This document shows positions 1 through 64,000 of a stretch of DNA of 64,000 nt, piece by piece (position 1 is the first letter of the stretch; each line of letters opens with the position of its first letter). Below the pieces are notes generated by a model. That model had not been told where the DNA came from, ran no database searches, and worked only from the letters and a program-made list of their open reading frames with translations. This DNA is from an uncultured Chlamydiae bacterium (GTDB taxonomy: Bacteria > Chlamydiota > Chlamydiia > Chlamydiales > Parachlamydiaceae), in the NCBI GenBank assembly GCA_963754655.1, contig CAVWGN010000001.1, positions 800,001 through 864,000 on the forward strand, given 5' to 3'. Made by a program: the position numbers and the translations under genes.

Positions 1-276
1 AAGTTTCAACAATTTTATGCTTCGCTTGAGAATCCTCAAACCAGTAAGAGTAGTTATTTGCATCAACGTTTTTTTGGAAATGAAAAAAGCGAGCATTGGT
101 TTAGCCAAGCACAAATGGCGCAGGGAGCTTATCAATTGCATCAAGATTTTTGTCTTCACTTTGAAGCAAGTTGTAAAGGATGTCCATTTGTTGAACGTTA
201 TCGAGCACAAGGGAGACAATTTAACCGTTCTCTAAGCCTATTTGATGGCGACAGTGCGAATGTCGATAATGGTTAG
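1..276 (+). CDS. 3' end of a DUF2851-like protein (partial, begins before window)
   Basis: Frame is open from base 1; C-terminal QGAYQLHQDFC...CKGCPF Cys motif resembles DUF2851 C-termini. Confidence 0.55.
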   Translation, partial: KFQQFYASLENPQTSKSSYLHQRFFGNEKSEHWFSQAQMAQGAYQLHQDFCLHFEASCKGCPFVERYRAQGRQFNRSLSLFDGDSANVDNG

Positions 277-293
277 AATGAGCGGTCGATATT

Positions 294-2492
294 TCATGTG
301 CGCTTGCGACGTGTCTTGACTTTTTTAAGTTGAATGGCATTTTGAGAATCAAAGGCATAGTGCCAATACCAGGTTGGTTTTTCAATGGACGAAAGTTCCT
401 CTCTCCATCGGCCTTTCGATCCAGGCAATAGCACAAGACGATGATGGGCAGGAACTTCAAAGTGATGCGAGCCTTCTAAAGAAATGTCTTCTGCCTGAAA
501 TTCAGCTCCTTCATGCAAAATAATTTCTACCTTTTCATGCCTTCTAATTGCATTTTTCCAGTATTCTTGTTCTACTGTACGATCAATTCCACGGTTACAA
601 ATGATTACATTGCGCAGCATACATCGGCTTTCTTGTCCATACTGAAGCTGACCTGAGGTTTGATAAGTACCTAAAGGGCAAATCGCTTTGATGAGCAAGC
701 TGCCTTCTAGCGATAAATCTTCTATGTCTGCTTCTGCAATTTCTAATTGCAATTCAGCGCCATACGACAACCGCCCTTTGCGAATTTTTTGCTCAATAAT
801 TGAATAAAGAGGGCCTAATGCTGGATGAAAAAGCAAAATACAAGCAGGCCCTTGCAGCAGATGCTCTTCAATTTGCTTCCATTCCGGGAGTTGAAATTGG
901 CATTGCTTGAAAAGAGAATAGTGATTGGATAATAAATCATAAAAAGCTTGTTCTGGAGTCGCAATGGGTGATTGGCCAGGCTGGTAAGATTTTTTTGTTG
1001 TAGAGATTGTCTTACGTCGCTCGTTATAGACGATGAAAGTGTGTAAGGCACTCCTAAAGTCTTTTTTGTGGAGTTGATAAGGAAAATGATCAATGATATG
1101 GTCAGCAATATTTTGCATAGTGGATTCTAAACGACCTCCCTGGACATAGGATAATTTGCCTTGAGGGTCGATATAGGACACTTTCGATTTCATATTGATC
1201 AGTATTCCCGGAATAGGGCAACTTTTTAAAGTCTTCCGAATGGTGGGAATATCTGCGAATAAAATATTTGTATTGGTTGGGTAATGAGAAAAACAGCTAC
1301 CAGGCTCTGCGGGAACCTCGCCAATGCCTCTTTGAGTAAACTCTGGATATTCGATGTTGGTTAAGCGGTAATCATACCCCTTCTTAAAATGAGTTTCGAT
1401 TAAGACATTGGTTCCCTCATCACTATGGAGCAATCTTTCACAAGAGAGAAATCCAAAAACTTTCTGTTGCTGACATCCAATTCCAATCAGTGCAAATAAA
1501 CCGTTATCTGTCCCTGCTAATGGATTGTTAATTTGTCTAATGAGGCATTGATGGTGTCCTTGAGACTCTAACCACTGAAAAACTCCTTGTTCCTCTGCTA
1601 ATTTCCATAATACGCCATGACCGCAAGGTTTGAGCGTAAGCGTCAATGGAGCAGAAAGCGACCAGTCGCCTTCAATTGTCAAGACAGGAACTAAAGGCTG
1701 AATGAAAAAGTAAAATTTTTCTGGAGACCTTCCAAACCAGTGATTGGATTTGCAAATATTCTGAATATGGATGTCATTGTTTTTTTCAGTCGAAGTCATG
1801 ATCGCAATTGGAGTGATCAGCTGTTTTCTAAATAACTTAAAATATAAATATTCCCGCGCTTGTACATCACGCAGCATTCCCTCTAAAAGCGTGCGTCCCA
1901 AAAAAGGTAAAAGAGCTGCAGGCAAGAGAGTCCCCGTCGCTTCATCTTTTAAACTTAAGCGATCCCCAGCGCCTCCTAAAGGATAAATGATCGCTAGGCG
2001 TTTGGTGCTTTCTATTCCCCAACGCACAACTTGCCGAACCTCTGCAGTATCCTTGCTAATGTCAAGACCTTCGGGATGAATATAATGAGTATGATCAAAG
2101 ACCGGTTCAGTTGGAGAAAATTGATTGTAAATGAGTTGCATTATAGTCAAATGATAACCAATAATTCCTCCTAGATAAGAGTAAAAGACTTCAATATCTA
2201 AAAGTTGCTCTAACAAGAGAAATAATTTTTTAAAGAGATCGTTTCCTAGATTCTGCGTGTTAAAAACGACAGGAGCTTGGCCAATGGCAATGATGGCTTT
2301 TATTGCAAATTCAGACTCTGGTGTTAAAATTTTAAGATAAGATTGAATGGGACCTGGTTGCTGGATATACTCTTGAACAATCGGAAGGGTGTTTAAAATG
2401 AGTAATTTACTGTGATAATCATTTTCTTTATTCAAACAGGCTAATAAATCGTGTAACCGAGCAATTTTTTCTTTTAGATTTGCGATATCCAT
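294..2492 (-). CDS. UTP--glucose-1-phosphate uridylyltransferase (UGP3/chlamydial type)
   Basis: 732 aa; PLGGAGDRL nucleotidyltransferase motif, KPCGHG, RQINNP, GGRLESTMQN. Confidence 0.85.
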   Translation of the reverse strand: MDIANLKEKIARLHDLLACLNKENDYHSKLLILNTLPIVQEYIQQPGPIQSYLKILTPESEFAIKAIIAIGQAPVVFNTQNLGNDLFKKLFLLLEQLLDIEVFYSYLGGIIGYHLTIMQLIYNQFSPTEPVFDHTHYIHPEGLDISKDTAEVRQVVRWGIESTKRLAIIYPLGGAGDRLSLKDEATGTLLPAALLPFLGRTLLEGMLRDVQAREYLYFKLFRKQLITPIAIMTSTEKNNDIHIQNICKSNHWFGRSPEKFYFFIQPLVPVLTIEGDWSLSAPLTLTLKPCGHGVLWKLAEEQGVFQWLESQGHHQCLIRQINNPLAGTDNGLFALIGIGCQQQKVFGFLSCERLLHSDEGTNVLIETHFKKGYDYRLTNIEYPEFTQRGIGEVPAEPGSCFSHYPTNTNILFADIPTIRKTLKSCPIPGILINMKSKVSYIDPQGKLSYVQGGRLESTMQNIADHIIDHFPYQLHKKDFRSALHTFIVYNERRKTISTTKKSYQPGQSPIATPEQAFYDLLSNHYSLFKQCQFQLPEWKQIEEHLLQGPACILLFHPALGPLYSIIEQKIRKGRLSYGAELQLEIAEADIEDLSLEGSLLIKAICPLGTYQTSGQLQYGQESRCMLRNVIICNRGIDRTVEQEYWKNAIRRHEKVEIILHEGAEFQAEDISLEGSHHFEVPAHHRLVLLPGSKGRWREELSSIEKPTWYWHYAFDSQNAIQLKKVKTRRKRT

Positions 2493-2683
2493 CTATTTAT
2501 CTATCCCATTCCAAATTTGCATGCAACTCCATGTCCTAAAATCTGTCTCAAACAAAGGAAAGGCAAAAACAATACTTGCAATCAATTCGCATCACGATAT
2601 GTTTAAAGACGGGTTCCGAAGCTTAAAAAAAGACATTTTAAGGTTCAAAAAGAGTTAAATTGGTAAATATTAAAGGAGATTTT

Positions 2684-2923
2684 ATGGTAAAGCAAGACCA
2701 AAATCAATCGCCTCAACCTGATCAGGCAAGAAAACAAGCTCAGGTCCCATCTCAAGGATTCCCTAAACAAAAAGGACTGGAAAATAGGCAAAGTCCTAAC
2801 GGACAAGATGATGCACAAGATCCTAAATCTCAAGAAAATAACAAAAAATCCTCCCAGCAGGAAAAGAGGCAGTCCAATGATTTTGATCGAAATGAAGGAC
2901 AGGGACGTAGCCAAAAATCTTAA
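2684..2923 (+). CDS. Small Gln/Asn/Lys-rich hydrophilic, probably disordered protein
   Basis: AAGGAG RBS before ATG 2684; open frame in an otherwise empty gap. Confidence 0.6.
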   Translation: MVKQDQNQSPQPDQARKQAQVPSQGFPKQKGLENRQSPNGQDDAQDPKSQENNKKSSQQEKRQSNDFDRNEGQGRSQKS

Positions 2924-3073
2924 CTTTCGCCATCATAAAAAGATCAAGAAAAATTGAGATAGTTCAAATTCTTTTGACTATAAAAGATAACAAGGATAAA
3001 AGAAATCCCATTAGAGATGACTTAGACTTTCTCATTCGTAAAGTTTAGTCCTCACAATCAAAGGAGATTAGGA

Positions 3074-3358
3074 ATGACAAAAGATAAAAAAAATTCTGCT
3101 TTTATGAGACCTGTGCATGTGAGCGAAACTCTTGCCGAAATTGTCGGACAAGGACCTATGGCACGTACAGAAGTAACAAAAAAAGTTTGGGAATATATTA
3201 AAAAGCACAAACTGCAAGATCAAAACAACAAGCGCATGATTAATCCCGATCAAAAATTGGCAAAGGTATTAGGCTCTCCTCAACCCATTGACATGTTTAA
3301 GATGACGAGCAAAATAGCCAAGCATATCAAAGAACCAGAAATGTCTAGCAAGCAGTAA
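3074..3358 (+). CDS. SWIB/MDM2 domain protein
   Basis: LAEIVG...RTEVTKKVWEYIKKHKLQD...INPDQKL signature; chlamydial synteny with lpxG-ispD-truA. Confidence 0.92.
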   Translation: MTKDKKNSAFMRPVHVSETLAEIVGQGPMARTEVTKKVWEYIKKHKLQDQNNKRMINPDQKLAKVLGSPQPIDMFKMTSKIAKHIKEPEMSSKQ

Positions 3359-3518
3359 AAGTTTTAAGGTGTTTTGCCATTGGGCAAACACCTTTTCTTA
3401 AGATTTTCTTCTTTATTCTGTGACTTTCTTTTATTTTTTGGTTATCATACTCCTTTACGATAAGAAGCTTAAAACCTATAGTTTCATTTGTGCTCGTTTG
3501 GGACGTATGAGGAGTATC

Positions 3519-4481
3519 ATGTCGAAAAAACAATGGATGGAATGGGTTTGGGATACATGGTGCATTGCGTCTGGAATTGGTATTTGGCCGCGCTATATTG
3601 AGCCTAACTTATTAGAAGTCAATCGACTTGTTCTACCTATTGCCCATTTACCCCCACAGTTAGTCGGTCTTAAATTATTGCACTTCAGCGATCTACATTG
3701 GAGCGGGCGATTTTCTTCTTTTCTTCAGAGGAAATTGATTCGAAAGGCAAATGCGCTTAAACCAGATTTGATTCTGTTTACTGGGGATTTTCTTTGCTGC
3801 TCACAGCTTGAAGACTGCAAAGGATTAAAAAATATTTTAGAGTCTTTAAAAGCTAAAATAGGTTGTTTTGCTGTTTTGGGCAATCATGACTATGCTCGTT
3901 TTGTGACGGTGAACGAACAAGGGGATTATGATGTGGAAGCGCCTTCTTCAACCTCCACGATTGGCAAAGGATTCAAACGTCTTTTTCAACCAATCTCTTT
4001 GACTAAGCAGGTCACTGTACAAGCGCGGCAAGTGGAATGGCATGCAGAATTAATGGCGTTATTAAAACAAACCCCTTTTCAAGTCCTCAATAATACCACC
4101 AAGCGCATTGCTTATAAAGGGCAATGGATGAATATTTGTGGTTTAGAAGAATATTCATTAGGAAGATTCAATCCCGAGATTGCTTTTAAAGATTATGATG
4201 TACGCTATCCGGGTATTATTCTCTCTCATAATCCAGATACATTGGAAATGTTAAAACATTATCCTGGAGAGATCATTTTATCGGGACATACACATGGAGG
4301 ACAGGTGAATTTACCTGTTTTATGGAAACGCTTTACTCGCATTGAACATTTACAATTTAAACATGGATTAAAAGTCATAGGCAAGAAGTGGGCTTATATT
4401 AATCGCGGAATTTCTAGTGTCTTGAAATTTCGTTGGTTTGCAGCGCCGGAACTGACATTGCTGACTCTTCAAAAAGGATAA
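3519..4481 (+). CDS. lpxG: UDP-2,3-diacylglucosamine diphosphatase LpxG (calcineurin-like metallophosphoesterase)
   Basis: [24 protein letters not shown] motifs; located between SWIB and ispD as in Chlamydia; start placed at ATG 3519 after AGGAG. Confidence 0.8.
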
Positions 4482-4483
4482 AT

Positions 4484-5179
4484 ATGGAAACATTCATCCC
4501 TTTTAGTGTCGTTTTTTTAGCAGGAGGAACAGGAACACGGATGAAAAGCACAGTCCCTAAACAGTATCTTTGCATTCATCAAAAGCCCTTAGCTCTTTAT
4601 AGTTTTGAAGTATTGGCTTCTTTGCCTGAAGTTCAAGATTTTGTGGTGGTTTGCGAATCACAATATGAGCCTCTCTTTCAAAACTCTGCGAAGATTAAAG
4701 GTGTGAACCTACAGTTTGCTCGCCCAGGGTTGCGACGTCAAGACTCGGTTTTGAATGGCATTCAATATCTTCAACCCCATTCTTTGGTTTGCATTCATGA
4801 TTCTGCGCGTCCTTTGATTGAACCTTCAATTGTGCGTCGAGTGGTTCACGCTGCAGAGAGTTGGGGCGCAGCTGTTGTGGGAGTAAAAGTGAGATCAACC
4901 ATTAAAATTTGCGATGGAGCCCAAATTGTTGTGAATACGCCTAATCGTGCTTCTCTTTGGGAAATGCAGACACCGCAAGTGATTCGTCTAGATTTGCTAA
5001 AAGAAGGTTTTGCATATGTCCAAGAACATCAGGTCACAGTCACAGATGATGTCTCTCTTGTTGAATCATTAGGCAAACCAATCAAGGTTGTGGAAGGCTC
5101 TTATTCTAATATTAAAGTGACCACACCGGAAGATTTAATTTGTGTCGAAAAATTAATAGAAAAATATGCAGTGCTATAA
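4484..5179 (+). CDS. ispD: 2-C-methyl-D-erythritol 4-phosphate cytidylyltransferase
   Basis: LAGGTGTRM...[33 protein letters not shown]. Confidence 0.93.
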
Positions 5180-5957
5180 ACTCACAATTGCTTATGATGG
5201 CACACGCTACAGTGGATGGCAAATTCAGCCTAATGCGCCTACCATTCAACAGCATTTGCAAGAGGCTCTAGCTAATCTTTTGAAAGGACAGCAAGTGGCT
5301 GTAATTGGTTCAGGCAGAACCGACGCTGGCGTGCATGCTTTAAATCAAATTGCTCACTTTAAAACAGAGCATGAGATAACACCCAATCGTTTGCTATTAG
5401 CTCTTAACGGTCTTTTACCGCGTGATATCCGCATCAAGAAGGTGGAAATGGCTCCTTTGCACTTTCATTCTCAGCACAGTGCAATAGGAAAGGAGTATCA
5501 CTATCACCTTTATTTAGAACGAGTGATGGATCCTTTCCGTCGCTTATACAGCTGGCATGTCTTACGTAAACTAGATCTCGCTCTTTTAAAAGAAGCAGCC
5601 ATCCTCTTTGTTGGAACCCATGATTTTACTTCATTTGCCAATGAGCCGCATGCTGGCGCTGTATCTAAAAATCCTGTCAGGACTCTTTATCGCTTAGATG
5701 TGTATCCAGGTGAAGGAGACATGTGCTTAGAGTTTGAAGGCAATGGATTTCTCTATAAAATGGTACGTAATATTGTGGGTACTTTAGTTGACGTGGCCTC
5801 TCATCGATTGAGCTTAGCAGAAGTCCTATCCATTTTTGAGGCCAAAGATCGACGCCGTGCAAGTCGGGCAGCACCCCCACACGGGTTATTTCTAGTTAAG
5901 GTTGCTTATCCGGAGGATGATGGATTTATGGAGCATTCTGATCATGAATCGCATTAA
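5166..5957 (+). CDS. truA: tRNA pseudouridine(38-40) synthase
   Basis: [39 protein letters not shown]. Confidence 0.96.
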
Positions 5958-6615
5958 AATGAGGATAGTAGCGTACATGAGGATGAAGAAGACGTGTTTT
6001 CTCTAGATAGCTGGAATCAGGAGGACAAATTAACACTGACTTAGCTTGGGTTTCAATTAAAGCATGCAAACCGCGAGGGGAGTCTTCAAAGCCAACGATA
6101 CGATCATGGGGTTGAGCATATTTGGAAATAGCGAGTTGATAACATTCAGGATGAGGCTTTGGATGGGTATAATCTTCGCGTGTGATCCAGTGAGGAATGG
6201 TATCTAAAAGCGGGTTTTGCTGACGAATGCGCTTAATCAGTGAGGCGGATGAATGAGTCACCACGCAGCGTTTAATTTGATTTTCCTGAAGAGCAAGTAA
6301 GAGAGGTGCTACTCCAGGCAATAGAGGAGCTGGGCCCTTTTCAAGTAACTCTATGAAAAAGCGCTTTTTCTCTTCATATAAAATTAACCAATCAGGCTCT
6401 TGGGTTTTAAGATCAGGAAACTCTTCATAGATTTGATCGCGTAAATCATTCGATTTGTGATGAGCTGCTTCTGAAAAGCGATGGAAGCTCCAATTAAGCT
6501 GGAAACCCCGTTGAGCACACATATTGACGTAAGCTTGATAATGAAGGCGTTCTGTATCAACCAGAAGACCATCGAAATCAAATAAAAAAAGTTGATAACG
6601 AGCAATCCATTGCAT
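5926..6615 (-). CDS. HAD-family phosphatase
   Basis: FDFDGLLVDTE motif I, KPHP, FEDSPRG. Confidence 0.9.
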   Translation of the reverse strand: MQWIARYQLFLFDFDGLLVDTERLHYQAYVNMCAQRGFQLNWSFHRFSEAAHHKSNDLRDQIYEEFPDLKTQEPDWLILYEEKKRFFIELLEKGPAPLLPGVAPLLLALQENQIKRCVVTHSSASLIKRIRQQNPLLDTIPHWITREDYTHPKPHPECYQLAISKYAQPHDRIVGFEDSPRGLHALIETQAKSVLICPPDSSYLEKTRLLHPHVRYYPHFNAIHDQNAP

Positions 6616-6682
6616 AAGAAACCTTTGAAAACAGAAATGTCAAAAGTATAAAATATCAGCTTTTAAAAGGATAGGCGTTTTC

Positions 6683-7510
6683 ATGAAAAGAATGGCATGT
6701 GCCTTGTCTTTATCCATAGGATTGTTGTTGGGAGGATGCTCATCATCCGCTTCTTCGCCCTCGAACCCACCTAAAGGGGAATATCTCTTTCGACGCCATG
6801 ATGAGCAGCTTGTGCAGGTTGAGCCTATGGCTCCTCTTAAGCGAGCCTCTTATCCATGGGAGGCAGAGTGGCACTGCAACTCTCCAAAAATCACTAAAGA
6901 TTTTTTTCGCTGTCAAGGAAGCAGTTTAAATCCTGCTCATCTTATGGAAAAAAATAAGGAGGTGATTCGTTTTTACGATTGTGGAGGCTCTCAAAAGCAT
7001 AGTCTTCCTTTACGCGATCAGAAAGAATTTATCTATCCCATTTTGATTGACTTACTCAATTATATTCAAACTAAGACGGGAAAACGAGTGGTTGTCACTT
7101 GTGGGCATTGCTGTCCGGATCACAACACCTATTTGGATCCTTCGCCAGCCAATCAAGCTTCGAAGCATATGTTGGGAGCCGAAGTAGATTTTTATGTTCA
7201 AGGCATGGAACAGCAGCCAGACGATATCGTCAATCTTATTTTAACTTATTATCGCGAGCAGCCTAAATACAAAGAATTAAAAGAGTTTGAGGAATTTAAG
7301 CGCTATGAAAAAGAAGATAAGAATGTGCGCATTCCTCCCTGGTATAACAAAGAAATCTTTGTGAAATTATTTGGCAAAAATGAAGGGAGAGATTTTGATA
7401 ATCGCCATCCTTATCCTTACATTGGCCTTCAAGTCCGTTACGATTGGGACCGAGAAGAATCAGTCACCTATTCCTGGGATAAAGCTTTTCATAATTTTCA
7501 TCGCTGGTAA
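6683..7510 (+). CDS. Conserved chlamydial lipoprotein with peptidase M15-like core
   Basis: LLLGGC lipobox; TCGHCCPDHN...SKHMLGAEVDF resembles the M15 SGYRxPxHN...SxHxxGxAxD motif. Confidence 0.7.
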   Translation: MKRMACALSLSIGLLLGGCSSSASSPSNPPKGEYLFRRHDEQLVQVEPMAPLKRASYPWEAEWHCNSPKITKDFFRCQGSSLNPAHLMEKNKEVIRFYDCGGSQKHSLPLRDQKEFIYPILIDLLNYIQTKTGKRVVVTCGHCCPDHNTYLDPSPANQASKHMLGAEVDFYVQGMEQQPDDIVNLILTYYREQPKYKELKEFEEFKRYEKEDKNVRIPPWYNKEIFVKLFGKNEGRDFDNRHPYPYIGLQVRYDWDREESVTYSWDKAFHNFHRW

Positions 7511-7585
7511 AAGTGAAAGAAGGGGGTATTGCGATTTTAATCTTTGACAAAATCATTTAAATCCTTATACTTTTGGGTATTCTAA

Positions 7586-7668
7586 GCCGATGTGGCGAAA
7601 TGGTAGACGCGGTAGACTCAAAATCTACTTCTAGCAATAGAGTGCTGGTTCGAGTCCGGTCATCGGCA
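7586..7668 (+). tRNA. tRNA-Leu (CAA)
   Basis: GCCGATG/CATCGGC acceptor stem, GTAGA-CTCAAAA-TCTAC anticodon arm, long variable arm, GGTTCGAGTCC T-arm; CCA not encoded. Confidence 0.95.
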
Positions 7669-7673
7669 CATTA

Positions 7674-7714
7674 CCGAACGTTTTGTCAGAAATGGCAAGA
7701 TGTTCGGCTTTTTT
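7674..7714 (+). terminator. Intrinsic terminator after tRNA-Leu
   Basis: CCGAACGTTTTGTCA-GAAA-TGGCAAGATGTTCGG hairpin (with G:U pairs) followed by a T tract. Confidence 0.65.
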
Positions 7715-7893
7715 ATGCCCAAATTCCTGCTGAAACTGCTCTATGAGGGCAACAGCTTCATTTAGCCTAGTGGTTCGATAATTTTTATTCTCGAAAATCA
7801 ATTTTCTAATGAATATCGAACCAAGGAGTTTTTTTCATATTGGAGCAGTTATTAGCTAATCGAACTCTTTAAAAGTTCTAAAGCTGTCGTGGG

Positions 7894-7926
7894 ATCGGCA
7901 CATTACCGAACATTTTGTCAGAAATG
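7894..7926 (+). repeat. 33-bp direct repeat of the tRNA-Leu 3' end and trailer (copy of 7662-7694); att-like
   Basis: ATCGGCACATTACCGAAC(G/A)TTTTGTCAGAAATG occurs twice with one mismatch. Confidence 0.8.
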
Positions 7927-8017
7927 ATAAGTTGAGCTTTAAGCTCTCCTTCCTCAAGAGGAATTTGGTAGCTAATAAGATCTTTCAATTATTGCTCGTT
8001 CAAGCCAGGCAAATATA

Positions 8018-8926
8018 CTAAAAATTATAAACTAATAGAAAGATTAAGAGACATATTACAACGAAAAGAAAAACTAGAAAGAAAGAAAAAGATCTTTTCT
8101 TAGGTGGAAGATAATGAACACCGTTTTCATCTACGATTGCCGGTTCTGTAACATAGCGTCCTTGTTTTGGAATGGCTAGCGAGAAAAAGTTATCAGCTAG
8201 GTAGTGTAAATCCTTAGCAATCTGGTCTCCAAACAAAGGTTGTCCATGCCCTGTAGCAATGATTTTAGGATTTAATTTAGCCAATTCCTTGACAGACTCA
8301 CCAGAAGCCTTCCAATCATAAGTAAAATACTTAGGGGGACCAGATAATTCTTTTTTTTGTAGAAGGACAAATAAAGCAGACTCTTGCTTTGTTGTCACAA
8401 CTGCATCACCTGCAATCAGAAGTTTATCTGCATCGCGGAAAAAGCTAACATGCCCAGGAGCATGGCCTGGCGTATGAAGATATCTCCAGCCAGGCAGAAA
8501 GGGAACAGAGCAATCAGGGGGAAGGAGTTTGAGATGAGGTGTAATGTCAATTGGTTTTTTAGGATAGAGCCAAGATAAATCAGCCATTAATCCGCTATTA
8601 ACAGTTGGATCTGGAGGAGGATAATTACAGCGACCTGTTAAATAGGGAAATTCCAAAGCATGGGCATATACGGGTACATTCCATTGCTCAATGAATCTTT
8701 TTAAGGATCCCACATGGTCAAAATGTCCATGTGTCAACAGAATAGCTGCTGGAGGGATATTGGACCCAAATAAATTGGAAATTGTTGAATTCACCTTTTT
8801 GGCAGCTGATTTCAGACCAGCATCAATCAAGACCCACTGATGACTAATAGGATCCTCAATAAGATAGAGATTAACAAATAAATCTCTTATTCTCCATACA
8901 TGCGGTGCAATTTTATCCATCTTCAT
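8018..8926 (-). CDS. MBL-fold metallo-hydrolase with C-terminal membrane anchor
   Basis: THGHFDHVG, HTPGHAPGH, AGDA, GHG; hydrophobic C-terminus. Confidence 0.9.
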   Translation of the reverse strand: MKMDKIAPHVWRIRDLFVNLYLIEDPISHQWVLIDAGLKSAAKKVNSTISNLFGSNIPPAAILLTHGHFDHVGSLKRFIEQWNVPVYAHALEFPYLTGRCNYPPPDPTVNSGLMADLSWLYPKKPIDITPHLKLLPPDCSVPFLPGWRYLHTPGHAPGHVSFFRDADKLLIAGDAVVTTKQESALFVLLQKKELSGPPKYFTYDWKASGESVKELAKLNPKIIATGHGQPLFGDQIAKDLHYLADNFFSLAIPKQGRYVTEPAIVDENGVHYLPPKKRSFSFFLVFLFVVICLLIFLLVYNF

Positions 8927-9254
8927 AGCACTCTTAATGTGAAATTATGCTCTTTATTAGTTCTATAATTTAAATGAGAATTATTTACTAGATGGCTTAG
9001 AAATTTGATGGAAATAACTCCCATCCCTTGAATCCTGAATAGAATGCTCTGGCATTGGTTTGCATAATGTGAGGAAATAAGTCTAAATTTAGAGGGATCA
9101 ATCCAAATTGCTAAAGCAAAGCGAAAAGCTTAAATTTATTGAAGGTAGCTTGAGCAATTACGATAATGAAGCGGCTATCAATATTGCTTTTTGATAAGCA
9201 TATTTTCTTAAGTTCTGGTACACTATAAGAGTTTTAAAAACCAAGAAGGGAAGG

Positions 9255-10238
9255 ATGACTGAACTTACAAATCCATGCCCGTGTTGTAGCATGAAAGAAT
9301 ATGATAAGTGTTGTAAGCTTTTTCATGAAGGCATCCTACCAGAAAATGCGCTTCAGCTAATGCGTTCGAGATATTCAGCTTATGTTTTAAATATTCCCGA
9401 TTATATTTTAGCCACCACCCATCCAGCAAGTCCACAATATTCCGAAAATAAATTTTCTTGGAAACGCAGTATCTCTCAATTTTCGAGAACCTCTTCATTT
9501 CATAAACTTGAAATCCTTGAGTTTAAGGAAAATAAAACTTTAGCTACTGTAACTTTCACAGCTTATTTATCACAAGGATCTCATGACGCTACTTTTACAG
9601 AGAGGAGTTACTTTGAAAAAATCAATAATCGGTGGTTATATCGTGGTGGGCAATTAGCTCAAGGTCATGTCCCCAATTTTATTACGAATAGTCAACTAAG
9701 ACTCTTGCCATTAGCCTATTATGGTGATCCTATTTTAAGAAAAAAAGCTGAACCAGTTAATGAAATTACAAGCGACATTAAAAAACTCGTAGAAGAAATG
9801 ATTGAAACAATGGATGCCTGTGATGGTATTGGTCTAGCAGCTCCTCAAATTCATCATTCCATTAAATTGTTTGTTATTCGTACTCCTATTGAAATTGATC
9901 AAGATAATTTTGAACCTGGTGAAATTAAGGTTTTTATTAATCCTATACTCTCTTTGCCTAGTGAAGAAATATGGCAAGCTTCTGAAGGATGCCTTTCTAT
10001 TCCGACCGTGCGATTTTTAGTTGAACGTCCAAAAGAAGTGACAGTAGAATATACCTCTCTTGAGGGAAAAAGAGTAAAACAGAGAGTTTCAGGTTGGGAA
10101 GCTAGAGTGATTATGCATGAAAATGATCATATCGAGGGAGTTCTTTTTATCGATCGATTAAATCCAGAAGAACAATCCAAGCTGGTGCCTTTTCTACAAA
10201 ATTTAGAAAAAAGAATTCATGATGGTAGAGCACTTTAA
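9255..10238 (+). CDS. def: YchJ/SEC-C domain fused to peptide deformylase
   Basis: N-terminal CPCxSxxxYxxCC and LMRSRYSAY (YchJ); C-terminal GIGLAAPQ, EGCLS, HENDH (PDF motifs). Confidence 0.9.
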   Translation: MTELTNPCPCCSMKEYDKCCKLFHEGILPENALQLMRSRYSAYVLNIPDYILATTHPASPQYSENKFSWKRSISQFSRTSSFHKLEILEFKENKTLATVTFTAYLSQGSHDATFTERSYFEKINNRWLYRGGQLAQGHVPNFITNSQLRLLPLAYYGDPILRKKAEPVNEITSDIKKLVEEMIETMDACDGIGLAAPQIHHSIKLFVIRTPIEIDQDNFEPGEIKVFINPILSLPSEEIWQASEGCLSIPTVRFLVERPKEVTVEYTSLEGKRVKQRVSGWEARVIMHENDHIEGVLFIDRLNPEEQSKLVPFLQNLEKRIHDGRAL

Positions 10239-10267
10239 GACTTTCTATTGTCTACTTATCTTTTTAC

Positions 10268-10400
10268 TCACTTAGCTCCTCGCCTTTACCTTCTGGAACG
10301 ATGAGTTCTTCATCTCTCACTTGCCTTAAAACTAGACGAATGGTGTCTCTGTTAACAGATGAGCAGGCTTGTTCTATGTCCGAGATAGAAAAAGGATCTA
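10268..10400 (-). pseudogene. Fic-family pseudogene, C-terminal HTH fragment
   Basis: Minus strand reads DPFSISDIEQACSSVNRDTIRLVLRQVRDEELIVPEGKG then frameshifted GAK*; joins in frame with the 11816-12015 fragment. Confidence 0.7.
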
Positions 10401-10969
10401 GTACTCAACCACATTAGTTTTATGTATTTAGACTGCTTCAAAGCCCCGGGGCTAGGGTGTTAATTTTGTGCAAAAAAATGAGCTTTATTTTTCACAATAA
10501 TTGGCATAGTTAAATTGAAGGTCGCATGTTTATGCCGTCCTTTCAGGACTCGATGTCTTTTTGATAGAACCCAGGCCTCCGCTTCGCTGCGACCTGGGCT
10601 GTAACATGACGGCCCTTCAGGCCTTAACAAGAGATGTTTAAGTCTCTCTTCTATAGTCTCTAAATCATCTTTTTGTTAAGGCCTGAAGGGCCGTCATGTT
10701 ACAGCCCAGGTCGCAGCGAAGCGGAGGCCTGGGTTCTATCAAAAAGACATCGAGTCCTGAAAGGACGGCATAAACATGCGACCTTCAATTTAACTATGCC
10801 AATTATTGTGAAAAATAAAGCTCATTTTTTTGCACAAAATTAACACCCTAGCCCCGGGGTTGAATTGGCGTAAGTGGGTCCATATTTGCTAATATTGATC
10901 CACTTACGCCAATTCAACCCCGGGGCTTTGAAGCAGTTCCAATGAGCAAAAACTAATGTGGTTGAGTAT
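10401..10969. mobile_element. Palindromic MITE-like element A (TA duplication) carrying nested element B
   Basis: Ends GTACTCAACCACATTAGTTTT / AAAACTAATGTGGTTGAGTAT; internal CTGCTTCAAAGCCCCGGGG / CCCCGGGGCTTTGAAGCAG inverted repeat; interrupts the Fic remnant at CTAG. Confidence 0.85.
10455..10848. mobile_element. Palindromic element B (about 177-bp arms, about 40-bp spacer) containing REP-like motifs
   Basis: GGGTGTTAATTTTGTGCAAAA...TTTTGCACAAAATTAACACCC; arms read as exact reverse complements; CCCCGGGG on both flanks. Confidence 0.9.
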
Positions 10970-10971
10970 TA

Positions 10972-11815
10972 GGGAGCGTACCTAAAAGATTAACCATTGT
11001 ATAATACAAGCGATCGTCAACATTCCTGCATAATTTTGAGCTTTCATTTCGTATCTTATTCCAATACGCCTAAATCGTTTTATAAACTGAAAAAAATTTT
11101 CTACCAAGCAACGCTCTCTGTAGATATGTTTATCATGTTCAATTAGTTCAGCTCTTGATACTTTGCTGGGTATGATTGCTTGACTTCCCATCTTTTCTAT
11201 AAAATTTCTGATTTCATTTGAGTCGTAAGCTTTATCAGCTATAACATTTTGTGGATTTTTTCCACTGAGTAAAAGCTTCATTTGAGTGCTCTCGTGTACT
11301 TGACCTTCTGTCAAGATAAAATCAATACAACGACCTAATCCATCTGTTACTGCATGAATTTTTGTGATTGTTCCGGCCCTTGATTTTCCCATGGCTTCTT
11401 CGGCTTTTTTTTTATCCTACAAGCATCTTGATGCGCTTCAACAATTGAGCTGTCTACAGAGTAATTTTCTTCGTCAATTTCATCTTTTAAAGCTTGCCAA
11501 ATCGTTTGCCAGATTCCAGCCTTTGTCCATCGATTAAAGCGATTATAACATGTGCTCCAAGGACCATACTTGGGTGGTAGATCCCTCCCTCCAAGCGGCT
11601 CCTGTTCTTAAAATCCAAATAATGCCTTCTAAAATCTTACGATGAGGCCGACTTGGTCTGCCCCAATATCCTCGTTCTTTTGGCAATAAAGGTTTTATTT
11701 TTATCCATCTTTCATGAGTTAATACTATCCTACTCATTCAAATTTCCCCCTTGTTTTATCAGAGAAAATTATAAATCATAAGAGTTATTATTTTAAATCT
11801 TTTAGGTACGCTCCC
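10972..11815 (-). mobile_element. IS5-family element (IS-A), copy 1; transposase disrupted by a 4-bp duplication near 11585
   Basis: 20-bp TIR GGGAGCGTACCTAAAAGATT, TA flanks; orfA WILRTGAAWR, orfB ADKAYDS and ERCLVENFF; A-run frameshift site near 11410. Confidence 0.93.
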
Positions 11816-12015
11816 TAGCATATTCTCTATTGTTAAAAGAATGTAGTGAGCTTTATTACCTTTTCCTGTTGTTAAACTGTCCAATCTACTTTAAAATCTT
11901 TATAAGCCTTTAAAAGAACGCCTCAAAAATAAGTCATCCAAGGCATCAGGTTATGTTTCCCTTGATACCATTCTTGAGAACTCTTTTCTAAATTTTCATA
12001 TTAACTCTCTTTCGA
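11816..12015 (-). pseudogene. Fic-family pseudogene fragment (upstream part of 10268-10400)
   Basis: SKES*YENLEKSSQEWYQGKHNLMPWMTYF*GVLLKAYKDF then frameshift to LDSLTTGKGNKAHYILLTIENML; resembles Fic C-terminal regions. Confidence 0.7.
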
Positions 12016-12271
12016 CAGTGGAAGTAGGTCAAGTGCAAAATCCAGCATATACGTGATGAAATGCTGCAAAGAATGGTTTAAGAAAAGTCCTGCGGGATTT
12101 AAATTAGTCATAAAAACTCTTCTTAACTTTGGTTTCTGTTCTCCCTCTATCATATTTTGATATTCGCAATGAAAGAAATTATCGAAATATGTTTAATCTA
12201 GAATTTATAACACAAATTTTTTATAATCAGCCTTTAATTAATCAAATCCAATATAAAGGAAATAAATTTTT

Positions 12272-13426
12272 ATGAAAAAGCGGATAATAACTTTTATTTT
12301 TCTTTTTTGTGTGCAGTTTTATTTAATTTATTCTGCAGAAAAAGAGGCATATCTGGTTAATATTGAAAAAGCATTAGAGGCTTGTCATTTTAATGAAAAC
12401 TTTGAAACTTTAACGAATTCTAATCTTCGAGAGGAGATAAAAGAGCTTTTTCTCAGAATTTATGAAAATGAAAAAAATTATCCTGATTTTATTCAATGTA
12501 TAACAGCTCAAGATTCTCTTTTCTTTGCTTATCAAGTAATTGCGAAAGAGCTTTATCGCAAGCTTTATGGCATGCCAAGAGATGATTTTGAATTTTTGCG
12601 ATTTCCTACACAAAATCTTTTAAAATCTAGAGAAGAATTTTTCTTGCAATATCCTTCTCTTATTCTTTCTAACGAAGAACTGGCTAAAGAATTTAAGACT
12701 GCGCCAGATAAGTTAGAAGAGGCTTTCAACATATATGAAAAACAAGATGAAGAAAATTATTTAAGAATTTCAAGAGGAGAAGAAGAAACGCATAATGAAC
12801 TGGACGATGATGATTATGAGGAAGATGAAGAAACACTCCCTCGATTTCAAATAAATGATACTATGGCAGAAATTAGCAAAGAACTTCTTTCAGTAAACTT
12901 TACTATGGAAACATATCGTCCCTTAGATTCCGCTCTTTTTGTATTTCTTTCAGGCAATTCAGTAAGCCTTGCTTCATTATCTGATGATCAAGAAGAGTAT
13001 AAAGAAAAATTCACTAAAATTTTACATGAGCTTTTTGATTCTCTTTTTCTTCCGAAAGAAAAGCTTACTGAGTGTTTAGAGAAACTAATTGACAAAGCGC
13101 CTCGCTCTAAATTTGGTATCATCAATCAAATCTTTATTCCTAAAGAAAATATAACAAATCATATGTATCTATCTTTTGGAGGAGGTTTTCTTCATTCCGT
13201 TTATGATTCCAAATTTGAAGAAAGTTATAGCGAATTTCAGAATAATAGGCAGGAAGAATATTTTAGAACATTTAGAAATTTTCAAGCTCGCGTCATTGCG
13301 GGTTCTCTTTTTGAAAATTCCCAAGTCAAGATTTTACGCTATACACTTATTCCAAAAGAAACAGAAGCGCAATATGAGACAATTGTTAGAGATGCAATTG
13401 ATGAGCTCTTAACGTCTATATATTAA
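12272..13426 (+). CDS. Hypothetical exported acidic protein
   Basis: 384-aa ORF with MKKR + hydrophobic signal peptide. Confidence 0.75.
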   Translation: MKKRIITFIFLFCVQFYLIYSAEKEAYLVNIEKALEACHFNENFETLTNSNLREEIKELFLRIYENEKNYPDFIQCITAQDSLFFAYQVIAKELYRKLYGMPRDDFEFLRFPTQNLLKSREEFFLQYPSLILSNEELAKEFKTAPDKLEEAFNIYEKQDEENYLRISRGEEETHNELDDDDYEEDEETLPRFQINDTMAEISKELLSVNFTMETYRPLDSALFVFLSGNSVSLASLSDDQEEYKEKFTKILHELFDSLFLPKEKLTECLEKLIDKAPRSKFGIINQIFIPKENITNHMYLSFGGGFLHSVYDSKFEESYSEFQNNRQEEYFRTFRNFQARVIAGSLFENSQVKILRYTLIPKETEAQYETIVRDAIDELLTSIY

Positions 13427-13541
13427 ATCGTTTTATAAATACAAGTGTCTTTAGTAGATTTGTATAGCTTTTTAAGGGGTGTGCAGGTCAAATTTATCGT
13501 TTTGATAGACTTCTTAAAATTCTTATACAAACAACCAATGC

Positions 13542-14735
13542 TTGATTAAGGAAATGATTAGAGCTTTTATAAATTTGTTTTTATTTATAGTCTTCATTAG
13601 TAACTACGCCTATACAGATGAAAACATGATAGAAGATTACATTATTAAATCATTAGAGTTTTGGAATGTTCCTGGAGCTTCTATAGCAATAGTGAAGGAT
13701 AATAAAATCATATTAGCGAAAGGCTTTGGCTACACAAAGTTAGAAAAAATCGCAAATAATGAAGTCGATGCAGAAACTCTATTTCCCATTGCATCACTTA
13801 CCAAATCTTTTTCAGCAGTAGCGACGGGTATTTTTGCAGCTCAACGGCAAATAAGTTTAGACGCCACCATCCAATCTCTGTGGCCATCATTCAAATTATC
13901 CGATGGGTATGCAACAAGTCATTTAACGCTTCGAGATTGCTTATCTATGCGTGCAGGTCTAACAGGCCATACTTTTGAAAATAGTTGGTGGAGTCAATCT
14001 CACCTTACTGAGAAAATGCTTATTGAAGATCTATCTAAGTTCTCATTTCCTTGTGGATTTCGTGGATGCTTTGCATATCAAAATTTACTTTACAATATCG
14101 TCAGTCATATGATTGAAATAAACACAGGCGAGTCCTGGGAATTATTTATTAAAGAAAAATTACTTGATAAGTTAGCAATGCATTTGACAACGACTAATCA
14201 TGCAGCTTTCTTAGCTGTACAAAACAAAGCCTTGCCTCATCAATGGAAAGGAAATAATATTGCAGAAATTCCATTTGAGCGATTAGATGTCATAGCAGCA
14301 GGTGCTGGCTTAGCCTCAAATGCGAATGACATGGCTAAATGGCTAAAATTTATTTTGGATAAAAATAGTCCTCACGCTGCGATTATTAAGAATACTCTGA
14401 CTTCTCAAACTTTAGCCAATCCCGAGATGTTTTTTGCAAAAGAAGAGATATGGATGGACAAAGTTTTTTTTCCAAAATCTCATTTTTTAACTTATGGTAT
14501 GGGTTGGTTCATTCACGATTATAAAGACATTCTTATCTGTCAAGATCCAGGCTTGACTGATGGAATAAATGGACTTATGGCTGTTATTCCCGAACTCAAT
14601 CTTGGGATTGTCATCTTAAATAATTTAGAAGCTCCTTTCTTTAGTCATTCATTGCTATTCCATGTTGTTGACTATTATCGCCAAGAAATGACTGATTGGA
14701 ATCAAATCCTTTTAAATATTTGTCAATCGAACTAA
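13542..14735 (+). CDS. Serine hydrolase, beta-lactamase class C / AmpH-like
   Basis: Signal peptide; VPGASIAIV, FPIASLTKSF (SxxK), YQN (YxN), YGMGW. Confidence 0.88.
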   Translation: MIKEMIRAFINLFLFIVFISNYAYTDENMIEDYIIKSLEFWNVPGASIAIVKDNKIILAKGFGYTKLEKIANNEVDAETLFPIASLTKSFSAVATGIFAAQRQISLDATIQSLWPSFKLSDGYATSHLTLRDCLSMRAGLTGHTFENSWWSQSHLTEKMLIEDLSKFSFPCGFRGCFAYQNLLYNIVSHMIEINTGESWELFIKEKLLDKLAMHLTTTNHAAFLAVQNKALPHQWKGNNIAEIPFERLDVIAAGAGLASNANDMAKWLKFILDKNSPHAAIIKNTLTSQTLANPEMFFAKEEIWMDKVFFPKSHFLTYGMGWFIHDYKDILICQDPGLTDGINGLMAVIPELNLGIVILNNLEAPFFSHSLLFHVVDYYRQEMTDWNQILLNICQSN

Positions 14736-15021
14736 TAAAATTTTTTATTTCACATCCAAGTTAGCGTCCAACTTAGAGTTATAAAACCTTCAAAATACCT
14801 GTAAAAGAAATCAACTATCGATTTTTATTCAATGACCTTTTTTTGCCAGGGGTCTTCCCAATTTTCAATTTTTCAATTATTGGATGCTTAGTCCAGACGT
14901 CTCCTTTTAACAAAGATTCAGCCAAAAACACTAAGAAATCAAGATTTTCTGGGTTGTGTTCGTAGTGAATTTAAGATTTTGATGCACGGAATTTGAAATT
15001 CCTTCTTCTTTTATTATGATA

Positions 15022-15050
15022 TTGACAAATATTCCAATTTAGAATTTAAT
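15022..15050 (+). promoter_or_regulatory. Putative sigma66/sigma70 promoter of the YheO-PhzF operon
   Basis: TTGACA-17 bp-TTTAAT just upstream of the GTG start. Confidence 0.5.
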
Positions 15051-15073
15051 TATAAATTAATAAGAGGGTTTTT

Positions 15074-16543
15074 GTGGACATTGAACATAACATACAGCTA
15101 GCACATCATTTGGTCGATTTATTTTATCCTCTGGTTGAGTTGACGCTATTCGATGAAGATTGCTCGATTCGAGAAATTTTAAATGCATTTTCTAATCTTA
15201 AGGAAGACCAAGCATGTGATATCAAAAACTTGCAAATCCAACATCCATTCCATGAACTATTGGTTGGAGGGCGAAGTGTTCGATGTTTGATTTATCCTCT
15301 CCATAAAGGCAAAGAGATCGTGGGGTATCTAAGATTGCGTTATGATTTGACACTTTTTAAAAATCTTCAAGAGCAACTCCATATTCTTATCCAAGAAGAA
15401 ATTGTTCCATCTAATCCAGGGACTACAGATCTATGGAAAGAGTCAATTGATCAGATCATAGCTCATTACCACACAGAGAACAAAATTACTATTCAAGCTA
15501 CAACTGCAAAACAGAAAAGAGAATTAATTTCAAGATTACAAAACAAAGGATTATTTGATTTTAAGGAGTCATCGGCTTACGTTGCCTCTAAACTCCAGAT
15601 CTCAAGAGCAACCGTCTACAATTATTTAAAGACTGCGGCTCACTTTAAAAAGGTACATGTTCACCAAGTTGATGCTTTTACAAGTGAGAAATTTGGAGGA
15701 AACCCTGCAGGTGTTGTTTTGGATGCAAATGATCTAGAAGAATCGACCATGCGGAAAATTGCACGAGAATTGAATTTATCTGAAACAGCCTTTGTTTTGC
15801 CGAGCAATAAAGGCAATTTCCAGCTGCGTTATTTTACTCCAACAGGACATGAGATTACATTTTGTGGACATTCTACTGTAGGGGCACTTTACATGATCGC
15901 AAAGGAACGGCGGTTTGGTATTAAAAAGATCGGTGGCTATAAATTTGATGTCGAAACGCTTTGTGGAATTCTTAAAATGGAAATAGCAATTGATCATGAA
16001 GAAGAAATTCGAGTTGCTTATGAGACACCCCTGATCAAGTTAAGACGCTTTAAAATTTCTCATGAAGAAGTGGCAAAAGCTGCGGGCTTTGAATTGCATT
16101 TAATCGATCAATCCATTCCAGTGATGTACGAAGAAACAAATAAAGACCTCTTCCTCGTCATTCGTTCACTGGAAGATTTAAAGAAGATCGAATGTGATCC
16201 AAAGTCCTTTGCACAGTTCTCTAAACAACATGATATTATTGTCTTATGCCTATTATCTCCGGAAACTTTTCATCAAAACAATCAATTCCACATGCGTTGT
16301 TTTGCTCCTTTAGTTGGAATCTCTGAAGATCCCTTTACAGGATCGGTATTAGGGGGACTAACCGCTTATGTCGATACATTCAATCTTTTACCAAAATGTT
16401 CAAATAGTTTTCATGTAGAACAAGGTCATTTTATCGAACGGCCGGGCGTGGTCAAAGTAGAATTTTCAAAAAAACGAGGAAGTTATCATGCTAAGGTCTT
16501 TGCCCAAGCTGTGCACTGTTTCTCGACAGAAATTAACTTATAA
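15074..16543 (+). CDS. YheO-like (PAS + HTH) regulator fused to a PhzF-family isomerase
   Basis: KRELISRLQNKGLFDFKES...LQISRATVYNYL (YheO HTH) followed by VDAFT...GGNPAGVV, LSETAF, FCGHST, EDPFTGS (PhzF). Confidence 0.88.
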   Translation: MDIEHNIQLAHHLVDLFYPLVELTLFDEDCSIREILNAFSNLKEDQACDIKNLQIQHPFHELLVGGRSVRCLIYPLHKGKEIVGYLRLRYDLTLFKNLQEQLHILIQEEIVPSNPGTTDLWKESIDQIIAHYHTENKITIQATTAKQKRELISRLQNKGLFDFKESSAYVASKLQISRATVYNYLKTAAHFKKVHVHQVDAFTSEKFGGNPAGVVLDANDLEESTMRKIARELNLSETAFVLPSNKGNFQLRYFTPTGHEITFCGHSTVGALYMIAKERRFGIKKIGGYKFDVETLCGILKMEIAIDHEEEIRVAYETPLIKLRRFKISHEEVAKAAGFELHLIDQSIPVMYEETNKDLFLVIRSLEDLKKIECDPKSFAQFSKQHDIIVLCLLSPETFHQNNQFHMRCFAPLVGISEDPFTGSVLGGLTAYVDTFNLLPKCSNSFHVEQGHFIERPGVVKVEFSKKRGSYHAKVFAQAVHCFSTEINL

Positions 16544-16554
16544 ATAGGAAGTGT

Positions 16555-16971
16555 TTGATGTTTCAATATAAATTAGTAGCAGTGGTAAATAAAAAGATTG
16601 AGACAGGGATTTTGATGAATGCTCTTGCACATATGTGCCTAGGCTTTGGAGCTCATACGGGTTCCACTGAATTGCACCTCATGGACTATAAGAATTCAGA
16701 AGGCTTTGTCTATCCCAATATTTCAAAGATGCCTTTTATCATTTTGAAAGAGGATAATTCAAATAAGATTGCGAAGCTTCTTATGGCAGCCAAAGAAATG
16801 GGTATTCAATACTCGGTTTTCACACACACAATGACCGAGGGAACGTGGGAGGACCAAGAAGCAAGAACACTCGCCACTAAGCCGGAAGAGATGGTCTATT
16901 ACGGAATCATATTATTTGGCCCAAAAGAAATCGTGACTCATCTAACTAAAAAACTTTCCTTATTCAAGTAA
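16555..16971 (+). CDS. DUF2000-like protein (peptidyl-tRNA hydrolase 2-like fold)
   Basis: KLVAVVN...MNALAH, ISKMPFIIL, YYGIILFGP...VTHLTKKLSL. Confidence 0.7.
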   Translation: MMFQYKLVAVVNKKIETGILMNALAHMCLGFGAHTGSTELHLMDYKNSEGFVYPNISKMPFIILKEDNSNKIAKLLMAAKEMGIQYSVFTHTMTEGTWEDQEARTLATKPEEMVYYGIILFGPKEIVTHLTKKLSLFK

Positions 16972-16976
16972 TCATC

Positions 16977-17474
16977 ATGAATAAACAACTCACTGGCAGT
17001 GTAAAAAAAGTGCAAGATTCTCTGATTGAGAATGGATTTTCTTGCACAGTGAAGGAACTTTCCGATTCAACGCGAACTGCAGAAGAGGCAGCCAAAGCGA
17101 TTGGATGCGATATTGCGCAAATTGCGAAATCGTTGATTTTTATCGATCAAGCATCTGGCAACCCCATTCTTGTTATAGCCTCGGGAATCAATCAGGTCGA
17201 TGTTAGAAAAATTGAATATTCTACAGGGCTTCATCTTATCAAGGCTGATGGTAAATTTGTAAAAGAAAGAGTCGGATTTGCTATAGGCGGAGTTCCTCCA
17301 GTCGGCCATAATGAAAAAATGATGACTTATTTGGACCCCACTCTGAGGGATTATGAATGGATATGGGCTGCAGCCGGTACGCCATTTGCAGTGTTTCGAC
17401 TAAGTTCAAATGAAATACAAAATATGACCGATGGAAAATTTATCGACTTAAAGGTAGATAATTTCATTGCGTGA
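16977..17474 (+). CDS. YbaK/EbsC-family aminoacyl-tRNA deacylase
   Basis: TRTAEEAAKAIGC, IAKSL, GFAIGGVPPVGH, WAAAGTP. Confidence 0.92.
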   Translation: MNKQLTGSVKKVQDSLIENGFSCTVKELSDSTRTAEEAAKAIGCDIAQIAKSLIFIDQASGNPILVIASGINQVDVRKIEYSTGLHLIKADGKFVKERVGFAIGGVPPVGHNEKMMTYLDPTLRDYEWIWAAAGTPFAVFRLSSNEIQNMTDGKFIDLKVDNFIA

Positions 17475-17539
17475 AGATATAAATAAGGAAATCTGTATAG
17501 ATTTAGTTCTAAAATGAATATTTTATAGTTTGCAAAGCT

Positions 17540-18151
17540 ATGTTACAATTTCCTCAGTGCAAGCGTTGTCAATGGGTTCAGATAGAGAATTCGCTTTCTG
17601 TTGCTTATCATGATCGGGAATGGGGAGTTCCTGTTCACGATGATCTTAGACATTTTGAATTTCTTATCTTAGAAGGGGCTCAAGCTGGATTAAATTGGCA
17701 TACGATTCTTAAGCGTCGTAAAAATTATGAGCAGGCATTTTCTTCTTTTGATCCTAAAAAAGTTGCAGCCTATGATAGTGATCAGGCTGCCAAGCTACTA
17801 GTCAACGAAGGAATTATTCGTAATAAGTTGAAAATTAGTTCAGCTATTCAAAATGCCAAATGCTTTTTGGCTATTCAAAGCGAGTGGGAGAGTTTTGATG
17901 AATATGTTTGGCAATTTGTCAATGGCAAGACTATTCAAAACCATTGGAAATCAATTCAAGAAATTCCGGCTGAAACGAAAGAATCTAAACGACTCAGTGT
18001 TGATCTGAAAAAAAGAGGATTTACATTCGTGGGTCCTACCATTATGTATGCTTATATGCAAGCAGTTGGTTTAGTGAATGATCATACGGTAGATTGCTTC
18101 CGCTATTCCCAGCTCCAAAAGGATGAAGAGGAAAAAATGAGAATTTTTTGA
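17540..18151 (+). CDS. tag: DNA-3-methyladenine glycosylase I
   Basis: YHDREWG, LEGAQAGLNW, IIRNKLKI, FVGPT, GLVNDH. Confidence 0.95.
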   Translation: MLQFPQCKRCQWVQIENSLSVAYHDREWGVPVHDDLRHFEFLILEGAQAGLNWHTILKRRKNYEQAFSSFDPKKVAAYDSDQAAKLLVNEGIIRNKLKISSAIQNAKCFLAIQSEWESFDEYVWQFVNGKTIQNHWKSIQEIPAETKESKRLSVDLKKRGFTFVGPTIMYAYMQAVGLVNDHTVDCFRYSQLQKDEEEKMRIF

Positions 18152-18174
18152 GCTCTGACCCTTCTTAGTTTCCA

Positions 18175-18495
18175 GGGTGTGATTAAATCTGGGAGTTTAT
18201 ATTTTTTAGCAGATCGATACGAAATGGTAGGGCGGCGGTAGCCGCTTTCAGTGGGAAGCCCCGTATGAAGCGAGCTTGCGAGCGGAATGCGGGGTGTAGG
18301 CAAGATAGCATTGAGCCGCGGAAGCAGCGCAAGATCACTCACACCGCTTCCGCGGTTTATATTTTATTGATGCCCACCCGCATTCCGCTCGCAAGCTCGC
18401 TTCATACGGGGCTTCCCACTGAAAGCGGCTACCGCCGCCCTACCATTTCGTATCGATCTGCTAAAAAATATAAACTCCCAGATTTAATCACACCC
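18175..18495. mobile_element. GC-rich palindromic MITE/REPIN-like element D
   Basis: About 119-bp inverted arms with GGGTGTGATT ends, inner CCGCGGAAGC/GCTTCCGCGG inverted repeat, flanking direct repeat TAGTTTCCA. Confidence 0.85.
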
Positions 18496-18594
18496 TAGTT
18501 TCCAACTTTAAGCATTTTTCTATTGGTTTAAACGATTGAACATGTTATTACATTTACAGTTAGCTGCTATTTAAAATTATGTTTATGGGTATAT

Positions 18595-18867
18595 ATGACA
18601 GAAAGAGAATTTAATTTAGAAGACTTTAGAGAGCATCTTCAACAACTTGAAAGAGAGCTTACAGAAGGAACAAAACAAGATCCTGATTATCAAGGTGAAA
18701 TAGACGAAGTAATTGAAGCTCTTCAGCGATTAACAAAAGAATTAAAAGATAAGAAATATCAACAGATTTTGCCAGATTTGTTTAGGGTGCTCGAATTTTT
18801 GGATATGGTAGAGGATAATTTTGAGGAAGAAGAAGAAGAAGAAGAAGAACCAAGCCAAAATGAGTAA
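18595..18867 (+). CDS. Small acidic helical hypothetical protein
   Basis: 90-aa ORF with poly-Glu tail, followed by a hairpin. Confidence 0.7.
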   Translation: MTEREFNLEDFREHLQQLERELTEGTKQDPDYQGEIDEVIEALQRLTKELKDKKYQQILPDLFRVLEFLDMVEDNFEEEEEEEEEPSQNE

Positions 18868-18908
18868 TTGAAGTAAACGATTGGTTTACTGTCAATTTGC
18901 AATAAAGC

Positions 18909-18941
18909 GGCATGTCTGAAAAATAATTTTTCAGACATGCC
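18909..18941. terminator. Hairpin, probable terminator
   Basis: GGCATGTCTGAAAAA-TAA-TTTTTCAGACATGCC. Confidence 0.55.
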
Positions 18942-19321
18942 CTAAAGAGACAATGTCTCAATACCACCTATTTATTCCCTTGTTACCAAGGCCTGTTTAG
19001 TGTTTCAATAGAGGCCACGCACTATCCAACTTTCTCCCCGGATTAGCACTTCACCTGCTTTTGCTCCTTCAATTTCAAGCCATGTTATCCATCCACTAAA
19101 TATTTTCTTCTAATTGGATGGGTTTATGGAAAATTTATCTTAGAATGATTCGAGCAAAATCATTAAAATTTACAGTTATTTAAAATGCTTGCGGTAACAT
19201 CCATAAAATGTCCTTTCAAAAAAAATTATTGATTGCTACTTTACTTCTAATAAAGATAGGTCAATTTTATCAATTATCTTGAAAACTCATTTGACACTGA
19301 ATATTTACGAATAGGAGGCCC

Positions 19322-20776
19322 ATGAAACGATTTCTCTTTCTATTGATCTTATTAGCCAATCAATTTTTACTCTCTGCAGCTGCGCAAGATGCGATTTTTA
19401 AAGAATATGACATCCGGGGAGTGGTTGGAAAGCAATTTAACATTGAAGATTCCTATGAGATTGCTTGTGCAATAGCAGCCTATTTTTTAGAAAAAGATGC
19501 AACTATCCAGACGATTGCTTTGGGAGCAGATGGAAGGGTGCATTCTCCTGCTATCAAGCAACAGATCTGTAAGGCGTTATTGGAACGGGGTTTCGATGTC
19601 ATTGATATTGGAATTTGCGCGACTCCTGTGATGTATTTTACTCTGCATACAACCTCTGTAGACGCAGGTCTCATGATTACAGCTTCACATAATCCAGGTG
19701 AATACAATGGGATCAAAATAAGCCGGGGTAAAGCTCCAGTTTTTGGTCAAGAAATTAAGAGGATTCGCGATCTATATGCCAGTAAACAATTTCCTGTAAT
19801 AACAGAACAAGCAGGAAGGTATCAAGAAATCAATATGATTGCTCGTTATGTCGATTACTTGGCAACACTTTTTCCCCATCTTGTGGGAATGCCTCTTCAT
19901 GCCCTCATAGACTGTGGAAATGGTGCCGCAGGCACAGTATTGCCATTATTAGTAAAACAAATGCAGTGGCCGCATATTCGCTTACTCTACCCAGAAGTTG
20001 ATGGGACATATCCCAATCACATAGCAGATCCCTCAGTTGAAAAGTATATGCAGGATTTAAAAAAAGAGATGTTGGAATCAAATATTCCATTAGGGCTAGG
20101 TTTAGATGGCGATTGCGATCGTATGGCTCCTATGACAAAGTCTGGACAATTAGTCAAAGGTGATCAGTTGTTAACAATCTATAGCAAAAAGATTCTAGAG
20201 CAATATCCTGGCAGTGCTGTGGTTTTTGATATTTCGAGTTCTCGAGCTCTCCATGATATGATCAAAAAATGGGGAGGCATTCCCGTGCTGTCTCCAACTG
20301 GCTTTGCGCATGTTAAAAAGAAGATGACTGAAATAGGAGCTTTGATTGGAGGGGAAATTAGCTGTCATACATTTTTTAAAGATCGTTACTTTGGTTTTGA
20401 TGATGGATTTTACAGCATGATGCGATTATTTGAATTGCTGCAAATGACAGAACGCTCTTTAGATGAATGGGTTGCTGAACTTCCACAACCCTTTAGTTCT
20501 CCTCTTTATCGCCTAGCATGCGAACGGACTTTGTGTCTTAAAATCATTCAAGTTCTTCAAGAAAACTTCAGCCAGCGCCAGAATGTCGAACTCTTTACCA
20601 TAGATGGATTGCGCATTCATCTTCCCTATGGATGGGCGATCGTGCGGGCATCTAATACAGAGGCGGTCATTAGCATGCGATTTGAAGGAAATACAAAAGC
20701 GGACTTAGATCAATTAAAAAAAGAATTTTATGACATGATGAATCCTTACTTTGATTGTTCAGCTATGTTGAATTGA
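19322..20776 (+). CDS. Phosphomannomutase/phosphoglucomutase (AlgC-type) with N-terminal signal peptide
   Basis: IFKEYDIRG, TASHNP, DGDCDR, GEISCH, VRASNTE; MKRFLFLLILLANQFLLSAAA leader; AGGAGG RBS. Confidence 0.92.
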   Translation: MKRFLFLLILLANQFLLSAAAQDAIFKEYDIRGVVGKQFNIEDSYEIACAIAAYFLEKDATIQTIALGADGRVHSPAIKQQICKALLERGFDVIDIGICATPVMYFTLHTTSVDAGLMITASHNPGEYNGIKISRGKAPVFGQEIKRIRDLYASKQFPVITEQAGRYQEINMIARYVDYLATLFPHLVGMPLHALIDCGNGAAGTVLPLLVKQMQWPHIRLLYPEVDGTYPNHIADPSVEKYMQDLKKEMLESNIPLGLGLDGDCDRMAPMTKSGQLVKGDQLLTIYSKKILEQYPGSAVVFDISSSRALHDMIKKWGGIPVLSPTGFAHVKKKMTEIGALIGGEISCHTFFKDRYFGFDDGFYSMMRLFELLQMTERSLDEWVAELPQPFSSPLYRLACERTLCLKIIQVLQENFSQRQNVELFTIDGLRIHLPYGWAIVRASNTEAVISMRFEGNTKADLDQLKKEFYDMMNPYFDCSAMLN

Positions 20777-20963
20777 AGAAGTGTGCATAAGATTTATCCT
20801 TATTTTTAACAGTGGCCTTGTAGCTTGGATGTTTAGTTTATGCAAAGAATCTTTCTGACTATTGACTGTTAGATAACTGCAGTCGAGCTTTAAAAAAATT
20901 ATTAAGATATCAAGACTCTTTGTTATAGTCCTCTTATCCCTTAATTTATAAAGGAGCCTTTAC

Positions 20964-22340
20964 ATGGTCTTCACTCCCAAAATCATCCCACATCTTGATC
21001 TTAAAGAAGTCTATGGAGAATGGCAAAAATATATTCATCGTCCGCCAACTCTTCACTCGCGATCCGTGACGTCTTCTCTCACTTCCTCGTCCGATGAACC
21101 TTTCATTTTTGATCTTCCTGGCAAAGGACAAGAGGCCCTTGTTTTACCCGAATGGAACAGGGTTGTGACCATTGTAAATGAAGATAAAGGATTCGGTGGT
21201 AAAGCATTAGTGTATGATTTTGAAACAGGGAAGTTAATCTATACCTTCGATTGCAAAAATAACATCATGACGATCTATCGACATGGCAACATTCTCTTTG
21301 TTCAGCCTGACAATGCTTGGCAAATCCAAGCCTGGGATCTCACTACAGGCAAACCCTTTGAACTATCTGAAAATTGGAAAAGGGTCGATCAAATATGCTT
21401 TAGCGATCAATTTATTGTGCACAACCATTTCAAAGGTTCAATAGATATTCATGTATCCAAAGACGCTCAACAACCTCTTGTTTTACATATCTCTGATCCG
21501 ATAACACTCAAACCCCTGCAATCGCTTCAGACGGGACTCTTTAATATCTATGACATGTTGATCGTCAATGGTCAGCTATACGTCTTGGGCAGTGATGATA
21601 ACCCTACGGTTATGGCTGATTTTAGCGATAATAGCGGCTGCCTGATGCGTTATGATTCTCCTGAAAAAGAAAATCCCGACAAGTTAAAGGTGTCTTTTAG
21701 ATATGATTACAATGGAGGATATCGTCATGTCTTAAAGAACCATCAAGGGACGATCTTTAATACTGCGTGGAGTCCTTCCGTCACTACACTTTGGAATGCA
21801 GATACACTCAATTCACAGCTAGAAAAGCCAAATAAAGGCGGTTCCATGACGGCCAAGTTAGGGAACATTGCTGTTATCATCGACGATAACGAAATGGCCA
21901 TTTGCCGTCAGGAACAAGATAAATTCAACATCGTCAAAACGATTGAGTGGGATAAAAACGAACCAGGATCAAGTATAGAAATTTTCAACTTCTCAAATGG
22001 CAAATTTTCTGCAGAAGGATATGAAAGTGGGATAGTGAGGATACGCAATCTCGACACATTTGGTATTCAAATGGAATTAACCCCGCCGCAAAATATGCAA
22101 GAAGTTTTATATACTCAGTTTGTCAAAGACAAGCTGCTCGTACACTATAACAAACCTTCGACGGAGGGAACGTTGGCTGTTTTATGGGACTTACAGACCC
22201 AAACTCCTTCTCTTCTTATCACAAGGGCGGCTCTTAAAGGCCGTGATTATCAAAGTCAATACGATACCGTCCATATCGTGGATAACCATATCCTCCTTCG
22301 CAGTGAAGATCAATTCATGTTTTACAAAGGAGTCATTTAA
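20964..22340 (+). CDS. Beta-propeller (WD40-like) protein, paralog 1
   Basis: Repeated xxWD/YD strand ends; Ser/Thr-rich N-terminus; AAGGAG RBS. Confidence 0.7.
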   Translation: MVFTPKIIPHLDLKEVYGEWQKYIHRPPTLHSRSVTSSLTSSSDEPFIFDLPGKGQEALVLPEWNRVVTIVNEDKGFGGKALVYDFETGKLIYTFDCKNNIMTIYRHGNILFVQPDNAWQIQAWDLTTGKPFELSENWKRVDQICFSDQFIVHNHFKGSIDIHVSKDAQQPLVLHISDPITLKPLQSLQTGLFNIYDMLIVNGQLYVLGSDDNPTVMADFSDNSGCLMRYDSPEKENPDKLKVSFRYDYNGGYRHVLKNHQGTIFNTAWSPSVTTLWNADTLNSQLEKPNKGGSMTAKLGNIAVIIDDNEMAICRQEQDKFNIVKTIEWDKNEPGSSIEIFNFSNGKFSAEGYESGIVRIRNLDTFGIQMELTPPQNMQEVLYTQFVKDKLLVHYNKPSTEGTLAVLWDLQTQTPSLLITRAALKGRDYQSQYDTVHIVDNHILLRSEDQFMFYKGVI

Positions 22341-23788
22341 TGTTGACAACAGCAAGAGAAACATTTCAGCACTATTTCTGGACTAAGACAGCTGATCCTA
22401 TCACAACCACTTCTACCATGACCTCTACCTCGACAGCTACATCTAAAGAAGTTGCACCGATTATCACCAACATGTCTGGAAAGGGAAGCAAAACGATTAT
22501 TCTGGATGAATTCTATCTAGCTACTTATATTGAGACTGCTAAGGAAATTCATGTTTATGCATACACCGAAGGAAAACTCACATACAGCATACCATGCGAC
22601 CATCCTGTAAAGAAGTTATATAGCGATAGTGGCTCTCGTCGTCTTTACGCTCAATTTGAAGACAACCCACAAGTGAAGGCTTGGACAGACTACAACGGAA
22701 ACCCTATAGAATTGCCAGAGCTTTGGAAAAGGATCGATAATCTCAGCATCGGAAGAAATTTTATATTCCATTCGGAGCCTCTAACAGGCGAAAATAGACC
22801 TCTGAAGGTCTCTATTTCTGATCGCAGTTCGCTTCAACTTAAACACACAATTTCAACAGAATTTTTTAAAATCTTTGATATGGTTGAAAATCAAACAAGA
22901 TTATTCGTGACAGGAATCGATAGCAATCCTAACAATAAAATGATTCCTAAGAATGGCATGCTAATGATCTATGAAGGATTATTGACAAATAAAATCGTGT
23001 GGTACAAAAAAACGTATCCTTATGATTCAAACACCACCCTTAATGAAACCCTTAATGTTGAACAGGGTTTTGTCTATAATTCCAAAGCGACTCCGTCTAA
23101 TATTAATATATGGGATGCTAATACTTACGCTCCGGTTTTAGCGCGTAAGGCTGACAAAGATCAGAATCAACCTACCTTGACAAGCTTAGTCGGTTATCAA
23201 TTAGCTGTAGCCGATAGCAAGAGCATTGCCATCTATAGGGTCGACGGAGAATGTCAGGATTGTGATCCAGGTTTTTTTCTGGACCCAAAGGAACTTCCCG
23301 TGTCTCAAACAGACGGAACAAAAATTTTGAGCCAACCTAGGATTCTTGAAATTTCTAAAGATAACCCTTTAACCGCTCTCTGCTTGTTTAATAATGATGA
23401 TTACCTTGGATCGAATAAAGCACGCTATCTCATGGTGGAAGGGTATGCTAATGGCCTTGTGCGTATTCGCAAGTTAGAGGATTTGAATGTGATGATGGAA
23501 TTTCACCCACCAAAGGATATGAAGAATGTCATCGCTTGTGAAACCTATTATACTTCCAATCGACTACTGGTCCATTATGGCACCCCTTCCAGCGACGGCA
23601 CCTTAGCGCTTGTCTGGGACTTTTCTCAACACACACCAGTTCAAGCTATTACTCGCGAGGCTCTTAAAGACAGACATTATGATAGTTCACAAGACACCGT
23701 AAAAGTTTTTTACCCCAACAGTGTCGTTGTGCAAAGCGAAGACCAAATCTTATATTATAAGCGAATTTTTGAAACCAAGTCAGAATGA
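22340..23788 (+). CDS. Beta-propeller (WD40-like) protein, paralog 2
   Basis: Shares WKRxD, EGYxxGxVRIR, VHYxxPSxxGTLAxxWD and ITRxALK with paralog 1; TAATG overlap. Confidence 0.7.
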   Translation: MLTTARETFQHYFWTKTADPITTTSTMTSTSTATSKEVAPIITNMSGKGSKTIILDEFYLATYIETAKEIHVYAYTEGKLTYSIPCDHPVKKLYSDSGSRRLYAQFEDNPQVKAWTDYNGNPIELPELWKRIDNLSIGRNFIFHSEPLTGENRPLKVSISDRSSLQLKHTISTEFFKIFDMVENQTRLFVTGIDSNPNNKMIPKNGMLMIYEGLLTNKIVWYKKTYPYDSNTTLNETLNVEQGFVYNSKATPSNINIWDANTYAPVLARKADKDQNQPTLTSLVGYQLAVADSKSIAIYRVDGECQDCDPGFFLDPKELPVSQTDGTKILSQPRILEISKDNPLTALCLFNNDDYLGSNKARYLMVEGYANGLVRIRKLEDLNVMMEFHPPKDMKNVIACETYYTSNRLLVHYGTPSSDGTLALVWDFSQHTPVQAITREALKDRHYDSSQDTVKVFYPNSVVVQSEDQILYYKRIFETKSE

Positions 23789-23912
23789 AGATATTAGCTG
23801 TTAAATTTTTAGAGAGTAAATACAAGAAACCCTCAAAAAATGTTGACAAAATATGATGACGAAGTTTTAGTGAGGAGTACAAAGCTTGCAACCAAAATGA
23901 ATCTTTTTTAAG

Positions 23913-24182
23913 GTGGAGGGGTATATGGTTAATAAAACACGAGAATCTTCTGCAGCTGCAGAAAGAACTAAAACTCCAGAAGCATCTTGGCCTGATTTTG
24001 CTGTCAGTTTATATGATAAATTAACAGGAAGAGGGGCTGAGATCACTTATGAATTTGAGAATTTCAACATATTTATCCCTGCAAAAATGGGCGAAGAAGG
24101 CAATCATTTTCATTGGAAAATTGATGGAACAGTAAATATTCGTACTCAAGATCAAGTTAACCAGCAAGGAAATGAAGAATAA
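23913..24182 (+). CDS. Conserved small hypothetical protein
   Basis: WPDFAVSLYDKLTGRGAEITYEF...WKIDGT; true start may be ATG 23925. Confidence 0.75.
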   Translation: MEGYMVNKTRESSAAAERTKTPEASWPDFAVSLYDKLTGRGAEITYEFENFNIFIPAKMGEEGNHFHWKIDGTVNIRTQDQVNQQGNEE

Positions 24183-24529
24183 TGTCTCTTAGCCTACAAG
24201 GTTGTCTTTATCTTATTTTGAATCAACAGCAGATAAAAGTAGAATGTAAAGGGCAAAGTATTAAGTTGGTATTTTCTTCCTTTAAAGCTCTAAGAAATTT
24301 CATTTATTTTTTGAAAAATTTTAAAAATACATTAGTTTTTCAAGCAATCAAAAATGAAATAAGTCACTTAGATTTAAAGTACTATATCAATAATTTTATT
24401 GTAGGACAATCTAATGCTGATTTGCAACCCACTTGGCTAGGAAATTATGTTGGTTTGGAAAATTCTAAAATTTATCCCCAGCAGATTTTTAGTTATTTGA
24501 TAAGTTGTTTAAAAAAATCAAGCACTTAA
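24182..24529 (+). CDS. Hypothetical protein translationally coupled to the upstream gene
   Basis: TAATG overlap; 115 aa; very AT-rich. Confidence 0.6.
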   Translation: MSLSLQGCLYLILNQQQIKVECKGQSIKLVFSSFKALRNFIYFLKNFKNTLVFQAIKNEISHLDLKYYINNFIVGQSNADLQPTWLGNYVGLENSKIYPQQIFSYLISCLKKSST

Positions 24530-24604
24530 CATCATGAATTATAGCAGAGTGCTCTAATATCAAGAAGTTAAGGATGCATGTGAAAATTGCTAAAAGCTGC
24601 AAAA

Positions 24605-24638
24605 AAGGAGTGTTTCAACTTTGACTGAAACACTCCTT
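24605..24638 (-). terminator. Intrinsic terminator for the WH2 protein gene
   Basis: AAGGAGTGTTTCA...TGAAACACTCCTT stem with a T-run on the minus strand. Confidence 0.7.
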
Positions 24639-24696
24639 AGAATAAAAAGCGCATAAGTGGCAGATGACAAGTCATCTTTGTTATATGTGTCAATTC

Positions 24697-27009
24697 TTAT
24701 TCTTTCCATTCATCATCATTTATCTGTTGAGCATCATCTCCTTCTATATCTCTTCTAAGACTTTTCGCTGCGGCCATGATGCTGAGTTGAATGCGCTCAT
24801 TGTCTGGTAGGCTTTCCCATACTTTTTTCAAAGTCTCATCTTGAGTGATTTGTTTGGTTGTATAACCTTCTTTTTCAATTAATTGTTTGATTCTTGTGTA
24901 AGGATCTTGTTTCTGTATGGGATGATCACCAATAAAGTCCGTTTTATTCAATTTCCTTCCTTTTTTGATTTGATTTAAAAGTGTCTCTTGATTTTCAGAT
25001 GCTTTAATAGGTTGTTCTTTAGTAAGATCTCGTTTATTTAATTGACTTGCTCCATTTTTGATTTGATCAAAGAGAGCCTCTCGACCTTCTGGTTTTACCT
25101 CTTGAATATTGGTCTTGTTCAAGCCTTGTTCTCTCCTTCTCTGGATCTGCTCAGCCAGAGAAAATGATTTTTCTTCTTGATCTTCGACAAGCTTAGGCTC
25201 AACATCAATCGCCTGATAATGTTCTTTATTAGGTGATTCTGTTGAATAGCCCATTGTTTGTTGTGGATGGGGAAGAGAGGGGGGTAAATCTTCAGGAGGA
25301 GGTGAGAAATCTTTTAATACTGCTATTTCGTCAGAAAAAGTTGGTGCTTTTTCTGTTGTTTCTTGTGGTTCAGGAGGCAATTGTAATTCTTCTGGTAGTA
25401 TGATTTCATTTTCTTCTGTCTGAGTTAACTCTTCTGTTAGTATAGGTGTGACCCGCTCTTTAACTTTGAGAGCTTGATTTAATTCCTCATGAAGCTTTAA
25501 TTTTTCAATTAATTCAAAAATATGATTAGTTTGGTATTTAAGTTTAGGAAAAGAAAAGGAAATTAAAGTCTTGAGTTGGTTCACATCATCCATTTCTTCA
25601 AATTTCTTGGGCAGAGAATCTGGTTTAAATGGACTATTTTTGACTTCCTTGGCAATTTCTTGGAGAGTAGAATGGATAGAGTCTTTAAGCTTTTGAGTCT
25701 GAGTAAAATCCTGAGGGACCTTTGTTTCCTGTGTTTGTTTTGCTTTCTCTGCATGCAGTGTTAAATTATCGCGGTAAAGCTTAAGCTCTTGACGTAAAAT
25801 ATTCATTTGATTTGCTGTTTTTTCTCTTAGGTCTAAGAAAGAGATTGCTTGCCTGCTTCTTTTTAGTTGTATGCTTAATTTTTGACAGTAAAGATCCTTT
25901 TGGTGCAGCCAACTCAATTCTTCATGATTAAATTTTGCAGTTTTCTTTATTTCTTTATAGGTCTCTCTTTGACCTTCTCGAACTTTATCGAGCTCTTGTA
26001 TTAAATAATCTTTGCCTTTAAAAAATCGATACGCAGCATCTATCACTTTATTGCCATAAATTGATTTCTCTAACTTAGAGATTCGATTGCATTCTTTTTT
26101 ATAGAGCGAGTATAAAGCTTCTAAAACTTCCTCTTGTTGACCTAAAGCTTGTATTCTTCTATCGTTTATGAAAAGAGTTCCATCCCATAATCGCTCAATA
26201 TAACCCTTTAAATCAGGAAAGGCAGATTTAAGTAATTGATGGATATCTTCACCGTTTAATCTTTCTTTTTTGAGAATTTGTTGTAATTCACTCTCTGCTG
26301 TTGGATGCAGAACTTCTTTCAGGGTTTCTACTAGAGCTTTCCTTTCCTCTCCGATCTTAGTAAAGTTCACCCATGTGCCTTGAAAGTAATAATCTTTCAT
26401 TGCGACTTCAATGTTAAGAAGCTTGTTGGTCACCTCTAATGTTCGTTCGAAGCCGGCAATAGTTTTTTCTAATTTCTGGATTTGTCCTGGCAAAGCGTCA
26501 TAAGTTAAATGCCTATCTGCTAATTCGATAGCGGTGCTTTCATGTTCTTTTAATTCCTGTAAATATGTTTTAGCTGTAGTTAATTTTTCACGCGCCCCTT
26601 TTAAATACCCAGCATTAATAGCTACCGTGTCCGCATTAGGAAATTTTCCAGCTAATTTTCTTTCTGCATGTGTTGCTTTTATTGTCCACTTCGATAATTG
26701 ATCGATCGCTTGTTTGGTACTCCCTATAAGCACATGAATACTTTCAGCTTGTTCTTGTTCAGATTGAGAAATTTTACCAAAAATTCTGTTAAAAAATTGC
26801 CCAATTTTATTCCAAATCGCTAAGTGCCGAGAAATAACAATAGATTTTAATCCAGGTTTGGCGCTTTCTTCAGAGCCGTTACCTTTTAATGTTTCGGTGG
26901 CAATCAACTGAGTTAGACTTTTATTAGAAGCCCTTGTATTTCCTGTTGCCTCTGAAGGAGAAGAAGTAGAATCAATAGGAAGTGAAGAAGGGGAATCATG
27001 TATATGCAT
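24697..27009 (-). CDS. WASP/RickA-like candidate effector: coiled-coil, Pro-rich linker, 3 WH2 motifs, central helix, acidic DDEW tail
   Basis: SLAEQIQRRREQGLNKT, REALFDQIKNGASQLNKR, ETLLNQIKKGRKLNKT; SIMAAAKSLRRDI; terminal NDDEWKE; Ser/Pro-rich N-terminus. Confidence 0.75.
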   Translation of the reverse strand: MHIHDSPSSLPIDSTSSPSEATGNTRASNKSLTQLIATETLKGNGSEESAKPGLKSIVISRHLAIWNKIGQFFNRIFGKISQSEQEQAESIHVLIGSTKQAIDQLSKWTIKATHAERKLAGKFPNADTVAINAGYLKGAREKLTTAKTYLQELKEHESTAIELADRHLTYDALPGQIQKLEKTIAGFERTLEVTNKLLNIEVAMKDYYFQGTWVNFTKIGEERKALVETLKEVLHPTAESELQQILKKERLNGEDIHQLLKSAFPDLKGYIERLWDGTLFINDRRIQALGQQEEVLEALYSLYKKECNRISKLEKSIYGNKVIDAAYRFFKGKDYLIQELDKVREGQRETYKEIKKTAKFNHEELSWLHQKDLYCQKLSIQLKRSRQAISFLDLREKTANQMNILRQELKLYRDNLTLHAEKAKQTQETKVPQDFTQTQKLKDSIHSTLQEIAKEVKNSPFKPDSLPKKFEEMDDVNQLKTLISFSFPKLKYQTNHIFELIEKLKLHEELNQALKVKERVTPILTEELTQTEENEIILPEELQLPPEPQETTEKAPTFSDEIAVLKDFSPPPEDLPPSLPHPQQTMGYSTESPNKEHYQAIDVEPKLVEDQEEKSFSLAEQIQRRREQGLNKTNIQEVKPEGREALFDQIKNGASQLNKRDLTKEQPIKASENQETLLNQIKKGRKLNKTDFIGDHPIQKQDPYTRIKQLIEKEGYTTKQITQDETLKKVWESLPDNERIQLSIMAAAKSLRRDIEGDDAQQINDDEWKE

Positions 27010-27370
27010 AGCAATACCTTTTTATTTAAAGTTAAACTAAATCTAATTATTATTATAACATTTGATAATTTTTATTATAAAAAAAACTTATTTATAATTT
27101 ATTATTAATACTATCATAACGAATTAACTTAAAAAAGCTATTAAGGTACAGTAATTTTATTGTAATTTTGAATGCAGATCTAAAAAAACGGGTAAGAAGG
27201 ACTTTCCTTAACAACCGGACGTTATAGCTTGCTATTAACGAAGTTGTTATGCTCAGTAAGAAGCGCCAGGTTTTTAGCGCCGTAGTTTTTAAGGATATAT
27301 AGAGGGAAAAGCGCTTTTCGCTAGACAATTTTATTTAAATGTCTCAACTTCACCTGAAGAACTAAGCAAT

Positions 27371-28663
27371 TTGGTTTACAGCATGAAATTTGCTAACAAA
27401 GACAAAGTCTGTATGACTCCTTCACCCTTAAAAAAGATTAAAATTCCTTCCTTAACAGATTTGCGTACTTTTATATCTTCAATTCCTGGCTTATCCGGTC
27501 AGGATAAACAAAATGTCGAGCCTCCAGAAAAAATAGCACTTTATGATCGATATAACTTAGACGCTTGCCCTTGGCCTCAAACGCCAGATGGTCAATATGC
27601 ACAGAAATTTTTAACGCCGTTGATCCAAAGAGGTGTTTCGAAATACATTGAAAATGTGCAGACTGATATGCGTGTATTGGTAATGGGTGACTTAGTCCTA
27701 CCGATTACCATCAATGAGGCTGAATATGAAAATTCTTATGTGTGTTCACCTTATAGTTATTTTATCTCCTATGCAAGGGAATCGCTCGATTTTCTCTCAC
27801 AAGCTTGGCTTTATCATATCATCAATGCTCTACTAGTGGGAATGGGCAAAGTCTTAAGGAAACTTCATATCAATAAGGTTGTCGTTGTTAATAACTGGTT
27901 GTATTCGACTAATTTGTATCCTCAAATACAATCCTCCCAAATCGCGCGAATTGCAGAGTTTCTAGAGCATGCTTTTCCTGACCATGCGATCATTTTTCGC
28001 TGTGTTGATCCTTATATAAATCCCATTTGTTTCCAGACTCTCCAACAAATGATGAGATTAGAATTTATTGCGATGCGGCAGATTTTCTTTTTAGATCCTC
28101 AGGATTCTTCGCTTTTAGAATCACGTATTTTTAAGAGTGATAGGAAATTGTTAAAAAACAGTGGATATGAAATTGTCGATGGGGAGCAATTGACAGAATG
28201 TGAAATTCCTCGTTTATTAGAGCTGTATCGAGATTTATACATCCAGAAATATTCTAGTCTGAATCCCAACTTTAATGAAGAGTATATACGTTTAGTCTTA
28301 GAGCAAAAACTATTAAAGTTTAAAGTCCTTAAAAAGGATGGGCGAATTGATGGGGCGGTGGGTTATGTGCAACGAAACGGGAAAATGTATTGTCCTTTTT
28401 TTGGCTATGATAGTCAGGTGCCTAAAGAAATAGCTTTATATCGTCTATTGTCCACCATATTAATGTTAGAAGCTTATCAGTGCAGCCTTTTCTTCCATCA
28501 AAGCTCAGGCGCCTCCACATTTAAAAAAATTCGCAAAGCCCATCATTGTATCGAATACATGGCTGTTTCCTATAAACATCTTAAATTTTCACGTCATTTC
28601 CCTTGGCAAATTCTTAAAGCCCTCTACAACTCACTGGGCGCTATTTATATGAAACGCTATTGA
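27371..28663 (+). CDS. GNAT-like hypothetical protein
   Basis: NSYVCSPYS, VNNWLYSTNLYP, YSSLNPNF, PFFGYD, LYRLLS, SSGAxxFKxxR; start uncertain. Confidence 0.7.
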   Translation: MVYSMKFANKDKVCMTPSPLKKIKIPSLTDLRTFISSIPGLSGQDKQNVEPPEKIALYDRYNLDACPWPQTPDGQYAQKFLTPLIQRGVSKYIENVQTDMRVLVMGDLVLPITINEAEYENSYVCSPYSYFISYARESLDFLSQAWLYHIINALLVGMGKVLRKLHINKVVVVNNWLYSTNLYPQIQSSQIARIAEFLEHAFPDHAIIFRCVDPYINPICFQTLQQMMRLEFIAMRQIFFLDPQDSSLLESRIFKSDRKLLKNSGYEIVDGEQLTECEIPRLLELYRDLYIQKYSSLNPNFNEEYIRLVLEQKLLKFKVLKKDGRIDGAVGYVQRNGKMYCPFFGYDSQVPKEIALYRLLSTILMLEAYQCSLFFHQSSGASTFKKIRKAHHCIEYMAVSYKHLKFSRHFPWQILKALYNSLGAIYMKRY

Positions 28664-28716
28664 GGACATTGAAAGCTTGGATTGACGCTGTCCATTCTTT
28701 ATAATTAAGTGGTGAT

Positions 28717-28756
28717 GGGCATATCTTAAAAAGACTCGTCTTTTTAAGATATGCCC
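28717..28756. terminator. Hairpin between convergent genes
   Basis: GGGCATATCTTAAAAAGAC...GTCTTTTTAAGATATGCCC near-perfect palindrome. Confidence 0.65.
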
Positions 28757-28775
28757 GCACAATCACAAGGCTTTC

Positions 28776-29213
28776 TTATCTTAAATGAACTTCCGCCCCT
28801 AGCTGCAATTGAGGGCCATCTGCTACACTTAAATTAACCGAAAGCATTCCGGTCAACATCTCTTGCCAAGTTTTCCACGTTAATCCATCAAGACTGATGA
28901 AGAGTGCCTTTTCTTGGCAACGTAGATAAAATGTCTGCTTGATTTTTAATAAATAAGCAGCATGATCGCTCTTTTCAAGCTCCAATAAGTCTCCTGTTAA
29001 GAAAAAACTTAAAGGAAGAGTGGTCCCTTGAGGACAAACAAGAATAATATCTGAAGGATGGTCCATAAACTGTTGGATTTCTTCCTGAGAAATGTACGGC
29101 AAATAGAGAATGTCACCGGTCGCTTGAGAAGATAAAGAGCCTTGTTGATCGTGTGCCAAGATTCTTCCCACTAAAGCCAAACTTAATAAATTCGTTAAGA
29201 TCCAGGATTTCAT
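28776..29213 (-). CDS. Small exported hypothetical protein, probable BlaI-regulated target
   Basis: Signal peptide; AAGGA RBS overlapped by an operator palindrome. Confidence 0.75.
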   Translation of the reverse strand: MKSWILTNLLSLALVGRILAHDQQGSLSSQATGDILYLPYISQEEIQQFMDHPSDIILVCPQGTTLPLSFFLTGDLLELEKSDHAAYLLKIKQTFYLRCQEKALFISLDGLTWKTWQEMLTGMLSVNLSVADGPQLQLGAEVHLR

Positions 29214-29226
29214 TGTTTTTATCCTT

Positions 29227-29242
29227 TACTACATATGTAGTA
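29227..29242. promoter_or_regulatory. BlaI/CopY-type operator
   Basis: Perfect palindrome TACTACATATGTAGTA containing TACAnnTGTA. Confidence 0.8.
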
Positions 29243-29265
29243 TTTAAAATTAAAAAAGGGACATG

Positions 29266-30324
29266 TTAAAATATCCAAAACTTGCCAAAAGACAAAGTCA
29301 GGACCCAGCTCATTAGCAAAAAGATTTTGATCCATTTAAGAATGCTTGATTCTCTTTGATTAGACAATAAAATAAGGGCTTGCAAGCGTTTAACGGCATG
29401 ATGTGAAGTTGCAAAGGATCGGGCGAAAGTGGGAAGGGAAGCCGTATGTAGCCAGTCAGCTGCTTTGTAAAGTGCTTCGGCCAAATGCAAGTGATTGAGA
29501 GAGGTACCAGGCAGTCGATCGCATGCATATTCCTGAGCAAACTCTAATCGGGTCTTAAAATAGCGGGTTGGAATCCACCAAAAAAGATGACAAATCCCAA
29601 ATAAAACTGCATTGACTATAAGGTCTCCATGCATCAAATGAGCGAGTTCATGTGCAATGATAGCCTCAAATTCTTGTGGGATGAGTTTGTCAAATAGAGC
29701 GCGAGAAATGAAAATGGCTGGACGGCGCTGTCCGATGATGAAAGGGGAGTGAGGTATGGGGGTCAAATAGATGGCTACTTTTTTGTGTTGAATTCTCGAT
29801 TGCAAAAGGGAATCTTGTAGCGGATAAGAGTAGGGGGTAGAAATGGAGCACAGTTTGTTGAGCCATTGAGAAGATAAGCGATATTGCCAAATTGCCTGTC
29901 CTAAAAACCAAAGTGTTCCGGCAATCAAACCTAAAGCGCAAATTAAGGTCCACTGGCAGCCTATTTTGAGGCAAAGAAGATCCGCAAGAGTAAAGGTTTG
30001 TCCGTGAGAAAGATGAAGATCGATCGAAGAGAGAGGATACTGGAAGGGAAACAACCAGAAGTTCAGACTCAACATGCGCGTCCCCTCAGGACTGGTCAGA
30101 GGATTGAGCTGTTGAGCAAGAGCCCAATTGGAAAATTCATAGGAGCCCAAGTCGGTGATCAACTTCATAAATGGAATTAATAAGCAGAGCGCCTGAAGAC
30201 GGCCATTTTGGATGCGTAAAAGCTTCAAAGCAAAGTAAGTCAAAAAGCTTAAAGTGAAAAACGAGAGTAGGCTATTGACTCCTACATTGACAATGAAAAT
30301 CGGCCATAATGAAAATTCCATCAT
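29266..30324 (-). CDS. M56-family membrane metallopeptidase (BlaR1-like, no sensor domain)
   Basis: Multiple TM segments, AHELAH, LFWWIP, QEYACD; adjacent to blaI. Confidence 0.9.
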   Translation of the reverse strand: MMEFSLWPIFIVNVGVNSLLSFFTLSFLTYFALKLLRIQNGRLQALCLLIPFMKLITDLGSYEFSNWALAQQLNPLTSPEGTRMLSLNFWLFPFQYPLSSIDLHLSHGQTFTLADLLCLKIGCQWTLICALGLIAGTLWFLGQAIWQYRLSSQWLNKLCSISTPYSYPLQDSLLQSRIQHKKVAIYLTPIPHSPFIIGQRRPAIFISRALFDKLIPQEFEAIIAHELAHLMHGDLIVNAVLFGICHLFWWIPTRYFKTRLEFAQEYACDRLPGTSLNHLHLAEALYKAADWLHTASLPTFARSFATSHHAVKRLQALILLSNQRESSILKWIKIFLLMSWVLTLSFGKFWIF

Positions 30325-30701
30325 TTCATCTCGTTCTTAGCTTTTTGAAGAATGTTTTTCATCTCTTCTAAATCTTGCATTGTTAAATCCTTGCTTGAAT
30401 CGATCAAATAGCGAATCATGGCAATAGAGCGTCCCCCAAAGAGGCGTTGCTTAAGTCGCTCAACAAGTCCAAGCGCAGAAGTTTTTGATGTTTGGGGAAG
30501 TTGATAAAGATAGTGACGTCCTTCCCGCCGGCGCTCTAAATCTCCTTTTTCAAACAGCCGTGTCATTACAGTCATGACCGTCGTATAAACAACAGTTTGA
30601 TTCAAAGCTTGATAAATTTCTTTGACTGAGACCTCTTCTTTTTCCTTGATCAGCTGGAGAATAATCCACTCCAATTCGCCAAATAATCGTTTCTTTGACA
30701 C
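30321..30701 (-). CDS. blaI: BlaI/MecI/CopY-family repressor
   Basis: GELEWIIL, YTTVMTVMTRLFEKG, GRHYLY, FGG; ATGA overlap with the M56 gene. Confidence 0.92.
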   Translation of the reverse strand: MSKKRLFGELEWIILQLIKEKEEVSVKEIYQALNQTVVYTTVMTVMTRLFEKGDLERRREGRHYLYQLPQTSKTSALGLVERLKQRLFGGRSIAMIRYLIDSSKDLTMQDLEEMKNILQKAKNEMK

Positions 30702-30726
30702 TGCATAACTCCCTTTCTTTTTTTTA

Positions 30727-30742
30727 TACTACAGTCGTAGTA
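30727..30742. promoter_or_regulatory. BlaI autoregulatory operator
   Basis: TACTACAGTCGTAGTA 26 bp upstream of the blaI start; matches 29227-29242. Confidence 0.8.
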
Positions 30743-30793
30743 TCTAGTCAAGCTTGAACCGTCCTAATATAAAGAACTAGTGTAATGGAGTTA

Positions 30794-31432
30794 CCAGTAC
30801 TCCATTACACTAGTTTTTGCCTATTGGGAGCGCTTGAAAAGCTCCCGCGGTTGAATTGGGATGAGATGATTCTCTTGTAGTCCTTCAGACTACATGACGA
30901 GGGCTAATCTAACCCAGGGCCAGGTGTTCATTTTGTGCAAAAATGAGCTTTATTTTTCACAATAATTGGCATAGTTGAATTGAAGGTCGCATGTTTATGC
31001 CGTCTTTTCAGGACTCGATGTCTTTTTGATAGAACCCAGGCCTCCGCTTCGCTTCGACCTGGGCTGTAACATGACGGCCCTTCAGGCCTTAACAAGAGAT
31101 GTTTAAGCCCCTCTTCTATAGTCTCTAAATAGTTTTTTGTTAAGGCCTGAAGGGCCGGCCCTTCAGGCCTTAACAAGAGATGTTTAAGTCCCTCTTCTAT
31201 AGTCCCTAAATCATCTTTTTGTTAGGCCTGAAGGGCCGTCATGTTACAGCCCAGGTCGCAGCGAAGCGGAGGCCTGGGTTCTATCAAAAAGACATCGAGT
31301 CCTGAAAGGACGGCATAAACATGCGACCTTCAATTCAACTATGCCAATTGCTCATTTTTGCACAAAATGAACACCCTAGCCCGGGCTTTGAAGCACTCCC
31401 AATAGGCTAAAATTAATGTAATGAATTACTAA
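30794..31432. mobile_element. Diverged element A with element B (30923-31376) nested in its right arm
   Basis: AGTACTCCATTACACTAGTTTTTGCCTATTGGGAG...CTCCCAATAGGCTAAAATTAATGTAATGAATTACT; B copy has a tandemly duplicated central unit. Confidence 0.85.
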
Positions 31433-31446
31433 ACTCACCTAAAAAT

Positions 31447-32499
31447 TTATTGATATTGTTTTACATGTTCTTCAAAAGACCAACTTAACAAATTCAAGAG
31501 GATCACAGCTGATACAACGCGTGTAAAGCGCGGACCAAATCCCTTATAAGGTTCAGCCAATAGATGATGGAATAATTCACCTAGCGCTTGATCAACACGA
31601 CCCGTTTGATGGCTAGTTTGCAAGCTATTTTTCATTATTGTGCGAATTCCTTGAGGCCAAAATACTGTCTTCATTCCTCCTTGGCACTGCGTTTTCCATG
31701 TATCAAAAGGCTGCGTCAGAGTTGCTCCCAGTGCTCCAGCAAAGGCACTTCCTACAATGGTTGCTATCAAATTCAAAGGGATAATCTGCTGTTGAGAGGC
31801 AATGAATTTAAAAGAATCATTTTTTTGTAGGCAAGCTGCAAAATAAGGTCCTCCTGCTGCATAAGATGCTGTAAATGGCATTTCTCGCAATATAGTTGGA
31901 ATTAACCCTAATGTTAATGTTCGCCGACCATATTGCTGCCACAATTCAGTTGTCGCTTTCCAGTAGGTTGGGCGAATTCCCTTTTTGGCTTGTTCTTCAT
32001 AACGCCTTACATTTTCGCGTTGTTTATCCATGAGCATTTCGCTCCAACTAGCAATGGGAGCTGCTACCAATCCTCCAACTATGGAAGCAAATAATTTTTC
32101 TAAGTCAGAAAGGGATTCAGGATTTCTTCCGTGAGCCAACTTTTGCTTTGTCCAGCCGATCGCCCCCATTTGCACCCCAATGATGATGCTCATTCCTGTT
32201 CCATTCACTAAAGCTCCCCCATATAACTGGCGTAAGCTCAAAGATTTCCAAATCGAAGGTGCATGTTGGGATTTATTTTGAACGGTACGCATGCGCTTTT
32301 GCAAAATATTTTTAAATGTGACAAGGGGTTGATCAACTGCAACTTCAATTGCTCCTGAAAATATGCCCTTAATTACGTCTTTATAAGGGCTAGAAGCCAA
32401 AGAGGTCATTGCTCCATGTAGGAAAGATCCTTTTTCAAAAAACGGATTCAAGGCTAAAGAATTGTCCTTTGGCTTAACGGGAGGGATAGACATCGTCAT
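31447..32499 (-). CDS. Mitochondrial carrier family (MCF/SLC25)-like protein
   Basis: Three repeats: QPLVTFK...LYGG, SWSEMLMDKQR...LGLIPTILRE, QPFDTWKT...YKGFGPRFTR. Confidence 0.85.
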   Translation of the reverse strand: MTMSIPPVKPKDNSLALNPFFEKGSFLHGAMTSLASSPYKDVIKGIFSGAIEVAVDQPLVTFKNILQKRMRTVQNKSQHAPSIWKSLSLRQLYGGALVNGTGMSIIIGVQMGAIGWTKQKLAHGRNPESLSDLEKLFASIVGGLVAAPIASWSEMLMDKQRENVRRYEEQAKKGIRPTYWKATTELWQQYGRRTLTLGLIPTILREMPFTASYAAGGPYFAACLQKNDSFKFIASQQQIIPLNLIATIVGSAFAGALGATLTQPFDTWKTQCQGGMKTVFWPQGIRTIMKNSLQTSHQTGRVDQALGELFHHLLAEPYKGFGPRFTRVVSAVILLNLLSWSFEEHVKQYQ

Positions 32500-33008
32500 T
32501 CTCCAAAATGTAAATGATTTTCTGTAATACCTAACATCTATAAATAATTAAAGTCAATTAATAAGAATGAAAAATAGTGTCATTTAAAAAATCAAAATTT
32601 TAAGGAACAAACTATTGATATTGATTAAAGAAAAAGAAGAATTTAAATAGACAAAATAATGACGACAAAAATAAGAGAGGAAAGAAGAAGGACAGCAAAA
32701 GAAAAAGGAGCCATAACCGAACAGGAACTAGAATGCCAAGCACTTGGTGGCTTAGTTGGATTTAAAGGATTGTATCGCATCGCTTACCTAAAAGGGATTA
32801 TTTAAAACTTTGTCAGAACCTGTTTTTATTAGCTTTTGCTAACAAATTTGACATTAATTCTAATTGCATCCGTTTGTATTGTCAAGAAAAATGAAAAAAA
32901 ACTTCTCTTAATTTATTAGAAGTGATAAACTCTCAAATTTAAAATCTTTAAATAGATCTTAATATTTAGATTTATTAAATAGATAAATTACTTTGAGTTG
33001 AGGTATAA

Positions 33009-34418
33009 ATGAAAGAGTTGTTATTCGATTATATAAATTCTGATCCAATGAATGAACTTCAATCGGCTTGGGAAAGAATACCTTCTGATAAATATGCAAA
33101 ATTTGGTTCGTTAAAAGGGCGTAATGTTTGCGTCTGGAAGACATTATATCACACAGTGGCTATTCCCTTGAAGCCTATATGCTATATGGCAGTGGGCTTA
33201 ACTTGCTTAGTGGCACATGCTTGCTTTGCTGCCTTGGATTTCAAAATGAAATTGTCTTACAGTCGGTTCGGCACCCTTTTCATTGTAACTGGATTAGTTG
33301 CTCCTGTAGGACAGATCCTACAGCTTTTCAAAGCGGCCATGGGCATTCTTCATCCTGGATGTTATTTTAGGGAAAATGAATGCAGTGTCTATTTTACACA
33401 ACTTGTAAAGATTGCAGAAGAGGTCGCATGCGAACCAGAATTAATAGAAACTTTTCAGAAAGGCGCTTCTATTATAGAAATTTGTCTGCAGACTAGTGGC
33501 GCTTCTTCCTATTATGAAGCTCTTTTTAAACGTGATTTAGCGATCATATGTGAAAGATTGAGTGATCCCTCTCTTCCGCAAGAGGAAAAGCTAGGCATTC
33601 TCAATATGTTCGCTTCTTTGCCAAGCGATCCTAGAGAATCTGGAATTCAAGCTTGTGGTCCGGCCTTAGGAAGGTTACTAGAACAAATTTGCGGTTGCCT
33701 TGATATTCCTAAAGAACCGCAGAAAGTCTTACCATGGCTTGCAACACAGATCAAAGAAGAAATTTTGCATCATATTGTCATGCAGGAAGAATCTTTGGGC
33801 AAGCGCTTATGTATCATAGAGCTACCTGATCTTGCAAATTTGCCAAATTCTACTCCAAATCCTGAATTTGATATTGATATTGCTATTGATGCTGCTCATT
33901 TTGGCAATATCTTAATAGCCATGCTAGGAGAAAAAATTGGACTTCCGCAAGAGATGATCAACAGTGCTTTCCAAGATCCAATTGTCAAGGTTAGCGTTCT
34001 GCCTGAAAACGAACAACAAGAATTACTTGATCTATTCAATCAATCTTATACGAAAGACTTTCTTGAAAAATATTTGATGGAGCGCATCAATAGCCAGCCT
34101 GACGGCAGGCCCGGATTGAAAGATTTGCGCAACTACATGGTTCAAAAGTTATATGCACAAGTACCGGAAGAGAAAAGAGAATCTTCCAAAAAAGACGTGC
34201 AAGATAAATTTGACATAGGCGAAGCTTTAGCGGATGATCCCATTTTTTATATCAAACTTCATTATTTTCTTTATCCTGATGCAGATCCCTCTGATGAAAA
34301 AGCTTTTGATTTCAATATCGAAGGAATCAAAGCCTTTGCAGCTACTTTAGATCACAATCCTTTTGATTATTTTAATAGAGAGTCGGATTTAAACGAAGAT
34401 TCTGTTGCACCTTTCTAA
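33009..34418 (+). CDS. Hypothetical protein with N-terminal hydrophobic hairpin (candidate Inc/effector)
   Basis: 469-aa ORF; two hydrophobic stretches at about aa 50-110. Confidence 0.7.
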   Translation: MKELLFDYINSDPMNELQSAWERIPSDKYAKFGSLKGRNVCVWKTLYHTVAIPLKPICYMAVGLTCLVAHACFAALDFKMKLSYSRFGTLFIVTGLVAPVGQILQLFKAAMGILHPGCYFRENECSVYFTQLVKIAEEVACEPELIETFQKGASIIEICLQTSGASSYYEALFKRDLAIICERLSDPSLPQEEKLGILNMFASLPSDPRESGIQACGPALGRLLEQICGCLDIPKEPQKVLPWLATQIKEEILHHIVMQEESLGKRLCIIELPDLANLPNSTPNPEFDIDIAIDAAHFGNILIAMLGEKIGLPQEMINSAFQDPIVKVSVLPENEQQELLDLFNQSYTKDFLEKYLMERINSQPDGRPGLKDLRNYMVQKLYAQVPEEKRESSKKDVQDKFDIGEALADDPIFYIKLHYFLYPDADPSDEKAFDFNIEGIKAFAATLDHNPFDYFNRESDLNEDSVAPF

Positions 34419-34509
34419 TGGCCTAAATTCGAATTGTGGGATAGATTTTTTGTTTCCGCGGAATTAAAAAGCTTTATTTTTTTATTAAGCTTTCAATACC
34501 TTTAACAGA

Positions 34510-35460
34510 TTGGTGACCATGCGAATTGATGACTCTAATTTTATGGATAATTATATTAATCCAGACGTGTATCCTTTGACTCATATCACTTGTCAATTCA
34601 CAATAGAATATATAAAAATTGTTGCAGCCAAGATCTTCTTGGAACTTTTAAGTCAGCACTATTTAAGCCATTCTTCAAAAGTAACCTCACAAGCGGTTTA
34701 TCAGGCTGTGATTTTAGCTCCCCTTAGAGAAGAAATAGTATTTCGTGGGATTATATTGAGAATCATCCACTGGATGCAGAATAGCTTAAATCAATTTGAG
34801 GATAAGGATCTGAATATAGAAGAAGGAAAGCAAAGTCAACCAAGCTTTTGTATTCGCCTTCGTTCTCATTTCTTTGACGATTCAGCAGCTCAAGATGCAG
34901 ATTCAGAGACTTTTATTATTGACCTTTATCCTCCTGTTTTCGGAGAGATCTTTTGCCAAGCTGTCTTACAAGCCATTTATTGGCCGCAAAAGAAATGGAA
35001 CCAATATTGGGGAAGTGAATTATCGGCGAAAGAAGAAAAAGCTCAACTTCAACAAATCTTCCGTATTCATTTGGCGGCTTTTATTTTTGCAGCAGCCCAT
35101 CTTTCGAATACTCATTCCAATAAGGCAATCGCCCTGACGCAGTTGGTTTGGTCTTATATGGGAGGGGTAATCTATGGCTATTTAAGCGAAAAATATCATT
35201 CCTTAGCTCCTAGCATTTTGGCACATGGCTTCAATAATGCCATTGCAACTAGTATGAGAGTTTATCCAGAGCGGGTTTCGCATCTTTTATTAGCTCTATT
35301 CGCCAACCGATTAGGTTCTTATCTTTTAGGAAATACTTCCGTTGATAAAACAATTATGTCAGGAGTTGCCCAGGCTTATGAGTGTTGTGTTTCTCTTCCA
35401 GAAAGGGTCGTTCAGTGGTATCGAGGAAATTCAGCTGCCGAGGAAGTGCAAGTCATTTAA
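34510..35460 (+). CDS. CPBP (CAAX protease/Abi) family intramembrane metalloprotease
   Basis: APLREEIVFRG, FIFAAAH, AHGFNN. Confidence 0.82.
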   Translation: MVTMRIDDSNFMDNYINPDVYPLTHITCQFTIEYIKIVAAKIFLELLSQHYLSHSSKVTSQAVYQAVILAPLREEIVFRGIILRIIHWMQNSLNQFEDKDLNIEEGKQSQPSFCIRLRSHFFDDSAAQDADSETFIIDLYPPVFGEIFCQAVLQAIYWPQKKWNQYWGSELSAKEEKAQLQQIFRIHLAAFIFAAAHLSNTHSNKAIALTQLVWSYMGGVIYGYLSEKYHSLAPSILAHGFNNAIATSMRVYPERVSHLLLALFANRLGSYLLGNTSVDKTIMSGVAQAYECCVSLPERVVQWYRGNSAAEEVQVI

Positions 35461-35515
35461 TTTTTCAAAAGATTGTGTCACCCATCGATCATTTCTTTCC
35501 ATCATCAGGCTTCTT

Positions 35516-36262
35516 TTAAGATGAGGGAATGTAAACAAATTCAGCACTCATGAATTCTGCATTTTTATTGCTGGATCCTAGAGTCTTAAGATAAAGAGTC
35601 TTGTCGTGTTGAGGCTGTGTGCTAATGGAGGCATTGACTTGAATCGGAATGTCGTCAAATACATTTTGATGAGCGAGCACAAATACTGTGTAAATCCCTG
35701 TTTGAGCTGGAGAGGAAATGACTAAACTTTGAGGGGAATGACTGGTTGTCATTGGAAAGCCTTGGTAGATTGTCCCATCGGGTCTGACAACAATGGGAGT
35801 CAAAGGGGCTTGAGATTCATTCTGACAATGAAAGGTAAAGGTCAAGGAGGCTGGTCCCATTAAAGGAGCGGGAAAAACACCTGGCTGGTCTTTTAAACTT
35901 AGGGGTTTCGCAATGGTATGAGGACCTAAAAAACCTAATGCAGATACAGGGGAGTGGCTATAAAAACGATGACGATGTCCTTTGTGTATTGAGCCTAGGC
36001 TGCCTTCAACCAAAGACCCTGTTGTCGAGGCACCTAAAGTGGCCACTTCATGCGTGGGTTTGGAAGTAAGAAAAGATTCTTTTTGAGAAGAATAGGGCAC
36101 AGGTTCTTGTGCTAATAAACTAGAACTATAACCTAGACCAATAAGAAAGCACAGCGTGAGATTTAGAATTAAAAGTCTTTGCCTCTTCATTATGCATTTC
36201 CCATCAAAATCATTTAGCTTAGCTGAGTTTTTGACTCTATTTTCATTAGCATTTTCGGACAT
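35516..36262 (-). CDS. Exported hypothetical protein
   Basis: Signal peptide MKRQRLLILNLTLCFLIGLG, so the true start is probably ATG 36190. Confidence 0.7.
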   Translation of the reverse strand: MSENANENRVKNSAKLNDFDGKCIMKRQRLLILNLTLCFLIGLGYSSSLLAQEPVPYSSQKESFLTSKPTHEVATLGASTTGSLVEGSLGSIHKGHRHRFYSHSPVSALGFLGPHTIAKPLSLKDQPGVFPAPLMGPASLTFTFHCQNESQAPLTPIVVRPDGTIYQGFPMTTSHSPQSLVISSPAQTGIYTVFVLAHQNVFDDIPIQVNASISTQPQHDKTLYLKTLGSSNKNAEFMSAEFVYIPSS

Positions 36263-36278
36263 GCCTTAAGTTTTAAAG

Positions 36279-37487
36279 TTACCTTAAGCGCGTCTTTTTG
36301 GCACCCTCTTTTTGAGTGTTTTTGGCTTTTGAGGTGTTCTTTAATTCTTTTTCTCTTGGCATAATACGTTTAGCTTTGGGCTTTGTCGCTTTAGTTAAAG
36401 AGGAGGGAGTAGGAGTTGATTTAATTGGATTTTTGCTTTTTCCCTTTAATGGGGCATTGGCTTTCGAAGTTGATTTCTTCTTGGAAGGCTTGACAATATT
36501 TTCTTTTACATCTTCTTCTTCAAAATCTTCGTCGAAGTCCTCTTCCTCACCTTCCTCATCTTCCTCACCAAAGTGATCTTTAATTTTCTCTTTGGGAACC
36601 GGGTCAGAGCTGTCGACCCAACGGGTAGAAAGGGCCCTCAAAGAAGCAAGTTTTTGGTTTAAAGAGACTTCCGTATCACTAAATTGCTGGCGCCGGGCGC
36701 TTAACAAATCTTCTCCTGTATCAAATTTAGAGGAGAACACCGAGAAGGCAGAAGTAGAGTTTATTTCGGGTGTAAATAAAAACGGATGTACAGAGGGGGG
36801 AACAGTGGTATAAATATCCAAAGTGACTTGCGGTTCAATATCTGGCTTAGCGGCTTGTTTGGGAGGTCTTCCACGTTTGGGCCGTGGATTTAAAGCTTCA
36901 TTGGAATAATAAGTTTTAGCTTTAGTAACCAAAGCTTTGCGGGCATTTTGAACATCTTTACCCACTTTAGATTGAAAAAGCATCTGTTTGAGTTTTTCAA
37001 TCAACTGACGAGGTAAATCTAAATCTTCTTCAAAAACAAAATGGAAGTGATTTTGGCGCAACCATTCAATAATGCGGATGCGAGAGCGTTCTTGGTAAAA
37101 CTGCTGCCATTTTTCTTGTTCGGCATGGTGATCATAGATGAATTCTAAAAAATTCTCTCTCGCTTCCTTGGATTGAATGATGTCGAGAAGCTTTTCTTTT
37201 GTGTCGATATCATATACTTTTTCATTGACAAATCCTTCCATGATTTTTTTTGTTTCATAAAAGGAAAGTTTTGGGATGGAGCAATAGCGGTCTGCATTTT
37301 GAGTTAATTCTTCGTCTAAAGCTTCTAACTCATTTTGAGGCTTATCTAGATCCACGTAAATGAGAAAGCCTTCTAAACGATCAATATAAAAATCTCTTTC
37401 ATCATCTGATTTAGCAAAGGCTTCCATTAAGCGATGGCAGCGTAAAATAAGAGGGTTTTGCGCTTCTTGTTTAATCTTCGCACACAT
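36279..37487 (-). CDS. UPF0158-family chlamydial protein
   Basis: RLMEAFAKSDDERDFY, EALNPRPKRGRPPKQ; synteny with dapF-clpP-glyA. Confidence 0.85.
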   Translation of the reverse strand: MCAKIKQEAQNPLILRCHRLMEAFAKSDDERDFYIDRLEGFLIYVDLDKPQNELEALDEELTQNADRYCSIPKLSFYETKKIMEGFVNEKVYDIDTKEKLLDIIQSKEARENFLEFIYDHHAEQEKWQQFYQERSRIRIIEWLRQNHFHFVFEEDLDLPRQLIEKLKQMLFQSKVGKDVQNARKALVTKAKTYYSNEALNPRPKRGRPPKQAAKPDIEPQVTLDIYTTVPPSVHPFLFTPEINSTSAFSVFSSKFDTGEDLLSARRQQFSDTEVSLNQKLASLRALSTRWVDSSDPVPKEKIKDHFGEEDEEGEEEDFDEDFEEEDVKENIVKPSKKKSTSKANAPLKGKSKNPIKSTPTPSSLTKATKPKAKRIMPREKELKNTSKAKNTQKEGAKKTRLR

Positions 37488-37627
37488 GTCTTGTTTGTAT
37501 CCTTGAATCGCTGTTTATTGACACTTTACGGGCTTGAAAAATGGGGGATATGGGCAGCCAAAAGACAGATTTTCAAGACGAAGAGTGTAAATTTAAGATT
37601 GTACTGAATTGACCGAGTTACAAGCAA

Positions 37628-38500
37628 TCAAAAAGAAGAATTAGCAGATGTCAGAATTGCCATTGCCTTGTTTTCCTGTGCGCGAGGATGATAGAAGGGA
37701 AGCTCAATTTCTCCTTGAAAGGTGCATTCTGCTGAACCCGTCAAGGTCACATTTGAAAATTTTAGGCCTTCAATAGTAAATCCAATGCTTAATGTCTCTC
37801 CTGAGCGTGTTTCAACGAGTACTGGACTAGGCCAACGGTAGAGACGGGCAGCAGCTAAAGCAGCAGCTGTTGCACCTGTTCCGCAGGCAAGAGTCTCTCC
37901 TTCAATCCCTCGTTCATAAGTGCGAATTTTAATTTTCCCCTGTTCAGTTTGTTGAGCCATTGTGACATTTGTCCCGGTAGGCATCCATAATGAGTAATTG
38001 CGAAGGTAAGAGCCTAATTTTTTAAGATTTATTTCTTCAATATTCTCAACAAATAACACCGCATGGGGGACACCAGTATGGATATAATGGATAGAAAGGA
38101 ATTGATTTTCAAAACGTAAAGGAATGTTCCATTGAATATTGCGAGGAGATCCCATTTCAATGCAAATAGCATCGCCGGTTTGTGTGGCGGTTAATAAGTT
38201 CTGCATGATTTCAATGCGATAAGGCTGGTTTTGAATTCCCATGCTGGCTAGCCATTTGACAAAGCAGCGCAAACCATTGCCACACATTTCAGCTTCACTG
38301 CCGTCTGAATTGAAGACGCGCATGCGAAAATCAGCTTGGGTAGAGTGTTCTAACAAGAGTAATCCATCTGCGCCAATGCCCCATTGGCGTTGGCAGAGAC
38401 GTTGAATGACTGATTGCAAAATAGGGAAAGTGCCTGTGCGGTTATCGAATAGAATAAAATCATTTCCACTTCCAACATATTTAGCAAAAAACCAATGCAT
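37628..38500 (-). CDS. dapF: Diaminopimelate epimerase
   Basis: GSGNDF, GIGADG, NSDGSEAEMCGNG, TYERG, ETLACGTGA. Confidence 0.96.
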   Translation of the reverse strand: MHWFFAKYVGSGNDFILFDNRTGTFPILQSVIQRLCQRQWGIGADGLLLLEHSTQADFRMRVFNSDGSEAEMCGNGLRCFVKWLASMGIQNQPYRIEIMQNLLTATQTGDAICIEMGSPRNIQWNIPLRFENQFLSIHYIHTGVPHAVLFVENIEEINLKKLGSYLRNYSLWMPTGTNVTMAQQTEQGKIKIRTYERGIEGETLACGTGATAAALAAARLYRWPSPVLVETRSGETLSIGFTIEGLKFSNVTLTGSAECTFQGEIELPFYHPRAQENKAMAILTSANSSF

Positions 38501-38571
38501 GGAGACAAACCTTCATTCTAAAATGAGTCCCTTCTAGGGAAAATATTCTCAATTGGAAAGGCATGCTAAAT

Positions 38572-39180
38572 TTACTTTGTGCTCAAGTCCTCAAAGGAAT
38601 TAATGACGCGATCTAAAAGTCCAAACTCGAGCGCTTCTTGAGCTGTCATCCAAGTATCGCGGTCAATGGCTTTTTCAATAGTAGCAAAATCTTTTCCAGT
38701 TGCTTCTACGTAAAGTTCAATAAGGCCATTGCGTGTTTTGATCATTTCACGTGCTTGAATCTCCAGATCTGTCGCTTGCCCCTTAATGACCCCAGATAAT
38801 AGAGGCTGGTGGATCATAATACGCGAGTGAGGCGTCGCAAAGCGACGGCCAGGGGAGGCACATAGACTTAAAATGGATCCCATTGAGGCTGCTAACCCTG
38901 TCACTAGCGTTGTCACAGGCGAAGAAATCATTTTCAGTTGATCCCAGATGGCAAAACCTGAATCAACCGCTCCGCCTGGACTATTGATAACAAAAAGAAT
39001 GGGTTTACCGGGATTGGTCAACTCTAAGTACCAAACCTTGCGAATAAGTTCACTTGCTGAATCGCTATCAACAACATCTGAAATAAAAATGCGGCGGGCC
39101 TCTAATAAAGTATGTTCAATTCGATCGGCAACTTTAGAGGGAAGCGATTCTTTTTTTTCTTTATCATTTTTGGTGGGCAT
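38572..39180 (-). CDS. clpP: ATP-dependent Clp protease proteolytic subunit (ClpP1-type)
   Basis: [27 protein letters not shown]. Confidence 0.95.
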
Positions 39181-39263
39181 GTTGATCTCCCAAAGTCTGT
39201 TTTTGTCCTATTGTATGCTTTTTTCTTTCGATTTTCAAGGGATAATTCAATCAAGAGATAAAA

Positions 39264-40742
39264 CTATATTTCAATTTCGGGATAAAGGGGGAAATGGCTG
39301 AGTAATTGAGCCACTCGCTTTTGGGCGGCTTCCAAAATGTCGGGCTGGGTAGTGCTATTGGCTTTGCTCGGCTGTCCTGTTTTTTGAACAAGAGTCGGCT
39401 GAGTATGAGAAAGGACAGAGACAATAATATCGGCAATTTCCCGCATTTCGTCTACACCCATGCCAAGCGTCGTCAAAGCAGGCGTTCCAAGTCGAATGCC
39501 TGAAGTATACCAAGGACCTTGAGCATCAAAGGGAATAGCATTACGGTTAACTGTAATATGCGCGGCGCGCAAGGCTGTTTCTGCATGCCGTCCTGTCAAT
39601 CCAAAGCGAGAAACGTCGAGAATCATCAGGTGGTTTTCTGTTCCGCCTGTGACAAGACGGCCTCCCTTTTGTAAGAAACTGTCAGCCAAAGAGCGGGCAT
39701 TATCGACAATTTTTTGTGAATAGATTTTAAAGCTAGGACTGTTGGCTTCCTTAAACGCCACTGCTTTGGCAGCCATGACGTGGGGGAGAGGTCCACCAAG
39801 AACAACAGGACAGCCTTTATCAATGGATTCACTAAATTCTCGCGTGCATAAGATAAATCCTCCTCTTGGACCTCGAAGCGTTTTATGCGTGGTAGAGGTA
39901 ACGACATGGGCATAAGGAATCGGATTAAATTCGTCTGTAAAGACTCCGCCTGCAACGAGGCCAGCAAAGTGAGCCATATCAACAAGCAAAACAGCACCCA
40001 CTGAATCTGCGATCTCGCGCATTTTTGCAAAATTGAGGCGGCGTGGATGAGCAGAATAGCCAGCCATCAAAATCAGGGGTTTTTCCTTTTCCACTTGCTT
40101 GGCAAGAACCGCATAATCGAGAAGCTCGGTTTGAGGATCGACATCATAAAGAACAGCGCGCAGCATTTTAGAGGAAATATTGTGGCGGTAGCCATGCGTC
40201 AAATGACCCCCTGAATTTAAAGACATTCCCATAAGTTTTTGATTGACAAGCAGCTGCCTAATTGTTTCATATTCTTCAGGAGTCAATTCATCTAGCGATT
40301 TTTTTCCTATTTTTTCAAGACTTGGGTTTTGAATGCGATGGATCAAAATGGCCCATAAGGCAACTAAATTGGCATCAGCTCCTGAATGAGGTTGAACATA
40401 GGCGTGTTCGCATTGAAAAAGCTGCATCAGCTCTTGTTGAGCTAATTCCTCAATTGTATCGACATTGTCGCAGCCTGCATAAAACCGGTGACGGGCATAG
40501 CCTTCTGCATATTTATCTGTTAGAAGATTGCCCATAGCCAATTGCACGGCTAGGGAAGAGAAGTTCTCCGAAGCAATGAGTTTTAAATGAGAACGCTCGT
40601 CTTTTAATTCTTGCAAAATACTCGCGGTAACAGAGGGCGAAATTGTTTCAATATGGTCAAGGGAAGCTAAGTAAGCAATCGCAGCAGCATGAGAGGCATT
40701 AGCAGGGTGTTTAGAGAGAAAGCGTTGCAGACGAGAGACCAT
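39264..40742 (-). CDS. glyA: Serine hydroxymethyltransferase
   Basis: LIASEN, KYAEG, QPHSG, GGHLTHG, TTHKTLRGPRGG, SGIRLGTP. Confidence 0.97.
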   Translation of the reverse strand: MVSRLQRFLSKHPANASHAAAIAYLASLDHIETISPSVTASILQELKDERSHLKLIASENFSSLAVQLAMGNLLTDKYAEGYARHRFYAGCDNVDTIEELAQQELMQLFQCEHAYVQPHSGADANLVALWAILIHRIQNPSLEKIGKKSLDELTPEEYETIRQLLVNQKLMGMSLNSGGHLTHGYRHNISSKMLRAVLYDVDPQTELLDYAVLAKQVEKEKPLILMAGYSAHPRRLNFAKMREIADSVGAVLLVDMAHFAGLVAGGVFTDEFNPIPYAHVVTSTTHKTLRGPRGGFILCTREFSESIDKGCPVVLGGPLPHVMAAKAVAFKEANSPSFKIYSQKIVDNARSLADSFLQKGGRLVTGGTENHLMILDVSRFGLTGRHAETALRAAHITVNRNAIPFDAQGPWYTSGIRLGTPALTTLGMGVDEMREIADIIVSVLSHTQPTLVQKTGQPSKANSTTQPDILEAAQKRVAQLLSHFPLYPEIEI

Positions 40743-41025
40743 AAAAAACTCCTTTCAATGAACAAATAGACAGACGTCCTATTGTGTCTCACTTGTGTGT
40801 TTTATGCAAGCAAGAGATGAGCTTAGGCGAAGCGGCGTGGCGACTGAATACGTCATATAGCCGCCAAACATTTTAAGCTAATGTGATTGGACTGTAGCAT
40901 CAAAGTCAGATGGATTTTAAATGTGTCAGTGCTGGATGAGAAAAGGACAAAGAATATAAAGGACAAAAAAAGCAACCTCTTTTTGTCCCTTATGATCTAT
41001 TATTTTCATAGCCTTCGGTCAAAAT

Positions 41026-42432
41026 TTAGCTAAGATCAACTACCGAAGTCGCGCATTCTTCATAATACTTAAATTGGGTAATATAGAGCTGTTTCGACTG
41101 CTTATCATATGACATCTGTGTAATAGGTAAATCTTTTGCCAATTGGATATCTTTCATAAGAGTTTCTGTTTTAAGATCCCATACACAGCAATTGTCAACA
41201 CTATAACCAGCTCCTGTAATCAATAAATCAAATTCAGGTAAATAAAGCATGCATGAAACAAGATGAGAGAAGTCTTTGTCATCTACAGCCATAAAGTGGT
41301 TGATAAGTTCGCCTGTTGCGACATCCCAGATGCGAATCCAAATGCGCATCCAATTTGGCTTATGATCATCTGGAAGTTCCGAGCATGCAATTAATCGATT
41401 GCTCTTTTCATCATAATCCCATCTTATAATGTTTTCTCCTTTCTTTAAATCAAAGGATTGTATTTGACGACAATTGGGCACATCGTGAACCACAAGTGTG
41501 TTGTTTGGATTTAAGTAAATTAAAAGACCTTTCTCCTCAGAATAGACGCTGAGAGTATCCTTAGAACAATCAAATTCTTGTAAAATGGATTGATCATTTA
41601 ATTGAATAAGTTTGATTTTATGACCTCTAGAAAACACAACCCAATTTCTCTCTGCATCATGATACATAAAAGGAGACTGATGAATCGTTCGATCAGTGAG
41701 AACAGAGTCAGAAGAAGCATGCAAAGGAGAGGAATGAACAAGATTAAATTGTTTTAAATTAGCAGCAGACCAACAATGAGCAAAGATGGGCCTAAAAGAT
41801 CCATCTGCCAAGCTTGCAATTTCTTTTCCTGTATCAAATTGACGAAAAAGAGAACCGTCTAGATTCCAAATTCCCAAGGTATGTGTTTTCAATCCGCCTA
41901 TGATTTGTTGATGAACCGGGTCAATCTTCAAATGCCTCAATTCGACGTCGTAGTCATTTAGCATCAACTTTTCTTTCAGATGACCGGTCTTTAAGTCGTA
42001 AATTGCTCCTTTTTCTTTAAAGGCAACGCCTGGTTTCTTTTCGCCCCAGCCTACAACCAAAATGCCCATTGCTACATCATGAACTGCTATAGAAACATGT
42101 TGTGATAGATTTACAAGAGTGACTTTCGCATGATTCAAGTTTGGAGCTGTCTCCACTTTTTCTTCAATTTCATCATCGCCCATGACTTCGATTAATTCAA
42201 TTTCTTTTCTTTCTTCTTTTTTTTCATCCTCTATGACATCTATTTCTTCTTTAGGCAATTCTTGCGCCTTGAAACAACAAAAGCGATAAAAGGCATAACC
42301 CAGAGCTGCGCAACTAAAAAGGGAGAGTACACATACGGCAACCTTCTTTTGCAAAGGAGTTAATTGATTAGCTAAATTGACTTTCACATAGTTGCAACAG
42401 TTTGAAAAAACAGCGGACAAAGAGGTGTTCAT
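41026..42432 (-). CDS. Membrane-anchored WD40-repeat protein (candidate effector)
   Basis: QKK-TM-Cys leader; IYDLKTG, IWNLDG, IRIWDVATG, CVWDLKT. Confidence 0.78.
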   Translation of the reverse strand: MNTSLSAVFSNCCNYVKVNLANQLTPLQKKVAVCVLSLFSCAALGYAFYRFCCFKAQELPKEEIDVIEDEKKEERKEIELIEVMGDDEIEEKVETAPNLNHAKVTLVNLSQHVSIAVHDVAMGILVVGWGEKKPGVAFKEKGAIYDLKTGHLKEKLMLNDYDVELRHLKIDPVHQQIIGGLKTHTLGIWNLDGSLFRQFDTGKEIASLADGSFRPIFAHCWSAANLKQFNLVHSSPLHASSDSVLTDRTIHQSPFMYHDAERNWVVFSRGHKIKLIQLNDQSILQEFDCSKDTLSVYSEEKGLLIYLNPNNTLVVHDVPNCRQIQSFDLKKGENIIRWDYDEKSNRLIACSELPDDHKPNWMRIWIRIWDVATGELINHFMAVDDKDFSHLVSCMLYLPEFDLLITGAGYSVDNCCVWDLKTETLMKDIQLAKDLPITQMSYDKQSKQLYITQFKYYEECATSVVDLS

Positions 42433-42612
42433 AAAATACCTTGTTGGATTTAATATTAAGATTTTAATTTTGTAGTGAGTATGGTAATAAATTAACGTTT
42501 TAATTTCAAGGTCTTAAAATCTTTTTCAGATAAAAAATGTTGATTAAATTTATTAGTAGATTGTAAACTAAAGTCTTGTTATCTAATTTATTGTAAATAG
42601 AAGGATTTTTAT

Positions 42613-43035
42613 ATGTTGCCTTTACCTATAGCTTTTGATTTACCACTTCCTAAATTAACTCGATTACCGCAAGGGGCTTTAATGGCGGGAGGAATGGGAT
42701 ATATTTATGGAAAGGTTACAGATGTCCCAGCATTCACTTGCGCAAAGCTTTTTACGATTATGCATTTGGCAAATTCCATTCTTTTTCTCTTGGTAAAAAC
42801 TAGGCTAGGTCTTGAGGAGAAGAGATATAACGAGCAGCAGCTAAGACTCGTTCTTCTTTGTACAACGGCTCTAACCCACGTCATTGGGATTATTGCAATG
42901 AGACATTTTGAGTTAATCGGAACCAAGGGTACGGTTGTTTGGAGTCTTTTGAGTTTAGGCGTATGCTTGGCGCAACTCAATCAAGGGTTAAACATACTGG
43001 ACGAAAAAATGTTTGATTTGAGCGACGTCATGTGA
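42613..43035 (+). CDS. Hypothetical membrane protein
   Basis: 140 aa with several hydrophobic segments; AAGGA RBS. Confidence 0.65.
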   Translation: MLPLPIAFDLPLPKLTRLPQGALMAGGMGYIYGKVTDVPAFTCAKLFTIMHLANSILFLLVKTRLGLEEKRYNEQQLRLVLLCTTALTHVIGIIAMRHFELIGTKGTVVWSLLSLGVCLAQLNQGLNILDEKMFDLSDVM

Positions 43036-43062
43036 ATTTTTCAGAGTTCTTTCAAGGCAGTG

Positions 43063-43090
43063 AGTAAGGCGAAAGAGGTTTCGCCTTACT
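43063..43090. terminator. Hairpin between convergent genes
   Basis: AGTAAGGCGAAA-GAGG-TTTCGCCTTACT. Confidence 0.65.
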
Positions 43091-43101
43091 TGGATACTCT
43101 T

Positions 43102-43560
43102 TTAATAAAAATGAGGCGTATATAAAAGAGTAGAGCATGCATTCAAATGGTGATTGTCACCATTCTCATAGACGCGATCATTGATTAAAATTTTAAATTC
43201 GCAATGATTAAAATGAGCATCTGTTTCCCACACCCACTCATCGGGCTTGGTATTTTTAAGAGGTTGTCCTTTATCCCAGCTTAAATTAGCTCCTTTACCG
43301 CGAATGTAGAGCTGATTGGGAAAACCTGCGTCATATTTAATCGTGACGCGTGTTTTAGAAGACGCTTTTTTGTCTGTTTGAGTATCATATTGCGGCTTAG
43401 TTGACTGAGGAGAATAGGACTTAGTGGATGTTTGATCTGTTGTTTTAGTTGGTTGGCAGCAGCCATGATGACTCTCGTGAGTAGCATCTGATGGAGAAGT
43501 GCCTTTCGCAGCTTTGCTGCTTTTCACTTCCGTTTTAAGGTTATCTTTTTTAGTTAACAT
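43102..43560 (-). CDS. Protein with C-terminal CBM20-like (starch/glycogen-binding) domain
   Basis: LYIRG...LSWDKG...WVWE...EFKILIND...ENGDN; disordered N-terminus. Confidence 0.7.
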   Translation of the reverse strand: MLTKKDNLKTEVKSSKAAKGTSPSDATHESHHGCCQPTKTTDQTSTKSYSPQSTKPQYDTQTDKKASSKTRVTIKYDAGFPNQLYIRGKGANLSWDKGQPLKNTKPDEWVWETDAHFNHCEFKILINDRVYENGDNHHLNACSTLLYTPHFY

Positions 43561-43864
43561 AGGGATACCTCATATTTGATTTGAATGGTTTAAACATTGA
43601 TGTCTAACTTCCTATTGTATTGGCATCTATGGAAATGTCTGTCAATAAAAAATTGAATTCTTAGAGATAAACAGGTATAATAGAGAAAGAACAAAGGAAA
43701 ACTTGTCAGAAATTGATTGCATATCCCTTGAATATTATTCTTTAACAGATTATCCTATTTGTACTGCTCGTTTCAACGACAAGATTGGTTGCTTTCTTTT
43801 TTTTAATTATCTTTTACGATAAGATAGTTTAATTGCCATTTTTGACTTAGCTTAAGGAAAAAAT

Positions 43865-44632
43865 ATGCTAGATGCCCTTAAAGTGATCTTAGAAATTCAA
43901 GAATTAGATATGAAAATGATTCAGCTCATGCATTTGAAGCGTCAAAGGCAAAAAGAGCTGGACAGTATTAATGCGAATAAGAACTCTTTACGTCAACGTG
44001 TGACAGATAAAGAAGCAGAAATTTTTGAAATCAAGAAATTGATTCGATTAGCAGAAGGCGAACATAACGAGATTTTAGCCAAACTTAAAAAATTGGAATC
44101 TCAACAAAATGCCATTAAGAAAGTCGATGAATATAACGCGATTACACATGAAATTTCGGGTGCTGATCGCGAGCGCTTGACAAAAGAGCAACGCTTGAGT
44201 GATTTTTATGATAAATTGGCAGCTGAAGAAGAAGTTCTTACAAGTTTAAATGAAAATTTAACGTCGACGACAGAAAGTTCTAAAATTCTCGAAATCGAAA
44301 TTCATGAAAGTATTCGACAAATTAATGATGAAGGACGTGTCCTTAAAGAACAGCGCGATCAACTCGTCGAACAGGCAGATCCCGAAGTTTTTAAAGTGTA
44401 TGAACGCTTGCTCGGCAATAAGAAAGATAGGGTTGTTGTCCCTCTTGAGAATCGCTGCTGCAGCGGCTGCCATATTATGCTGACGGCTCAACATGAAAAT
44501 CTTGTCAGACGGGGAGAGCGTCTTGTGTTTTGCGAACACTGTTCACGCATTCACTATTGGCAAGAAAGCAAGGCTTTAGAAGATACCGTCGTGGCTACAA
44601 AACAGCGTCGCCGCCGTTCTTCAAAAGTTTAA
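43865..44632 (+). CDS. cdsZ: Coiled-coil/C4 zinc-ribbon protein CdsZ
   Basis: IQELDMKMI, CSGCH...CEHCSRI; adjacent to rnpB. Confidence 0.85.
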   Translation: MLDALKVILEIQELDMKMIQLMHLKRQRQKELDSINANKNSLRQRVTDKEAEIFEIKKLIRLAEGEHNEILAKLKKLESQQNAIKKVDEYNAITHEISGADRERLTKEQRLSDFYDKLAAEEEVLTSLNENLTSTTESSKILEIEIHESIRQINDEGRVLKEQRDQLVEQADPEVFKVYERLLGNKKDRVVVPLENRCCSGCHIMLTAQHENLVRRGERLVFCEHCSRIHYWQESKALEDTVVATKQRRRRSSKV

Positions 44633-44646
44633 AATTCAATTTTTAT

Positions 44647-45004
44647 CTGGGAAGACATGTCATCGCTTTCCATTTAAATGGAAAGAGGAAAGTCTGGACT
44701 TCGCAGGAGAGGATACCAGTGAAAGACTGGGGGCCGCAAGGCTACGGAAAGTATAACAGAAAGTACTCCGCTGCCTAATTTCGGTTAGGCAGACAGGGTG
44801 AAATGCCAGGCTTTAAGAGCTTGGCCTGATTTGAGGAGACTCAAACGGCGATAAACCCTATCCGAAGCAAGACCGAAAATGAGCCATCCTGTTCTCCGCA
44901 GGGCTCAAGAAGTGTCGCTTGAGAATGTTGGTGACAACATTCCTAGAAGAATGATGACAGGCTAATGATCTTAGCTCACAGAATCCGGCTTACCGTCTTC
45001 CCAG
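44647..45004 (+). ncRNA. rnpB: RNase P RNA (type A)
   Basis: GAGGAAAGTCTGGAC and ACAGAATCCGGCTTA conserved P4 halves; CTGGGAAGAC/GTCTTCCCAG P1 helix. Confidence 0.96.
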
Positions 45005-45023
45005 ATTTTTTCATTCTGAAATT

Positions 45024-45963
45024 CTAGTACTCAACCACACTAGTTTTAGCCTATTGGGGCTGCTTCAAAGCCCCGGGTTAGGGTGTTCATTTTGTGCAAA
45101 AAATGAGCTTTATTTTTCACAATAATTGGCATAGTTGAATTGAAGGTCGCATGTTTATGCCGTCCTTTCAGGACTCGATGTCTTTTTGATAGAACCCAGG
45201 CCTCCGCTTCGCTGCGACCTGGGGCGTGTTTGAAAAACATTACCAATGTGTGATATAAATTATAATAAACGCAATTATAACCACTCCTCTAAATATTTTT
45301 CCTAACTTATCGTAACGAGTAGCAATTCGTCTAAAAGTTTTTAGTTTTTGGAAAAAATTCTCCACAACCTTTCTTTTTTTATACAAACGCTTGCTATAGG
45401 GAATTTCATCAGTTCTCTTTGGGTGACTTGGAATGACAGCTCGTTCCTTTCTTTTCATTAAATAGTATCTAATTTCATCTGTATCATAAGTTAGATCTGC
45501 TATAACATTTCTTGCTCGTTTCCCATTTAATAGAGATTTAGCAAATAAATTATCATTTCTATTTCCGGGAGCAATTTTTAATTTTAATGGTTGCCCTTCA
45601 GCATTAACTACAACATGAATTCTTGTTGACCAACCACCTTGTGTCTTTCCAATTCCATTAAATGTTTTTCCTCCAAAACCTCCCATTGCATTTTGATGTA
45701 CTTTAACACTTGTAGAATCAACATGACGGCCCTTCAGGCCTAACAAAAAGATGATTTAGGGACTATAGAAGAGGGACCTAAACATCCCTTGTTAAGGCCT
45801 GAAGGGCCGTTATGTTACAGCCCAGGTCGCAGCGAAGCGGAGGCCTGGGTTCTATCAAAAAGACATCGAGTCCTGAAAGGACGGCATAAACATGCGACCT
45901 TCAATTTAACTATGCCAATTATTGTGAAAAATAAAGCTCATTTTTTGCACAAAATGAACACCC
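45024..45963. mobile_element. Element A left arm + element B (45081-45963) interrupted by a truncated IS
   Basis: CTAGTACTCAACCACACTAGTTTT...GCTTCAAAGCCCCGGG, then B arms matching 10455-10848. Confidence 0.85.
45222..45721 (-). mobile_element. Truncated IS5-family element (IS-B), 3' half only
   Basis: Nearly identical to 59619-60118; one TIR GGGCGTGTTTGAAAAAC; RRIATRYDK motif. Confidence 0.9.
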
Positions 45964-46001
45964 TAACCCCGGGTGGGATGAGAAAACAAGGGCTAAAAAC
46001 C

Positions 46002-46059
46002 AAATTTTTTTAATAAAAACACCTTGGATTTTGAGCCATCAATTAAAAGAATTTCTCTT
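46002..46059. repeat. Solo arm of element C
   Basis: Near reverse complement of 59245-59297; similar to 60521-60549. Confidence 0.7.
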
Positions 46060-46088
46060 GTCGCTTCGCTAGACTTTAAAGAAAATTC

Positions 46089-46763
46089 TTAATCTAAATC
46101 TTGGCGGCCAATTCCTTCAAAAAATTCTCGTCTAAGTTTTTCATCAGAATCAAACTGACCGCGCAAAACATTGGTGAGCATTCGGCTGTTTTCATCTTGA
46201 ATGCCGCGTACCATGACGCAATAATGCCGGGCATGGATAGAAACGGCGATATCATTTGTTTGAAGAAGAATCGCTAAGCTGTCTGCAATTTGAGCGGTCA
46301 AACGTTCTTGGAGTTGGGGGCGGCACGCAAAAAAACGGACAAGGCGTGGAATTTTAGAAATTCCAATGAGCTTATTTGCAGGTAGGTAAGCAACATAGGC
46401 AAAGCCAGTCATGGGAACAAAATGGTGCTCACAAAAACTCGTAAAGCCCACTTTGATAAATACCATGTGAGATTTATGCTCATGATGGATTTCATCTTTG
46501 AAAAAGCTAATATCTGGAAAATTGGCTTCATTAAGGCCTGAAAACACCTCTTGAACATACATCTTAGCAACGCGTTCGGGGGTTTTCGTGATTGAGTCAT
46601 CTGTCATGTCCAGACCTAAAATCTCCATGATCTCTCGGAATCGATCCGCAATTAGGCGAATTTTTTCTTCATCAGATTGGAGAAATTTCTCTTTCAGAAT
46701 TGGAGAGGGAAAATGAGTGATAGCGGGAGAGGGAATGTGTGCTTTTTTACTTATCTTGTTCAT
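46089..46763 (-). CDS. folE: GTP cyclohydrolase I
   Basis: TPERVAKMY, SFCEHHFVP, ISKIPR, QLQERLT, HYCVMVRG. Confidence 0.95.
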   Translation of the reverse strand: MNKISKKAHIPSPAITHFPSPILKEKFLQSDEEKIRLIADRFREIMEILGLDMTDDSITKTPERVAKMYVQEVFSGLNEANFPDISFFKDEIHHEHKSHMVFIKVGFTSFCEHHFVPMTGFAYVAYLPANKLIGISKIPRLVRFFACRPQLQERLTAQIADSLAILLQTNDIAVSIHARHYCVMVRGIQDENSRMLTNVLRGQFDSDEKLRREFFEGIGRQDLD

Positions 46764-46798
46764 ACCTATCCTTTCGAATCCACAAGCGGTTTTGTCTG

Positions 46799-48385
46799 CT
46801 AATATTCTTGCTTTCTCGCTAAATAATCATCTAGTTTCCCATCAAAAAGATGAATTCCATCTTCCTCGAAAGCAATAATTTTAGTTGCGACCGTGGAAAT
46901 TAAATCACGATCATGGCTCGCGACAACGACGCTGCCCTTGTATTCTTCTAATCCCCAGGCTAAGGCAGAAACCGCTTCAAGGTCCAAGTGGTTATTGGGT
47001 TCGTCTAGAATAAGAAAGTTATGATCAGATAACAACATCCCCGCCAAAATTAAACGCGCTGTTTCGCCTCCAGAAAGAGTGGCAACCGACTTAAAGGCAT
47101 CATCTCCGCCAAACAACATTTTTCCCATCACGCTGCGAATTTCTTGGTCATAGATGCCAGGACGTCGTTCTTTGAGCCAATCAAAAGCAGTTTTAGAGCT
47201 TGATTTACCGACAATTTCGGAATGATTTTGAGGGAAATAACTGATGAGGACTTGATGACCAAGCTCAATTTGTCCTTTGTCAGGTGCCATTGCGCGCGCT
47301 AACATTTTGAGCAAAGTTGTCTTTCCACGGCCATTGCTTCCAATCACGCCAATTTTATCTCCGCGTGAGATTTCAATTGAAAAAGAGCGAATGACTTGTA
47401 AATCATCATAGCCTTTAGAGATATTTTCCACTTTTAGTAAAATTTTTCCAGGCGCCTTTTCAGCAGGAATAAATCGAATATAGGGACGTTGGATATTTGT
47501 TTTTTTGAGATCTTGCGGTTGTAAACGGTTGATTTCGCGCAGGCGCGATTGCACCTGGCTGGCCCGTGTTCCTGCACCAAAACGAGCCACAAACTCTCGC
47601 AACTGAGTAATTTTTTTTTCCTTTGTTTTGGCGTCCGCGTCTGCTCGTTCGCGCACAGAAGTTTTAGCCACAATCATATCGTCGTAATTTCCGGGATAGA
47701 TAATGATGGTTTCATAGTCAATGTCAGCAATATGCGTCGTGACCGAATTGAGGAAATGGCGGTCATGGCTGATCACAATTAATGTTCCCTTGTACTTGTA
47801 CAGGAAACTTTCCAGCCAGCCAATCGACTCAAGGTCTAAGTGGTTGGTCGGTTCATCGAGCAGGAGAGCCTGCGGTTCGCCAAATAAAGATTGAGCAAGC
47901 AGGACGCGGAACTGCATATCGATGGGGATTTCATGCATTTTTGCTTGGAAATACTCCTGTGGAATGCCCATGCCCGCTAACAGAACTTCGGCATTGGATT
48001 CAGCAGAATAGCCATCTTCTTCGGCAATCATACCCTCTAATTCTCCCAAACGCATGCCAATGTCGTCTGACATCTCCACTTCATAGAGGCTATCGCGCTC
48101 TTTAAAGGCATCCCATAAACGTTGATTGCCCATGATGATCACATCTAGGACGCGTTCATTTTTGTAGTCTTCAATATTTTGGCGCAAAATGCCTACACGA
48201 TCAGGAAGCGTCACTGTTCCTGCTGTGGGATCTTCTAGACCCATGATAATTTTCAATAGAGTCGTTTTTCCTGCACCATTGGGCCCTGTTAAACCATAAC
48301 GATTGCCGGCATTAAAGGTAATGGTGACGTCATCAAATAAAATCCGACTGCCAAAACTTTTTGAGACTTTAGAAAGTGTAATCAT
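46799..48385 (-). CDS. ABC-F family ATPase (YbiT-like)
   Basis: Two ABC domains (GPNGAGKT, GSNGRGKT), LDEPTNHLD, LSGGE; no TM segments; start placed at MITL. Confidence 0.92.
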   Translation of the reverse strand: MITLSKVSKSFGSRILFDDVTITFNAGNRYGLTGPNGAGKTTLLKIIMGLEDPTAGTVTLPDRVGILRQNIEDYKNERVLDVIIMGNQRLWDAFKERDSLYEVEMSDDIGMRLGELEGMIAEEDGYSAESNAEVLLAGMGIPQEYFQAKMHEIPIDMQFRVLLAQSLFGEPQALLLDEPTNHLDLESIGWLESFLYKYKGTLIVISHDRHFLNSVTTHIADIDYETIIIYPGNYDDMIVAKTSVRERADADAKTKEKKITQLREFVARFGAGTRASQVQSRLREINRLQPQDLKKTNIQRPYIRFIPAEKAPGKILLKVENISKGYDDLQVIRSFSIEISRGDKIGVIGSNGRGKTTLLKMLARAMAPDKGQIELGHQVLISYFPQNHSEIVGKSSSKTAFDWLKERRPGIYDQEIRSVMGKMLFGGDDAFKSVATLSGGETARLILAGMLLSDHNFLILDEPNNHLDLEAVSALAWGLEEYKGSVVVASHDRDLISTVATKIIAFEEDGIHLFDGKLDDYLARKQEY

Positions 48386-48530
48386 GGTCAAAACCAATTG
48401 GCTAAAAATTAATAAATTCACTCTTCAATAAAGGTAACTTTTGAAACAATGAGGGAAAAACGTAAGAGTGAGAAATCAAGGATAACAAAATGGAAGATCA
48501 GAAACAAGTCTTATGCGAGTGAAAAATAGA

Positions 48531-48568
48531 AATATCAGGACCTTCTATTAAAGAAAGATCCTGATATT
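48531..48568 (-). terminator. Hairpin after 48578-49066
   Basis: AATATCAGGA...TCCTGATATT. Confidence 0.55.
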
Positions 48569-48577
48569 CAATTGAAT

Positions 48578-49066
48578 TTAGTTAGAAAATTCGACTTCTC
48601 CAACCAAAGTCTGCGCATCAAAGAATGTATGGGTTTGGCTACGAACTTTGTTAATGCTATCAACTGTGATAATATTAGGGCCAATGATAGGATTAGTTGT
48701 CACCGTAAGCGTTGCAACATAAGCGTTAGTTGTACAATGATTCTTATGATGATTGCGGTTTCTGCCGCTATGGCTATGATGCCTTGCTTCTACATCATTC
48801 ACTTCAGCAGCGAGATCGTTCGTTTCAGACGTCACAAGGCGTGTCAAAATCTCGTACTTGACTGTCCCTAAAACATCGGCTTCTGGGGTTATTCTTTTAA
48901 TGTCCACAATAAATTCGCTTGGACTAATTGTCGAAAAACTTGGTTCTCCTATAAAATTAGTAATGGCTTGATATTCTAGCACGCTTTCTGCGAGAGCACT
49001 TGTGGCTGCTTGTGCAGATTGAAAACATGCGAAGCAAGCAATAAGAGTAATGGCTAGTTTTTTCAT
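48578..49066 (-). CDS. Exported hypothetical protein with His-rich loop
   Basis: MKK...AQA signal peptide; AAGGAG RBS; HHSHSGRNRNHHKNH. Confidence 0.75.
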   Translation of the reverse strand: MKKLAITLIACFACFQSAQAATSALAESVLEYQAITNFIGEPSFSTISPSEFIVDIKRITPEADVLGTVKYEILTRLVTSETNDLAAEVNDVEARHHSHSGRNRNHHKNHCTTNAYVATLTVTTNPIIGPNIITVDSINKVRSQTHTFFDAQTLVGEVEFSN

Positions 49067-49325
49067 GGTTTGTCTCCTTGTTAAAGGCTGATAGATTGGG
49101 TGACAGAATCCTTCTCTTGAAAAGTTTTATGAGTTTGGGATTCTTAAGAAGTTTCATACTCTTAAATCGGCTTATTGTCAAAAAAAATGATGATTGAATT
49201 CCTTTGGGTATAAAAAAATTATTTTAAATGATTAGGTTGTGGTAATTTTTTTTCTCATTCTTGAATAATTAGTTCGGAGAATGATAAAATTTTTATTAAA
49301 TTAATTATTTTACAAAGGTAATTTT

Positions 49326-49985
49326 ATGTATTGTTCGATTGGCGGTTTTCCCTTTGACCCCTATCCAGCTCATTTAAATTTAAATCCGGAACAAACGGTC
49401 AATACAACCGATCAAACAGATGATAAACAGCCCCTTAAGGTATATGAAGATAGATCGCAAGCAGAGGTTTCTGAGAATCATATTGTTTATTGCGATCAAC
49501 CAGAAGTGAAAGGATTCATTGAGAAAAGCACCTATCAACAAGCTGTTCACCAATTGCCTATCGTCTGCGTTGACATCTTCCTGTACAATCCTAAGTTAGA
49601 AACTTATTTGCTTGTTTATCGCAAAAATGCTCCAGCTAAAGACACTTGGTGGCTGCCGGGGGGACGGCTCCATAAAGGAGAATCTTTTTTTGAGGCAGCT
49701 AAAAGAAAATGCTGGGATGAAGTCAAAGTGAAGGTGCTTCCCCTTAAACAATTGGGAACTTATTCGACAGTGTTTCCCGATTCAGAATGGCAATGTCAAA
49801 CACACACCATCAATACAGTTGTTTTAGCTATCCTCTCTTCAGAGGAAACTCCAGAGGTCAATTTGGAGCATGGAGGTTATCAGTGGCGACACTTGACCCA
49901 ACCACCCGATCTAAAAGATCCTTATCTCAACCACGCTTATCAAGAAGCCCTTAAAAAGATTGCAAAATTGGAAAAAGCTCACTGA
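49326..49985 (+). CDS. NUDIX hydrolase (GDP-mannose hydrolase-like) with N-terminal extension
   Basis: PIVCVDI, RKNAPAKDTWWLPGGRLHKGES...RKCWDE. Confidence 0.82.
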   Translation: MYCSIGGFPFDPYPAHLNLNPEQTVNTTDQTDDKQPLKVYEDRSQAEVSENHIVYCDQPEVKGFIEKSTYQQAVHQLPIVCVDIFLYNPKLETYLLVYRKNAPAKDTWWLPGGRLHKGESFFEAAKRKCWDEVKVKVLPLKQLGTYSTVFPDSEWQCQTHTINTVVLAILSSEETPEVNLEHGGYQWRHLTQPPDLKDPYLNHAYQEALKKIAKLEKAH

Positions 49986-50095
49986 ATGTGAAGTGACTTT
50001 TTCTCAAAATGTCTTGCTTAATTGGAACATTTATATTGACTTACTATATAAATTTTTTTAAAAGGAAACATTGTTTTATGGTTTGAGTCAAAAAA

Positions 50096-51280
50096 ATGAA
50101 TTGCTATCTTTTTCACTTCCAGAGTCTATTTTTCCTTACGTTCCTTTCTACCCTTTTCCTTGGTTGCCATCAGGAAAAGCCAGCTCCCCACATTCCTTCC
50201 ATTGAGGTAGCTGTTGAAAAAATAGAGCATAAAACAATTCCAGCAGTTTTTGAATACATTGGAGTCATTCAGAGTTCACATGAGGTTGAAATTCGCGCTC
50301 GAGTCACGGGTTATTTAGAAACCATTGGTTATCTTGAAGGATCCTATGTTCAAAAAGGCGATTTACTCTTTCAGCTTGATCCCAGGCCTTTTCAAGCAGG
50401 CCTCGCTAAAGCTCGAGCCCAGCTGGCAAGAGAGCAGGCGGTTGTCTGGCAGGCAGAGCGTGCAGTCAAGCGTTTTACCCCTCTTTATGAGCAAAAAGCA
50501 GCTAGTCAGCGTGACTTGGATAATGCCATTGCTTCGCAAATGTCGGCGCAAGCTCAAGTGATGGAAGCTCAAGCTCAAGTCGCTGATGCTGACATTAATC
50601 TGAGTTATACGACCATTCGATCACCTGTCAGTGGTTTAGCATCTCAAGCAAAGTATCGTGTCGGATCCTTAATTTCTCCTGCACAGGACTTGCTGACGAC
50701 AGTCTCGGTCTTAGATCCCATTTGGGTGAATTTTAGTGTATCTGAGCAAGATATTCTATCAAGTCAAGATGAAATAAGTAAGGGAACGTTGATTTTTCCT
50801 CCGCATGAGGAATTTCAAATTGAACTCATTCTCGCCGATCAAACTGTTTTTCCTGAAAAAGGGATCGTCAATTTTGCCTCTCCTTCTTATAGCCAAAAAA
50901 CAGGTACTCTCATGGTGCGCGCTGTTTTACCCAATCCACGTGAGATCTTACGACCTGGCCAATTTGTCCGAGTAAAAATTTATGGGGCCACAAGACCCAA
51001 TGCCATTGTTGTTCCACAGCAGGCTGTGCAACAAGGCCAAAATGGATCGTTTGTCTTTATTGTCAATGCTCACAATCAGGCCGAAGTGCGACTCATTGAT
51101 CCAGGTCCATGGGAGGGAGACAATTGGGTCATTTGGAAAGGACTAAACGCTGGCGATTTAGTGATTGTCAGTGGTGTCAATAAAGTCTTGCCCGGTTCTC
51201 CGGTTAAAGTCATCAAAGAAGTGAAGGTTCCAGAAGAACAAAAGAAGGTAGAAAAGCAAATAGGAAATCCCAGCATATGA
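50096..51280 (+). CDS. RND efflux periplasmic adaptor (AcrA-like lipoprotein)
   Basis: LFLGC lipobox, VEIRARVTG, LFQLDPRPF, IRSPVSG, LRPGQFV. Confidence 0.93.
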   Translation: MNCYLFHFQSLFFLTFLSTLFLGCHQEKPAPHIPSIEVAVEKIEHKTIPAVFEYIGVIQSSHEVEIRARVTGYLETIGYLEGSYVQKGDLLFQLDPRPFQAGLAKARAQLAREQAVVWQAERAVKRFTPLYEQKAASQRDLDNAIASQMSAQAQVMEAQAQVADADINLSYTTIRSPVSGLASQAKYRVGSLISPAQDLLTTVSVLDPIWVNFSVSEQDILSSQDEISKGTLIFPPHEEFQIELILADQTVFPEKGIVNFASPSYSQKTGTLMVRAVLPNPREILRPGQFVRVKIYGATRPNAIVVPQQAVQQGQNGSFVFIVNAHNQAEVRLIDPGPWEGDNWVIWKGLNAGDLVIVSGVNKVLPGSPVKVIKEVKVPEEQKKVEKQIGNPSI

Positions 51281-54200
51281 TTTCAAGCTTTTTTATTGAC
51301 CGACCCGTTTTTGCATGTGTGCTTTCTATTCTCATTACATTGGCTGGTCTTTTTGCTTTGAAAGCGCTTGCCCATCGAGCAATATCCCAATATTACTCCT
51401 CCTCAAATTCAAGTGTCTGCTACTTATACCGGTGCAGATGCCATGACGACCGCTACCAGTGTTGCAGCACCTTTGGAGCAGCAGATCAATGGCGTCGATA
51501 ACATGATTTATATGTATTCTCAGAATTCTTCGACTGGAAATATGATCCTTAGCATTTTTTTTGATATTGGCACTGATATCAACATGGCGCAAGTGAATGT
51601 GCAGAATCGCGTGAGTATGGCCATGCCTCAGTTACCTGCAGCAGGTACAATATCAAGGAATTATGCTAAAAAAACAAACGCCGACGATTCTTATGCTGAT
51701 AGCTGTTCAATCACCAGATGGGCGCTATGATAATGTCTTTATCAGTAACTATACTCAAATTAATGTCGTTAATGAATTATTGCGCTTGCCGGGAGTCAGT
51801 AATGCCACCATTATCAATGCTCGCAATTATTCCATGCGAATTTGGTTAAGACCCGATCGCTTAGCTCAGCTTCAATTAACAGCTGAAGATGTCGTCGATG
51901 CCATTCGTGAGCAAAATAAAGATTTTACAGCGGGAATGTTAGGCATGCCTCCCATGGCTGCCACTATCAAAATGACAGTGCCTATGACAGGACAAGGCCG
52001 CGTAGACGATCCAAAAGAATATGAGAACATGATTCTGCGCGCCAATCAAGATGGCTCATTTGTCAAAATTAAAGATGTGGGCTATGTCGAGCTAGGCGCT
52101 CAATCCTATGACATTGATGGAAAATTGGATGGTCAAGATGCCATGCTCATTGCGGTTTATCAAGAGTTTGGCGCCAATGCCTTGGATGTTGCCCATGAAG
52201 TCAAGAAAAAGATGACGGAAGCTGCCAAGTACTTTCCTTCAGGATTAGGGTATTCCATTCCGTACGATACAACCGATTTTATCAAACAATCAATTACGGA
52301 AGTCATCAAAACAATTTTTGAAGCAGCTTTTCTTGTCTCTTTAGTCGTTTTAATTTTTCTTCAGAATTGGCGTGCCACTCTTGTTCCCGTTATTGCCATG
52401 GTAGTCTCCATTATTGGAACCTTTGCTGGCATGCACGTGATGGGATTTTCTTTGAATACGCTGACACTTTTTGGATTAGTGCTTGCCATTGGAATAGTAG
52501 TGGATGATGCCATCGTCGTGATCGAAAATGTTGAACGTAATATGCGAGAACTCAAGATGTCTCCTCGCGAAGCAGCACATAAAGCGATGAAAGAAGTCTC
52601 TGGTCCTGTAGTCGCTATTGTTTTTGTCCTATGTGCTGTTTTTATTCCCGTTGCTTTTCTTGGAGGAATCGCAGGTCAGTTGTATAAGCAATTTGCCATT
52701 ACCATTTCAGTCTCTGTTGTGATTTCCGGAATCGTTGCTTTGACATTAAGCCCTTCTTTAGCAGCCATTCTATTAAAACCGGAGATCTCGACCTCTCGCT
52801 TTGCCAACTGGTTTAATCGCAATTTTGATAAATTCACGAATGGTTATGTGAAGGGGGCGCAATGGATTCTTTCCCATGCATGGGTCGGTTTGCTGATTTT
52901 TGCGGCTGTCATCGGAACTTTAGTTTTCTTGGCGAAGACAATTCCCACAGCTTTCGTTCCCGATGAAGATCAAGGATATGTCATTGCAGTTGCCAATATG
53001 CCAGATGCGGCTAGCTTAGATCGCACCAATGTGGTCGATCAAGAAGTCACAAAAATTGCGTTAAATCAACCTGGCGTTGACCATGTTACTTCATTGACAG
53101 GATTTAGCTTACTTGAAAGTTTAAATCGCATTCAAATTGGAACAAATTTTATTACTTTAAAAGACTGGAATGCGCGCAAAGCTCCTTCTTTGCAAGCGAG
53201 TGCGATTGCCAATGCTTTAAATCATCGATATTTCCTTGTTCCACAATCCAACATCTTTGTTTTTAATCCTCCTGCTATTCAGGGTCTTGGAACTGTAGGC
53301 GGATTTGAGTTTTGGATTGAAAGCCGTGGGGATGCCGATATCCAAAAATTGGAAGAGGTGACGCGCGATGTCATTAAAAAAGCGAGCGAGCGACCTGAAT
53401 TACAAGGACTTTCTAGTGCAATTCAAACCAATAACTTGCAGCTATACATTGACTTAGACCGCTACAAGACGCGCTCGCTGCATGTCCCTATTGGCAATGT
53501 TTTGAGTACTTTGCAAATTTTTTTTGGATCACTTTATGTCAACTTATTCAACAAATTTGGCCAGGTCTTTCAGGTCACTGTTCAATCAGATCCTGAATAT
53601 CGCGCTGTGATTCAAAACTTAGGCGACATGTATGTTCGTTCCGATACTCAAGAAATGATTCCTCTAAAAGCCTTAATGTCCACGCATTATTCCCAAGGGC
53701 CTAACTTAGTCAGCCGCTTTAATGGTTATACGGCCTCTAAAATCATTGGAAGCGCGGCGCCGGGTTATAGCTCTGGCCAGGCCATGGCAGCCATGGCAGA
53801 GGTTGCTCAAGAGGTCATGCCTGATCAAATGGTATCTGCTTGGAGTGGTCAAGCTTATCAAGAGCTTGCAATGGGAGGGACCTCCATGGGAATCTTGCTA
53901 GTCGGTGTACTAATGGTTTTTCTCATTCTTTCTGCTCTTTATGAGCGCTGGTCGCTTCCCTTTGCAGTCATTTTAGCTGTTCCCTTTGGAATGATGGGAG
54001 CCTTTGTTGCTATCTGGATTAGGGGTATTTCAAATGATGTGTATTTTGATGTTGGGCTTGTCACTTTGATTGCTCTGGCTGCCAAAAATGCCATTTTAAT
54101 TGTGGAATTTGCCATTCTGAAGCGGCAAGAAGGACTATCTGTCGCTGAAGCGGCCATTGAAGCTGCAAAATTGCGTTTTAGAGCCATCTTAATGACTTCT

Positions 54201-54437
54201 CTAACGTTTATTTTGGGTGTCGTGCCCCTCCTGATTAGCAAAGGAGCAGGTGCTGCTAGCCGGCACTCAGTTGGAACTGGAGTTTTTGGCGGCATGATTG
54301 CCGCTACTATTTTAGCGGTTTTTCTCGTTCCTCTTTTCTATAAGCTTATTGATCAAGTTGTAGAAAAGCGCGAAAAGCGTAAAAAGAAAGAGGGGAGAAG
54401 AGAACCAGCTGCTGCACTAGAAAAAGCAGAAATTTAA
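51277..54437 (+). pseudogene. RND efflux permease (AcrB/MexF-like) with two +1 frameshifts near the 5' end
   Basis: FFIDRPVFA, PIEQYP and later AIGIVVDDAIVVIENVER fall in three successive frames; shifts at about 51367 and 51643. Confidence 0.85.
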
Positions 54438-54438
54438 T

Positions 54439-56004
54439 TTGGATGTTAGAATGCGTATTTCTCATCAGAAAAGTAAGCTTTTCTTTGGCTTCTGCTTGAT
54501 AACCCTTTTCTTCTTTTTTTTGCACTCTTGTAGTTTTGCTCCACGCTATCAGCGTCCCTGCATGGAAATGCCGGAACATTGGCGTGTGACTAGCGATGAG
54601 ACTGAAACAGTGGTCAATGCCAGGTGGTGGGAGCAATTCGAAGATCCGGTTTTAAATGAACTTATCGAAGAGGCATTAGAGAGTAATAAAGATTTGCGTG
54701 TGGCGACGGCACGCATCGCGCAATTTCAAGCGCAATTGGGAATTATCAGCTCGCAATTGTATCCGCAAATTTATGCCCAAGGGAGCGTAACTAGGCAAAG
54801 AACATCTCAAACTTTAGCTGGGGACCAGACTTTTTCTAATTCTTCTTCCTCATCTGGTGCCGAGCAAGGAGGGGGAGCGTTAGCAGGCCTTTTTCCCGAT
54901 CTTAGTCAATTATTTCCAATCTACAGCAATGACTATCGCGCAGTTTTGACAGCGGCTTATGAAGTCGATTTATGGGGAAAGATTCGCAACGCAACCGATG
55001 CTTCTTTTGCAGAGCTTTTAGGTCAAGTGGATGCACGAAGAACGGTCATTTTAACAGTTATCACCTCAGTGGCTACCTCTTATATCTTGTTGAGGCAATA
55101 TGATCTTCAACTTCGAGTTTCCATACAAACTTTGAACTCAAGGGAAGAGTCATACAAATTAGCTCAAGTGCGTTTTAAAGAAGGCTTGACCTCCGAACTT
55201 GAAGTTGCGCAATCTGCTGCAGAGCGCGATCAAGCTGCCATTCAAGTGATTCAATTCCAAACACTCATTCCGCAACAAGAAAACTTGCTCAGCGTGTTAA
55301 TTGGCCATCCTCCCGCTATTATTAAACGGGGCTTGGCTGTTTATGACTGGCCGTTGCCGCCTCAGGTGCCAGGAGGATTGCCTGCTGATTTGCTTGAACA
55401 AAGGCCTGACATCTTGCAGGCAGAAGAGCAAATCATTGCTGCCAATTTCCGCATTGGAGAAGCACGTGCCCTTTATTTTCCAGATCTGACTTTAACGGGC
55501 TACTATGGTTATGAAAGCGCGGAGCTACATGAACTCTTTACCAATCCTTCAAGAACATGGCAATGGATGGCTAACCTTTTGCAGCCGATTTTTACGGGAT
55601 GGAGAATTACAAGCACAGTCGATTTAGCAGAAGCGGTGAAGGAAGAAGGGGTCTATAATTATTTGCAAGTCGTGCTTACCGCACTTCAAGAAGTCGATGA
55701 TGCTTTAATTGCGCACAAGAATACCAAAGAAGCTGTAGCTGTGGAAAAGATGCGCGTAAAAGATTTACAGCTTTACTTACATTTGGCAAGCTTACAATAT
55801 CAAAATGGCCTTGTCGATTACTTAAACGTTTTAGATGCTGAACGACGCCTATTTTCAGCTCAATTGGATCTTGCTAAAGGCCAAGCTGACGTTTTCATCA
55901 CTTTGGTAAATATTTATAAGGCATTGGGCGGAGGATGGGTCGTCGATGCAGAAAATCTTATGAAAGAAGAATGGGAAATATCTAATTCAGAGCCAAAAAA
56001 TTGA
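54439..56004 (+). CDS. RND outer-membrane factor (OprM/NodT-type lipoprotein)
   Basis: LHSC lipobox, WWEQFEDPVL, YEVDLWGK, LLEQRPDI, YKALGGGW. Confidence 0.93.
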   Translation: MDVRMRISHQKSKLFFGFCLITLFFFFLHSCSFAPRYQRPCMEMPEHWRVTSDETETVVNARWWEQFEDPVLNELIEEALESNKDLRVATARIAQFQAQLGIISSQLYPQIYAQGSVTRQRTSQTLAGDQTFSNSSSSSGAEQGGGALAGLFPDLSQLFPIYSNDYRAVLTAAYEVDLWGKIRNATDASFAELLGQVDARRTVILTVITSVATSYILLRQYDLQLRVSIQTLNSREESYKLAQVRFKEGLTSELEVAQSAAERDQAAIQVIQFQTLIPQQENLLSVLIGHPPAIIKRGLAVYDWPLPPQVPGGLPADLLEQRPDILQAEEQIIAANFRIGEARALYFPDLTLTGYYGYESAELHELFTNPSRTWQWMANLLQPIFTGWRITSTVDLAEAVKEEGVYNYLQVVLTALQEVDDALIAHKNTKEAVAVEKMRVKDLQLYLHLASLQYQNGLVDYLNVLDAERRLFSAQLDLAKGQADVFITLVNIYKALGGGWVVDAENLMKEEWEISNSEPKN

Positions 56005-56052
56005 GGACATTAGTTGCATAACGCATCCAAATTTGTTTAATTTGATGACATT

Positions 56053-56111
56053 GGGCAACGCCCTAGGGTTGAGTAAGTTGTGTCATGCAGCCTGAAGGGC
56101 TGCAAGTGTCA
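56053..56111. repeat. REP-like repeat, copy of 60463-60521
   Basis: GGGCAACGCCCT(A/G)GGGTTGAGTAAGTTGTGTCATGCAGCCTGAAGGGCTGCAAGTGTCA. Confidence 0.85.
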
Positions 56112-56126
56112 GATTCTTCTTCCTAT

Positions 56127-57992
56127 CTAAAAAGATCCCAGGACGCAAAGAGGTAGTGCTTTCTTGAAATCTTGAATCCCCTTATTGGTAATCTTCCCGA
56201 TGCGACAAGGTAAAATCAAGGACTGGAGAGCAGAAAGCGACTGAAGATGTTTGAGTCCATTGTCACTAATCTCTGTGCAGAGGCCTAAATCCAAAGACTG
56301 GAGGACAGAAAGCGACTGAAGATGTTTGAGTCCATGATCGGTAATATTGATGCAACCGCTTATATTCAAAGATTGAAGAGCAGTAAGAGTCCCAATATCT
56401 TGCAACCCATTATTGGTAATCTTGTTGCAATAGGTTAAATTCAATGACTTAAGAGCAGAAAATTCCGGAAAATATTCCATTCCATTATTGGTAATTTGAT
56501 AGCAGTAGCTTAAATCCAAAGACTCCAGATCAGAAAGTATCTTAAGGTGCCTTAATCCATTGTCGGTAATCAGATTGCAATAGCTTAAATTCAAAGATTG
56601 GAGAGCAGACAGTATCTTAAGGTGCCCTAATCCATTGTCGGTAATCAGATTGCAATAGGTTAAATTCAAAGATTGGAGAGCAGAAAACGCTTGGAGATGA
56701 AACAGCCCATTATCGTTAATCTGATTGCAGTAGGTTAAATCCAAAGACTGCAGAGCAGAACACTTTTGGAGATGTTGAAGCCCATTATTGTTAATCTTGT
56801 TGCAATAGCCTAAATTTAAAGATTGAAGAGAAGTTAAAGGCTGCAGATTTTGCAATCCCTGATTAGTAATCTGATTACAGAAGTATAAATTCAAATACCG
56901 GAGAGCAGAAAACGGCTGTAAATGTAATAGCCCATTATCGCTAATATGTTGGCAGCGGCTTAAATCCAAAGATTGGAGATTAGAAAGCGCTCTGAGATTT
57001 TGCAGCCCATTATCGCTAATCTCACACCCCGTTAAATTCAAGGATTGCAAATGAGAAAGAGTTTGAAGATGCAGCAGTCCATTATTGGTCACTTGATTGC
57101 AGAAGTCTAAATTCAACGATTGCAAATTAGAAAGAGCCTGAAGATGCTTCAAATCTTTATTAGTAATTTGTGTGCACCCACTTAAATTCAAAAATTCTAA
57201 ACCTTTAGGTAAAAGTTTTAAATTCACTGGATCAAAGGAAATTGTTTTACTTAAGTTTAACTCTTTAAGGTTTGGGCAAACACTGAGAACCTTCTGCAAT
57301 TCTTCATCTGTTAAATTCATATTTTCTAGATTAAGCTTTGTTAAATAAGCACCTGAAAGTTCCACTAAATGCAATATTATACCTTTAGTTTTTAGGGTAG
57401 GGGGAATGGAACCTCCTTCTAGTAAAGAAGCAACCAAATTGGGAGTTAAGCAAATATCTTGAAAGGATTTATTAACAAAGCATAAGTTTTTCCAATTTGC
57501 AAAATCTAATGAGCGAAAAATGCTAACTAAAACATCTGCTGGTAAACTATCAATAAAATTGCCTTCTTTTTCATTGTCCTCTGGCAGAATGTTATCTAGT
57601 TCTCTGTCCTCGGGTTGAACATTATCTTGGCCTAGGACTATTTTTTTGATTTCTGAATTTTCTTCTCCATATTTGTCTTCAACTGGCTTATAGACTTTCT
57701 CGCTCAGCTTTTCTGTTACTTTTTGATCAGCCTTAGGAGATTGGATTATTCTTGGTTCTCTTCGATCTTTTTGCGGAGAAAATGATACTTTCTCTCCTAA
57801 ATCTTGTGGTTCATCATCATTTGAAGATTTTTTGCAAAAATAATAACATGCTAGAAAGCAGGCAGCTAAGAATGCAAAAGCAATGAAAGCAACAAAGCAG
57901 ATTTTTTTTTGTTGGGCCTTTAAAGAGGGGGAAATGCTTTCTTTAAAATTAGCAATTGCATAATTAGAAAATGCCTGAAAATAAATTTGCAT
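56127..57992 (-). CDS. Membrane-anchored F-box + leucine-rich-repeat protein
   Basis: IDSLPADVLVSIFRSL...VNKSF F-box; about 14 25-aa LQSLNLxYCNxITxNGL repeats; N-terminal TM. Confidence 0.92.
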   Translation of the reverse strand: MQIYFQAFSNYAIANFKESISPSLKAQQKKICFVAFIAFAFLAACFLACYYFCKKSSNDDEPQDLGEKVSFSPQKDRREPRIIQSPKADQKVTEKLSEKVYKPVEDKYGEENSEIKKIVLGQDNVQPEDRELDNILPEDNEKEGNFIDSLPADVLVSIFRSLDFANWKNLCFVNKSFQDICLTPNLVASLLEGGSIPPTLKTKGIILHLVELSGAYLTKLNLENMNLTDEELQKVLSVCPNLKELNLSKTISFDPVNLKLLPKGLEFLNLSGCTQITNKDLKHLQALSNLQSLNLDFCNQVTNNGLLHLQTLSHLQSLNLTGCEISDNGLQNLRALSNLQSLDLSRCQHISDNGLLHLQPFSALRYLNLYFCNQITNQGLQNLQPLTSLQSLNLGYCNKINNNGLQHLQKCSALQSLDLTYCNQINDNGLFHLQAFSALQSLNLTYCNLITDNGLGHLKILSALQSLNLSYCNLITDNGLRHLKILSDLESLDLSYCYQITNNGMEYFPEFSALKSLNLTYCNKITNNGLQDIGTLTALQSLNISGCINITDHGLKHLQSLSVLQSLDLGLCTEISDNGLKHLQSLSALQSLILPCRIGKITNKGIQDFKKALPLCVLGSF

Positions 57993-58270
57993 ATAAATAC
58001 CTAATAAAATTTGTAATTGAATATTAATCCATTAGTTGATTTATAATATTTGGTTAAACAGTTTTTTTCAACTCATTTCGAAAATCATAGATAATCTCTT
58101 AGAACGATTTAACTAGCATTTTAATTAACTATTCCTAAAATTGCTTGAACTTCCAACATGGAAGGATTATGAATTTCAAGTTATATATTAGCAAGTTTTT
58201 ACGCTCAAAATTTAGTCTTTTTGTTGTTCCACTTTTTCTAATTTTATTTGCGCTTCAGATTTCTATTCTA

Positions 58271-59109
58271 GGGAGCGTACCTAAAAGATTTAAAATAATA
58301 ACTCTTATGATTTATAATTTTCTCTGATAAAACAAGGGGGAAATTTGAATGAGTAGGATAGTATTAACTAATGAAAGATGGATAAAAATAAAACCTTTAT
58401 TGCCAAAAGAACGAGGATATTGGGGCAGACCAAGTCGGCCTCATCGTAAGATTTTAGAAGGCATTATTTGGATTTTAAGAACAGGAGCCGCTTGGAGGGA
58501 TCTACCACCCAAGTATGGTCCTTGGAGCACATGTTATAATCGCTTTAATCGATGGACAAAGGCTGGAATCTGGCAAACGATTTGGCAAGCTTTAAAAGAT
58601 GAAATTGACGAAGAAAATTACTCTGTAGACAGCTCAATTGTTGAAGCGCATCAAGATGCTTGTAGGATAAAAAAAAAGCCGAAGAAGCCATGGGAAAATC
58701 AAGGGCCGGAACAATCACAAAAATTCATGCAGTAACAGATGGATTAGGTCGTTGTATTGATTTTATCTTGACAGAAGGTCAAGTACACGAGAGCACTCAA
58801 ATGAAGCTTTTACTCAGTGGAAAAAATCCACAAATGTTATAGCTGATAAAGCTTACGACTCAAATGAAATCAGAAATTTTATAGAAAAGATGGGAAGTCA
58901 AGCAGTCATACCCAGCAAAGTATCAAGAGCTGAACTAATTGAACATGATAAACATATCTACAGAGAGCGTTGCTTGGTAGAAAATTTTTTTCAGTTTATA
59001 AAACGATTTAGGCGTATTGGAATAAGATACGAAATGAAAGCTCAAAATTATGCAGGAATGTTGACGATCGCTTGTATTATACAATGGTTAATCTTTTAGG
59101 TACGCTCCC
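58271..59109 (+). mobile_element. IS5-family element (IS-A), copy 2; orfB has a 1-bp deletion near 58832
   Basis: Same 20-bp TIRs, CTAG/TA flanks, near identical to 10972-11815. Confidence 0.93.
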
Positions 59110-59155
59110 TAGTACTCAACCACACTAGTTTTGCCCATTGGGACTGCTTCAAAGC
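59109..59155. repeat. Left arm of element A abutting IS-A
   Basis: CTAGTACTCAACCACACTAGTTTTGCCCATTGGGACTGCTTCAAAGC. Confidence 0.8.
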
Positions 59156-59271
59156 TTCAATGTGGAATGATAAAACAAAAAAATATTTAACAACTAATTA
59201 TTAGAATGGTTTTCCTTCTATTTTAAATTAGGTTAGCTTTTTAAAAGAGATTCTTTTAACTGATGGCTCAA

Positions 59272-60549
59272 AATCCAGGGGTTTTTTATTAAAAAATTGA
59301 CACTTGCAGCCCTTCGAGGCTGACAGCAAATTGATAATTTCGGACTATACAATTTATTTTAACTGGTCTTGAGTATATTGTGAGTGGTTTAAAAGTACAA
59401 AAGCCCCAGAAGGCAAGAAATTAACAAAGAACTGTTTTTGGGCTTGATACTTGTTTAGTCAAATTAATATACCAGGTCTGTAAAAGATTTTAGAGGCACT
59501 TTTCCCAAAAATGGCGAGAAAAATATCCTAGGTTATTGTACTTTTAGATCAAGGTCTACTCCTATTGCAAGCTAAGATTCCCTGCCTCAGCCTGAAGGGC
59601 TGTAAGTGCAAAAGCCCAGGGCGTGTTTGAAAAACATTACCAATGTGTGATATAAATTATAATAAACGCAATTATAACCACTCCTCTAAATATTTTTCCT
59701 AACTTATCGTAACGAGTAGCAATTCGTCTAAAAGTTTTTAGTTTTTGGAAAAAATTCTCCACAACCTTTCTTTTTTTATACAAACGCTTGCTATAGGGAA
59801 TTTCATCAGTTCTCTTTGGGTGACTTGGAATGACAGCTCGTTCCTTTCTTTTCATTAAATAGTATCTAATTTCATCTGTATCATAAGCTAGATCTGCTAT
59901 AACATTTTTTGCTCGTTTCCCATTTAATAGAGATTTAGCAAATAAATTATCATTTCTATTTCCAGGAGCAATTTTTACTTTTAATGGTTGCCCTTCAGCA
60001 TTAACTACAACATGAATTCTTGTTGACCAACCACCTTGTGTCTTTCCAATTCCATTAAATGTTTTTCCTCCAAAACCTCCCATTGCATTTTGATGTACTT
60101 TAACACTTGTAGAATCAATAATATGTGATTCGTGGGATGCATTTTTTTTTCAAAACACTCCAAATTTTTGACCAAGTTCCATTTAAGGTCCAGTTATGCA
60201 TTCTTGAATAGATCGTTTGCCAGTGGCCAAATTCAGGGGGCATATCTCTCCAAGGAGCTCCCGTTCTTATAGACCATAAAATCCCTTCTATTACCAACCG
60301 ATCATTTTTTCTAGGTCTTCCCTGTTTACCTGTTTGCGAAGGTAATAATGGACTTAGCTTCTCCCAGTCCTTATCTTTTAAAAACATTCTAGTCATAAAC
60401 ACCTCCTATGGGTCCCTACAACTATTATTATATCATAAATAATCTTTTTAAAACACGCCCCAGGGCAACGCCCTGGGGTTGAGTAAGTTGTGTCATGCAG
60501 CCTGAAGGGCTGCAAGTGTCAAATTTTTTTAATAAAAACTTCCTGGATT
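59272..60549. mobile_element. Element C: inverted arms enclosing REP-like repeats and an intact IS-B
   Basis: 59272-59322 (ATCCAGG...TGACACTTGCAGCCCTTC) is inverse to 60498-60549. Confidence 0.7.
59619..60460 (-). mobile_element. IS5-family element (IS-B), apparently intact, orfA/orfB with A-run frameshift site
   Basis: 21-bp imperfect TIRs GGGCGTGTTT(G/T)AAAA(A/G)..., CA duplication; RTGAPWRD, DSTSVKVH, ADLAYD, RRIATRYDK. Confidence 0.93.
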
Positions 60550-60571
60550 ATCCCGCGTGATTGAGCAAGTC

Positions 60572-61969
60572 TTAGGGGATATGCGCCCCAAGTTGCTTCA
60601 CCAAGGTCATAATTTTTTCAGATCGATCATTTAAATTATTTCGATTGGGGAGCAAAGCCAAATTTTGGAGCAGCTTTTGTTTTTCTTCTTCTTCTAGACA
60701 AGTCCCATCCAAATAAACCATTTTTTGATCGGGTTGCCTTTCTACTACAAATCCTTTCAAAAAGGCCTGTACAAAAGGAGTATCCAATTGATTGAGCTTT
60801 TCAACTAATTCTGAATATGTAGAAGGACTTTTTATTAAACTGACCAGTTCCTTTTGCTCATTGGCAGCTCTTTGCAACTCCAAGTGATTAGCTTCCGTCA
60901 AAATTTCCTTCATGCGGTCATGAGAAATGATGTCTCCTCTTTTTTTATTTCCGCAATCTTTGTAAACGAAATAGATACCGTCTTGGCCTCGAACGATGTA
61001 ATTCTTCCATTCTTGCTCCCCTTCAAATAAGGCTGGCATCTTTTTAGCTTGATCTTGAGCGTCAATCTTATCATTGATGCTAAGGCTGCTAAAAGGAAGG
61101 AGCGAATGTCTAGCTAACAGTTTGATTAATTTTCGAATTTCCTTTTTGTCATGACGAGGATTATTTCGTGTCAATATTGCTAATCCCGCATCCATGAGCT
61201 CTTTATCTGCAGGAGTTCTGACAGTTCCGTCCGGAAAGACAACTACTCCATCCTGGCGTTCAATTAAATAAGTCTTCAACAAAGCTTCTATCATTGATTT
61301 ACGTGTCGCCTCCGAGTCTCCTTCCGGTGCTTTATCAATTTCTTGACAAAGCTCGACTAACTTGCCTATTAAGGTGTATTCTGCTGTCCCTGCAAAAATA
61401 TCTTTCATATCTTTCTCAGTAAGCAAATGACCAAAGGCATTACGTAAAAGACCTGTTTCAGGATCAATTGTAAATAATTGCTCCAATGGCAGACTTCCCA
61501 AAGATTTTTGTCCCTCTGCGCTATGCATCACTTTGCCATAGGCAAACCCAACTAAAGTCACAACCAAAGGAAGAGTGATTTGGCCTGCTACACCGCAAAA
61601 AGCTGTAATGACGGGAAGAGCTTTTGGCGTCACATTTAATTTGGTCACTTCTGAGATTGTTTGCTGCGCTGTTCCGGAGATCAATTGTTTGATCCCCTCA
61701 TAGCTCCAACGAGAAATTATCTTGGTCTCATCCTGAAAGATTTTTCTAAAGACAAAATCAATTGTCGCATTACTCCATTGCTGTCCGTGCGTCGCAGCAA
61801 TGGTGCGGCCAATATTACTTCCTGCTGATTCCCATGTGGGAAAATAGGGAGCAATGAGAGTCCATAAATAGCTAGGCTGCTCCCTAGGTTGAACTTGAAA
61901 ACTTTCAGCGATTTCTTCAGCATAATTTCTTAATACTTCTTGATTATTATGTGTATATCCTACTTGCAT
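60572..61969 (-). CDS. Hypothetical protein with a hydrophobic segment and a duplicated ~60-aa module
   Basis: 465-aa ORF; internal ERQxxG...DGT repeats. Confidence 0.75.
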   Translation of the reverse strand: MQVGYTHNNQEVLRNYAEEIAESFQVQPREQPSYLWTLIAPYFPTWESAGSNIGRTIAATHGQQWSNATIDFVFRKIFQDETKIISRWSYEGIKQLISGTAQQTISEVTKLNVTPKALPVITAFCGVAGQITLPLVVTLVGFAYGKVMHSAEGQKSLGSLPLEQLFTIDPETGLLRNAFGHLLTEKDMKDIFAGTAEYTLIGKLVELCQEIDKAPEGDSEATRKSMIEALLKTYLIERQDGVVVFPDGTVRTPADKELMDAGLAILTRNNPRHDKKEIRKLIKLLARHSLLPFSSLSINDKIDAQDQAKKMPALFEGEQEWKNYIVRGQDGIYFVYKDCGNKKRGDIISHDRMKEILTEANHLELQRAANEQKELVSLIKSPSTYSELVEKLNQLDTPFVQAFLKGFVVERQPDQKMVYLDGTCLEEEEKQKLLQNLALLPNRNNLNDRSEKIMTLVKQLGAHIP

Positions 61970-62081
61970 GAATTAACCTTTGTTAAAATAATTTTATTAG
62001 TTTTATAAGATTATTTTAACAAATTATGATAGGTAATGAATAAAACAGAAATCAAGATTGTATTAAGATTAATTACTAAAA

Positions 62082-62296
62082 AATAATTACTAATTATTTA
62101 GATCTTTTAGAGATTAAGTTAAGAATTTGAGTTTTGATTTTTCTCCTTGGAAATTAGAGTATTTGCGAGTAAAATTTGCTCTTTTTGCTTAAGGCAATAT
62201 CTCAATTAGGATATTGCCTTAAGCAAAAAGAGCAAAAATCGCCACAAATGCTTAAGATCTAGAGAAAAACTCAAGCTTATGTTATTAGTAATTATC
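62082..62296. repeat. Decayed long palindrome with near-perfect core (62175-62236)
   Basis: TTTGCTCTTTTTGCTTAAGGCAATATC / GATATTGCCTTAAGCAAAAAGAGCAAA plus patchy outer inverted repeats. Confidence 0.75.
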
Positions 62297-62320
62297 TAAA
62301 CTAATATTAAGACAACCTAA

Positions 62321-64000
62321 TCAAGCAAATCCTAGTTCTAATAATAAATCATTAAAAACTAAGTATTTCTTTCCTTTTGCATGCAATTTGCCATCTGCTT
62401 GATTAATTTTTATTTTGAGAGCGTGTTGCTTGCCTTCTTTATCTATAAAATTCAAATCAAATTCACCTTTTTCGTTCGCTTCCGTCTCTATTTTCCAACC
62501 TGTTTTAGCAATATCGAATTGCGTTTTTTGGTGATTATCAAAATAGTCTTTGATTTTATTTTTAAGTATAAGACATCTAGCTGCTATTCTTTCAGAAGAA
62601 TCATTTGGTTTAACAAATCGTCTTCCTTTATCAATTGCTTTCTCTTTGGCTTGATCTAATTCTATGTCGAGTCTTTTGACAAAGGCTTTTTTAGAAAGAA
62701 TTTCTTCTCGATTAAATTTTCTAAGGATCTCAGCTCCATTATCAATACTTAATCGCCCTGAACTCATCCCACTCCCACTAAAGAAATGAGGACTTGCCCG
62801 ACTATCACCAAATGCCGCAATCACAGCAGAGGATTCTCCTGATTTTAAAAGTTTTGCAGCTGTGTCTATTCCTTTTTGCTGGACATCAAATGTGCCAATA
62901 TTAATTGCATACTCCTCATCAAGTTTTACGACATTAGGATCGATCCCAAAAACCCCTGCTAAAGCATTCATCCATTTCTTATCTATTTCTTTTTTGAGAT
63001 TTTTTAATAATTGGTCGTCTGGAGGATGAGCACTTGCAATGAGATGACTAAGATCGTGTAAAAAATCTGATAACAAAGGGGGAGTAGAGGAGGCAAGAAA
63101 AGCTGTCGAGTGATTCTCAAACATTCTTATATTAAATCCACAGATGGGCTGATCGAATTCCACATCTGGCAAATGGGTGACTTCAATATTTTTTAATAAT
63201 TTTTCTGTAAAATTTTCATATTTTTTCTTAAATTGCTCAGGAAAACTGAAAGGGGCCAAAAATTGATCTAGTTCTTGACTTTGAAGAGATTTTTCTACGT
63301 GTTGGCGAGTCAAATAAGGATAACCTAATTGATCTAATTTCACATCTAGATCCTTCAATTTATCTGGCGTAAAATATCTTATCTTTGATTGTGTTTCTGG
63401 TTTTATCCAGCTAGCTATCCCATAATTTTTAGGGGAAGTGAGGGGAACTGCAGGTTCAAGGAATTCATCACGGATAGAATCATTGGCTCCGCCTACACAA
63501 GCGAGAAAATCAAAATTAATAACTGGTTGTTCTATTTTTGCTTTTGCCTGTTCTTCTTTCCATTGAATTGCAGCTTCTTGTTGAGCCCCTTTTAACACAG
63601 TCTGGTTATCAATTATATCTTCTGGTTGATGTCTTGCATATTTGGTTGAAAGAATTTTTTTCGTTAAGCTTTCAATTGTTAATTGTTGAAACCTCTCTGT
63701 ATCTGCTGATTTCTTTTTAACACCTATAATTGCTGAAAAACCTTTATCTGATGATTGAATTCCCTTTAAAGGAGTTTCAAAATGCAAATTTAAAAAAGTT
63801 TCTTTTTTGAAAGATTTTGTATCTTCTATATAGCTAGATATTTCTGTAGCACGGACCTTCATCACATCTTCAAGTATTCTTGTCTTAATTGTTCCAGAAC
63901 CTCTTTGTAAATTTAATACTCCTACAGCTTTAGGATCGATAAATAATTCATTAAATTTTGATCCAAGGAGAAAATTGAGTTGAGCGATCCACTTAGGATC
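62321..64000 (-). CDS. Flavin-dependent monooxygenase-like protein (partial; starts beyond window)
   Basis: Frame open to 64000; FDFLACVGGANDSIR (DG-like) and FGDSRASPHFFSGSGMSSG (GD motif). Confidence 0.6.
   Translation of the reverse strand, partial: DPKWIAQLNFLLGSKFNELFIDPKAVGVLNLQRGSGTIKTRILEDVMKVRATEISSYIEDTKSFKKETFLNLHFETPLKGIQSSDKGFSAIIGVKKKSADTERFQQLTIESLTKKILSTKYARHQPEDIIDNQTVLKGAQQEAAIQWKEEQAKAKIEQPVINFDFLACVGGANDSIRDEFLEPAVPLTSPKNYGIASWIKPETQSKIRYFTPDKLKDLDVKLDQLGYPYLTRQHVEKSLQSQELDQFLAPFSFPEQFKKKYENFTEKLLKNIEVTHLPDVEFDQPICGFNIRMFENHSTAFLASSTPPLLSDFLHDLSHLIASAHPPDDQLLKNLKKEIDKKWMNALAGVFGIDPNVVKLDEEYAINIGTFDVQQKGIDTAAKLLKSGESSAVIAAFGDSRASPHFFSGSGMSSGRLSIDNGAEILRKFNREEILSKKAFVKRLDIELDQAKEKAIDKGRRFVKPNDSSERIAARCLILKNKIKDYFDNHQKTQFDIAKTGWKIETEANEKGEFDLNFIDKEGKQHALKIKINQADGKLHAKGKKYLVFNDLLLELGFA

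Follow-up and report, generated by a model that had tools for sequence, protein, structure and literature searches.

Nested palindromic mobile elements stacked in a decayed Fic gene of a Parachlamydiaceae bacterium

Palindromic mobile elements at this locus are nested one inside another, and we regard the nesting as confirmed. The locus is probably a stack of target-specific insertions in a dead Fic-family gene, later reshaped by copying between palindrome arms; the elements would have stacked there because each carries a short landing site that another prefers. Positions refer to the window, the whole 64,000-nucleotide stretch of DNA analyzed. The features of the locus, with the evidence that defines each, are:

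10264-10400, minus strand: downstream half of a decayed Fic-family gene (C-terminal, ...DPFSISDIEQAC...stop); flank translation, paralogue and homologue in genome G002
10401-10969, no strand: element A, a MITE; sequence reading, inverted-repeat scan and genome-wide terminus count
10443-10451, no strand: GCCCCGGGG, left copy of the site duplicated around element B; sequence reading
10452-10851, no strand: element B, a 400-bp near-perfect palindrome (C-TAGGGTGTT...AACACCCTA-G); inverted-repeat scan
10529-10774, no strand: B core, in which two mirrored copies of a three-hairpin module enclose a 42-nt loop (10631-10672); inverted repeats and Rfam
10851-10859, no strand: GCCCCGGGG, right copy of the site duplicated around B; sequence reading
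10860-10917, no strand: A core hairpin, 58 nt; inverted-repeat scan
10972-11815, minus strand: IS5-family IS, 844 bp, with a two-frame transposase (DUF4096 + DDE_Tnp_1); inverted ends and profile matches
11818-11890, minus strand: upstream half of the Fic remnant (...SRLDSLTTGKGNKAHYILLTIENM); flank translation

The original prediction held that A is a real insertion at CTAG with TA duplication and that removal of all elements restores an in-frame Fic remnant. Both claims are borne out by homologues. On the minus strand, the flanks of the insertion read ...LLTIENML and then DPFSISDIEQAC...; the downstream half stops at the target C-TA-G (TA at 10399-10400), and farther upstream of 11818-11890 the frames are interrupted by stops. 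Two sequences are colinear with the reconstructed empty site: a paralogue at C1:1712122-1712392, which reads ...TIENIIGPFSISDIERAC with equal spacing, and an intact 349-aa gene in genome G002 of the same genus (Pfam Fic, 60.7 bits), which reads ...TIETMIGPFAISDIERAC without interruption. The proposed comparison with related genomes thus yields an uninterrupted Fic gene, to be read as a homologue and not as a proven orthologous empty site, since it lies on another contig than the best def match. No orthologous empty site was found in same-genus genome G001, where the contig ends at the def gene.

Element A is 169 bp long once B is removed. Its ends are GTACTCAACCAC...GTGGTTGAGTAt (GTACTC...GAGTAt), with TA on both sides in a CTAG context. 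The inverted-repeat scan pairs its outer arms (10398-10421/10949-10972, 24 nt, 96%) and a second pair of arms (10432-10451/10918-10937, 20 nt, 100%). The stretches 10422-10431 and 10938-10948 are unpaired, so A is not wholly palindromic, and its arms are of two subtypes ('GTATTTAGA' on the left, 'CCAATGAGCA' on the right). The core hairpin is followed by a second CCCCGGGG at 10918-10925. As a single strand, 10400-10968 folds at -317 kcal/mol, compared with -63.8 +/- 5.4 for 100 shuffles (z = -47). A is classed as a MITE in that it is short, contains no ORF, has arms that pair, duplicates TA, leaves a recognizable empty site and is multi-copy.

The host genome contains 160 A termini (about 80 copies), and none occur among 200 other genomes of the order. 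C-TA precedes 139 of the 160 and TA precedes 154. Eight of nine inspected loci are A-only copies, and all eight read CTAG/TACTC...GAGTA/CTAG; the ninth, C1:1816500, consists of two outward-facing arm pieces. No A lacking both core and B was found. CTAG is regenerated at both ends because A begins with G and finishes with C. In metagenome contigs the 24-nt A terminus has two matches, both in the same GC-rich sequence. Within 1.5 kb there is neither a second A terminus nor a transposase, and nothing there resembles the host genome; we rejected them as real copies and take them as chance or relic.

Landing in CTAG with duplication of TA is the habit of IS630/Tc1-mariner transposases, and A has this target. 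A is a non-coding MITE that lands in CTAG, duplicates TA and leaves CTAG at both ends. The genome holds a resident IS630-family IS, as one intact copy and a second, broken one, with a 335-aa open frame (DDE_3, 75 bits). Its ends, CTAGTACTTTATT...AATAAAGTACTAG, also read CTA/GTACT. We propose this IS as the candidate autonomous partner that may move A; the likeness of its GTACTT ends to GTACTC of A is not strong, stopping after about 5 terminal bases.

The IS5-family IS has 22-nt inverted ends (10970-10991/11796-11817; GGGAGCG...CGCTCCC) and lies between TA 11816-17 and TA 10970-71. The latter is common to A's right end, so the IS does sit on A's terminal TA, as had been proposed. Family assignment rests on Pfam matches of 69.8 and 49.6 bits and on NCBIfam transpos_IS5_3 (143.7 vs 110). 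All 23 full copies genome-wide (identity 95-100%) have TA on both sides and G as the next base, and 20 of 23 have C before. An A end adjoins 16 of the 23, and A-terminal CTAG makes up about 160 of 5501 sites (binomial P ~5e-20). This preference, the CTAG regenerated by A and the GCCCCGGGG that A carries agree with the proposal that each layer is a landing pad for the next. The IS, also a C-TA-G user, presumably inserted into the CTAG (here TTAG) on the right of A, and we infer that A arrived before it.

Within A, a perfect palindrome has arms 10444-10630/10673-10859 (187 nt, 100% complementary, 42-nt loop; inverted-repeat scan) and comprises B (TAGGG...CCCTA, 10453-10850) with CCCCGGGG on either side. 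The prediction that B lies inside A at a duplicated site is upheld by the two flanking copies of GCCCCGGGG. Where A is alone, a single CCCCGGGG separates arm from core; where A contains B, CCCCGGGG stands on both sides of B. Full-length B occurs in 41 copies of fixed length, 93-100% alike. In the cross-genome comparison it was seen in this genome only, and other genomes hold the core part; the outer ~77 nt per side form a lineage-specific shell. A 30-mer of the shell had no match in public genome contigs and a 24-mer none in metagenome contigs, collections that may leave out the window's own genome.

B ends in T(A/G)GGGTG, and in essentially all 41 copies it lies between RCCCNGGGY sites. An autonomous IS uses this sequence as its 9-bp target, and GCCCCGGGG in A fits it. 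This IS (1.85 kb, TGGGATGAG ends, here called TGGGATG-ended) has 10 full copies, nine with a perfect 9-bp direct duplication (consensus GCCCWGGGC) and four adjoining a B end. B shares its target (RCCCNGGGY vs GCCCWGGGC-like 9-mers). The terminal likeness, about 6 of the first 8 bases (T(A/G)GGGTG vs TGGGATG), is not strong; a third shell, TGGGATGAGATG..., agrees with the IS over the first 10 bases. Its two-frame transposase, with a 470-aa ORF, had no sequence match in Pfam, NCBIfam or PDB. A place in the hAT superfamily, which calls for an 8-bp duplication, is disfavored by the 9 bp duplicated in nine of the 10 copies. This unclassified IS is a candidate autonomous partner of B and may supply its transposase. 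The suggested search for autonomous partners has therefore turned up two candidates, this IS and the IS630-family IS.

The flanks of B are harder to reconcile with simple insertion. The 9-nt flanks form a perfect direct repeat in 1 of the 41 copies (at least 8/9 matching in 10) and a perfect mirror image in 13 (at least 8/9 in 22). In the window, B has a 9-bp direct repeat if its left end takes in an extra C. With mirror images so far in excess, only a site that is itself a palindrome, such as the one in the window, lets a true target duplication be seen. The modules on the two sides of B differ in many copies (C/D in 4, C/other in 3, A/other in 4 of 41), which requires recombination or another process besides insertion. 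The predicted hierarchy by insertion stands as to the landing sites, which do occur in layers, but plain cut-and-paste does not account for everything.

These flanks also favor an account that we consider unlikely, in which the locus is a mosaic made by recombination. Modules such as the A arm, the A core, the TGGGATG shell, the B shell and the three-hairpin module would have been joined at short CCCNGGG palindromes by site-specific or homologous recombination and hairpin template switching, as in enterobacterial BIMEs, and the apparent duplications would be shared junction sites. A symmetrical core-B-core locus (C1:1372404), tandem arrays of the innermost hairpin (period ~137 bp, 7 copies) and the mirroring of arm variants point the same way. 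Against a mosaic, the autonomous IS at the same site has clean direct duplications, A-only and A+B copies differ by exactly B and one extra site copy, and A is a classic TA-duplicating insertion whose empty site is backed by two homologues. The fixed length and high similarity of full-length B are also those of a unit that moves whole. Stacked insertion remains our preferred reading: B may have entered GCCCCGGGG beside the A core hairpin, and a copy of that site flanks it on each side in the window.

Counting A-only, B-only and A+B loci, as had been recommended, indicates that A and B are separate families, each found alone and together in several arrangements. Among 249 loci, 64 have both A-arm and B pieces and 113 have B pieces with no A piece; a few B copies lie in flanks that match none of the classified repeat modules. 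Four A+B junction types occur (arm-B-arm, arm-B-core, core-B-arm and core-B-core), and the junction bases vary between copies. Eight B copies (raw tally) appear to lie between two A arms without core, although two of these flank pairs look like another module. Where A has its core, 13 loci have B to one side of it and 3 have B across from there, still within A. This bias suggests that some A+B copies may have spread as composites, and it fits either partial composite spread or unequal site quality. The orientation of the B loop was rejected as a marker of independent insertions, as recombination between perfect arms can flip it. That A+B is a single composite, moving only as a block by A's ends, with B never having entered A alone, is quite improbable, and as the exclusive explanation it is already contradicted. 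The side bias and the 64 loci with both pieces would suit it. The roughly 8 clean A-only copies, the 113 loci with B and no A, the presence of B in hosts other than A and the several junctions within A would not. With varied A/B junctions in place of one fixed junction, the claim of nesting stands.

The copies found alone and in varied combination also argue that the palindromes are not assembly artefacts. Nothing positive favors fold-back chimeras of assembly or amplification, beyond the fact that no public contig spans the whole of B or a junction of A with unique flank, and we find the idea hardly credible. The 41 full-length B copies lie in different contexts with their own variants, many of them share IS insertions at the same fixed sites, and the inner module is also present in other genera; this family structure contradicts a fold-back origin, and the palindromes stand. 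Short-read contigs cross the A-to-B junction (X1 record 1, 10398-10491; X3 record 17, 10398-10614), from two public runs that may be the source sample and so are not certainly independent. In the 4 public runs examined, contigs reach neither into the unique flanks 10200-10391 nor across B; among 9 public runs none contained half of the query words and none is recorded as RNA.

B proved to be layered, with the lineage-specific shell enclosing the mirrored three-hairpin module. Outside the host genome only positions ~80-320 of B were found, in other genera (G015, G016 and G017) and another family (G027), at 68-84% identity, and a 31-nt hairpin of the module recurs letter for letter in Chlamydiae and Planctomycetes genomes. 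In the host genome the module directly adjoins a Y1 gene in inverted orientation. It also flanks the closest Y1 relatives in G015, G010 and G016, so that 4/4 genomes in which a relative reaches 56% identity show this arrangement; next to 6 more distant Y1 paralogues the module was not found. At eight loci the Y1 unit is present in an internally deleted form, so the unit resembles a mobile IS and not a domesticated single-copy gene.

The B core has the organization of a REPIN, with inverted copies (10529-10630/10673-10774) around the 42-nt loop and a repeat that flanks a Y1 gene. Because a Y1/HUH transposase gene has this module as its inverted end, we call the core REPIN- or TIRtron-like; it is a head-to-head pair of that end module (REPIN- or TIR-dimer-like) inside the shell. 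B is thus a shell around a REPIN-like module pair of a Y1-transposase unit, which replaces the earlier picture of a plain fold-back MITE. The REP-like motifs noted at first are supported by the inverted pair and the Y1 gene. They do not extend to the RAYT clade: the Y1 protein scores 22.4 bits on the NCBIfam REP-associated model (REP_Tyr_transpos, cut-off 80) and 64.3 on the general IS200/IS605 model (cut-off 55). The module is itself a repeated target of several IS families, with at least five IS types each at its own fixed site.

Each arm of B also comes close to an Rfam family, Acido-Lenti-1 (RF01687). The full 46-position model is covered twice, once per strand, at 10570-10624 (+) and 10679-10733 (-), with 36.4 bits against a gathering score of 37, a shortfall of 0.6 bits; the gathering-threshold scan of the whole window does not list it. 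Between genera, the hairpins show compensatory changes (GTCC..GGAC/GCCC..GGGC and GGCC..GGCC/GACC..GGTC). Both observations would suit a functional structured RNA, with palindromes kept by selection on RNA pairing and not by mobility. We judge that reading very unlikely: dozens to hundreds of sites carry the module, in either orientation and as mirror pairs, and it flanks the Y1 transposase gene in all four genomes with a close relative and is hit repeatedly by IS families. Selection on all 176 base pairs is also implausible.

The arms of B co-vary. They are perfectly complementary (176 nt) in 18 of 41 copies, and arm differences average 1.8 within a copy vs 5.0 between copies. Variant cells are mirrored in both arms in 78 of 153 cases, compared with 14.6 +/- 4.1 (maximum 29) in 200 shuffled pairings; among variants private to one copy, 16 of 40 are mirrored. 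This co-variation, with the excess of mirrored flanks, points to some arm-to-arm copying on top of insertion. Intramolecular copying may have kept or made the arms and adjoining sites complementary, possibly through repair templated by the hairpin, through template switching or through spread that starts from one folded arm. The hairpin nuclease SbcD was not found in this bacterium. More tentatively, long palindromes might be actively renewed, with hairpin-templated copying mirroring arms, target sites and new elements, and self-renewing 'safe harbour' sites funnelling transposons. If so, copying would build multi-storey hairpins, the safe harbours would be CTAG, GCCCWGGGC and three sites in the hairpin module, and at least seven transposon families would be funnelled into one another instead of into genes.

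Two further loci in the window, read from the sequence, resemble this one:

30796-31431, no strand: second nested locus, with A (CCATTAC subtype), half a TGGGATGAG-type shell, B and an A arm
45026-45965, no strand: third locus, with an A left arm and interrupted B, 18 nt after the RNase P RNA gene

Recurrence of the A+B nesting had been predicted at 30794-31432 and 45024-45963. The first locus does contain A with B, within slightly different bounds, and half of the third shell (TTGGGATGAGATG...CCCAGGGC) stands between them; the innermost hairpin of its B is duplicated. At the second, also with shifted bounds, the A left arm and B are present, a truncated IS5-like element breaks B in two at the CCTGGG site, and an TGGGATGAGAAAAC end follows B in place of the A right arm.

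The locus shows bacterial transposons with short palindromic targets piling up inside one another, and three separate machineries meet in it, of the TA/CTAG, GCCCWGGGC and Y1/HUH hairpin types. It connects a repeat associated with a transposase to an orphan Rfam 'RNA motif', and offers a natural system for how near-perfect palindromes of 400-640 bp persist in dozens of copies with identical arms. In the annotation of environmental chlamydiae genomes, many broken genes and many breaks between contigs are explained by these repeats. The host is an amoeba-associated chlamydia. A literature search found no paper on Parachlamydiaceae and MITEs, and none on Chlamydiae and RAYT or REPIN beyond one reference-list mention.

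Overall, the locus is a variation on known MITE, REPIN/TIRtron and REP-targeting IS systems. A resembles IS630/Tc1-mariner MITEs in being short and non-coding, with terminal inverted repeats, a TA/CTAG target, ~80 copies and an empty site, but also carries a second target site and nested elements. The B core is similar to REPIN/RAYT (Bertels & Rainey 2011, PMC3116915) and TIRtron/TIRYT (Di Nocera et al. 2013, PMC3733652) in the features outlined there: two inverted structured repeats with a spacer, a repeat that flanks a Y1/HUH gene in inverted orientation, and dimers and clusters. It differs from these outlines in its ~100-nt module of three hairpins, compared with a 20-40-nt REP, and in a doublet wrapped in a further shell within other elements; the low score of its Y1 protein on the REP-associated model separates it from REPIN/RAYT. 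In the cases described by Tobes & Pareja (2006, PMC1525189), several ISs likewise target fixed positions in palindromic repeats, and BIMEs, named in PMC2817692, likewise combine repeats in mosaics with other motifs; here at least five IS types have their own fixed sites and the layering is four deep. Acido-Lenti-1 (Weinberg et al. 2010, PMC2864571) is an RNA motif whose whole model is matched in B on both strands, and here it is part of a transposase-tied mobile repeat and not an isolated RNA gene. What is new relative to the first reading of the locus is the layered B with its Y1 link, the identity of RCCCNGGGY as an IS target and the co-variation of the arms.

The nested palindromes at this locus are real and robust, and the original prediction interpreted them correctly in part. 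Direct reading of the sequence together with an inverted-repeat scan gave the following layout (window coordinates):

10398–10401: C-TA-G target
10401–10969: element A, a small non-coding TA-flanked transposon (MITE)
10443–10451 and 10851–10859: direct repeat GCCCCGGGG
10444–10859: perfect palindrome within A (187-nt arms, 100% complementary, 42-nt loop)
10453–10850: element B (TAGGG...CCCTA), with CCCCGGGG on either side completing the palindrome
10860–10917: core hairpin of A, 58 nt
10918–10925: further CCCCGGGG, 3' of the A core hairpin
10970–10971: TA
10972–11815: insertion sequence (IS) of the IS5 family
11816–11817: TA, then G

A thus holds B between two copies of its site, GCCCCGGGG, as had been proposed. 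The palindromy of A is incomplete: 10422–10431 and 10938–10948 belong to two different arm subtypes. Taken as single-stranded DNA, A with B has a Y-shaped fold of −317 kcal/mol, compared with −63.8 ± 5.4 kcal/mol for 100 shuffles.

Removing A, B and the IS was predicted to restore an in-frame site in a Fic remnant, and this reconstruction is sound. On the minus strand the stack is flanked by ...LLTIENML and DPFSISDIEQAC...stop. A further remnant lies on the same contig (CAVWGN010000001.1, hereafter C1, of which the window is 800001–864000) at 1712122–1712392 and reads ...TIENIIGPFSISDIERAC with identical spacing. A 349-aa gene in a genome of the same genus (Pfam Fic, 60.7 bits) has HPFQDGNGRTAR and an uninterrupted ...TIETMIGPFAISDIERAC. 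The interrupted gene is itself a remnant, because its frames farther upstream are full of stops. The same-genus Fic gene is a homologue; orthology of the site is not proven.

The stack lies between a peptide deformylase gene and a 386-aa ORF. The former (window 9198–10238, plus strand) is one stop-to-stop frame with a Cys-rich start, an N-terminal YchJ-like NTF2 domain (86 bits) and the peptide deformylase (Pfam, 172.9 bits), which looks like an unusual fusion. The ORF (window 12266–13426, plus strand) has no Pfam match; it has a signal-like start and an acidic stretch. Elsewhere in the window, an A arm and B begin at 45026, 18 nt beyond the RNase P RNA gene (44647–45008, 250 bits), so that this stack begins immediately 3' of a gene for an essential RNA. 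Another IS5-family copy (58269–59111) adjoins an A arm (59111–59155), which is followed at 59163–59274 by a piece of about 110 bp resembling the end of a TGGGATG-ended IS.

A BLAST census of the parts of A and B against the whole genome (3.16 Mb, two contigs, 38.8% G+C) found 249 loci with pieces of either element. All three expected classes exist: B pieces without any A piece at 113 loci, A arms without B at 65 (11 of them with the core also present) and both together at 64. Among nine loci examined, eight were A-only copies, all reading CTAG-TACTC...GAGTA-CTAG; the ninth (C1:1816500) consists of two arm pieces facing outward. The A terminus occurs 160 times here, preceded by C-TA in 139 cases, and not once in 200 further genomes from the order, among them three congeneric ones. 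Full-length B (380–410 bp between termini) has 41 copies and, among 31 related genomes searched, was found in this one only. This multi-copy family structure rules out that the palindromes are fold-back artefacts of assembly or amplification. Contigs from two public sequencing runs, which may include the source sample, also span the A-to-B junction, and loose ends of such contigs carry junctions with ISs at these same fixed positions (IS ends at 10442, 10539/10547 and 10705).

The IS at the right end of A has 23 full copies at 95–100% identity. Its transposase matches DUF4096 and DDE_Tnp_1 over two frames and NCBIfam transpos_IS5_3 at 143.7 bits, placing it in the IS5 family. TA lies on both sides of every copy, and G follows in all 23. 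Its position on the terminal TA of A is a rule and not an accident, because 16 of the 23 copies adjoin an A end while A-terminal CTAG makes up only about 160 of 5501 sites (binomial P ~5e-20). Since G is the first base and C the last base of both A and the IS, every insertion of either element has a CTAG at each of its borders. CTAG itself is rarer genome-wide than the approximately 11100 sites predicted from base composition.

An IS630-family IS has the same CTAG/TA habit (335-aa frame, DDE_3 75 bits; GTACT ends, CTAGTACTTTATT...AATAAAGTACTAG). It is the strongest candidate for mobilising A, the evidence being limited to five terminal bases and a target that the two have in common. Three elements adjoin one another at C1:1630380–1632840, first a broken copy of this IS630-like element, then an IS5-family IS, then an A variant of 493 bp, and neighbours have the TA of a CTAG in common.

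B ends in T(A/G)GGGTG, and RCCCNGGGY sites border it in practically all 41 copies. Between arm and core, A-only copies carry a single CCCCGGGG, whereas A+B copies have one on either side of B, a count that fits B insertion with site duplication. The TGGGATG-ended IS is autonomous and targets GCCCWGGGC (1853 bp, TGGGATGAG...CTCATCCCA, 10 full copies, four of them adjoining a B end). Nine of the 10 are flanked by perfect direct duplications of 9 bp (GCCCAGGGC, GCCCTGGGC, GCTCTGGGC, GCCCAGAGC, GCCCGGGGT, ACCCAGGCC, GCCCCAGGA). Sequence searches of Pfam, NCBIfam and PDB gave no match to this IS, and hAT elements typically duplicate 8 bp, not 9. A third shell (TGGGATGAGATGATTCTC...CCCAGGGC) has its first 10 bases in common with this IS and is placed between the A arm and B at many loci, including window 30796–31431.

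The idea that each element serves as the landing pad of another holds for the IS at A ends and fits the duplicated site around B, but plain nesting does not account for the flanks of B. Of the 41 copies, one has 9-nt flanks that form a perfect direct repeat, against 13 whose flanks mirror each other perfectly (e.g. ACCCAGAGC-B-GCTCTGGGT and GCCCTGGTT-B-AACCAGGGC), and the left and right neighbour modules are often unlike. Arms of 176 nt are perfect in 18 of 41 copies, with a mean difference of 1.8 within a copy and 5.0 between copies. Variant cells in the arms are mirrored in 78 of 153 cases (14.6 ± 4.1 in shuffled pairings), as are 16 of 40 variants confined to a single copy. Nor do A and B have one fixed junction, as a single composite element would: where A has a core, B stands to one side of it at 13 loci and, still inside A, to the other side at three, and one locus reads core-B-core. 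These observations point to arm-to-arm copying, which would act on top of insertion, probably with some recombination between copies or spread of composites. Hairpin formation as the driver of mirroring fits with the autonomous IS, whose interior is not palindromic and whose direct duplications are clean. SbcCD removes long palindromes in E. coli. A search for SbcD (TIGR00619) had no match in this 96.7% complete genome and was positive in 13 of 14 control genomes; its apparent absence may be linked to the persistence of long palindromes here.

The core of B is a mirror pair of a module of about 100 nt with three hairpins. Each copy aligns to the Rfam Acido-Lenti-1 model over its full length and scores 36.4 bits, below the gathering score of 37. 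Outside this genome just B positions ~80–320 were found, 68–84% identical, in three further genera of the family and one other family, and the hairpins differ between genera by compensatory substitutions. Exact matches to the 31-nt middle hairpin occur at 55 or more loci, with Chlamydiae MAGs, a Gemmatales MAG, a Planctomycetaceae MAG and Limnoglobus roseus among the matches listed; such identity between Planctomycetes and Chlamydiae suggests an old repeat or horizontal spread. The innermost hairpin of B also occurs in tandem at C1:1766752–1768400 (7 copies, period ~137 bp, flanked by two A arms), with similar arrays at C1:2994641 and C1:2208414.

Several ISs occupy fixed module positions across many B copies:

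835-bp IS5-family IS: module site CCTGGG
1458-bp IS (DUF772 + DDE_Tnp_1): duplicates CCTTTCAGG
two IS481-family ISs, 1816 and 1265 bp: module site AACATG
TGGGATG-ended IS: module site ACCCAGGCC

The third window locus carries the 835-bp type in truncated form. REPs have already been described as IS targets (Tobes and Pareja, 2006; PMC1525189).

The genome has nine Y1_Tnp matches. The Y1 gene at C1:395750–396268 lies between two inverted copies of the module. The module likewise lies beside the closest Y1 relatives in comparison genomes G015, G010 and G016 (4/4 genomes that have a relative at 56% identity or higher); next to six Y1 paralogues of greater divergence no module was found. Eight internally deleted units of ~310 bp (C1:234019, 631154, 960462, 972971, 1250643, 1797161, 2325111 and 2793846) consist of module, gene remnant (last codons) and module. 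They have common outer ends (TTTTTTGAATTAG...CTAATTCAAAAAA), and the Y1 unit has therefore been mobile as a whole.

Literature searches found no paper combining Parachlamydiaceae with miniature inverted-repeat elements, Chlamydiae with RAYT or REPIN only as a reference title in one paper, and only a fungal paper for nested MITEs with bacteria. Every part of the stack belongs to a known kind; the combination was not found in print. The Y1 protein fails the NCBIfam REP-associated model (22.4 bits versus 80) and passes only the general IS200/IS605 model. The arrangement of a Y1 gene between inverted modules matches the REPtron/TIRtron as pictured by Di Nocera et al. (2013; PMC3733652), and together with the mirrored module pair it agrees with the REPIN idea.

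Follow-up and report, generated by a model that had tools for sequence, protein, structure and literature searches.

A putative WASP-mimic protein family in environmental chlamydiae

The locus raises the question of whether an uncultured member of the Parachlamydiaceae encodes its own counterpart of the eukaryotic WASP-family proteins. The gene lies in a window of 64,000 nucleotides (the whole stretch of DNA that was analysed), and its product had been described in the initial annotation as an effector with a complete tail of a Pro-rich region, three WH2 motifs, a C helix and an acidic A end. All of these elements (Pro-rich region, three WH2-like motifs, basic-ended helix and acidic Trp end) were located in the ORF, and the placing of the WH2 array at about 24935-25165 was correct. 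The coordinates are given in Table 1. The sequence AAAGG is found 7 nt ahead of the ATG; as to the promoter-like site further upstream, 7 such sites were found across the region against 9.6 expected from shuffles, so that there is no excess and the site is a consensus match only.

Table 1. Features of the gene and its protein in the window (positions on the forward strand; residue numbers refer to the protein)
Feature	Position	Strand	Remarks
Whole gene, protein P0001	24697..27009	(-)	770 aa plus stop; single uninterrupted ORF; ATG start; stop 24697-24699
Promoter-like site, TTTATA, 18 nt, TG-TATAAT	27052..27081	(-)	10/12 consensus positions; about 43 nt upstream of the ATG
N-terminal leader, residues 1-60	26830..27009	(-)	Ser/Thr/Pro-rich, predicted disordered; candidate type III signal
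Most conserved stretch, residues 66-80 (W..I..FFNR.F)	26770..26814	(-)	Start of the module common with the RhoGEF paralog
Conserved all-helical N-domain, residues 61-517	25459..26829	(-)	Elongated three-helix bundles; pLDDT mostly >90
Acidic Pro-rich linker, residues 518-616	25162..25458	(-)	Disordered; pLDDT 31-42
Pro motif, residues 569-582	25264-25305	(-)	Inside the acidic linker
WH2-like motif 1, residues 617-633	25111..25161	(-)	Degenerate; in N-WASP chain 3m3n_W it pairs with the first WH2
WH2-like motif 2, residues 643-660	25030..25083	(-)	Best Pfam WH2 stretch, 640-659
WH2-like motif 3, residues 675-690	24940..24987	(-)	The conserved one
Helical insert separating WH2-3 from the C-like helix, residues 703-735	24805..24903	(-)	Model and closest-subfamily conservation
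C-like amphipathic helix ending RR-D-I, residues 738-755	24745..24798	(-)	Relaxed C pattern only
Acidic tail, residues 756-770, Trp768 third from the end	24700..24744	(-)	W768 invariant in relatives' alignments

Class I NPFs (WASP/N-WASP, Scar/WAVE, WASH and WHAMM/JMY) are taken here as defined by Kollmar et al. 2012 (PMC3298513). Like these eukaryotic proteins, P0001 has a Pro-rich region, WH2 motifs, a basic-ended amphipathic helix and an acidic end with a near-terminal Trp, in that order. We consider it reasonably probable that the protein is a host-directed chlamydial effector acting like a class I NPF, in the manner of WASP, Scar/WAVE, JMY, RickA and Burkholderia thailandensis BimA.

HMMER searches against 1.84 billion representative sequences found 42 proteins at E <= 0.001 including the query, i.e. 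41 relatives, with 20 of the proteins below 1e-30; in the genome itself the family profile matched this gene at E 2.2e-187. The relatives share only 20-40% identity and carry at source either no name or only "hypothetical protein". Four further genomes from the same bacterial family carry full-length relatives, and in one more the relative is truncated by a contig end. Word-indexed homolog searches with the whole protein, residues 600-770 or the family profile returned the query only; searching genome contigs for related loci with the single protein or with its neighbour gene found nothing, and no NCBIfam family was matched.

Tail features were counted in the 31 proteins of at least 600 aa, the query included, an acidic-Trp tail being scored where a Trp lay in the last 15 residues with at least four Asp/Glu in the 12 residues before it. 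Such a tail was found in 25 of the 31 long members, against 26 of 2007 ORFs of the own genome, and three of the six members lacking it have an acidic end with Phe instead. At least one WH2-like match was present in 23 members by a first pattern and in 21 by a second, and 19 of the 31 had both the tail and a WH2-like match. W768 was invariant in the six closest relatives and in all 23 aligned tails. Loss of the WH2 motifs and the terminal Trp in homologs had been named beforehand as grounds for giving up the annotation; by these counts the homologs keep both. Pfam returned nothing relevant for 16 further members, most of which are short or show no recognisable WH2 or tail.

The WH2 assignment has statistical support. 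Searching 177,635 PDB sequences with phmmer gave a single match, the N-WASP tandem-WH2 construct 3m3n_W (E 4e-5), with an alignment spanning residues 617-709 and so all three WH2-like motifs. The family profile matched WH2 chains of N-WASP (5.2e-8 and 6.5e-6), Spire (3.9e-4), leiomodin-2 (0.013) and WAVE1 (0.02), followed by cordon-bleu (E 0.049-0.062) and the VopL WH2 peptide 3m1f_V (E 0.25); the WH2 part is thus detectably similar in sequence to N-WASP and WAVE1. In the WH2 HMM scan proposed in the initial annotation, Pfam WH2 (PF02205) matched two stretches of the protein at E 5.8e-5, with a score of 23.0 bits that falls 0.1 bit short of the curated cut-off of 23.1 bits. In the genome-wide scan the two stretches lay over WH2-2 (17.0 bits) and WH2-3 (14.5 bits), and WH2-1 was not detected by the Pfam model. 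A homolog from the same genus passed the cut-off with 31 bits. Of the 28 aligned members, only 6 reached E <= 0.01 with this model, which counts against the NPF reading.

None of the three motifs matches the strict published WH2 pattern (PMC3298513), because each has LNK where L-[KR]-[KR] is needed, and each also has one deviation in the helix; a relaxed pattern gave three matches. Nine of the 31 family members carry one or more strict matches, whereas among the 2007 ORFs of the own genome there are 0. The structural model agrees with the assignment: predicted helices 618-627, 643-651 and 673-682 coincide with the three WH2 helices inside the disordered region 519-699, in keeping with WH2 motifs, which consist of a short helix of about 10 residues in disorder and an LKKT-type extended anchor after it. 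WH2-3 is the counterpart of the LLxQIxxGxxLKK consensus in the 28-member alignment, and all six closest relatives keep its residues I681 and L687 unchanged.

Three tandem WH2-like motifs set 9 and 14 residues apart would also suit an Arp2/3-independent nucleator of the Spire, cordon-bleu or VopL/VopF type, in which the WH2 motifs seed actin and the tail is secondary. P0001 shares with those proteins the tandem WH2 motifs and short linkers, and the profile matches to Spire, cordon-bleu and VopL given above point the same way. Unlike P0001, however, they have no acidic Trp tail, and in this family it is the WH2 number that varies, from 0 to 3 per member with exactly one in 14 of 31 (first pattern), whereas the acidic-Trp end is constant and the most conserved feature of the tail. 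Nor did the Pfam scan of the protein find a VopL-type dimerisation domain, or any Pfam domain besides WH2. We therefore regard this mode of action, which is compatible with the NPF-like reading, as unlikely to be the main one.

Upstream of the WH2 motifs, the linker contains 19% E and 15% P with a net charge of -18, and Pro-rich stretches at 544-549 and 569-582 are positioned as in class I NPFs. Between one and eight poly-Pro matches were found in the last 330 residues of 28 of the 31 members of at least 600 aa. Downstream, the tail ends with six Asp/Glu among the 12 residues preceding W768, in agreement with the acidic Trp-bearing C terminus of class I NPFs.

The C helix is the less regular element. 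The C pattern of PMC3298513 asks for large hydrophobic residues at three positions spaced by three, with a doublet or triplet of R/K after them and one more large hydrophobic residue at the end. In P0001 the corresponding residues are I740, I744 and A748, then RR and I755; the helix fails the strict pattern because the third hydrophobic position is Ala, and matches the relaxed one. Of the 31 family members, 6 match the strict and 10 the relaxed pattern; among the 2007 background ORFs the corresponding numbers are 62 and 137. The reading given in the initial annotation is supported overall, with the departures from the strict WH2 and C patterns as caveats. The model places a helix at 736-757 over the C-like helix, and L742 within it is invariant in close relatives.

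The distance from WH2-3 to the C helix is about 48 residues, against a linker of roughly 22 residues in canonical chlamydial tails, and this counts against the NPF reading. The intervening insert (703-735) was modelled with a pLDDT of 91-95 in the full-length protein and 91-94 in isolation. It is kept in the closest subfamily, and its first helix is WH2-like; the tail profile aligned the insert weakly, and not significantly, to N-WASP WH2s. In the model the C helix is packed in a small folded helical domain instead of lying free, which might block access of Arp2/3. This predicted domain, an addition absent from cellular NPFs, may keep the C helix packed and regulated. When the small domain was folded alone, the best Z score was 4.7 and the best Foldseek E was 1.7, and therefore it has no recognisable fold; the GBD-C unit of WASP was not among the matches listed.

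Similarity to known CA segments stayed below significance. Searching the PDB with the C-terminal 70 residues alone matched designed proteins only and no WASP-family chain, and the tail-only profile gave nothing significant (3m3n_W, E 0.2; N-WASP 6uhc_H, E 7.7), the non-significant 6uhc_H alignment being in register across WH2, C and A. With the family profile, the weaker matches included the N-WASP CA chimeras 7t5q_I and 7t5q_J (E 0.18-0.57 over profile positions 646-747) and, over positions 721-747, the N-WASP CA peptides of 41 residues 9dlx_H and 9dlz_H (E 2.3-2.4).

A non-canonical C helix that is predicted to be buried would fit an inhibitor. The protein would then inhibit or sequester Arp2/3, sequester actin monomers, or both. 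Its acidic-Trp end would occupy Arp2/3, but activation would fail because the C helix is divergent and packed. PMC10360934 describes inhibition of Arp2/3 by acidic regions in both Chlamydia trachomatis TmeB and Arpin. However, in relatives and in other chlamydial tails, full WH2 motifs and a canonical C helix immediately precede the acidic end, as in an activator. Arpin is not known to have a WH2 motif or a Pro-rich region, which also weighs against an Arpin-type role. We consider inhibition quite unlikely.

It has further to be asked whether the resemblance could arise by chance or low complexity in a non-exported bacterial coiled-coil protein with a structural or regulatory role. The motifs are short, they depart from the strict patterns, and the similarity in the CA part is not statistically significant. 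Against this, the ordered array of Pro-rich region, WH2, basic-ended helix and acidic Trp is kept across relatives as divergent as those described above, and its combination is unique in the genome: among 2007 ORFs of at least 150 aa, six had an acidic-Trp end and 23 had at least two WH2-like matches near the end, with only this ORF combining the two, and patterns taken from the published definitions found WH2, C and A together in one ORF of the 2007, again this one. Moreover, actin, profilin and Arp2/3 belong to the host and not to bacteria, and a paralog carries a eukaryote-type RhoGEF domain. A chance resemblance is thus very improbable. That host DNA was mis-assembled into the contig, as the eukaryote-like tail and the GC content of the gene (0.355 versus 0.388 for the chromosome) might suggest, was rejected as a practically negligible possibility on the ordinary bacterial genes flanking it within a contig of 3,123,268 bases, the absence of introns, the full-length relatives in related genomes and the same divergently transcribed neighbour gene at all five full-length loci examined, the own genome included.

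The N-terminal part of the protein bears on how an NPF-like effector might reach host actin. The leader (S 21.7%, T 10%; pLDDT 33-54) has no Sec signal and no membrane segment, and the N-termini of relatives are similarly hydrophilic. By its composition alone, the disordered Ser/Thr/Pro-rich leader is a candidate type III export signal. An Inc-type membrane protein was also considered and rejected, there being no hydrophobic segment (maximum 19-residue hydropathy 0.47).

The N-domain forms the core that is conserved among the 41 relatives, with F72, F73, N74, R75 and F77 invariant in the six closest, and HMMER matched it to its own bacterial family only. Foldseek found nothing at E <= 0.001 with this domain and the ESM Atlas no usable match; VIA-align returned spectrin-repeat-like bundles only, at Z 10-12, the range expected for any helical bundle. 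A homodimer prediction for residues 60-517 scored 0.00, which speaks neither for nor against the dimerisation suggested in the initial annotation. The Pfam domains WH1, GBD, WHD, WAHD and WMD gave no match in the protein at E <= 10. Unlike eukaryotic NPFs, then, the chlamydial protein carries no eukaryotic N-terminal domain and has a bacterial N-domain of its own.

The genome encodes a non-flagellar type III export gate, as HrcV/SctV scored 914.9 bits against a cut-off of 692 while flagellated control genomes stayed below the cut-off; two secretin-domain genes and four TLC nucleotide transporters are also present. No chaperone gene was identified for the protein, which counts against the NPF reading. 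The chlamydial marker Pfams Chlam_OMP6 and HrpJ matched neither this genome nor any control and are uninformative.

A paralog combines the same N-module with a Pfam RhoGEF (DH) domain (35.4 bits against a cut-off of 27.6), and the pairwise alignment with it begins at the most conserved stretch, residues 66-80. One module therefore bears two different cytoskeleton-directed ends, which points to a previously unrecognised effector scaffold. In other chlamydial families, Pro-WH2-C-A tails are found on N-terminal parts without detectable similarity, and several of these tails match the published C pattern fully.

Taken as an NPF-like effector, P0001 would represent a new bacterial family of WASP mimics, and it is probably injected into the host to build actin there. 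The protein would be exported through the type III system by means of its leader, and the helical N-domain would position it at a host membrane or partner. The Pro-rich linker could then draw in profilin-actin or SH3 proteins, and the WH2 motifs seen in the sequence would capture actin monomers. Finally, as the conserved motifs suggest, the C-like helix, together with the Trp768-bearing acidic tail, would dock on Arp2/3 and hand over a monomer, so that a branch is nucleated.

Comparison with known systems shows where such a protein would stand. JMY has three WH2 motifs followed by CA, and nucleates both with and without Arp2/3. Relative to eukaryotic NPFs, the chlamydial WH2 reads LNK and not LKK, the C helix is a loose fit, and V is separated from C by about 35 residues that form a folded helical insert. 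Among bacteria, BimA of B. thailandensis is an autotransporter that activates Arp2/3. RickA, as described in PMC11077975, has at its N-terminus a repeat region that surrounds a G-actin-binding domain, is located at the surface and acts in motility. The family resembles RickA and BimA in its putative imitation of a host NPF tail and in having WH2-like motifs near the C-terminus; unlike them, it belongs to another phylum, has no N-terminal repeats or autotransporter and presumably relies on a type III system for injection. The earlier label "RickA-like" holds for the layout only.

Within the phylum, the effectors TarP, TmeA, TmeB and SemD are delivered by type III secretion and act on host actin, as P0001 would. 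TarP has a WH2-like actin-binding helix and nucleates actin without a CA tail and without Arp2/3, TmeA and SemD activate host N-WASP instead of replacing it, TmeB inhibits Arp2/3, and in the literature covered none of the four is described with a complete V-C-A tail. In the general searches, no similarity to these four effectors surfaced. Literature searches likewise yielded no description of a VCA-type protein from environmental chlamydiae, in agreement with the initial annotation.

A broader scheme can be put forward tentatively and with low confidence. Environmental chlamydiae might use a portable "VCA cassette" on many unrelated scaffolds, placed here on a delivery or targeting module that it has in common with the RhoGEF paralog. 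A Rho activator and a WASP substitute would then both be injected, and between them they would bring about uptake or remodel the amoebal cortex with no need for host NPFs. In this subfamily, the insert around the C helix might in that case be a cis-autoinhibition switch that some host cue releases; it would do the work of the GBD-C clamp in WASP with a different structure.

Chlamydia entry and inclusion biology need host actin, and the known effectors act by other routes. If the NPF-like reading is true, a direct WASP substitute exists in a much older, amoeba-associated branch of the phylum, and it would be the third independent bacterial invention or acquisition of a VCA tail, after Rickettsia and Burkholderia. 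The family would also supply natural variants for studying what Arp2/3 activation requires: WH2 motifs of the LNK type, a helical insert that parts V from C, tails with Phe where Trp is usual, and VCA modules in tandem. It would further offer a way into the question of how uncultured symbionts invade their protist hosts or remodel them.

P0001 is probably an injected mimic of a class I nucleation-promoting factor (NPF). Translation of its ORF revealed a Pro-rich stretch, three WH2-like motifs, a basic-ended helix and an acidic end with Trp, all at the places that the initial annotation had given and in the order of a VCA tail (Pro-rich stretch, WH2, C helix and acidic end; Pro-WH2-C-A). As such a mimic, P0001 would be exported into the host, its WH2 motifs would bind G-actin, and Trp768 and the RR helix would dock on Arp2/3; the Pro-rich linker may also play a role. 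The ATG is preceded by AAAGG, and the count of promoter-like sites in the gene region was not above that of shuffled sequence. The GC content of the gene is 0.355 versus 0.388 for the chromosome, and low-complexity coding or foreign origin may be the source of this AT-richness.

Coordinates of the P0001 gene, its tail motifs and other genes of the window
Feature	Position	Strand	Remark
P0001 gene	24697..27009	-	single ORF, ATG start, 770 aa
Pro-rich stretch, residues 569-582	25264-25305	-
WH2-like motif 1, residues 617-633	25111-25161	-
WH2-like motif 2, residues 643-660	25030-25083	-
WH2-like motif 3, residues 675-690	24940-24987	-
Helix ending RRDI, residues 738-755	24745-24798	-
Acidic end with Trp768, residues 756-770	24700-24744	-
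Promoter-like site	27081-27052	-	10/12 matches, extended -10 TG; consensus match only
Divergent neighbour gene	27371-28663	+	~430 aa
Mitochondrial-carrier ORF	31447-32499	-	350 aa
Paralogous ORF, first	20964-22340	+	458 aa
Paralogous ORF, second	22340-23788	+	482 aa
Sensor/repressor pair, overlapping	29266-30701	-	352 and 126 aa

The WH2 motifs proposed in the initial annotation were recovered by an HMM scan in two stretches (E 5.8e-5), but the score of 23.0 bits fell just short of the Pfam cut-off of 23.1; a genome-wide Pfam scan gave 17.0 bits for motif 2 and 14.5 bits for motif 3, and did not recognise motif 1. None of the three motifs conforms to the strict published WH2 pattern, because they carry LNK where L-[KR]-[KR] is required. 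A phmmer search of P0001 against all PDB chain sequences returned one match only, the tandem-WH2 chain 3m3n_W of N-WASP (E 4e-5), aligned over residues 617-709 with all three motifs in register. The profile of the family (P0001 and its HMMER relatives) matched N-WASP (3m3n_W, E 5.2e-8; 2vcp_D, E 6.5e-6), Spire (3mn7_S, E 3.9e-4), leiomodin-2 (4rwt_C, E 0.013), WAVE1 (3p8c_D, E 0.02), cordon-bleu (3tu5_B and 4jhd_C, E 0.049-0.062), CAP1 (9q7o_W, E 0.075) and the VopL WH2 peptide (3m1f_V, E 0.25). An AlphaFold2 model of P0001 (28-row alignment, mean pLDDT 73.5) predicted isolated short helices at residues 618-627, 643-651 and 673-682, exactly at the WH2 helices. With three such motifs in tandem P0001 might be an Arp2/3-independent nucleator, which we consider unlikely though the foremost of the alternatives; it is compatible with the class I NPF reading, because JMY works both as an Arp2/3-dependent and as an Arp2/3-independent nucleator.

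Behind the WH2 motif, the family profile matched N-WASP CA chains only, and weakly: 7t5q_I and 7t5q_J over profile positions 646-747 (E 0.18-0.57), and the 41-residue CA peptides 9dlx_H and 9dlz_H over positions 721-747 (E 2.3-2.4). The last 70 residues of P0001 alone matched no WASP chain in the PDB, and a tail-only profile (23 tails, alignment A3) gave no significant match there; in its non-significant alignment to N-WASP 6uhc_H (E 7.7), WH2, basic-ended helix and terminal Trp were in register. The C helix does not meet the strict C pattern because the third hydrophobic position is Ala748. Since the WH2 profile matches are significant and the CA matches weak, the putative WH2 motifs have statistical support and the candidate CA region is assigned by pattern, order and conservation. 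In the model, residues 703-757 form a confident small helical domain (pLDDT 91-95) followed by a disordered acidic end; unexpectedly, the C-like helix (736-757) is packed with the three preceding helices inside this domain. Folded alone (16-row alignment), the domain gave the same helices (pLDDT 91-94), and no solved fold matched it (best Z 4.7; best Foldseek E 1.7). In a non-significant tail-profile alignment to N-WASP WH2s, the V-C insert has a WH2-like first helix, and the insert may regulate the C helix. A tail that docks on Arp2/3 could also make P0001 an inhibitory binder like Arpin or TmeB (PMC10360934); we regard this as improbable.

Among the 2007 ORFs of at least 150 aa in the same genome, an acidic-Trp end was found in 6 and at least two WH2-like matches near the end in 23, the two together in P0001 only (1/2007). 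With patterns written from the WH2, C and A definitions published by Kollmar et al. 2012 (PMC3298513), the relaxed forms again occurred jointly in P0001 only (1/2007). A word-indexed homolog search with P0001 returned only the query itself. An HMMER search of 1.84 billion representatives gave 42 proteins (P0001 included) at E <= 0.001, of which 32/42 were at <=1e-10 and 20/42 at <=1e-30; 20 of their clusters were inspected, which came from metagenome or genome collections and carried no name or 'hypothetical protein'. A helical N-domain of ~460 residues is common to the family (28-member alignment A1; six closest members, A2).

Tails were counted in 31 members including P0001, leaving out 11 matches of <600 aa because many were fragments. 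A Trp among the final 15 residues, preceded by four or more Asp/Glu in 12, was present in 25/31 members versus 26/2007 own-genome ORFs. At least one WH2-like match was found in 23/31 by the first pattern, 19/31 having it together with the acidic-Trp end; the second relaxed pattern gave 21/31 versus 57/2007, and the strict published pattern 9/31 versus 0/2007. The C pattern was found in 6/31 versus 62/2007 (strict) and 10/31 versus 137/2007 (relaxed). Of the six members that lack this Trp, three have Phe in an acidic end instead, a replacement also described in eukaryotic NPFs (PMC3298513). Tail residues that do not vary among the six closest relatives are I681 and L687 (helix Ile and anchor Leu of motif 3), L734, L742 and W768, the last being the sole invariant column in 23 aligned tails. 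Loss of the WH2 motifs or terminal Trp from homologs, which the initial annotation had named as evidence against its proposal, was therefore not what we found. By eye the family splits in two: close relatives of P0001 with the V-C insert, and more distant members with a short linker and a textbook C pattern (e.g. the tails of P0018, P0020, P0021 and P0027).

The window is part of a contig of 3,123,268 bases; the 3.16 Mb genome has a second contig of 35 kb. This genome encodes an HrcV/SctV export gate (914.9 bits; the cut-off is 692, and flagellated control genomes scored below it), two secretin-domain genes and four TLC nucleotide transporters, each above the Pfam cut-off and absent from all 14 control genomes. 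These markers are in keeping with a chlamydia. P0001 lacks a Sec signal and any hydrophobic segment (19-residue hydropathy at most 0.47). Its leader (residues 1-60, disordered in the model) is rich in Ser (22%) and Thr (10%), and those of its relatives are similar; type III substrates typically have leaders of this kind. P0001 may be exported by the type III system. To the opposite view, a protein that stays in the bacterium and resembles VCA by chance, we give slightly less weight still than to inhibition of Arp2/3, the tail motifs being jointly unique in the genome and conserved in the family.

A divergent neighbour gene stands beside the family gene in 5/5 full-length loci (own genome, G226, G115, G405 and G421), which argues against mis-assembly and makes contamination by host DNA a negligible explanation. 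The neighbour is a BioF2-like/GNAT acetyltransferase relative (Pfam Acetyltransf_6 E 0.0012, below cut-off; Atlas feature matches 0.98), a conserved context with no apparent functional link to the family gene. Another eukaryote-like gene, with a mitochondrial-carrier repeat (Pfam Mito_carr, E 9.7e-17, over cut-off), lies 4.4 kb from the P0001 gene. Two adjacent ORFs, clearly paralogous by eye, have a common C-terminal block (VRIR.L......ME..PP..M....LLVHY..PS..GTLA..WD) and matched no Pfam family, with only sub-threshold WD40/beta-propeller hints. The overlapping pair encodes a BlaR1-type M56 peptidase sensor and a BlaI/Penicillinase_R repressor.

The family profile matched a second gene of the same genome (G000:C1, L002 1480-3048, 522 aa), ~405 kb beyond the window start, over profile positions 2-273 (E 9.6e-19). 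Pairwise, P0001 residues 66-264 align to its residues 72-264 (E 3e-6), beginning at a conserved W..FF..F helix. The C-terminal half of this paralog is a Pfam RhoGEF (DH) domain (PF00621, 35.4 bits versus a cut-off of 27.6, E 1.6e-8, model positions 3-180 of 180), with weak PDB matches to ARHGEF11 DH domains (E 0.13-0.17). Bacteria rarely have DH-type GEFs. In genome G405, a 612-aa ORF (L036) has an end motif similar to the paralog, not called by Pfam. The N-domain of P0001 was modelled as confident and all-helical (residues 61-517, pLDDT mostly >90), followed by a disordered acidic, Pro-rich linker (519-617); it resembled only generic spectrin-type three-helix bundles, at a Z of 10-12 that is uninformative for helical bundles, and had no Foldseek match at E <= 0.001. 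Thus one N-terminal module carries, in two genes of this genome, two different eukaryote-type actin-cytoskeleton modules, as would be expected of an effector delivery or targeting module, and this pairing strengthens the host-directed reading.

The family profile matched 15/401 sampled genomes of the phylum at E <= 0.001, own genome included; besides the latter, a strong N-domain match was found only in G226, in G115 (same genus) and in G399 (contig-cut), and nine genomes matched only from position ~510 onward, the tail. Matches at E <= 1e-5 occurred in 8/73 species genomes of the same taxonomic family, including 2/4 of the genus, and in 4/40 of those at least 90% complete. Therefore the P0001 gene is a patchy accessory gene, its absence from incomplete genomes not being firm. 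In G405, contig 64 (L033, L034, L035 and L037) holds a second copy in pieces with in-frame stops (1 TAA, 3 TGA), which looks like a decaying paralog beside the full-length gene.

The tail-only profile matched 10/401 genomes at E <= 0.01, representing eight or more families of the order; ORFs of G039, G085, G143, G362, G038 and others combine poly-Pro and a WH2 motif with a C helix fully fitting the published pattern and an acidic Trp end. Other chlamydial families have proteins with poly-Pro, one WH2, full-pattern C and an acidic Trp/Phe end at L012:1501-3105(-), L008:1498-3714(-), L011:1495-3654(-), L022:238-1932(-), L023:616-1671(+) and L009:1471-3519(-). Tandem pairs of WH2/C/acidic-Trp modules are present in the same-genus homolog of G115 (854 aa, L004:1087-3648(-)) and in a 595-aa protein of G112 (L026:118-1902(+)). 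When BLASTP was run on the N-terminal regions of 15 proteins with such tails, the five family members matched one another only and the other ten matched nothing at E <= 1e-3, some ORFs being cut by locus ends. Thus environmental chlamydiae carry the Pro-WH2-C-A module on several scaffolds that seem unrelated, and it looks like a portable VCA cassette.

Imitation of a VCA tail is known from BimA of B. thailandensis. RickA is another bacterial example (PMC11077975), so that the P0001 family extends a known strategy. Unusual in P0001 are the LNK type of its WH2 motifs, its V-C insert and the module that it has in common with the RhoGEF paralog. As the initial annotation had supposed, no VCA-type protein of environmental chlamydiae was described in the full-text literature searched, an absence there and not proof, as most subscription journals lie outside it; the search found instead TarP, TmeA, TmeB and SemD of Chlamydia proper, Rickettsia, and a WH2 protein of Cardinium (PMC5698495). 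A direct WASP substitute in Chlamydiota would be noteworthy to the specialist, and is immediately testable.

Follow-up and report, generated by a model that had tools for sequence, protein, structure and literature searches.

A mitochondrial-type carrier gene and its small upstream ORF in a genome of the Parachlamydiaceae

The mitochondrial carrier family has been described, in the accessible text of one account, as having no prokaryotic homologues (bioRxiv 10.64898/2026.03.31.715626). The accessible parts of other papers list Legionella and Neorickettsia with carriers (PMC3252375), place carriers in a handful of bacterial strains including "a few Chlamydiales" (PMC5621508), and note them in Babela (PMC4378268). 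LncP of Legionella pneumophila is described, in the accessible sections of its report, as a substrate of the Dot/Icm type IVB system that is exported and assembled in mitochondria, with measured transport of ATP and GTP (PMC3252375). For Lpg1137, a pseudo-carrier has been raised as a possibility (PMC5621508, accessible text). Our searches of the open literature turned up no work devoted to a chlamydial carrier; subscription papers and the supplementary orthogroup tables of chlamydial pangenomes may list such proteins.

Carrier family, fold and matrix gate

We analysed a window of 64,000 nucleotides, the whole stretch of DNA under study, from an uncultured environmental chlamydia of the Parachlamydiaceae whose genome of 3.16 Mb lies in two contigs and is 96.7% complete. 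The product of the minus-strand gene listed in Table 1, the sole carrier gene found in this genome, is confirmed as a true mitochondrial carrier. The family assignment of the original prediction was borne out by the Pfam Mito_carr profile (PF00153), which matched in three stretches, one for each repeat (E 9.7e-17, 60.9 bits against a cut-off of 22.3). An AlphaFold2 model built on a 13-row alignment (pLDDT 76, pTM 0.71) has six long helices plus matrix helices, which is the predicted six-helix carrier fold. The best Foldseek matches of the model were UCP1 and ADP/ATP carriers, and VIA-align superimposed 272 residues on the matrix-open ADP/ATP carrier 6gci_A (Z 18.9, rmsd 4.5), the first non-carrier row following at Z 6.5. 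A sequence search of solved structures returned no carrier among its matches, and the family is recognised by profile and fold only. Met3 is the likely start of the ORF: a GGAG lies 7 nt ahead of its codon, and the database protein has 348 aa. We ruled out contamination or recent transfer, because the gene lies on a 3.1 Mb contig, has no introns, is syntenic in four genomes and has the GC (0.42) and GC3 (0.33) of the genome.

Table 1. Positions in the window of the carrier gene, its signature residues and the adjoining features
Feature	Coordinates	Strand	Remark
Composite palindromic repeat element	30923..31375	.	3' of the carrier gene, where orthologous loci hold a cyclase-family gene
Mitochondrial carrier family (SLC25) gene	31447..32499	-	350 aa from first ATG; probable start Met3 at 32493
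R324-x-x-R327 on helix 6	31519..31530	-	Contact point III = R327
Two-helix insertion, third matrix loop	31555..31665	-	About 35-45 residues; in close orthologues, absent from P0014
Repeat 3 signature P264-x-D266-x-x-K269...Q273	31681..31713	-	Canonical
Contact point II, R205-E206	31882..31887	-	Amino-acid carrier type; position inferred by register from the preceding Gly
Repeat 2 signature P148...W152-S-E154-x-x-M157...R161	32017..32058	-	Met in place of the base; kink proline shifted by one turn of the helix
Repeat 1 signature Q57-P58-L-V60-x-x-K63...Q67	32299..32331	-	Val in place of the acid; basic residue and glutamine brace retained
N-terminal extension, residues 3-39	32383..32493	-	Ser/Pro/Asn-rich disordered start, then predicted amphipathic helix 26-36; candidate type III export signal
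Unannotated 45-codon ORF	32643..32780	-	Ser/Pro-rich N-half, C-terminal hydrophobic helix; co-inherited with the carrier
Sigma70-type promoter match, 11/12	32857..32885	-	Upstream of the small ORF

The matrix salt bridges of carriers join the acid of helix 1 to the base of helix 3, that of helix 3 to the base of helix 5, and that of helix 5 to the base of helix 1 (PMC9104175, section 2.1). The three motifs quoted for this protein in the original prediction (QPLVTFK, SWSEMLMDK and QPFDTWK) are all present, but K159 of the second is off register; the correct reading is W152-S-E154-M-L-M157, with Trp in place of the proline and Met in place of the base. Likewise, the [YF]xG motifs hold in repeats 1 and 3 (Y93-G95 and Y318-G320) but not in repeat 2, which has T-L-G198. 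The Px[DE]xx[RK]xxxQ matrix network thus retains two of its three bridges (E154-K269 and D266-K63) and two glutamine braces, with the helix 3 proline displaced, and both partners of the H1-H3 bridge are replaced (V60 and M157). It had been proposed that the degenerate signatures of repeats 1 and 2 indicate altered gating. That they are a special trait of this protein is not supported: positions 60 and 157 are the two partners of a single salt bridge, and because the same pair is lost in all 28 eukaryote-clade relatives aligned, V60/M157 is not an effector adaptation. In these 28 sequences the commonest residue is V or L at position 60 and M or I at 157, and K63, E/D154, D266 and K269 are retained throughout. 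The H1-H3 pair is non-canonical across the subfamily, as judged from the best 150 of 191 matches in a representative search, and the oxoglutarate carrier is functional without the same bridge (PMC9104175).

What does set the carrier's clade apart, on the aligned sequences, is a proline that has moved from 152 to 148 (in 12 of 12 members), together with the N-terminal extension and the loop insertions. K63 and K269 are each lost in 3 of the 12 members. At the ends of helices 2, 4 and 6 we saw, by eye, no complete [YF][DE]xx[RK] motif, which suggests a weak cytoplasmic network.

Inheritance, spread and the small ORF

A profile of 13 close homologues, run on 73 genomes of the family, matched nine of them: five strongly, one in pieces and three weakly. 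In four genomes of three genera (G000, G115, G235 and G112) the carrier has the same position, preceded by clpP-dapF-UPF0158 and an Rce1-like gene. Four further relatives were compared; two have the Rce1-like gene directly beside the cyclase-family gene without a carrier, one has other genes there, and in one the contig ends too soon. The carrier shares 47% identity with its same-genus orthologue (pN 0.33, pS 0.65), the neighbouring genes 38-92%. Because the gene is syntenic in four genomes of three genera, is missing in relatives, changes less at non-synonymous than at synonymous sites and has genome-like GC and GC3, it is old, selected and accessory, having been lost in close relatives.

In three of the four syntenic genomes the carrier is followed on the same strand by a cyclase-family gene (a weak arylformamidase match, 23.6 bits against a cut-off of 223); here the palindromic repeat occupies that place. 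We considered a functional link between carrier and cyclase and judged it incidental, since the cyclase-family gene occurs in 38 of the 73 family genomes, stands beside Rce1 without a carrier in two, and is missing here. The palindromic element, with arms of 193 nt and internal repeats of 81 nt, is a member of a large mobile or REP-like repeat family: it gave 831 blastn matches in the genome, of which many cover nearly its whole length with 80-96% identity, and Rfam Acido-Lenti-1 matched below threshold (36.4 against 37 bits). Elsewhere in the window, 29266-30701 on the minus strand encodes a BlaI-type repressor and BlaR1/M56 peptidase pair that is conserved in G115, and 24697-27009, also on the minus strand, a 770 aa protein with a Ser/Pro-rich N-terminus, a long coiled region and a proline-rich stretch. 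A WH2 motif in the latter scores just below the cut-off (23.0 against 23.1 bits) and is followed by similar repeats; the protein is a candidate actin-binding effector. The bacterial locus L090 (G000:C1:1211906-1214380) encodes a protein of 825 aa that contains 13 Myb repeats.

Aligning the upstream DNA revealed a 45-codon ORF in all four syntenic loci. It has the same length as its G115 counterpart and 62% identity to it, with 13, 8 and 17 changes at codon positions 1, 2 and 3, and 4 of 298 comparable upstream gaps of the genome contain such an ORF. ORF and carrier are absent together in relatives; a profile of the small ORF matched only its four training sequences in the 73 genomes and cannot show absence. 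An Atlas search with it gave no usable match, and a scan of 34 carrier genes, which missed one of the four known cases, added one small ORF before a distant carrier beside BrnQ (L060). The promoter match recurs at the same place in two orthologous loci, hence in three of four, the scan giving none in the third orthologous locus, and overall promoter-match counts were not above those of shuffles. Between small ORF and carrier no terminator-like hairpin was found in the four loci scanned, nor was an Rfam riboswitch, and the fold z-score was +1.24; on these grounds we rejected a riboswitch or classic attenuator. The 45-codon product might be exported as well, serve the carrier as an accessory subunit or act as a leader.

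Across the phylum, 118 of the 400 genomes scored (one further genome could not be scored) contain a PF00153 match, spread over 85 of 212 genera, and 116 of them lie above the cut-off; none of 14 control genomes has a match, nor does any of the 29 genomes of one chlamydial family. Several matches come from one- or two-contig genomes; loci were examined for the best 30 and for 16 wider regions of the 118 genomes, among which some contamination is possible. The view of the original prediction that such proteins are essentially eukaryotic therefore understates their spread in this phylum. Several divergent carrier lineages appear in the chlamydial trees. In a quick tree of 62 of 192 rows, whose backbone is open, the clade of this carrier (SH-aLRT 99) falls inside a group of 18 rows (100) that is separate from the eukaryote-type clade (99). 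With 30 rows each, a single origin of all bacterial-type members was not rejected (p-AU 0.12), and one clade of the chlamydial members was weakly rejected (p-AU 0.017), the groups having been named after a tree was seen. LncP was compared by eye, from three repeat fragments. Viral contigs held no relative of the carrier, and metagenome contigs gave one weak match. In the view proposed below, the source of the gene would be a eukaryotic subfamily.

Sister lineages stand beside genes for BrnQ, a Na/alanine symporter, LysE, B3/4, an aminotransferase, ornithine cyclodeaminase, a PALP enzyme, arginase/AdoMet decarboxylase or class II DAHP synthase, the genes often touching. At six loci (L053, L056, L057, L059, L060 and L063) the carrier gene shares an operon with genes for BrnQ, LysE, B3/4, aminotransferase, ornithine cyclodeaminase, TauD-like or 2OG-Fe dioxygenases and class II DAHP synthase. 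Several chlamydial genomes have tandem pairs of two different carrier lineages (L005, L008/L064, L012), carrier matches within frames of 622 and 543 aa may be fusions (G269:C63 and G258:C64), and one sister-lineage gene lies in several pieces, as a pseudogene or an assembly error (L036/L130, G423). A branch or grade of the same subfamily (P0060, P0149, P0075 and 17 others) has signal-peptide-like N-termini.

Substrate, membrane and competing explanations

We numbered the contact points from the Gly that opens each even helix, which is our own register assignment; contact point I is then G102/I106/Q110 and uncharged. Eight residues of the site and gate (E52, N99, E154, R205, E/D206, D266, R324 and R327) are invariant in 12 of 12 clade members, among them R205, E/D206 and R327 of points II and III. 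Invariant E52 may, we presume by analogy, couple protons. According to the accessible text of PMC6769469, R[DE] at point II is a mark of amino-acid carriers, and glycine carriers are uncharged at point I. Since point II is R-E, point III is Arg and point I is uncharged, the site suggests a neutral amino acid or a close derivative as substrate, not ATP. In most of the 15 regions listed, the related chlamydial carriers have neighbours that serve amino-acid transport and metabolism (50 chosen neighbours scanned). The repeats of LncP given in a supplement also have R-D at the matching place by eye, yet LncP carries ATP and GTP; the R[DE] rule can therefore fail. Import of S-adenosylmethionine was weighed as a purpose and is less likely, MetK being present in the genome. 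The carrier is likely of the amino-acid type and stands in a two-gene cassette with the small ORF.

The N-terminal extension noticed at the outset is real, at 34-42 residues in all 12 clade members. By 10-residue hydropathy the carrier has no cleavable hydrophobic Sec signal peptide: the best value is 0.21 (clade median -0.14), against a median of 2.42 in the 20 signal-peptide-like relatives. The count of Ser, Thr, Pro and Asn in residues 2-25 has a clade median of 12, reached by 2.3% of 2092 ORFs of the genome, and is 9 in this carrier, reached by 15.3%, so that the composition is enriched in the clade and moderate here. In random samples of 20 from 84 high-, 185 middle- and 1012 low-score ORFs, repeat-domain proteins that we labelled effector-like numbered 8 at scores of at least 11, 9 at 9-10 and 0 at 6 or below; 11 of these 17 are paralogues of one family (DUF4116), and 7 of the 20 proteins at 9-10 were ordinary enzymes. 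The large DUF4116-repeat family of this genome made up 11 of the 40 high and middle scorers sampled. Among 11 other chlamydial carriers, which we classed as operon-type, the median is likewise 9. For F-box-type families of these bacteria, functional type III signals are described in PMC4209131, where DUF4116 is not named. A position-specific matrix built on the N-terminus proved too narrow for the detection of effectors.

The approximate SRP-window hydrophobicity of the carrier is 0.0, a weaker value than that of every one of the 149 polytopic proteins of the genome (the weakest at -1.0) and of its four nucleotide translocases (-2.4 to -4.8), on a simple summed scale and with a polytopic set chosen by hydropathy, which makes the comparison partly circular. 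Weak hydrophobicity is seen to the same degree in every carrier group, the eukaryotic ones among them. In the accessible sections of a survey (PMC6110835), weak hydrophobicity is said to let exported membrane proteins avoid the inner membrane, and the 36 type III substrates for which membrane segments are predicted have no more than three. The genome encodes the type III apparatus (SctU 381.7 bits and SctV 915.1 bits, both above NCBIfam cut-offs), and a VirD4-family search of this 96.7% complete genome gave no match. The type III apparatus, the weak hydrophobicity of the helices, the missing signal peptide and the Ser/Pro-rich extension lead us to favour type III export to a host membrane, at about even chances; function in the bacterium's own membrane would be a close second.

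The best explanation, to which we give a probability slightly below one half (about 0.48), is a working amino-acid SLC25 carrier that is exported by the type III system to a host membrane and feeds the symbiont. An alternating-access carrier would have been gained long ago from a eukaryotic subfamily; its substrate, as the contact points suggest, would be a neutral amino acid or close derivative; and export would use the Ser/Pro-rich N-terminus, the step of which we are least sure. The exported protein might then enter the mitochondrial inner membrane of the host by the host carrier-import pathway, tentatively the likelier destination, or the inclusion membrane, which we think unlikely, and would move amino acids toward the symbiont. 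IlvD had no match in the 96.7% complete genome, and the symbiont appears unable to make branched-chain amino acids. By their matches, four TLC nucleotide translocases and three BrnQ proteins are present, and uptake of ATP and of branched-chain amino acids is, on this annotation, already served. A wider version of the favoured explanation strikes us as doubtful: a six-helix amino-acid carrier and a small membrane peptide would be injected together by the type III system into the inclusion or mitochondrial membrane, sister branches having been refitted with signal peptides or operons for their own membrane, and environmental chlamydiae (about 30% of genomes, several lineages) would repeatedly have kept mitochondrial-type carriers.

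A plausible alternative, somewhat short of an even chance, is that the carrier imports amino acids across the inner membrane of the bacterium itself, into which it would insert with no signal peptide and with its matrix loops in the cytoplasm, the 45-residue peptide being an accessory subunit or regulatory leader. The basic matrix loops (7, 10 and 6 K/R against 0, 5 and 3 D/E) fit positive-inside insertion, and sister lineages lie in amino-acid operons; carriers have been functionally expressed in Lactococcus membranes. The 20 relatives with signal-peptide-like N-termini make own-membrane use of the subfamily likely in bacteria, but this carrier has neither a signal peptide nor a strong SRP window. 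The same-strand cyclase-family gene that follows in three of the four syntenic loci speaks for this explanation only as far as the link is not incidental, and a leader peptide fits poorly with loci that lack a hairpin and a riboswitch and with the fold z-score given above. Other amino-acid importers are present in the genome, which weakens the need for another, whereas the survey of type III substrates, in its accessible part (PMC6110835), holds none with six segments, which weighs against export.

Two further explanations concern the activity itself. A carrier of nucleotides, phosphate or a cofactor, serving energy parasitism like LncP in whichever membrane, would account for the three arginines that line the site (R205, R324 and R327) and for the R-D seen by eye at the same place in LncP, which carries ATP, GTP and phosphate. 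We consider it very unlikely: contact point II is R[DE] and not G[IVLM], invariant E52 and E/D206 offset the arginine charge, four TLC nucleotide translocases are already present, and the sister lineages have amino-acid gene context. Least likely of all is a pseudo-carrier that has lost transport and affects host mitochondria through binding or by blocking import, a possibility raised for Lpg1137. The clade-specific proline shift, the loop insertions, the fast change seen against the same-genus orthologue and the losses of K63 and K269 would agree with it, but the central-site residues are invariant in the clade and common to the eukaryote-clade relatives, and pN is below pS.

To our knowledge, how small nutrients reach chlamydiae across host-side membranes is an open question. 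If the clade is exported, it would provide a concrete candidate for such passage and raise the number of membrane segments in type III substrates above the three of the survey (PMC6110835); if the carrier and its peptide are injected, the symbiont would build a nutrient channel into a host-side membrane. If the carrier instead works in the membrane of the bacterium itself, it would represent an SLC25 transporter native to bacteria, also of interest. The 118 of 400 genomes, with several lineages that differ in their N-termini, offer a natural experiment on the routing of carriers to bacterial or host membranes.

Comparison with described carriers

LncP and this protein are both mitochondrial-carrier-family proteins of intracellular, amoeba-associated bacteria, both are encoded by accessory genes, and both have non-canonical signatures and, by eye, R-[DE] at contact point II. 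The analogy drawn in the original prediction thus holds as a bacterial precedent but is loose otherwise: LncP is exported by a type IVB system and carries ATP and GTP, whereas here a type III system without VirD4-family matches, a Ser/Pro-rich extension, a small partner ORF and an amino-acid-like site are found. Its three repeat fragments look different from this carrier by eye, and membership of LncP in the same subfamily was not borne out by them.

PNK_1926 of Ca. Protochlamydia naegleriophila (P0166) shares the clade (SH-aLRT 99) and the locus arrangement with the small ORF (L050). It differs in having 303 aa without the repeat 3 insertion, and it bears only the automatic UniRef name "Mitochondrial carrier protein", with no study found. 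By motif, the SLC25 amino-acid carriers (SLC25A38/Hem25, ornithine and glutamate carriers) resemble it in R[DE] at point II and Arg at point III, and the glycine carrier also in its uncharged point I; likened in the same way, the oxoglutarate carrier shares the missing H1-H3 bridge.

Closest by tree is an uncharacterised eukaryotic subfamily that includes sequences of Fonticula alba (P0034), Chlorokybus (P0070) and Cyanidium caldarium (P0170), three of the 28 eukaryote-grouped sequences being named. It belongs to the same subfamily (SH-aLRT 99) and has the same gate pattern and E52, Q110, R205, E206, R324 and R327, whereas its members have about 280 aa, no long extension, no loop insertions and a retained helix 3 proline. 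The chlamydial carrier thereby gives a handle on this eukaryotic subfamily.
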